A stretch of 64,000 nucleotides of DNA, taken from NCBI GenBank assembly GCA_039096225.1, contig JBBPEB010000023.1:496001-560000 (forward strand), written 5' to 3'. Below are positions 1 to 64,000 of this stretch, piece after piece. Below the pieces are notes generated by a model. The model was not told the DNA's origin, ran no database searches, and saw only the letters and a list, made by a program, of their open reading frames with translations. This DNA comes from Blastocystis sp. Blastoise. Lineage: Eukaryota; Protista; Bigyra: Opalinata. The stretch's first letter is position 1; the number at the start of each line of letters is the position of its first letter. The position numbers and the translations under genes are program-made.

Positions 1-1211
1 ATTAATGATAGTAGAATTGTTTTAAGTATTCTTAAGATAGTAATAATATATCATGTATTATTTATATCCCTATATATGCACATTAATATATATATATCTT
101 ATTTATCGTTTTATCCATCAAAAATTGAATAACAAAGAATATATATATATTGGTATGTATAACGAAACAATGAAAATGTCAATTAATTTTTTTACAATTT
201 TTTTAAATGTTTAAAAAAAAATGTTTTTGCATTTACTATTTGAAAAATGATTTATAATATCAATATATATATGATTCTATTATGGCTATTTCATTATAGA
301 CTTCCATTGAATATAAAACACATTTACTTGCCTATATTCTTTACTAATATAAAAATATCTAAGAAATGCACTAACATACTATTGTATAAAATTTATATGT
401 ACATATATTTAAAAATAGAAGAAGAATTAGAATACTTTTCAAATAATGATCGTAAACTTGTCATCTTCTCAAGAATAATGTAAAAAAATTATATTTAAAT
501 ATAAATATGATGTTTAGCAAGAAAAACAATCTGTGTTATAACGAAGTACCACACTGTTTTTACGATGCAGTTAATGATTGCATAATATCGAGAGACGCAT
601 TGATTTCTGTATAATTATTACAATATTCTTAAATGTATCTTTACTTGTATTTTATTAAATAACGCGTAGTTGAACTACAATAACTGATACTTCATAGTTT
701 TTATCCATTTTTATAGTTCATAGAAAATACTTACCACTATAGCATTTGCCCCATTATTTTCATCACTAACGATCAATAACATTCAATTTTGACTCAAGAA
801 ATTCAGAATACCATCAAAAACTTTCCAAATTATTTGAATATTATACTTTGAAATGGTTACTTAGAACATGCACAATACAATGTTTTAAATAGTTCAACTT
901 GAACATATCTACGAGATACTATACAACGCTTCAAAAGATTTTTTTTATATAAAAGAAGAAAACCGTGACTATTTGATGGTTTTCTGAGTAGATATAAGTA
1001 CTTACAATACACCTACTTGTAAGTTTTCATAATGTACGTAAATTCTCCAAGTATTAAGTTTCAAGTTTCACTTTTTTATTGTTTCAATGACTATTTCGCA
1101 ATTATCATTATCTATATGAAATTCTTGGAATTTATCTATTGTATATTTAGCGATATATATATAACGATAAGTTACTTTATAATTCTTAGTGAAAATAATT
1201 GAATTTTACTA

Positions 1212-5280
<4,069 letters not shown>

Positions 5281-6487
5281 AGCTTATACTGCTATAATTT
5301 GAAGTTTTACTTTTTATTATATTTTTGTATGTCTCACTTTTCTATATTCACGTTTATTTTTAAATATATACATTAATAGAATTATTGTTTTTTGTTTATT
5401 TTTATTCAAAATATATAGAATGATAAATAAATATCTTTTTATTCATGATATATTACATATATACAGTTTTGATTGTACTATCTTATATATATTCCATAAT
5501 CAACAACATGTATTATTTATTATAATAGATTTCTTGTATGATTAAATAAATCAAATATTTTTATAATTTTATAAGAATAATATATGTATATGTTTATAAA
5601 CTTCATGATTCACATACGTTTTTATTATTAACAACAATATTTCTCAATTATAATGACAGTGGCTATATATATATTTATATAGCCATCTCTTTCATATCCT
5701 TTAGAACCTCACTAAACATCAAATAAGAACCAATCATAAAATAAAAAAATATTGATAATAGTTAATACATATATTTATCAAACCATAATATGAAAGTTAC
5801 ATATATCCTATTTTATATAATAAAGATATATAAAGATAATAACTTTTTATATATAATGAATCTTATAGTATACTTGAAAACAAAGAAAATGCGCGTTTGT
5901 TCAACTAAATATCACGAAGTGAGTTTATTTACAATCAAAACTATAGTAGAATTCATATATAATAAGAAAATATATTTGAAATGAATAAAAAATATATATC
6001 CGAATGAAATGAGAAGAAAAACAAGTTTTCTCTGCTTAAACAAGAGAATTCTTTGTTCGTTATATATTCTAACATAACATATTATAAATAAATATACTAA
6101 TTAAACTAATTTGACTCAAAACATATAAAATTTTTCACTTTCAATTCACCAAAAATAAAGTTTTCATGCATGTTTAAATAATGCGTATAATATTTAAGAA
6201 TTATGAATAATATATTCATATGCTATGCTTATAGTTACTGCTAAACATAATAAAAAAAAATTTAAAAATTCAGATAATTCAATGTTAGGTATTGAGAAAT
6301 TAAAAAATTTTTTCTTTGTTGTCATGATTATTAGAAAATTCCACGATTATATAAAACTCTTTTTATTTGTAAAAAACTTAAATTTTTGGATTACAATTCA
6401 TGTTTGTTCTTTCGTTTCACTGATTCATGCTCTAGTATATATACATTTTAAATAGTAAGTAAATTGTTTTTATATAGTTAAAGGAAA

Positions 6488-8456
6488 ATGTATCGAAATT
6501 TAGAAAAAGAAGCTCAAGTTGATCCAAATAAGTTTATAGAAAAAGGGATGATAACATTTTTTGGAACTGAAAGAAGTCTTCATTGTTCTCTTTCAAAAGA
6601 GAGATTAGTTTTATATCCTGAAAGTTGGTTGTATAAAACTTGGCTAAATGCAGCAAATGAGAATGGTGGTGAGTTTTATACTGGATATCCTGAACGTAAT
6701 TTGGAATTAATTATTGCTCATATGAGAGGAGAGCATATTAATATAGATATGAAAGATCATACAGAATTATCTTTATTAATTAATGATTTTAATGAGCATG
6801 ATGTTAAACCTCCTCAATATATACTAGAAAGAATTTCAGAGCAGAAATGGAATGATGGTACTAAAGGTATATATAAATATTTATCGATAATAAATGAGAA
6901 TAGTATAAAGCAGAAAGAGGAAATGAATTTTATGAATAAAAATGATAATAATAAAATAGTTCTTTTGAATAAATTAATTGATTTAATGAATCAGTTAATA
7001 GGTGATAATAAAAGTCTAAAAGAAGATAATAGTTATTTGAAAAATAGTATAAATGAAATAAAGAATGATATAAAAGTGTTTAAGGAAGATCATAATAGTA
7101 TAATGAATGATATGAAAGTGTTTAAAGAAGATCATAATAGCATAATGAATGATATTAAGATATTTAAAGAAGATAATGATAGTATGATGAATGATATAAA
7201 GAATCTAAAAGAAGATAATAATAGTATAAAGAATAATAATGAAATAAATCGTATTAATCTATGTGAGTGTAAGAATGATAATAAATCTATTTTAAATAAT
7301 ATAATTAATTTGAAATCTTCATTAGATGAAATAAATAAAAGTCAAGTAAATTCAAATAATAAAATAGATCATTTTAATTCAATTATATGTAATGATACTA
7401 TTAATAAAAAGGAAATAAATCAATTACCTAATAATATAGATATTCAAAACAAATATCATGTTAATAAATGTAATTCTTCTTCTTCTCCTCCTAGTGTATC
7501 GATACCATTATCTCCTTCTTCTCCTCCTTCTTCTCCTTCTTCTCCTTCTTCTCCTTCTCCTTCTTCTTCTTCTCCTTCTTCTCCTTCTTCTCCTACTTCT
7601 TCTTCTCCTTCATTACCATCTATTTTTCATCGTCAATCTATACATTTGTTTAATCATGATATAACTGATAATAATGGATTTAGTAAAAGTAAAATATTAA
7701 AAAAGAATAGAACATATATTTCTATATTAAATAACTGGCTTGGTAAAGAAAGAAAATGGAAATTATTATTTAGGTATATATATTTGTTTATTATTTATTA
7801 TTATCATATATATAGAGCAAGTGAACATAAGTATTCTGCACGTGAATTCCATAAATATTGTGATAATAAAGGAGAAACAGTAACTTTAATCAAACATATA
7901 GGTCATAATAATCATATTAATATATTTGGAGGATATACAGATCAAAGTTGGGAATCAAAAAAAAGTAACTGTATATATTTTATTATAGATAAATAATTAT
8001 TATATATTTTGTATTATAGATAAATAAATATTATATATATTATTCTATTATAAATAAAAAATTATATATTTCATATTACAGATAAATAAATATTATATAT
8101 ATTATTCTATTATAAATAAAAAATTATATTTTTCTATAGACTTTAAACCCTATTCAAAAGAGTTTCTATTTACTTTAAGTAACGAACATAATATTCCTCC
8201 TACTCAATATCTACATAATGATAATAATGATAATAGCTTTAGTATATTATATAATCCTTCATTTGGACCTATTTTTGGTTCTTATGATTTCGCTTTATCT
8301 GATGATTGCCATAATAATATTTTTTCTGTTTGTAATGCACATTCTTATCAACATATTAATACACCTCAAAACTCATCATTATTTGTTAATACTAATAATC
8401 CTAATTCTGTAAATGCGTTTAAGGTAGATGATTATGAAGTGTGGCAAAGAATATAA
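6488..8456 (+). CDS. BTB-like + coiled-coil + Ser/Pro linker + TLDc domain protein (3 exons)
   Basis: TLDc motifs WKLLFR|ASEH, FHKYCDNKGETVTLIK, IFGGYT, FLFTL, GPIFG, DDYEVW after two GT-AG introns; 14-aa repeats (KEDHNSIMND.KVF) at about 7070-7230. Confidence 0.85.
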
Positions 8457-9222
8457 ATTATTTTTATTAATATTCTATTATTATTTCTTATATTGTTTTT
8501 TTTTTATTGCTATTTATTATATTGCTTTTTTTGTTATTTATTATTCTTTCAGTAGTGGTAAAATAATTATTATGAAGGTTTTTCAAGAACTCCTTCTGTA
8601 TTATTGTTTATTTTTTGTTTTTATATGAAAAGAATACATAAAATTATTATTTTTTCTGTGTGTTTTAAACACAATGCAAAGAAACAGTAATTTATAATAA
8701 AAATATGCTATTAACTTTTATACTATATTTATTTAATTATGACAATAAAGTCTACACATAAAAAACATATAGATAAGATAAGAAAAGAGATTGAACTCTA
8801 AAAAAATATATTTCCATGATCTATATACATAATATAATTAATAGTTAATAGAATGTGTTTATATATAGAATATAAACGCTTTATAAGCTTCTATCTCTCA
8901 AAACAAATCACTCATCAAAACTATTAGCTATAATAAACTAATTAAAACATACGAATAGTGATCTAGATATTCACTATACATATTTCAAATAACTATAAGC
9001 AACTTTTCTCAATTAAAAAAATGTTTTTGTAATTATATGTTTTATTTCATTACCTTTTTTCACATCATGAGAATCATTAAATGGAAATATCATTTTAGTA
9101 AAATAAATAATAGTACAATGTACTAAAAACCTAATATAGATAAAAAAATTAGAAACTACTAAAAATAGAATATAGTTTTCCTTTGTTATCGTAGTTATGT
9201 AATTAATATTTTAGGAATTAAA

Positions 9223-11072
9223 ATGGTAAAACAGAAAATTCTATTTGATTTAGATCGATTTAATCGATTTAAAGAAGATATAAATGTATATGAAGAATTA
9301 TTAGCAGATGTAGTCAATGTATTTTCTGCTGTTCTGAATCTTGGTGTCCATTCTGGTGCGTCTATTACTCGTCTTATCAAACATATTGCAGATGATTGTA
9401 TTGAGAATCCAAATGGTAATAATTGTTCATTTGAAAAGCCTTTAGATGAAACAAAGAATTTCCAAGATATAAATATTATGGATACAATTGATCTAGATAC
9501 TGAAGAAGATAATGATATAGATTTTATTCGATTTACGAATAGTGGTCCTGTATTTAGTGTTTCTAAAAAAATGATGGATCCCTTGAAAGGTTCTTATATA
9601 GAAGAACAGCGTCCTGAAGAATTAAGAACCTCTGATGGAACTATTTTTCTTGGTTATGATGGTAACGATGGTTATGTTTATTATTTATTAGATTATTTAA
9701 ATGGTAAAAAAATTAATTTTAATTCTCTTGATTATGAAGAACAATTAGGTTTATTAGATTTATTTGAATTTTGTTGTTTACCTATACCTGCTGAATTAGT
9801 GGATTGTAGAGAAAGACGAGATATGAAAAAGAAGAAATATGAAGAAAATGATGAAGTTTGTTTATATATAAATAATAAGAAAGATGAATTATTAGTTCAA
9901 TATTGGAAACAAAATAATAATATATGGAAACAAATAATTAAGAATTATGATCGTGGATATGTAAAATATAATCATATAGAGAATATATTATATATTGATC
10001 TTCAATATACATATATTAATTATATTTATGAATATTTAAAAAATAATTATTTAGATATTCCTGAAGAAAAAGTATCTTCTATAAATAAAGAATTATTAGA
10101 GAAAGAAATGTATTCTGTTTTTGGTGATAAAGGAAAAGAAATCGTTCAAGAATGTTTTATTCATTTTAAAGTATTTAAAGGTACAAGTATATTAAAGAAT
10201 AAAATTATGGAAGCATCTCTTTTAAGTTGGCTTCCTAAAGAAAATAAATGGAAACTATTATTTAGGTATATTGTTTTTTTATTATTATTTATTTTTTTTT
10301 AAATTTTATTATTATTATATATTTATTATTATTATATATTTATTATTATTATTATGTTTATTATTATATATTATTATTATAGTCTTTATTATTATATATT
10401 TATTATTATATATTTATTCTTATATATTTATTATTATATATTTATTATTATTATATCTATATATAGAGCAAGTGAACATGAATATAAAGCAAGTGAATTT
10501 CATAAATATTGTGATAACAAAGGAGAAACAATTACTCTTATTAAACATATAGGTCATAATAATAATGAAAATATATTTGGAGGATATACGAATCAAAGTT
10601 GGGAATCACCTAGTTCAGGATGTATATATATATTAATATATATATGAAAAATTATTACAATTATTTTTATATATATTTCAATAATATCTATATATATATT
10701 AACATATATATAAGTTCTATATATGTATTTTTATATATCAATAATATATATATAGTATATAAGACATATTCAGAAGAATTCTTATTTACTTTGAGTAATG
10801 AACATGGTATTCCTCCTACTAAATATGATTATGCTGCAGGTGACAAAAGTTATGGAATCGGCTGTTCTGCTTCTTTTGGTCCTTTATTTGGTGGTGGAAA
10901 TGATATAAGAATCTCAAATAATTGTCATAATAATTCTGATTCTTATTGTAATGCTAGCTGTTATGATGAAATTAATACAAATCAAAATAATTCTTTATTT
11001 GTAAACACAAATAATTCAAAAGCTACTAATAATTTTATTATAGAAGATTATGAAATCTGGGGAAAAGAATAA
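9223..11072 (+). CDS. BTB-like + TLDc domain protein (3 exons)
   Basis: WKLLFR|ASEHEYKASEFHKYCDNKGET, IFGGYT, FLFTL, FGPLFGGGND, EDYEIW; introns at similar places to 6488..8456. Confidence 0.85.
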
Positions 11073-11412
11073 TTTTTTTTTATATTTATATTTTTTTTTA
11101 TTTTTTATGAAGTTTATTATAATATATTTATATATTAAAAATTTATATATATATATGTTATTAATATTCAATTATTATATATTTTTTATATTATTATAAG
11201 TTTATATTTATTTCATTTGACTTTTTTATTATATTATATGCTAACAAAGCGTTATTTTTCTAGTTGAATGAATGAAATTATAATTTGTTTGTTTTCTATT
11301 AATAACAAACAAAATTTATATAAATAAAATGTATATAATAAATATCTAAATAAAAAAAAATAAAAACATATTATTGAAGAGAGAAAAAAAGAATAATACT
11401 AAAATATATATA

Positions 11413-19693
<8,281 letters not shown>

Positions 19694-20781
19694 TTTCGTA
19701 ATTTCGAATATTTTAAATTATTTAAACAATAAACAATATATGAAAAGAATTCTGTTTCAAAAAAAAGAATCAGATTTCTGAAAAATATCTGAAAATTAAG
19801 TTTCCACTGTTAAAAATAGGAGATTCGTTGTTTTCAGATATTCTTCTTGATCTCATTGAAATCAGTAGACTAAGTGATTCTATATAGTTAGAGTTTATAA
19901 AAATGACTTATAGACTATTTGTTGTATCTTGGATATAATTTTATTGAACAGTTCTCAGATAAATAATAGTAATTCAATATTTAAGTCAGAATTATTAGTT
20001 GATTATTAATCAAAGTGTTATTGAGAATGCAAAAGAATGATAAATACTATTGTATGACATTTTTTTAGAATGTATGTGTTTTAATGTGTGATAAATATAA
20101 ATGTAGTTATTTAAGATGACTGTAAACAATATTTACATATCAATGGTATACTTTGTATTGATTTAGAAAATGAATATTTTATGTAATTTGAATGAATTGT
20201 TTTGAAATGTTTTCTTTTTGCATTTATGATATATTTTTATGATATATTCACAACATACATACTGTGACTATGTATTCTGTGTTGTATATTGTTTGTTTTA
20301 CTAAAAAAATACAATAAAAAACAATAAAACGAAACAATATATTTTTATGGAATGAATATTTTTATTAAAAAAAGACCAAAAAACATATATATATTTGAAT
20401 GATATATAACATAGAAAATGATGAAGAAGAATGAGAAATAATTCAAACTAAATAAATTATTTCCATATTGATAAGATACTTATTGAACAATATGTATGAA
20501 TAGAAAAAAAAAATATATATATATTTATATATAGAAGGAAAAGAAAATACTTTTGTTTTTAATAAGAAACATATAGAATAGACATATTTTTGTTTATATA
20601 TAAAATAGAATGAATAATGAATATAAACAATATAGTAAAATAAAAAAATAAGAATAAAATTCTACAATATAAAAAAAATATAGAAATAAAAATATTATAT
20701 AAATAAAAACAATAAAAATTTATTAATAATAATGAATAGTATTAGATATATATATATATAAATAGAAAAAATAATGAATAT

Positions 20782-23468
20782 TTACATTCCACTAATATCA
20801 ATATCATTGACATCAATTTCAATATCATTATCATCAATAATAATACCATCATCATTATTAGTAGTATTAATAGTATTATTATTATAATTACTAGTATTCA
20901 TATAAGTCATTGATGTAGTACTGATAGGTATAGGATTCATATTACTATTACTTATATTATTATTACTATTAATACTATTATTCATATTATAATTATTGAT
21001 ATTACTATTACTATTAATACTATTATTCATATTATAATTATTGATATTACTATTACTATTAATACTATTATTCATATCATTATTATTCATATTATTATTA
21101 TTCATTGATTGTGTATTGATTAAGCATGTAGAAGCATGAGTTTGTTGAGCAAATGGAGATACAGGAACAACAACTGTAGTTCCATGAAGACTTACAGTAG
21201 TTGCATTAGCAGGAATTACCGTGGGAGTTGCATAAGTCACCGACATATCTGAAGGGAATGGTTCACCTGTTACGTCACGTACAACTGTACCTAAAACAGC
21301 TGTTGAAACATTTGTATTTTCAGGAACAGGATTCATTACAACAGGTGTTGTATTTATAACCGTGGGAATATGAACAACGGTAAGTTGATGACCTTCTGGA
21401 GTTACAAATACTTCAGAAGGCATAACAGTTGTTGAATTTTGATTTATATTCAGGGGAATTGTAGCTGTAGGATTCATTGAATTCTCAGTAGATGAAATAG
21501 CTGATGATTTCATAATACTATTATTAATAGTAGTAGTATTATTACTAGGAGTAACAGCAGGAATAGGAGTAGTAATAATAGAATTAGTATTTAGAATATT
21601 TGTACCATTAAGATTTTGTCCATTTGAATATATAATTGAAGATAAAGGTTGTGTTTTATCATAATCTGTTATAATAGGAACAGGAGAATTATTCTTTTGT
21701 AAACCATACATACTCATTTCAACTTCTTTTTTATGTCCATTTGAGTCATTCTATAATAAAAATATATATATATATAATATTCAAGAATTTATAGAATAAT
21801 TATATTTATTTAATTTATATTTAATTTATTTAATTTATATTTAATTTATAACAAGTATAATAATAAATTTAACCATAATAATATTTATAAATATATACTC
21901 TTTCATCCTGTTTAACTTGTTTTCTAATTTTCTTTTCCATATTTTTATTCTTTGCACTATCACTTCCACATATAGTACAACAACAAGAAATTAAAAATAA
22001 TATAAGGAATAGAATTGTGATTACTAAAATAATTGTACCTTCTATATATATTTATTATAATTAAATAATATTAAATATAACTATTTATTACATAATATAA
22101 TATATATATTTAAATGATAATAATAATAATCATATATACATAAAATAGACTATAATATATATATATATATACCAACAGATGTTTCAATATAAGTAATAAC
22201 ATCACCAACAAAATCATATTGAGGTAAAACTAAAGGAGGTATTTCTCTATTTATTTGTACATTATAATTATCATCAGTATTTGCATATATAATTAAATAA
22301 ATAAGACCAGTAGAAGATATAGTAGAGAGAGTGACGGTTTCATTATGACTATTCTCTGTTCTATATATATATTATTTATTATTATTCTTCATAATAATAA
22401 TTATTATAAAGAATAAAATATATTTTAATAATAATAAAATATATTCTAATAATAAAACTATAATAATAATAATAATAAATATATACGATATTTGTGTAAA
22501 ATCATATATAGATCTCGGTAATTGTTCAGAAATAAATATATCAGGATTACCATCATGTATTCCATTAACAGAAATAGATAATTTACCTTCTATATATAAT
22601 GGTTGATCTATTTTATAAACAGAATATTGACCACGTATCATAGATTCAGTAGCGTTACAAATACTACAGAGGGATCTGAGGGATTGTGTTCCTTTCTGTA
22701 AATTCTGAATTGAATATAATACTGGAGAATTACAAGAAGTTCCTATATATAAAGTAAATAAATTTATATATATATAGAGTAAATAATATATATATATATA
22801 AAGTAAATAATATATATATATATATATATATATAATTTAAAAAAAAATCGATATAAAAATTAAATAAATAAAAAAATATCTTATATATACCTTTCCAATT
22901 TTGCATACATTTACATTGTGTTTGTTCTCCGTACATAATACATTGTCCACGACAACTACACACGTGACTATAATCAGAAACACCACAAACATAATCCGAC
23001 GCAACGCACGTGCTACTCTTCAAACTGCCCAATGTAATTAATAGTGTTCCTTTAGTATTTTGTGTGTTATACATACGATTATGTATAGATATATAATAAT
23101 AACCATTATTTAATTGATCACCAGAAATAGTAATAATTTGTATATTTGTATTATTATTATAAGAATCATAATCCATAAAATTTTCTGTATATAAAGTAGG
23201 TTTTGATGCATATTTAACTAATACTAATGGTATAGTATCAGAATTACTTTCTTCTGTATATTGAATAGTTAATAATTGAGTATTACTCACACTAACAGAA
23301 CCAAAATACCAATCTCCGGGTTTTAATGTAAAAACAGAAATAGGAGTATTAAGAGGTAATATATTAATAATATCCTCACAACTTGAACCATAATAACCTG
23401 TTTGACACGTGCAGGAAGGTGCGTCGACACGTAATGAACATGATCCATGACCACTATATATATATATA

Positions 23469-23505
<37 letters not shown>

Positions 23506-25306
23506 TATATATCAATTAAAAAAACTATAAAAATATATATATATTTAAAAAAAACATATATATATATATACTTGCATGTATTCACTTGTGAAGGACAATT
23601 ATTTTTTGATATATCAATATCTAATCGATAACTTAAATCTGATTTACTATATCGACTACAATATACACCAATATACCATGTTCCTACACGTAATCCCTGA
23701 TAAGGATCTATATATAATGTTTGTATATCTTTATTATTACTCCATGAAGATATATCAAAGAAATCATAAGAATCTATTGTAGGTAAATCATTATATTTAA
23801 CTAATAACATCATATCAGCAGTATTTCCAAAATCTCGTTTTATATTAATATATAATCCACTTAATGTATCTGTTATATTTAATGAATAAAATCCCCATAA
23901 ACCATATCTTAATTGTTCTTGATAACTACCACCATAAGTATATACATATGTCATATCTTTAACGCTATTATCAAGAGAAGAACAATCTTCACCAACCCAA
24001 AAACTAGTACATTCACATGAAGGTATATAAGTACTATTATTAACTACACAATTACCGTGATTATTACAATTATTTAAACAAGAAGGTATTTCACATTGGG
24101 TACCTGTCCATCCATAATCACATTCACATGTTCCCTATATATTATTTTTTTATTTTATATATTATTAATTATATATTATATTAATTATATATTATATTAA
24201 TTATATATTATATTATCTATAAATTTATTAATTATATATTATATTAATTATATATTATATTAATTATATATTATATTATCTATAAATTTATTAATTATAT
24301 ATTATTAATTATATATTATATTATCTATAAATTTTATTAATTATATATTATATTAATTATATATTATATTAATTCTATATATTATATATATATACAAATA
24401 AGCATGTTCCTCTACCACTACAACTACCTATTTCAGGATCACTACATGGATCTCGTAAGACTTCTATTGTATAACTATTTGTACTTATACCTAATACACT
24501 TATATATACTAAACCAGGACCAGTAAACTGGGATCCAGTAACAAAGGGGTCCATTTCTATTACTTCAGTTGTAGAAGTACTATTCAATATGCAATAATAA
24601 TAATAAGAATAAGAAGAATAATATTAATAAGAATAATAATAATATTTACATAAATATAAATATAAATATAATATGTTGAATAATCATAAAAAACTATAAT
24701 TAATATATATAAATAAAACATAATAATATACAAAATTTAATATAAAATAATAACATATGTATATATATACCTAGCTGATAGCCATGTAAATTGATTAGGA
24801 GAAGGAGACGTATAAACCATCGAAGCATATATATCAACATCTCCTTGTGTTAATGTAACAATAATCTTTACTTTATAATCAGCAGAAGGAATCATACAAT
24901 CATAAAATTGAAATTGATTGGTTTCAACTGAATTTGTATATTTATATGGATCATCAACAGTTGAAATAACCAAGGGAATCGATCTCTGACCCGTTTGAAA
25001 AGTAGAACATGTCACTCCTGTATAATAACCAGTTGCTATATAAAAATTATATAATATTTGTTATATTTATATATTTATATATATATATAATAAAAGATTT
25101 ATATAATAATAATAATTATATATATATATATACAGGTTTCATCACAAAAACAAACCCCAAATTCATTAATACATGTTCCATGACTGGTACAATTATTTGG
25201 ACAAACAGCTTCGTCACATCCCCTACCTGTAAAGCCTGCGTCACAAATACAATTACCACCAGAACCACATGTACCATGACCATTACATTCACGACCATCT
25301 ATATAG

Positions 25307-25386
<80 letters not shown>

Positions 25387-26602
25387 TATATATATATACG
25401 TGCAGCATCACAAAGATTTTCTTCACATGCGGATCCCCCTCTTGTTGGAACACAATTACATAACCCTGTAGCATGATCACATATATTATTCCCTCCTGAA
25501 CACGTGATTCCATCACTACTTCTATATAATTATATATAAATAGTATATAATTAAATATATAAATAATATATTTTTTTAAAAACTATATATATATATATAT
25601 ATACGTAGGACAAGTAAGAGAAGAACAATCTGTTCCTTCATAACCAGGTAAACACTCGCAGATACCAGAAGAAGTACAAGAACCATGTGACGAGCACATG
25701 TTAGGACAAGATATGGCATCCGTACAAATAGAAGAATAGACTGGACATTCAATTATACCTATATTTATATATATGAATAATCAATACTGAATAATAATAT
25801 AAAAAATTATATATATATATATATATATAATTTAAAAAAATTAATAATAAAAAGAAATAAAAATAATTATAATTATAATTAGATATATATATATATACCT
25901 GCGAATTCACTATTATATGAATTTACATTAATAGAACCACCATTGACAGGGCACGTGACATACGAGGATCCAATAAGAATCTTTAAACGTCCATTTGTAC
26001 ATTCATATTCATGACAACTACCATGTTCAGACGCAGCATTCCCGCGGGAAAATGTACCCATAAAACATAGAGAAGTATCGGATATCGATTCACCATAAGA
26101 AGGTTCAATTAATGTAGAATAAACACTATATATATATATTAAAATTAAATAATAATAATAATAATTCTTATTATAATTTATAATTTATTATTTATTATAA
26201 TATATATACCCTTTATCTCTGCAATGTTTATTACCATACATTTGTATATAAGGACAATAATCAGCAAGAACATCAGAACCACCCAAATTAGGATTTTCAA
26301 AATAAGAATATTGTGAAGGTATAGTTTGTGAATATTGATATAAATTACAATAACCAACACCCATACGATCATGAGTACAACGAGTTTCTAAACTGGAAGT
26401 ACAATAAAATTGAGGTAATGTTGTCCAAGAAGAACAACGATCTCTATATATATATATATAAATGATTCTCTATATGTATGATAATAATAATAATAATAAA
26501 AGAATTAGATAAAAAATCAAGTATATACTATAAATACTATTTATATAAATTATTCGATAAAATACATGATTAAAAGCAATAATATAAAGATTTAAATATT
26601 AA

Positions 26603-26633
<31 letters not shown>

Positions 26634-28317
26634 CTTAACAAAAACACATCCAGCATCTTTTCCCCAAGTAAGTGTTTGTGCATTTGCGAAATTGACTGAG
26701 TACCAACCCATATCTTCAAATAATGCTAATGTTAATGCAGAATATATAGCATTCTGTTCTGCTGTTCCTGTCATATACTCATCATGTAATAATCGCTTCT
26801 CCCTATATATATAATAATTATAATAAATAAATATATAATAATAAATAAATATATAATAATAAATAAAATATAAATAAAATATAAAAAATAAAATATATAA
26901 TAAATAAATATATAATAAATAAATATATAATAATAAATAAATAAATATATATATATACCAATGAGATCCCGCGGTTCCAGGCCCGCCATTATCTTCTAAT
27001 TCTAATCCACTATTTGGCCAATCAAAACATCCAAATTGTTCTTTAGCTTTAGATACAACAGTAGGAGTAATAATTTTGGATACTTGCTTACCAAATTCAC
27101 TAAATTCTTTTACAACCTATATATATATATAATATTTATATTATTAATCTTATGAAATAAACATTATTATAAATAATAAACATAATAATAATAATAATAA
27201 TATTTATAGTATTAATCTTATGAAATAAACATTATTATAAATAATAAACATAATAATAATAAAAAAAACATAATAATAAATATTATATATATATATACTT
27301 GTGATCTTCCCCAAGTATTTCCATTATTAGGTCTTCTATAAGAACTATATCTAGCTTCACTAAATCCTAATACATGAGTTAACTCATGTATACAAACAGC
27401 TATTAATTTATCTCTACTACTTATATCTGTAGATAAATATCGAGGACCAAAATTTATATGACCTAAATATATATATATTTATATTTATTAAATAAAAATA
27501 AATCAATAGAAAAATATTAATATATATATAATTTTTATTTTAATTATAGTAAGATTTTTTTTTTTAAATTAAAAATAAAATTAAAAAAAAATAATATATA
27601 TATACCAAGAAGAGGTCTTCCATATTGATCATATTGACAAGAAACAGCCCAAGCAATAGTAGAACTTAATGTAGGTCTAGAAGTAACAAGAATAACTAAA
27701 TCAGTATTTTCAACACCAGGATTTTGTAAATAGGAAGGTAATTGTCCAGCACAACATGCTATACCAGAATTACCACATGTAGTTAAAGGTGTAGCCATTA
27801 AATTAGTTTGAAGTGGAAGAACTGATAATGCATTTGAAAAATATGTTTTTGCAGCAGGAAGAAGTGTTGATAAAATAAGTGATTTCTTTGCTCCAGTTAA
27901 TATATCAGATGCTGTACATGTATAAGGTTCTCCTGTTGTTGCAGAAGTAACCACATCACCAGCAGCAGTACATTTCCATCCTGGATCACTATAAAAACAA
28001 TTATAAATAGATCAGTATTCATTTAAATAAAACTGATAGCTTACCTCTCTAAGAGGGTAGTATCAAAGGTAATTCGAATGGACTGAAACAAATTTTGTAA
28101 ACGACGTCCTTTATGTCCAACAAGAACAGGATACTTAACTTCCATTGTTCTGTTCTTTTCATTAAGTATTGTCCCCATTTTCTCCATAATCTAATTAAAG
28201 ATGAATAACATTAGTGAATAATCGACTATTAAAGTATACCTTATCATGGATACACATGTGACCGGCAGTTGCCATGCTAATCAAGCATAAGACTCCTATC
28301 AAATAGAGAGATTTCAT
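20782..28317 (-). CDS. Leishmanolysin/GP63-like M8 metalloprotease with EGF/tenascin-like repeats, TM helix and low-complexity tail (about 19 exons)
   Basis: Signal peptide MKSLYLIGVLCLISMATA, prodomain CIHD, zinc motif HELTHVLGF, ELEDNGGPGTAGSHW|EKR, EYMTG, LALFEDMGWY, many CxxxCxxHGxC EGF repeats, hydrophobic IILVITILFLILFLISCCC; all introns GT-AG. Confidence 0.92.
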
Positions 28318-29183
28318 TGTTTTAAATAAGAAAAATGTGCAGTTTCTTATGGAAAATAAATTCAAAAACCTTCATTTTTTATTAGAAAATTTCCTCAGTT
28401 GTTCAGTTTTCTACTGTGTGTTTTTTATTTACTAAAAATAAATACTTTAGTTATGTTGCTAAGTAGAGATGTTTTTTTTTATTTTGTAATAGCATTTAAG
28501 ACTTACATATAGTATAATGACTTGCTTTAGTGAACTTTTTTCAATTAATCTTTTTTAATTATTATTTATTGGTAAGATATTGGTTCTGAAAGATATGCTT
28601 ATAGCATGTGTGAATAATTTATATTATAAAAATTTCTTTTTTGTCTGATTTAACACAAATGTTTCTACAATTATAAAAAGTATCATTCATTTGATAATGA
28701 ATATCATTTTTTTGCATTTATTAATATAAGGGCAATTAGTTTTTATGGATTAAATATGTGTAGACAGCATGCATTCGTCGTCACAACTAGAAATAGCATT
28801 GTATTGGTTTTAATCAAGTTGAAAATATTATTTATTTTATTTACTGAAGCAAGATATTATTATTTTTAGACAACAAGGTATTGAATGAGGAGAGAAAAAT
28901 CAATGAGTCCCATAATAAAATATGAAATTCAGTAAATATGTATATCAAACAATTCAAGAAATAAAACGATAATTTTCTATTCAAAATACTACTGAGAAAA
29001 CATAAAAAATAAGATAAAAAACACTAAAAAATTAATATGAAATCTCCATTTGGAACAGAATTAAAATCGCGGTTTTCCACAGTAACATGGAAAATATCTT
29101 TTTTTTCTTATTTTTCTTATTCTTTTCAGAGTATACCCATAATTCTTCCTTAATTAATTATTCTATACTAATTAATAATCAAT

Positions 29184-31029
29184 ATGTTGCTTACAAGCGA
29201 AAAAGCTGAAGAATTGAAAGCAAGTATTTGTTTATTCTCTCTTATTAGTTGCAAACATTGGATTAATTCTTTTATGAATAGAATTTGTAGCTCAATTGGA
29301 CCCTATTATTGATGTAGTTTGTGAAGATGTGAAAGAACGAGGAAATTTTCCATTTATTGTTGAGCGACATATTCGTGAAATGCTTCATTATAATCTCGAA
29401 GGTGGTAAAATGATACGTGGATTATCAACAGTCTATACTGGATATACTTTATGTCCAGAATGGTGTGAAGATTATGAAAAAAAGTATATTGTTATCATTG
29501 TTATTTTGTATATAAAATCTATTTTTAGTGTTGTTGTTGTTTTGTATATAAAATCTATTATTATTGTTGCTATTATTTTGTATATAAAGGTTTATTCTTC
29601 TTGGTTGGTGTATAGAATTTATGCAAGCTTTATTTCTAATAGCTGATGATATTATGGATGGAGGACAAATGAGAAGAAATAAATTATGTTGGTATAAAGT
29701 TGAACATGTATATTATGTTTATTAATATTATTATTATTTTTTATTATTATTATTTTTTTTGATATTTGATATTATTATTATTATTATTGTTCAAATATTT
29801 ATTATTATTATTATTATTTTACTAAAAGAGTATATTTATATATATATTATATATATAATCTATATATATATACTAAATATAGATCGGTTTAATGTCAATT
29901 ACGGATATTTTATTATTAGAGAGTCAAATACCCATATTAATAAAAAGAACTTTTTCTTCTTCTCCTTCTCCATTAGTATCAAATCAATATAATGATTTAG
30001 AAGCTGATTCTGTCTTAAATAATATTCAGAAAGCAAAGGATCAAGAACTTAAAGAATATCAATATACTATAGATCATTCAAAGGAATTATTTTTAGTGAA
30101 TCGATTATTAGAAATTTTGAATGAAGTTCAATATATAACAGGAATAGGTGAATATATAGATACTTATATATCTTTAGAAAAACAATTTCATAAAAAAGAT
30201 TCTCAAGATAATCAATATGATGTATATTCTTTAAAGAATTATTTGGATATTATTATTAATAAAACTTCCTATTATACTATTTATATACCTATTGCTCTTG
30301 CATATACTTTTGTTACTTATTTATATCCACCTACTTCTTCTTCTTATATTTATATTAATATAAATATTACTAAAGAATTATGTAAATATATTGGTGAATT
30401 ATTCCAAATTCAAGATGATTATCTTGATTTTTATGCTGATCCCAAAAAATTAGGAAAAGTATTTTTTTAACATTATTTTTTTAATTTATTATTTTTATTT
30501 TTATTTTTTAATAATTTGTAGAATTTATTTTTTTTTTTTTATTTTTATTTTTAGTATCTATTGATTATTATTATTATATAAATATCTTTATATTTTATAA
30601 ACTTAATTAATTAATTTATATATACATAGGTAGGTACAGATGTAGAAGAAGGAAAATGTAGTTGGATGTATGTAACATTGTTATCTGTATGTAATAAAGA
30701 AGATGAAGAATTATGTAGACATATATATGCAGATAAAACTATAGATTATGCAAATATTATTAAAGAATTATATATTAAATATGATTTACAAAAGATATAT
30801 AAACAATATGAACAAAACAAAGTTCAGTATTTATATTCTATTTATTTTTTAATAATATCTATTCTATATTCATATTCTTTTTTTAATTATTTTAATTATC
30901 TTTTATTATTTTTTCATATATATATATATATATAGAGAAATTCAATCTTCCCTTGAGAAATATCATTCAATTATTCCATATGATATTTTGTCATATCTCC
31001 TTCAAAAAATTAATAAACGTAATTATTAA
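29184..31029 (+). CDS. FDPS: Farnesyl/geranylgeranyl diphosphate synthase (6 exons)
   Basis: [26 protein letters not shown] (FARM), [19 protein letters not shown] (SARM), GK|[12 protein letters not shown]. Confidence 0.93.
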
Positions 31030-31598
31030 TTAATAAGATATATATATTTTTTCTACTTGGAAAAAAATTATATTTTTATTATTTTTTTGTTGTATTTTAT
31101 TCTGAATTGTTATTAACGTAATTCAGTTTATTACTGATATTATTCATATATTCTTATAGCACTATATATATATGTTTTTTAGGCTTTGTGAATTTAGATA
31201 CTATTTATATATATATTTTGTATTGTTAAAGTTTATTATAAATTTTTCATTACTAATGACATATTTATTTAATCATTCATTTATTATTAGTCGTATAATT
31301 AAGATTTATTTAAACTGTTTAGATATATTTTTAAAATCTATTATATATAGAAATGATAACAACATTTGATATTATAATTTTTTATACGACATCTTTGACA
31401 GTTATTATATTCATTTAAACCATTTTTAATGTTTTTTCAAATAATAACAAAACAAGTTTATAATATATATATATAAATTAATTATAATAAATTTAGAGAT
31501 TATATATATATAAATATAACATAGATTAAATATATATTATTATATAATAAAAAAATTAAAAAAAAACTATTATTATTAATATTGAATAATTAAAACAC

Positions 31599-33256
31599 TT
31601 AATATATTCTTTCCCATATTTCATAATCTTCTACTATAAAATGAATTGTAGAATTAGAACATTGGTTATATCCTCCCCTTCCTCCACGACCAATATTATT
31701 ATTCTTATTCTTATTAATATATCCAAATAATGATTCACTACAATAAGAATCATTATTACTATGACATTCACCGGATGTATGAATATTATCATTAAAACAA
31801 GGACCAGAAATAGATTTCGGCATATTAAAATTTGAAATTTGATTTTCTTCAAATTTAGTAGCAGGCATTTCAGACTCATTATTTAAAGTAAATAAATTAA
31901 AATAAAAATATTCACTAAATCTATCTATATATATATATAATTTTAATAAAAAAAAACTTACTATACATAAACATTGGGTTATTAGCACTTTTATATGTAT
32001 ATGCTCCAAACATATTTTCATGATTATTTTTACCTATTTGTTTGATTATAGTAATTGTTTCTCCTTTGTTATCACAATATTTATGAAATTCACTTGCTTT
32101 ATATTCATGTTCACTTGCTCTATATTTAATAAATACATAATAATAATAATAAATATATAATAATAATAAATATAGAATAATATATAATAATAATAATAAA
32201 TATAGAATAATATAAAATAATAATATATAAAATAATAATATAAAATAATAATATAAAAATATAAATATACCTAAATAATAATTTCCATTTCTTTTCTTTA
32301 CCAAACCAATTCACAACATAATTTTCCATCTTTTTATTACTAATAATGGTGGTTTCTTTAAAATATTCAACTCTTTTCATTCCTTCTTTCGCTTCTTCTC
32401 TTCCTTTATCACCAAATAATTCATACATTTCATTCTCTAATAATTCTTTATTTATATATAGCATATCATTATTAGAAATAAATATACATTCATTTGTTAT
32501 ATATTGATATATATATTCAATATATTTATATTTCTTATCCATATATAAAACATGATTCATATGCTCATAATCAATAAATCCATTTTTATATTGATTTATA
32601 TATCTATTCCATAAACCATTATTCACTAAATAATTACTTATTCTTATATCTTTTATTCCATTTATATATAGAGTCACTTGATCACCTTCTTTATATTTCA
32701 TATATTTCGTTTTACTTCTTCTATAAGTATATATTAATTCTTCAGGAAGAGGAAGTCCACAATATTCAAATAATTGAAATAATTCATATATATCTTTATA
32801 CTTATATTTAGTTAAATCAATCTTCTTATTCATCAACGAATCAATTAATAAAGGAACCATAGTCTCATCATAAGGATAATCTAAATATAATGTACCATCA
32901 ATAGTTCTTTGATCTTCTTCAAATTGTTCATAAATATAACTACCTACTAAACTATTTATTATTCTCTTAGGAATACAATAAATAGGACCCTTACTTGTAA
33001 ATCGAATATAATCAATTCCAGTATCATCATTATTCTTTTCTATGTTACTTTTTCGAAGAAAAGAACACTCTTGAATCATGACTTTTGAAGTATTCTTGTT
33101 TTTGATATTGCTATCCACATAATATTTCAATATATCATTTATAGAATCACTAGAATGAACACAAAAACGAATTGAGGCACTTAAGATTCCAAGTAAATCA
33201 CCAATCAATTGCTCAAAATGCAAGATATCATTTCTTATATCATTTATCATCTTCAT
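31599..33256 (-). CDS. BTB-like + TLDc domain protein (3 exons), close paralog of 9223..11072
   Basis: IDYIRFTSKGP, RTIDGTLYL, WKLLFR|ASEHEYKASEFHKYCDNKGET, EDYEIW. Confidence 0.85.
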
Positions 33257-34124
33257 ATATTAATCAATTTGCTATTTAATATAATATAAAAAGTATATTT
33301 TAAGAAATTAGTGAAATATTCAAATTCAAAAAAAGAGAAATCACTATTTCATTAATAGTTATTCTTTTCTTAGTTATGTATATAATTAATATTTTTTTAT
33401 ATCATTTTTTAATTTGCTATAAATATGTAGATTATTTTATTAGAATAGAATCTTCAAATATTAGTTTAAATTTCAGGAAATTGTTTCTAAATAGATTGAT
33501 TCATTCTTTTTTATAGCTGTATGTAATACAAATGTATTACATAATTTATCTATGTATAATAAATAATGATTTATTAAGGTAATTTATTCATTCTTTAGTA
33601 AAATGTTTTTTTTATGTTTTTATTAACGTTTATTTATTAGAATAATTTATGATAAAACTAAGTAGCTATTAATCTATTAAAAATAAAAATGAGTTAATCA
33701 ATTTATGGAATCAATTTCGAAATACTATTGAATAAAAAAAGTTCTCATTATTTATTACGATCATCAATTATTCAAGATCGTCAAATCAATTCTATTTTAT
33801 TCATATATAGTCATTCATGAAGATAATCTTGTTTTTCATCATTTATTTTGCAATATATTGATATAAAAGTATATCCTGTAAGTTTACTATAAGAATTTAT
33901 ATTCCATACTATTCAATTCTTGACAAATAAATTATAAATTCGGGTATATATTGGATTATACACGCAAATTGATAAATAAGAAATATCTTGTAAAATGAAA
34001 TATATTTTTAATGATTTATATATACAAAAATAATCTTTAATCAATATATATACGTAAAAAATATATATAAGTTAATAAAGAAAAAAGAGAAAAAAAGGAA
34101 AAATTATAATATTTTTTTAATTAT

Positions 34125-36053
34125 TTAAATGTATGTTTTTAATAACGTCATTAGATAAGTAAAATCTTGTTCAGAAGTAATTCGATCATATATATAATTC
34201 TTTAAGAATTCCTTTTTATTCATATCCTATATTCATATAGAAACAATTATTATTCATTGAAAAATAAGTATTATAAGAATATAGTAGTAGAATAACAATC
34301 AAAAAATATATATATATATATATACAAAAATAGTATCCATATAATTGTTTTGTATATTTCGTACAAAAGATGTTAGCCGTTCCACATCTTTCGTACTGAT
34401 ACAGAGTGTGACATAAAGTTGCATATAATAAGAAAACAGCTCTCTATTTTCTTTATATAAATACATATATAATTGAGTTTCAATAAAAGATAATGAAGAA
34501 TACTATATATAAATGAAATATTGAGATTTTCATGAGTATACTAAACAGAAAAATTTAGAATAAATATATATATATATATACATCATTTGAATTAAGAATA
34601 GAAAAGTGATTTGTATTATTATTCTCTTTCATCCTATCATTGTACATGCACGTGCGATGAAGATACAAATTATCTTCCATCCATTCTTCTATATTTGTAT
34701 TAAAACACAAATATCTACTGAATTCTTTTTCTTTATTTATATATATATAAGGGATTTCATCTTCAAAAGATATTTTAACACTTGTAATACTATCTATAGA
34801 ATCAATTGATAAGAATTGTTTGTATAATTCACCATTATATAGTTTCTTAATTTCATTTTTTAAATTCCATAAAAACCAATGACCGTCACAACCTACTGCA
34901 AATAGCTTATTTCCATGAGAATTACACATTGAATATAAAGGGGAAGATAATAGAACCGCGGGAATAAGCCATTGTCCAGAATTATTAAGAATATATAAAT
35001 AATTTGAAGAAGTAGCAATAATAATAAAAGAATCAAAAGCAGTATAAAGTGTAATATGTCCAAGTAGTGACTGTTTCCAAAGAATTAAACCATTTTGGCG
35101 GGCAGTTAATTCAGTAGTTGGTGGTATATTATTTGGTTTATTCTTTTTATTGATAGTATCAAATAATCCAGTTGAGTTTGATATATTAATAAATGATATA
35201 GAAATAACAATAGGAACAGAAGTATTAGTAGAAAGAATAGAAAATGAAGAAATAGATAATGGTGAAGGAGGAGATAGAAATGGAAGATTAATTGATGGTA
35301 TAGAAATAGTATTTAAAGTAGAAATGGAAGGAGTAATATTAATAGGTAAAGAAGTAGTTATAGATGATGATGACGATGATGACGATGATTGTATTGTTTG
35401 ATGTAATAATTTTGTTCCACTATGAAGTGCGTCAGAGAGGGATTGTGATGGTTGAGCCATTTTACGTTTAGTTACACTCTAAAGTATATATATAGAAAAT
35501 AAGAAGAAGATAAAATGATATATACACATAAAAAAATAGAATATTTTAAAATGATAAAATATATATATATATATATATATACAGAAGAAGATGTTTTATC
35601 TTCTCTTTTTTGTTGTTTATTGCTTTGAGTATTAGTCAAAGCTTGAGGTAAAATAATATCGTCGTCTGATGATGATATAGAGAGAGATGATAAATGTTTA
35701 GAATCAGTTGGTATAGTAGAGAGATTTGTTGTTTTAGAGAGATTTGTTGTTTTAGAGAGATTTGCTACATTAGAGAGATTTGCTACATTAGGAAGATTCG
35801 CTACATTCGAGAGATTTGCTACATTAGAGAGATTTGTTACATTAGATTCTTTTTGAGGTTTTAATGCAATCAGTGAAGGAGACAATACAGGACTACTTGA
35901 AATAGTAGTAGCATGAATAGGTAGTGTAGAATCATGTGTAGTATGAATAGGAGCAGCAGAAGAAATAGAAGGAGTTGTTATGGTATCCATATTATTATGA
36001 GTAGTACTAGTTGTAATATTAGTTGATTTATTATTAGCAGTATTAGTTGTAAT

Positions 36054-36087
<34 letters not shown>

Positions 36088-36110
36088 GTTGTAATATTAG
36101 TAGTATTATT

Positions 36111-36148
<38 letters not shown>

Positions 36149-38750
36149 CAGTATTAACAGATATTGGTGTTAATGGTGAATCCACTAGAGTTGGTACAGG
36201 AAGAGGAGATGTAGATATATTCACGGGAATCATATCTGGAACTAAATAATATATATAAATTGATATTAAAAAAATGATTCTTATTTTACATTTATATAAT
36301 TATTTGTTTATATATTTACATTTATATGATTATATTAATAATATTATATATATAATATATATAATATATATAATATATATAATATATATACTCTTAGAAA
36401 ATGAAGGAGGTCTTATGTTTTCTTTTTGATGTAAAGTGAGTAATTTAATAGTATCTTCAAAGGAAAATGGCTATATTACATTAATATAATAATATATATA
36501 TATTATTACTATTATTAAAATACTATTAAATAGTCTAATAAACATAAATAAATAATAATTAAGAAAAAATAATATATATATATATACAGTTCCATGAAGA
36601 TCTTCAGTTTCCAATAAAATACCAATAATACTGCCATCTATAGAAGATGCAAAAAGACCGATTTGTCCTTGTTTTCCCACGGGAATTTGAGCTGTATAAT
36701 TGATAAAATCTTGTGATTGTTCATGATAATTGAAATTATTATTAAATAAACACCAGGAGATATCAGAAATAGAAGAAGTAAATGAATGATTTATAATAAC
36801 CACAGGAGTAGTAGAAGAAGAAGACCATATAGATAGTAAGCCATCCTAGATATATATATATAATTATATATACAAATGAATTGTTATGTATATAAATAAA
36901 TAGTTATGTATATAATAATAATAATAATAATAAAAATAAATAATAATAAAAATATTCTTTTAAATATCATTTAGATATATAATAAAGACATACTTATAGT
37001 TATTATAATTAATAAAAATAAGAATAAAAATATGAATATAAAAGATATATACTTGACCACCAATAGCACAAAGTTCATCTGCATCTTTAGAAATAGTATT
37101 TCGTATATATACCGGACAGCAACGTGCGCTAACGATAGGTAAACGGTGACCAATCATTTTCAATTCTGGTATCCATTGATCACGTGATATATAGCATGCA
37201 AATTGGCAATCAGACTATTCAAGAATAATATTATATATATATATATAATAGTATATATGTATTCATTACAATTGAATAATGAACAAGAATAATATATAAT
37301 TATATATATATATATACATCAGAAGCATGGGTAACACATAAAAAGTGTCCATCGATAGACCAACATAATCGTCGATATAATGATGATCCTGCGTTATTTT
37401 TCATAATTCCCGTGATTCTTTTAACAATTTCTCCATTCGTAGTATTCCATATAATAATTGTATTATCTTCACTTGATGAAGCAATATACTATATATGGAA
37501 TATATAGTATTATTTAATATATTTAATTATATTTATAATATAAAATATCTATAAAGCAATATATAAATATATAATAAAAATCAAAAATAAATTATATAAA
37601 TATATAATAAATATCAAAAATAAATTATATAAATATATTAATAATTATCTATAAATCAATATATATTTATTAATAAATAAAAAACAATATATTAAAAATA
37701 AATGCAAAAAAAATAATATACTCATAATAAATAAACAAAAAATAATATATTTAAAAATATCTAAAAAACTATATATATATATATACTTGTCCTAATGGGT
37801 CCCAAGTGATTCCTTTGACCCAAGAATCATGGCCTCGACACTGTAGGGATGGTTCATCGATAAGTAAAGGCTTTGAAGGGATGGTGGAGAAGACTGTAGA
37901 CGTGGGGAATTGCCATATATAGACAGTATTATCGACAGAACAAGAAGCGATATAATTATCATCAGGAGACCATGTTAAATCAGTTACATCTATGTATATA
38001 GATATAGATATATATACATATTTATTATTATATATAAATGAATACATAAATATAGGATAATGAACTCTATGAACAGAATAAAATATATAGAAATCAACAT
38101 ATATATATACCCGATTTATGTTTTTGATAAATACAAATAGGAATCAGTTTAATAACATCTTCTAAGATTTCATTATCTTCATCTTCCTTTGGAGTCTGCT
38201 CTTGTTCTTTTAGAACTTCTGAAGAAGCTGTATTAATTTTAGCCTTTCGTTTTTCTTCACGATCTTTTATATATTGTAAGAATTTGGAATACTAAATAGA
38301 AAATAATAGTCTAAATAACTGAATTATCATACCCAGTGAAGATCTATCATCCATATAATAACAGATTGATCATCAGATCCAGATGCAAGATATCTAAATA
38401 AGTAAATGTTGAATAAAAGCTAATTTTTCTTACAATCCGTTATGAGACCAACGTAAACAATTTACGGATCCTTTGTGATAATTCAATTCAGCAAGAATTC
38501 TTGAATTTTCTTGATCATTTTCTTTGTCTTCATCGAAAATGGGTCCTGTTGACCATATATTAATTGATGAATCTATGTCTATATTGTTTTTAGCATAAAT
38601 ATATATACCACTTCCACCTGTAGCAAAGTACATTCCATTTGGATGGACATCAATACAATTAATTGGATTATCTATACTTGGATACACACATACATATTCT
38701 TTTTATATCATACTATCGTGATTTACCCAAGGAACTCTGAAGATATGCAT
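34125..38750 (-). CDS. HIRA: Histone chaperone HIRA/Hir1 (WD40 + C-terminal Hira domain; about 14 exons)
   Basis: N-terminus WVNH..PINCIDVHPNGMYFATGGSD, HKGSVNCLRWS, LASGSDD, DVTDLTWSPDD, GHDSWVKGITWDPLGQYIAS, RRLCWS.DG, AIGGQD; C-terminal SLSFIETQL. Confidence 0.9.
35718..35845. repeat. Coding 18-bp tandem repeat (NVANLS/KTTNLS, about 7 copies) in the HIRA linker
   Basis: AGAGAGATTTG(C/T)T... with period 18. Confidence 0.85.
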
Positions 38751-39000
38751 TTTATTAATTTTTTTTTTTTTGTTTTTTTAATTCTTATTATAATAAGAGT
38801 ATTCCTACTAAATTATAAATTATTATAAAAAATTATTTTATATTCATTTTGAATTTCTTTTCCTATTTTTATATCTATTAAAGGTAAACAAAGCTCGATT
38901 TTTGAATTTAAAGCGAAATTATAAATATAGAAACGATGAAAATAAAAGAACACTATTTTAATGATTATGAATAACAATATAGAGTAATTATTTTAATGTT

Positions 39001-42191
<3,191 letters not shown>

Positions 42192-43037
42192 TATAACGCT
42201 TCTTTAATGAGAACTCTTGCTATAATCTTCAAAGAATAATAATTATCTTTTTATTTCAAAGATTATTTTTTCCCCGTGATTTAACAAAAAAAGACTTTTT
42301 ATTTTAATTCTTCATTCATTTTTTATACACTTAACCATCCTCGTTTAAAATGCATTTAAAAAGAGCTTCTCTTTCCAAATTCTATTAAACAATCATAGAG
42401 TTTCTTTAATTAAAAAATATATATTTGAAATCTCCCTAAAACTTAATGTTCTTCTCTTTAAAGTTATTCGTAAATATAACTCGTATAATAAAACATTGAA
42501 ATAATAAAAATAATAACTTTATGTCAAAATAACATCGACACAAACAAGCTACAAAAGCAATAAATGTTCATATTGAGATCTATATACTTTTAATACTTTT
42601 TCTAATGATATTTATGATCTCTAGATTTATATAAAAGAGATAAACATCAAAAGAAACAGTATTGAATGAAACAGAGAATACAAAAATCAAAAAAACAAAT
42701 AAAATATCAAAATATTCGTGAATAAATAGAAAGGTGTTATATTTTACAATTGACCCTAATTAAAAAAATTTATACTATGAATAAACAAAATAAAATGATA
42801 GAATAAGAACCATAAAAATTAATTGGGTAATAATAAGAATGTACAGTCATTTGTAATTTCATGATTTATATGTCTTTTTTAAATATAAAAATATAGCAAA
42901 ATAAACAGAATAATCACGGGAGCTACGCTGTTTTTGTCGGGTAAATTATTCAAAGAATTATTACATTTATCAAAGCCACTCTTTCTTTGGTTATATTTTC
43001 AATAATTTGCAACCTCCATCCCTTATTTTAGAATAAT

Positions 43038-44105
43038 ATGGCTAAATACAGGTATTTATAAACAATATATTTCATTTCAGATTTAGTGAATATCATTATA
43101 TTATTTTGTTTTTTTTGTTAATGTCCATTTGATTCATAACATTAGCTGTTGTTTCTCTATTTTATGTCATTTAACACATGTCTAAAGCTTTCTAATTATT
43201 CAAATATATACAGTGCTACTCCCGTAGATACCAAAAAGAGTAATTTATTCAAAACTTCATAAAAACATATTTATCTATTTTTATTTTAGGTTGTATGGCT
43301 CGTGGTTCTTACCTTCGTGTTCACTACAAACCTTGCCAAGCTGTAGCTAAGGCTATTATGGGCAAGAGTCTTCTTGATGCTAAGAAGTACTTACAAGATG
43401 TTATTGCTCACAAATCCGCTGTTGCTTTCACTCAACACAACGGTGGTATTGGTCGTCATGCTCAAGGTAAGAACCTTAAGTCTGGTAGCCAATGTGCTTG
43501 GCCCGAAAAGGCTTGCCGTTTCTTCCTTGTCCTTCTCGACAACCTCCAAGCTAACGGTGAAGCTAAGGAATTAGATGCTGCTAAGCTCTACATTTCTCAC
43601 TCTCAAGCTAACCATGCTCCTTGTGGTCACAGACGTACTTACCGTGCTCACGGTCGTATTGGACCTATGTTTTGTTTATTTATTATATTCTTTGATTTCT
43701 TTTATATATATTTATATTTATATTTATATTTATTAAATTCTAATACTATAATAATTATTAATTATATATATAATAAATTGATTATTCATTAAATAATATA
43801 TTATTAGAAGAATAAGAGATAATATATAACTATTTTCTTCTCTATACCTTACCTTAGTCATCCTGCTCATATTGAAGTTATTGCTTCTGAAAAGGCTGAA
43901 ACTGTTGCTCGTTCTAAGACTGAACATATATTATTATATTATATCATACTATCATTTTTGTTTTTTTTTTAAATAAGTTGTTTAAAAATAATATATAATA
44001 TATTATTATTTCTATATTTTATTCATATCTGAACCTGTTCTTCGTCGTTTCACCAAGAAACAAATTGCTTCTAAACGTCTTCACTTAGGTGGTGGTCTCA
44101 ATTAA
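43038..44105 (+). CDS. RPL17: 60S ribosomal protein L17 (uL22), 5 exons; introns 3 and 4 non-canonical
   Basis: MAKYS...ARGSYLRVHYK...GGIGRHAQGK...WPEK...RRTYRAHGRIGP|YLSHPAHIEVI...FTKKQIASKRLHLGGGLN*; C-ending codon bias typical of a highly expressed gene. Confidence 0.97.
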
Positions 44106-44401
44106 AGAGAGTAACTAGTTAAGTAATAAACGGATAATAATTTGGTTGCTATATGTGTTTTGTGTATCATTTTTTTTTAAATCACAGATCAATAACAAGT
44201 CGTTTGTATTATATATGTATTATATATCAATATTTATCAATATATACATATATATATTATCTTACATGAAAACAAAATGAAACACTAAAATATTGATATG
44301 ACTCGAAGACAAAGAAAATAGTATTAACAATGAATATATAGGATAATAGTACAAGAATAATTATAATGAACAGAGAAAACAATTTAGAATAATATTTCCA
44401 G

Positions 44402-45560
44402 TTATAGTTTAATAGCACTACAAATATAAAAACACCAATGAAAAGGTACTAAATGTGTATTCCAAGTAATTGGATTGGGTAATATTCCTTTAATTTGTAA
44501 AAGACGGAATTGATTTTTTTCTAATTCATGATGTAATTTTCGATCTGAAATAAATTTTTTATAATCATGTGTACCAACAGGAAGTATATGAAGTATATAT
44601 CTATATATATATATATAATTCTATAGTAAAAACAAAAAAAAAATGTTATTTAAATAATCATAATATATTTATTGATAATGTATTAATATATATATATATA
44701 TATTCTGCAAATAATTTAGCAGCTATCCATCCCAAGAGAGTTTTATTAATAGTTGAAAAAATAACTAATCCTCCTGTTTTTGTTAATTTTGATACATTTT
44801 TCATAAAGAAAGGAAAATCAGAAACATGCTCAATTACCTATATATAATAAGTATGATAAATATAATTATTATAAGTATAATAATAAAATTAAATAAAATA
44901 AATAAAATAAAATAAATAAAATAAAAAATAAATAAAAAATAAATAAAATAAAATAAATAAAATTAAATAAAATAAAATATGATACAATAAAATTAAATAA
45001 AACAAATAAATAAAATAAAATAAATAAAACATAATAAAAATACAAATATAACACAAATAACACTATACTTCTAATGCAAAAACAATATCATATTTTTTAT
45101 TCTTATTCATTTGATCTTCAACTGTAGAATTTTCATATTGAAGTGTTCCTTTCCAATTATCCGTTAGTGATGCATGATATTGTGCTATATCTATACATTC
45201 CTTACAAGGATCAATTCCTATAACATTAGCTCCACGTCTTGCCATTTCTTCACTTAATAAACCACCTCCACAACCAATATCTAAAATATCTATATTGGTT
45301 AAATCACCATTACCTTTATACTTTGATGAAATAAAATGATTTTCAATTGTATGATCAATAAACACAAGACGTGAAGGATTCATATGATGAAGCATTCCTG
45401 ATCCTGTCCTACTGTTAGGATTCCACCATTCCATAGCATAATTCTTAAACTTCTCAATTTCTTCAGGACTCTTTGTTGTTTCAGCAGCAAAGAATCTTTT
45501 CATAACTAAAGTACTCACAATCGGTCTACAAACCAATCTTGGTTGAAATATACGTATCAT
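44402..45560 (-). CDS. COQ3: Ubiquinone biosynthesis O-methyltransferase (UbiG/COQ3) with probable mitochondrial presequence (3 exons)
   Basis: EIEKF...WW, LHHMNPSR, ILDIGCGGGLLSE, LE|VIEHV, STINK, AEYIL..LPVGTHD; Arg-rich N-terminus MIRIFQPRLVCR. Confidence 0.93.
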
Positions 45561-45739
45561 CTTCGATTCTATAAAAACGAAAACAGAATTAATAAGAAAA
45601 TGAGGAAAAAAACAAAAACGAAAGAAGAACGCACCAAGTTTCCCCTTGTTATTTTCATAATTATTCACGATATTATGTTTTTTGATTAAAAAGACTATTT
45701 ATTCTATTTGAATACAATATATATAGTTGATAGTAACTC

Positions 45740-48801
<3,062 letters not shown>

Positions 48802-49047
48802 TCATGAAAAATGATTATATGTATATATGTTAAATAATGAGTTATGTTTTATTTATTATATATATTGTTTTGTTACTATTATGATACTATTATTATACGA
48901 CTACTCTAAAAAACAGTTTTTTCAGTAATTAAATAGTTTAAACAAGTTTTTAATAAATATACAAAAATATTGATAATATCAAATCAATATATAATGTAGA
49001 TATAATTATTCTTTATAATTATAATAAATATATATATAAATATATAT

Positions 49048-49284
49048 TTATTCGAGATGTTCTTCTTTCAGTAACGTATCAACTTCTTTCTTTTCTATAT
49101 CCCATTTTCGTTTTGTTGATTGATCAACTTCCCAGTACCATGAGGGACGTGCATTGGCGGGCAAACTATATAGAAATACGAGGGAAATTAAAATATAATA
49201 GAATATAAAATTTAATGTATATATATACCAATAATCATAAAATAATTCTGAGTTTTCAATGTGTTGAGTAGCTATCATAACCAT

Positions 49285-49338
<54 letters not shown>

Positions 49339-49605
49339 AATATATGATTTTGTTATCATATGTCCATTATTTACCTATATATTTATATTATTAATATTAC
49401 TATTCATAGTATATATTATTATTATATATAATTATATATATACCCAATCGATAAAACGTTCTTTTTCAATATATTGATTTGGAATATATTTAGCAAATTC
49501 GCTCATTCCCGCGGGAATATCATAAGGACATAGCATAATATTTGGTTGTGTATCTTTTGGCGGGTGATTGACAATATGACCGAGGGAAAGAGGATTTATA
49601 GGAAC

Positions 49606-49645
<40 letters not shown>

Positions 49646-50666
49646 TTGTATAAGTTAACTAATAAATATTATAAAGATATTAACAAGAATAAGTGTAAAT
49701 ATAATAATAATATAATAATAATAAACATAATAAGTAAAATAATAAACATAATAAGTAAAATAATAAATAAAATACAATAGTCCTTAGAATCCACTATAGA
49801 GGAATCATAATACCAATAACGATAATCACTTTTTACACTTGTCAAGGCATCACGAATAGCTTTCTATATATATATAGATAATAATAATAATAATAATATA
49901 TATATATATATATATATATACATTCTTAAGATGTTGACGTAAGTATACAGTTCCAGGGAAAAAACCCTATTTATATTAATAACATATATATAATTATTCA
50001 ACATAATTATAGAATAACAACAAATTATAATATATAAAAAAATACAATAATAATCATAAATATAATAAAATAGAATAATAAATATAATAATAATAATAAA
50101 TAAAATATTAAAAAAAACACAATAATATATATATATATATACAAGAATAGTACCAGGATTAATATGTCCATCTACAAATATACCCTATTTATAATAATAA
50201 TAATAATAATAATAACACATATATATACATTTCCTGCATTAGGAATACTAGATATTTGTTTAAATAAAACCCAATTTTGTTTCTTCTTGAGATTTTCTCT
50301 TACAGAATCACTTAATAATGGTGTTTCTATAGTTGTACAATTGAGACCTTTCTTTATGCCTTCTACAGCATTCGGTGACTTCATATGACATATTTCTTCA
50401 TCAACTAATTTCATATTCGTAAAAAGTACTTTCATTTGTGGAGTAATCATTTCTTGTTCAATTCTTCTTAGCTTCTCAATTCGTTCCTTAGATAATCTCT
50501 GAGATATAGCAGAGACTTCTTCTTTTTTCTCCTTATTAAAAAGTCCTTTCTGATACACATTTAATAACAAGCAGACTTTCATAGCATCGAATTGTTCTTG
50601 AAATTGTTGACTTGTCATTTTTCCAACGTCACTCATCATAGACTTTAACGCACCTGATACAGACAT
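49048..50666 (-). CDS. SET domain protein, SETD9-like (about 8 exons; start uncertain)
   Basis: SSIPNAGN|GIFVDG, FFPGTVY, NPLSLGHIVNHP, YIPN, VMIATQHIENSELFYDY (SET NH and ELxxDY motifs). Confidence 0.78.
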
Positions 50667-50807
50667 CCCAATATTCTGATACTCGAAAATATGAAATGAA
50701 TTACTCAAAGAATTGATTTCTAAAAACTGTGTTTTAAAAACATGGGAAAATCACATTTGCTTTTAGTCACTGTTTGTTACACTCTCAGCTATTGAATTTA
50801 ATAAAGT

Positions 50808-51380
50808 ATGTGTGGAATATGTTTATCATTACTAGATCTCGGTGAACAGAATAAAGAGACTGCTAAAGAGATTGTTCATCAAGAAATTGATGCTGTTAAG
50901 GAAGAAATTACTTTACGAGGTCCAGATTCTCAGAATGAAGTTGAACTGTCAGATACAAATATGTGTTTTTTCTCTTCGGTGTTACATATTCGTGGTGAAA
51001 ATACTGTTTCTCAGCCTCTAGTTGATGAGAACGGAAATATGTTGCTATGGAATGGAGAAGTTTATGATGGATTACATATGAATGAAAATGAGAATGATAC
51101 TGAAAAAGTTTCTCAATTATTAGCTTCTTCTACTACTATTTGTGAAGATATGGAAAATATAAAAGGGGAATATTCATTCGTGTATTATAATGTATAATTA
51201 ATTAATATAAATATAATTTTTTTATATTATGGATATGATTCTATAGAAAACAGAGAATATTCTTTATTTTGGTCGTGATAAATGTGGAAGACGTAGTTTA
51301 TTAATGAAAATAAAAGAGTATATAATTGATAATAACACTTATTATGGATTAACACTTTCTTCTGTTGGCACAATTCTCCC

Positions 51381-51426
<46 letters not shown>

Positions 51427-53121
51427 TTTTTATATTATCATAAGTATTTGTTTATTTGAATATATATATAATAATTATTCTTTCTCTCTAGTCTACATCT
51501 CTGATTCCCGCGGTTATTCTCTCTCCATCTATACTAGATATGTCTATACTAGATCCAACGCCTGTTCCTTATTCATTAAATTATATAAATACATGGATTG
51601 AAATACCTCCTTTAGGTATATATACTATTAATCTTAATGAATATCACCAACAAATGTTTCATATACAATTATTACCATGGAAATCTACATATATACGTAA
51701 TAAATTATCTGATTATACAAATATTCCAGATTCTTTTCTATTTCCTGATTTCCCGCCAAATCTTGTGGATTCTGCCCACCAGCTTCAACATGCACTTGAA
51801 AATAGTATTTCAAAACGACTTTTTTATACATCAACTAAAGAGAAAGGGTAAGAATACTACTATATATATTTATATATTATTTGTTTAAATATGTCTTTTT
51901 TTAATATTATTAATAATAATATTCTTATATATATATATATATAGAATATCAATATTATTCTCTGGAGGAATAGATTGTTCACTTATTACTGCTATAACAT
52001 CCACGTTACTTCCCCGTGATTATTTTATTGAATTATTAAATATTTCATTTGATAATCCTTTTTATAATTCACCAGATAGAAGAACGGCATTAAATTCTTA
52101 TATTGATTTGATGGCAGCAGATCCTTCCCGCGAATATCGATTCATTTGTGTCGATGTTTCTATTCCTGAATTAATCGAAGAAGAACAACATATTCTTCAA
52201 CTTATTCATGTATATATTTTTATATTTATTATTAGTATTATTATTATTATTATTATTATAGCCTAAAACATCTACAATGGATTTCCATATTGGTGCAGCT
52301 TTTCACTTTGCTTCCCGCGGGAATGGAAAGATCATTGAAAAAGGGAATCATACAATTGATGTATATATATATATATAAAGAATATTAATAATATGTTATT
52401 TCTGTTATTTATATATATATATATATCTTTAGGAAATGAAAGAATTAGTTGGTTATAAGATTGAGCTAAATAATGTATATATAAATATATATATTGGTTA
52501 TTATTATTATATATATAGGAAGATAATGCAGGTAACAATTCAAAATGATTCTAAATATTTTACTATTATTTTACTATATCTATATATATATATATTTATA
52601 CGTTATAGAAACAATTCCTGAGCCTGGATATATACATATATTAAAAGATTATAAAGCGACATGTAAATTAATTCTTTCAGGAACAGGAGCAGATGAATTA
52701 TATGGAGGTATATATATATGTATATATTATTATTATATTATATTATTTATAACTATTATTAATAAGTTAATTTTATTATTATTCTATATAGGATATACTC
52801 GTCATTATGCTTTATATAATAAGGAGGGATGGAAAGCATTAGAGAATACATTAGAAATGGAATATAATCGATTATGGATACGAAACCTTGGATATATTCA
52901 TGGTTATTATAATTATATTTATTATTATTATAATTATTATTACATATTATAAAAATCATGCTTCTTATTACTTATTATACTTATTATACCTATTATTACT
53001 TATTATACTTATTATATATAGGGTAGAGATGATAGATGTATATCTTCAAATGGAAAAGAAATTCGATTTCCATTTTTAGATGAAGATATTGTTCAATTAA
53101 CTTATTCATTACCCATCTATC

Positions 53122-53159
<38 letters not shown>

Positions 53160-53666
53160 CTACTAAAAAAATAAAAATATGATATTACTTATAAAATGTA
53201 TCATAATATAATATTACTACTATAAACATCATAATATAATATTACTGGTATAAACATCAAATATAATATTACTACTATTATTATCATAATATAATATTAC
53301 TACTATAAATATCATATATAATATTACTAGTATAAAAATAATATATAATATTCCTATTATTCTTTCTATTCTTCATTCTCTATAGTTAATTGACCCTCGT
53401 TTACCTAAAGGACAAGGTGATAAATTAATATTAAGAGTATTATGTAAAATATATGGATTATATAGTTGTATACATCTCTCTAAAAGAGCTATTCAATTTG
53501 GTAGCCGTATTGTCAAGTATATATATATATATATATATAATAATAATAAATAATGAAACTATTATTATTTTATTATTTTTATTATTTATATAGGCAACTT
53601 AATATTGTTGATGGTAAAAATTCAAAGCAAACAAAAGGACATTTAAAATATCATATTCATTCATAA
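50808..53666 (+). CDS. ASNSD1: Asparagine synthetase domain-containing protein 1 (about 12 exons)
   Basis: [55 protein letters not shown]|GY, RNL|[21 protein letters not shown]. Confidence 0.93.
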
Positions 53667-54385
53667 ATATACATATATTTTTAATTTTTTTTTGCTATTT
53701 TTTTAACGTCTATTTTTTTTAACCATTTTGTTTTTTGTTGCTTTAAGTTTTTTCTGAGAATATAAGAATGTGAAAGTGATTAAATAATAAGTTATATATA
53801 TAAATAATAACATTAAAATTATCTTTAATAAACACAAGTTATTTATAACGATAATAAGTTCATTTTTCAAGTTTCTAATACATAAATCACTTTATAGACA
53901 AATACAATTTTTTTTACCCGTTCGTACAACTAAAGCATTCAACTTTTATTCCAAATAATTATCAAAATCAATAATCTCTTTCTCATCTTTCATTCCTCTA
54001 TAAAAATATTATTTTTTAGAATCTTTAGAACATTTCCTCCATAATAATTTTACTCGAACCATATAGTTTGACACTTTACATAAGCAAACAACCCATGACT
54101 TCTCCAATATGATTCTGTTTCTTTACCAAAACAAGAGAATTCGATCGAATCTTTTATTAAATCATAGTTATCTTGATAAATAAGTGAGATGAATATAAAA
54201 AATCATAATTATTAGAGAGTCCACACATTTTTAAATGACGAAAGTAAAGAATTTAGAATTTCTAAGAGTAGAAACACTTATTTTTTTAAATCTATCATCA
54301 AGAAGGTCTTTTTGTTTTGATAGAGAAGCTTTACTCATTCTTCTTATCTGTTCTGAATAGATTGTTGAAAGAATAATTTTAAAAA

Positions 54386-58354
<3,969 letters not shown>

Positions 58355-59209
58355 TATTGTTTCTATTTCATATATATATATTATTTATATATACATCCTT
58401 TTTTTTTATTGATTCTTTTTTTAATATATATATATATTTATTCATATTTTATACTATATTTTTATCTTTTTTTTCATTGATTTATTTTTCTCTTTTTTTG
58501 TATGATGAATATTTTGGGGTATTTTAAATTTTTGCTTACATATAATGTTTTAGTTGCATTTAGTTTTTTTTTTGCATGTTAAAGGAAACAATAAAAAATG
58601 ATATATAATGATTTATAAGTTTATTATTTACACAAAACATTTTATTCTTATAATATGTGAAATAACTTTAGTTATGGTTTAAACTTGATTGAAATAATTA
58701 TATAAAAAACTAATCAATAGTTTGATATTATATATTAATGACTATTACAAATAATATATAAATATATAATGTGACAAGAAATGATATCTATGAAAAGACA
58801 GCAAATATCATTTTTTTTTATAACGTAAAATATTTGAGAAAAGAAAGTTCATGCTAATGAATGTAATATGAATAATATATATATATATATATATACTAGA
58901 ATAGAAGAATTAAAAAAATATTACTATTTTTACTGTTTGAAATCAATGTATAATAAGAATTAATATACCTTTAAATCTATTATTCATTTATTAGTTTAGT
59001 AAAATTTGTATATTTCTGCTTCTTTTATAAAAATGTAATATGAATAAAATGAATTTTTTAATGTATTAAAAACTAAATGAACTGAATAAAAAATAGAGTT
59101 TCTTTATTAAATATGCATTAAAAAAAATTAATAAATATATGTATATATAAATAAAAATGGTGTTAGAGAATAGGGAACTATTATATATATGTATATATAT
59201 ATATATATA

Positions 59210-59363
59210 TTAAAAGAAATCATCATCATCAATATAAGCTTTATGTAATATAAATTCATAAAAAACATGATTCTTTTTAATAAATGTTGAATCTTTCATT
59301 TTTTGTTTATATTCATTAATAGCTTCTTCCGATGCTTGTAATTTATTTATATCTAAATAAATA

Positions 59364-59406
<43 letters not shown>

Positions 59407-60483
59407 TATATATACCATATCTACAAGTAAATTTCTTTAATTTAGGTATTTCACCAGATAAAATGAAGTCAATAACATTAAATAACAATATATCATTGTT
59501 AAAATCTAAATATAAAAATTATTTTAATATTTATTAATTTACATAAATATACCTATATCCAAAGTTCTTAAATTTGGAATTTTTTGTTGTTTAATATAAT
59601 CAATAAATTTTTCAATTTCATGTTCAGCTATAGAGTCATCTTGAGATATATAAAGAGAATAATAAATGCATAAAAACATACCATCTTTTTTAATAATAAT
59701 AGTTTCTACAGATAAATCAATATTGCCTTCAATTTGTGGAATAAATTGATTAGAATTAAAAGTGATATGACGATAGCTACCAGCTTGTTCTAAATTATAA
59801 TTAAAATAAAAAAAATATATTTAAAAAAAAATAAATGTATATACCATTCAAATATAAAGTACTTGCTAATGGAAGATTATCATTAGAATTATATAAGGAT
59901 ACGTTATCTTGGAAATCATTGACACATTCACTTGATTTTATAACTATATAAAAAATACAACATAAAAAATATGAAATCAGAAGAAAAATATTAATAGTAA
60001 CTATAACATTCATTATGAAAATAATTATGATATCTTAACAATATATGATTGAACAATCAGTATTTTATATAATCAATTTGTTTAAAAATATCAAAATGTA
60101 TCATAACGATTACATAAAAAAAATAGTTAATGATAAATAGTTAAGTATATATATAAATACATATTGTAAATGTTTGTAATTTGGGGAAATTAGTCTTTGT
60201 ATATGATTCAAAAAATGTTTTGATTGGTATGTTATTCATTTCTAGATAATAATTATATATTTACTGATTGAATATATTCAACATAATAAATGTGGAAATA
60301 AAGAATATAATAATAAACATAATAATAATTATAATTAGTATATACCTAAATTTATTTTAGTTGCATTTTGGAAACCTCTATTTTGAATGAGTTGCATTAT
60401 CGTATCATCATGACCATATCCTACGAAGAATTATTCATAAAGAAATAAAGTTATAATATATTAACAACTTATGTTAATAAATT

Positions 60484-60520
<37 letters not shown>

Positions 60521-62698
60521 GTAATAAATATAACGCCAACGTAATGTATATATATGTATATACCATTAAATGTAATATTAGAAGCTTTACTAACTATTTT
60601 TATAAGAATATTTTTGAAAATAGAGAAATATTCAGGTTCAGGTTTAACATCCATATTTATTGCTGGTACTAAAAAAATAGATATAACTTAAATATATATA
60701 GTTTTAATACATACATTGAATATTTAAATAATTTATGCTATTAAATGTTTTATCATTAAATATTGTATCAATGCGTTTTAACTCATTTATACATATACGT
60801 TTATCAACTATATATAGCATATAATAATTTGATTAATAATATAAATAGCATACAATTAAGATTACAGTTTTGTAAATTTTGAAAAAAACTACTATTAAAT
60901 AACTTTTTAAAAGCATCTTTAACATCAATAAATTTTGGAGTTTCATCATTTTTATTATCTACGTTTTCATCATTTTTATTATTATCATCATTATTATTAT
61001 TATCGACTTCATCATCATTTTTATAATAATAATAATATGAGTTATACTCTTGATAATCATCGTAAATTTTATAATCTATATATAATATATAATTATTGCT
61101 TTATAAATTCATACTGACTAAGTTCATTTTAAAATAATCAACTTTTTCATTTCTTTTTTCAAAGTCTTCTAATATATTATCAAATATTGGGTTATAATTC
61201 TTATTTTTATAAAGATCTATTAAAAATTATATTAGAATAAATAGACATTTTTTATTATATGAAATATATAAAATATACTAATAAGAGATCCTGTATATGT
61301 TAAAAGTCCTTTATCTAGAATTTCTTTTATATGAGGGAATAAATCAATACAAGTCGCTATATATGTAAAAATAAGATAAAGATTATAATTGATATACAAG
61401 TAATTTTATATAATAATAACTATATATATACAGCCTAAAAAAAGATGAATTGAGTGATTATAAGCTAAATCATCTAAATATATTGCCATCTCCTCTCGTT
61501 GACTGTAAACTACATTTTCTACATTTAGTATATCAATAGCAGATAAGTATTGCTCAGGAATAGGTTGACTTAATATGACTTCACCTATGATATATATATA
61601 TATATATATATATATGATTATATGTATAAATATATATACTATCTTCATAAGTAAGAATATGTAAATTTGGAAAATGTTCCTTATTAATTGTTGATAATGT
61701 GAAAGATTCTATATATACATTATAAATAATTAATTATAGATTATATATATTATATACCACTATCATCATATCGATCAAAATTGAGTTCAGTGACATTAGG
61801 AAATTTATGAGTTAATATCATTTTTATAAACTCATCATTATCAATTAATTCATTAAATTTCATAACTATATATATATATATATCATTATCATCATTAAAC
61901 TGAATAAACAAGAGATATAATATACTCCATGATAAATTTAGTGAGGTGAGAGAATCAAAATAACCTTCTTCAAAAGCTTTCATAAAAATAATAGCAAATT
62001 GTATGTCGCTCTCAGAAATTTTACCTATAAAATGAATATTAAATAATTATAAATATAATTATTTATCAATCTATCTATTTACTTGTATCAATAGTCAACT
62101 TTGAAAACTGAAAACTAGATGGAATACGTAATAATTGAGATAAACCTTTCTCTGTATTAATTGTAGAAGATCGTCTATAAAAATATTTATAAGGTAAATC
62201 TATCTAGTATTTATAATTAGAATATATACGAGAATACACTGAGTTCTGTTTTATCTAAGAAAATATAATATAAATTGTTAATATATAAATAATATAAATG
62301 ATAAACTAATGTAAATAATAATAATAATAATTACCACCATATTTAATAACTACATTATCCTGAATTGAATAATAGATATTGGGACTAGTTTTAACTTGTG
62401 TATAATCATCTGAATATACAGCTACATCAAGAACAGCTTCATAAAGTTTAGGCAATTTATTTTCATATTTTCTATCAGAATAAGAATTTTTTATATGCCA
62501 ATCAACATTAGTATTTTCTATATCAAAAGAATTATTCTTATTATATTCATCCATCTCTGACTCGGTATAATAATCAAATTTCTCATAATAACCTATACTT
62601 TTACCATTATTTTTGCAAAAGCTAATATATTCATGTATATATTCGTCACTATTTGGATTTAATAATATATCACCTTTCAAATAGTTTTCAGCAACAAC

Positions 62699-62732
<34 letters not shown>

Positions 62733-63509
62733 CCAAAAATGCTTAGTGTTTTAACTAAGGGGAATATATCTTGAATGCAAGATGGATAAATATATTCTGA
62801 TGGTATATTTGGTGCATATTGATCTATATATATGATCATTATTTATTATATACTAATTATATATTTACATCTAATTTCAACATAAGCAATATTCATCATT
62901 TTAAAAAGAAACGAATAACGTAATAATTCATCTTTTTGTTGAGGAGTCATTAAGCCTATATATATATCTAAATTATTTGGAGGGATATTAGTATTATATC
63001 TACTATATAAATATATTCTTACCATATATTCTTATTACTTTATTTTGTGAATTAAAGAGTACAGTATGATTAGTCGACAAATCACATTTACCTAAACTAT
63101 AATATTTATTTTTAGATAAATAATTATAGAATAATTCTTCAATATGAAATAATAAATCATTTATTCTTTCGTCTCTCATATCTATTGAATACTCAACAAG
63201 TGCTTGATATATATCAGCGCTGTCATCTAAATCTAATGAATCAATATCCATATTATCGTCTCTTAAAAATTGAATCACTTTGTCCATGCTGAATGAAGGC
63301 ATATCTACAAAAAAGCTACCATCTTCATACTTTTCAGAGTGCTGAATAATATCCTGAAAGGGAAATTGAGGATATTTCTCAATAAATTCTTTAGAAATCC
63401 ATAATTGTTTCTCATCTTGAAAAGTAAATAAGTCTAAACAATAGAATAACAGATTTAATCACATTCATATACATTTCTCTTGAGTTTGCTCGGCTAAAAC
63501 TTCTGACAT
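59210..63509 (-). CDS. Orphan BTB-like/LRR-like family protein, paralog of 1212..5280 (about 19 exons)
   Basis: YLFTFQDEKQLWISKEFIEKYPQFPFQDIIQHSEKY, YIYPSCIQDIFP, LLNPNSDEYI, NKLPKLYE, FPNVT, EIPKL; GT-AG introns at mostly shared positions. Confidence 0.75.
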
Positions 63510-64000
63510 GACTTGCTAAACTATATAAACAAGCAACAATGAGAAGATGAAATGTGTAAAAAATGATATTTTTATGAATATATAACGAATACATGCTTTA
63601 AACTTACCTTATTAAACTAAATTAATAAAATATTTTAATTATTTATGAATAACAAAAATAAAAAAATATGAAACATAAGAGAGTTTCATTTCTATATAAA
63701 GAAATCTTTTAAAAAAACTGTTCAAATACTAGAATTCTAGTATTGCATTTTCCCATGATTAAACGAAAGTTATAAGAATCATGGTTATATAGTCAAAATA
63801 ACTTGAAAAATCTAAATAATTAAAAAAGTATATTTTTAAAAAATATTAAATGGTTATTTCTTTGGTTTCTAGTTCATACAATGGATTATTAGTATTGTTT
63901 TTGTTATAATATACTTGCTGAGATAATTATGAGAATTAAATAAGACTTTGAGAAAGAAAATTTGCGTTTCATAATCTGATATGTTGAATTGTTTTCATGA

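Follow-up and report, generated by a model that had tools for sequence, protein, structure and literature searches.

The window analyzed here is a 64,000-nucleotide stretch of the genome of Blastocystis sp. 'Blastoise', a tortoise isolate, and has a GC content of ~21%. The genome assembly that we examined comprises 33.3 Mb in 34 contigs. The RPL17/uL22 gene lies at 43038-44105 on the plus strand of the window and has five exons. Exon 1 (43038..43051; ATG GCT AAA TAC AG) is followed by a GT-AG intron of 162 nt (intron 1, 43052..43213), with the 6-nt repeat ATACAG at the exon end and again at the intron end. Exon 2 (43214..43239), placed from the sequence and RNA contigs, is followed by a second GT-AG intron, of 50 nt (intron 2, 43240..43289). 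Exon 3 (43290..43664) carries the uL22 core (Pfam PF00237 in homologs) and ends with GRIG and the first base of a Pro codon; its translation matches an NCBI protein of Blastocystis sp. 'Blastoise' at 100% identity. Intron 3 (43665..43847) is 183 nt long and has CT..AC ends and a GC content of 10%, versus 45% in the exons. Exon 4 (43848..43921; YLSHPAHIEVIASEKAETVARSKT), intron 4 (43922..44030; 109 nt), and exon 5 (44031..44105; EPVLRRFTKKQIASKRLHLGGGLN) follow, and the coding region ends with a TAA stop at 44103-44105. The 3' untranslated region (UTR) extends from 44106 to the poly(A) addition site at 44149. As the original prediction had held, the translated exons follow the uL22 homologs column by column through GRIG, the split Pro codon, and YLSHPAHIE, which is YMSSPCHIE in the homologs.

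Exon 3 ends with ATT GGA C at 43664, intron 3 reads CTATG...CTATAC, and the frame resumes with CT TAC CTT AGT CAT from 43848. The terminal bases of intron 3 are those of one nanopore-plus-Illumina assembly. In both the sequence and the RNA joint, the plus-strand repeat ACCT is found at the upstream border (43663..43666) and at the downstream border (43846..43849). Because ACCT is present at both borders, five registers of the intron, from 43663-43845 to 43667-43849, give identical mRNA, and none of the five is GT-AG, GC-AG, or AT-AC. The exact register of the cut is one that we infer. The insert in the uL22 motif was just as originally claimed, and so was the consequence of retaining it, since read-through meets a TAA stop at 43790-43792. 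The read-through open reading frame (43295-43789) was not on record in the public assemblies in which it was looked up. Removal of intron 3 is needed for the conserved uL22 frame and gives GRIGPYLSHPAHIE from the mRNA.

Toward the 3' end of intron 3 (43825..43843, plus strand), a candidate branch site, TATAAC, with its A at 43829 and lying 18 nt from the cut site, precedes the pyrimidine run TTTTCTTCTCT, and the donor core TATGT is present at +2 to +6, where a second copy of the gene has the donor GTATGT. As sequence matches, these would amount to a U2-type donor core, branch site, and pyrimidine tract, although the ends are CT..AC and not the GT/GC...AG of U2-type introns. A canonical alternative on the plus strand runs in frame from the GT at 43669-70 to the AG at 43856-57 (43669..43857), with a good pyrimidine tract, and the second copy keeps it. 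It is the junction used in NCBI model KAK8798798.1 and, as had been foreseen, it costs YLS, giving the product GPIHPAH. The good TTAG acceptor located 10 nt downstream of the AC site is ignored, and thus something specific must mark the AC site.

To look at splicing of this gene, we aligned RNA contigs to window positions 42950-44250 and obtained four joints. The RNA sources, from two studies, were X1, a poly(A) metatranscriptome dated 2025, and X2, a run of 'organism A' dated 2023; X2 is RNA because one of its contigs ends in 26 A's after 44149. Introns 1 and 2 were represented in X1 by the joints 43045>43208, which is GT..AG after a 6-nt shift, and 43239>43290. For intron 3, the X2 joint 43662>43846 skips 183 bases and is CT..AC after a 2-nt shift, with 4 ambiguous bases. 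This is the skip that the original prediction had expected in RNA across the junction. In X1, a contig with a depth of 2384 joins the final 12 nt of exon 3 directly to 43846-43908, with 0 mismatches. Four sites in 43846-43908 differ between the window copy and its paralog, and the X1 junction contig matches the window copy at all of them. Because the first 31-mer of this contig spans both the junction and a copy-specific base, it is the window copy itself that is spliced CT..AC. For intron 4, the X1 joint 43919>44029 (two contigs, depth 7742) skips 109 bases, with CT..AT ends and 6 ambiguous bases, and X2 contains loose ends matching this joint. RNA contig depth within introns 3 and 4 was zero. 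The canonical 43669-43857 joint was absent among the contig joints listed (contigs can drop rare isoforms).

These data confirm that intron 3 of RPL17 is real and is exactly excised from poly(A) RNA, with CT..AC ends as assembled. Among the ways in which the original prediction said that it could fail were an mRNA reading GPIHPAH and a locus that is an unexpressed duplicate. We found the CT..AC form in the RNA contigs instead, and copy-specific single nucleotide polymorphisms (SNPs) are present in high-depth spliced poly(A) contigs at both the intron 3 and intron 4 junctions. The window copy of RPL17 is expressed. At the protein level, the two readings of intron 3 would be distinguished by the peptides IGPYLSHPAHIEVIASEK and IGPIHPAHIEVIASEK.

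A second RPL17 copy is found on contig C29 (locus L002, G000:C29:1058883-1062254, minus strand). The original prediction had raised such a copy. It does exist, but it too is expressed, with its 3' UTR among the loose ends of X1, and its intron 3 likewise requires an acceptor other than AG. The exons of this paralog are 98-100% identical to those of the window copy, with differences that are almost all synonymous, and its four introns are all at the window-copy positions, with interiors that are saturated and cannot be aligned. Its intron 3 reads GGAC/GTATGT...TATAC/CTTACC, that is, GT..AC (slashes mark the cuts), and its intron 4 reads ACT/GTATTT...TATCT/GAG. Thus, the AC acceptor of intron 3 and the CT acceptor of intron 4 are identical at the two loci. 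A CTT/CTC difference between the paralogs is synonymous only under the CT..AC reading. In a GC-rich relative (Logan contig L003), whose protein is 78% identical, the introns at the same RPL17 positions are canonical. Intron 3 of the relative (GGAC/GTACGT...CCCTAG/CC) interrupts the same phase-1 Pro codon as in the window copy and the paralog, and intron 4 reads AAGACC/GTATGT...CCGTAG/GAG. Because the paralog has GT..AC and the relative has GT..AG at the same position, intron 3 is old and spliceosomal by descent. Comparison of these sequences suggests that the acceptor changed from AG to AC before the two paralogs or in both of them and that the donor changed from GT to CT in the window copy only.

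The NCBI models of the two paralogs (KAK8798798.1 and KAK8810676.1, 162 and 184 aa) force GT-AG and lose YLS, and they lose in addition one residue or the last 23 C-terminal residues. In the uL22 alignment the GT-AG models show a 2-residue gap, whereas the exon translations of the CT..AC form are collinear. Gene models forced to GT-AG are thus wrong for both RPL17 copies, and other models in the three tortoise isolates may suffer too.

Intron 4 has the repeat CTGAAC on both sides, with registers from 43920-44028 (CT..AT) to 43926-44034 (AT..AC). In the register homologous to the paralog and the relative, its ends are GA..CT, and the window copy has almost no donor consensus (GAACAT). The AT-AC reading of intron 4 (register +4) was not favored: the paralog cannot share this register, and U12 motifs are absent. 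Intron 4 is canonical on neither strand, and this bears on the one part of the original prediction that did not survive, the proposal that the CT..AC insert behaves as an opposite-strand GT-AG intron. On the plus strand, the paralog retains GTATGT and the pyrimidine tract is at the 3' end; the product is sense mRNA with poly(A) at ~44149. CT-AC junctions are usually discarded as wrong-strand artefacts; the RPL17 case is real and on the sense strand.

We compared intron 3 with known intron classes. The U12-type donor [AG]TATCCTT is absent (the intron 3 donor is CTATGTTTT / CTATGTTT, and that of the paralog is GTATGTTTT), and the U12 branch site TCCTTAAC, which is expected 8-20 nt upstream of the 3' end, is absent from 43800-43847. 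A textbook U12-type AT-AC intron is present elsewhere in the window, at 40405-40519 on the minus strand (ATATCCTTAT...TTCCTTAAT, 8 nt, AC); as a control, this intron reads ATATCCTT...TTCCTTAAT...AC. The genome also contains a U12 snRNA candidate (G000:C24:844725-844868) with a standard branch-binding box, AUGAGUAAGGAAA. The U1 5' end (AUACUUACCU) and U5 loop I (GCCUUUUAC) are standard, and Slu7 is encoded in the genome. Of the Euglena-type features, no CAG/CTG motif, end-to-end pairing, or terminal inverted repeat was found in intron 3. Structure-guided excision was rejected, with a fold z of +0.85 and pairings that are only internal and AT-rich. Intron 3 shares with introners a border-overlapping direct repeat (ACCT, 43663-43666 and 43846-43849), and it has no 8-20 nt terminal inverted repeat and cannot be aligned even with the paralog's intron.

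Similar borders were found in introns of other genes. In a sample consisting of RPL17, RPS3A, RPL15, RPL4, RPL3, and an ASNSD1-like gene, the two final bases of the upstream exon recur at every non-AG acceptor (7/7), and the two initial bases of the downstream exon recur at every non-GT donor (4/4). We refer to this pattern as the exon echo. For the donors, with a floor of 1/16 on each term, the joint probability is at most 1.5e-5. The junctions outside RPL17 are predictions based on reading frame, conserved N-termini, and Pfam coordinates, and RNA support is for RPL17 only. In RPS3A (L024, G000:C19:568150-569400), intron 1 is GT..TG with a 10-nt repeat, TGTTGGTAAG; intron 2 is GG..AG, with the GG of the intron start equal to the GG that starts the next exon; and intron 3 looks non-canonical, as either TT..AG or GT..GC. 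Intron 1 of RPL15 (L027/L028) is GT..CG with the 7-nt echo AATATCG, and intron 3 is GT..AA in one copy and GA..AA in its near-identical duplicate, in which the donor has been rewritten to a copy of the next exon start. Intron 1 of RPL4 (L031) is GT..TG with the 2-nt echo TG, and intron 1 of RPL3 is GT..AA with the 3-nt echo AAA in both of two old paralogs (L022 and L023). The ASNSD1-like intron lies in the window at 52890-53021 and is GG..AG, again with a GG start equal to that of the next exon. Many introns of the same genes are plain GT-AG introns without a repeat, and no echo was found in three introns of the GC-rich relative. Echo-type non-canonical introns are common in the highly expressed genes of this genome. 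These cases point to a stramenopile lineage that regularly breaks GT-AG in the introns of many highly expressed genes.

Two genes of the window gave further observations on this pattern. In the ASNSD1-like gene, the exon after the intron starts with GRDDR and matches positions 225-255 of the Asn_synthase profile. A TRAPPC12-like gene has a possible GT..TG intron (39943-39995, minus strand) with a 3' end that copies 7 nt of the upstream exon; if it is added, the acceptor count becomes 8/8, for which the joint probability, on the same floor of 1/16 per term, is at most 1.4e-9.

The two RPL15 loci (L027, G000:C33:1213545-1214475, and L028, C2:26805-27713, minus strand) arose by recent duplication, and their introns are nearly identical. 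Differences are found in the acceptor of intron 2, which is TTCAAG versus TTATAG, and in the donor of intron 3, which is TATGTTG versus ATGCTG. Both differences lengthen the junction repeat, and the donor difference in the C2 copy is an indel plus a substitution. As read through the end of the Pfam domain, RPL3 (L022, L023) and RPL4 (L031) have no intron within the domain and one directly after the ATG. cDNA-mediated intron loss would be expected to leave just such a 5'-only intron. Reverse-transcriptase domains were found at 21 places in the assembly, e.g., C23:75618-76424 and C15:488522-489331. At least 18 of these domains are in open frames of >1,100 aa without stops, and 13 of the frames are of 2,400-2,800 aa. 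Such long open reverse-transcriptase frames suggest recently active retroelements.

How could an intron with these ends be removed, and how would the echo arise? We consider it likely, taking the whole explanation together, that intron 3 is a genuine and efficiently removed U2-derived intron that lost its terminal G's, that is still handled by the major spliceosome, and whose echo has an mRNA-templated origin. For the removal itself, the major spliceosome with relaxed terminal recognition is the probable agent. Intron 3 would descend from a U2-type GT-AG intron at the same codon position, with the loss of both terminal G's. The spliceosome could still read TATGT at +2 to +6, TATAAC, the pyrimidine tract, and the contrast between 10% and 45% GC, and the catalytic steps in this lineage would tolerate non-G terminal bases. 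In model systems, the second splicing step is blocked by a C at either +1 or -1, and therefore an unexplained relaxation would be required here. A covariation of the first and last intron nucleotides, G1-G(last) versus A1-C(last), was reportedly described by Parker and Siliciano in 1993. Intron 3 is like this case in that both terminal bases are changed and the last is C, but it differs in that the compatible pair is A...C, whereas the window copy has C...C and the paralog has G...C. C...C and G...C terminal pairs are not known to support the second splicing step.

The most economical origin of the echo would be repeated repair of the gene with its own spliced mRNA or cDNA as template, in tracts that overran the exon edge by a few bases. 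Several observations are consistent with such conversion. The RPL17 paralogs have homogenized exons but saturated introns, and the young RPL15 duplicates differ at intron ends in ways that lengthen the junction repeat. The many reverse-transcriptase frames and the post-ATG-only introns of RPL3 and RPL4 would fit a genome where cDNA recombination is active. Conversion would still need tolerance of any terminal base by the spliceosome, and it would leave the marking of the AC site unexplained. With every dinucleotide tolerated, point mutation should also have made some termini lacking an echo; among the 12 non-canonical termini there is none, which favors either a functional role of the repeat or very frequent conversion. 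The two-sided echo may be fitted either by spliceosome tolerance with mRNA-templated conversion or by repeat-guided cutting.

Guidance by the repeat is an unlikely but substantive alternative. Here, the direct repeat across the cut sites (ACCT at intron 3, CTGAAC at intron 4, and up to 10 nt elsewhere) would itself be the signal for excision, the cuts being placed by identity to the opposite exon end. A guide that pairs with the mature junction, for example, or non-U2 machinery could do this. The echo at all 12 non-canonical termini and on both intron sides speaks for it, as do the AC and CT acceptors, which are conserved in the old RPL17 paralogs despite saturated interiors, the nearby AG that is ignored, and the donor of intron 4 in the window copy, which nearly lacks a consensus. 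Short direct repeats also flank the non-conventional introns of euglenids and Amoebophrya (PMC12621601, PMC7789003). However, there is no known guide RNA or mechanism, and the intron position, the pyrimidine tract, and the GTATGT donor of the paralog are ordinary spliceosomal features. End-to-end pairing and the Euglena CAG/CTG code are both lacking in intron 3, and many introns of the same genes are GT-AG without a repeat. A related proposal, which we regard as doubtful, although a shade less so than guidance, is a second splice-site rule by which a cut is accepted if at least two adjoining bases repeat the exon end across the intron, giving the same reading at the 5', 3', and spliced junctions. 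If it were true, the repeat would be read by the splicing machinery or a junction-specific guide and would be more than a scar of mRNA-templated repair. The echo might instead have been made during assembly, had a true GT..AG been overwritten at the bases beside the exon edges when spliced, RNA-derived short reads with mismatched overhangs were used for polishing. One or two substitutions at the junction itself would suffice for most echoes, and the effect is strongest in very highly expressed genes, both of which such polishing would explain. We nevertheless think an artefact quite improbable. The assembly was made from nanopore reads; correction used racon, PolyPolish (three rounds, Illumina DNA), and POLCA (one 'short-read' round). 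The PolyPolish input is thus named as DNA, polishers keep DNA-supported bases, and RNA overhangs would have to swamp the DNA coverage. RNA-only polishing would affect most introns, yet most are GT-AG. The echo is also found in ASNSD1, which is presumably weakly expressed, the donor of the C2 copy of RPL15 involves an indel as well as a substitution, and the AC and CT acceptors are shared by the two separate RPL17 loci.

The remaining explanations concern intron 3 alone. If the main mRNA used the canonical GT 43669 to AG 43857 junction, the CT..AC form would be a minor product or a template-switch artefact of reverse transcriptase between the ACCT repeats. That pair is in frame, with a good pyrimidine tract, and conserved in the paralog, and template switching typically occurs at short direct repeats. 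However, CT..AC is the only form in the junction contigs of X1 and X2, and the non-canonical product restores the conserved PY[LM]S and makes the CTT/CTC difference synonymous. Nor does intron 3 look like a product of template switching, given zero intron depth, a high-depth junction contig, and two studies. There is very little chance that this reading is right. That the window copy is a decaying, unexpressed duplicate with mutated splice sites would account for the loss of GT from its introns 3 and 4 when the paralog keeps it; this explanation is refuted by the copy-specific SNPs in spliced poly(A) contigs, and the exon differences from the paralog are almost all synonymous. A U12-type intron with unusual termini, removed by the minor spliceosome, is likewise very improbable. 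Minor introns tolerate varied terminal dinucleotides, the same genome has a U12 snRNA and the same window an AT-AC intron (40405-40519, minus strand), and minor introns number in the hundreds in human Blastocystis subtype 1 (PMC5608401, PMC10639083). However, the donor and branch motifs are absent, and the orthologous intron of the relative is GTACGT...TAG.

In human Blastocystis subtype 1, 98.3% of introns are GT-AG and ~1% are U12-type (PMC5608401). For tortoise isolates, long introns and low GC have been reported, in a paper that does not mention non-canonical splice sites (PMC10690189). The U12-type AT-AC introns of subtype 1 (PMC5608401, PMC10639083) are similar to the RPL17 case as a second non-GT-AG class in the genus, and their machinery is present here, but the donor and branch motifs that define them are absent from RPL17 introns 3 and 4. 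As far as the accounts of Fritillaria borealis extend (Henriet et al. 2019, via PMC7789003 and PMC12621601; bioRxiv 10.1101/2025.08.15.670264), its non-GT-AG introns are accurately removed with standard-looking snRNAs, and the tolerance is thought to lie in spliceosomal recognition of the terminal dinucleotides, which would be alike here. The same accounts describe most Fritillaria introns as non-canonical, with AG-A(N) preferred and an origin by transposon insertion thought likely. In contrast, the introns described here are old, are at the positions of the relative's GT-AG introns, have no preferred dinucleotide, and show the exon echo.

The introns of Amoebophrya (PMC7789003) also have many terminal dinucleotides and 3-5 nt direct repeats that overlap the borders. 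They differ in having 8-20 nt inverted repeats that form hairpins and in belonging to repeated 'introner' families, whereas RPL17 intron 3 has no terminal inverted repeat or significant fold and is at an ancestral intron position. The non-conventional introns of euglenids and hemistasiid diplonemids (PMC12501133, PMC12621601) are similar in being non-GT-AG, with repeat-ambiguous borders and conventional introns alongside. They differ in the base pairing that joins their ends (5'-N3CDG...CH'GN5-6 in Euglena) and in being probably spliceosome-free; RPL17 intron 3 has no such pairing and is probably removed by the spliceosome. The introns that we describe form a non-canonical class for which this stramenopile lineage has no earlier description, and the rule that they follow is simple and testable. 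RPL17 ranks among the cell's most highly expressed and most conserved genes, and both terminal G's of its intron must be dispensable. The exon echo offers a direct test of RNA-templated gene repair at exon edges or of a new way of choosing cut sites.

An RPL4 copy on C33 was considered as an intron-bearing paralog of the intronless C4 copy and was rejected, as it is not a close paralog. Cytosolic HSP70 (G000:C25, two loci on C16, C4, and C8) and actin (two genes at C29:218631-222224) are multi-copy and have no intron within the Pfam domain, and the organellar or divergent members of the HSP70 and actin families are split into many exons.
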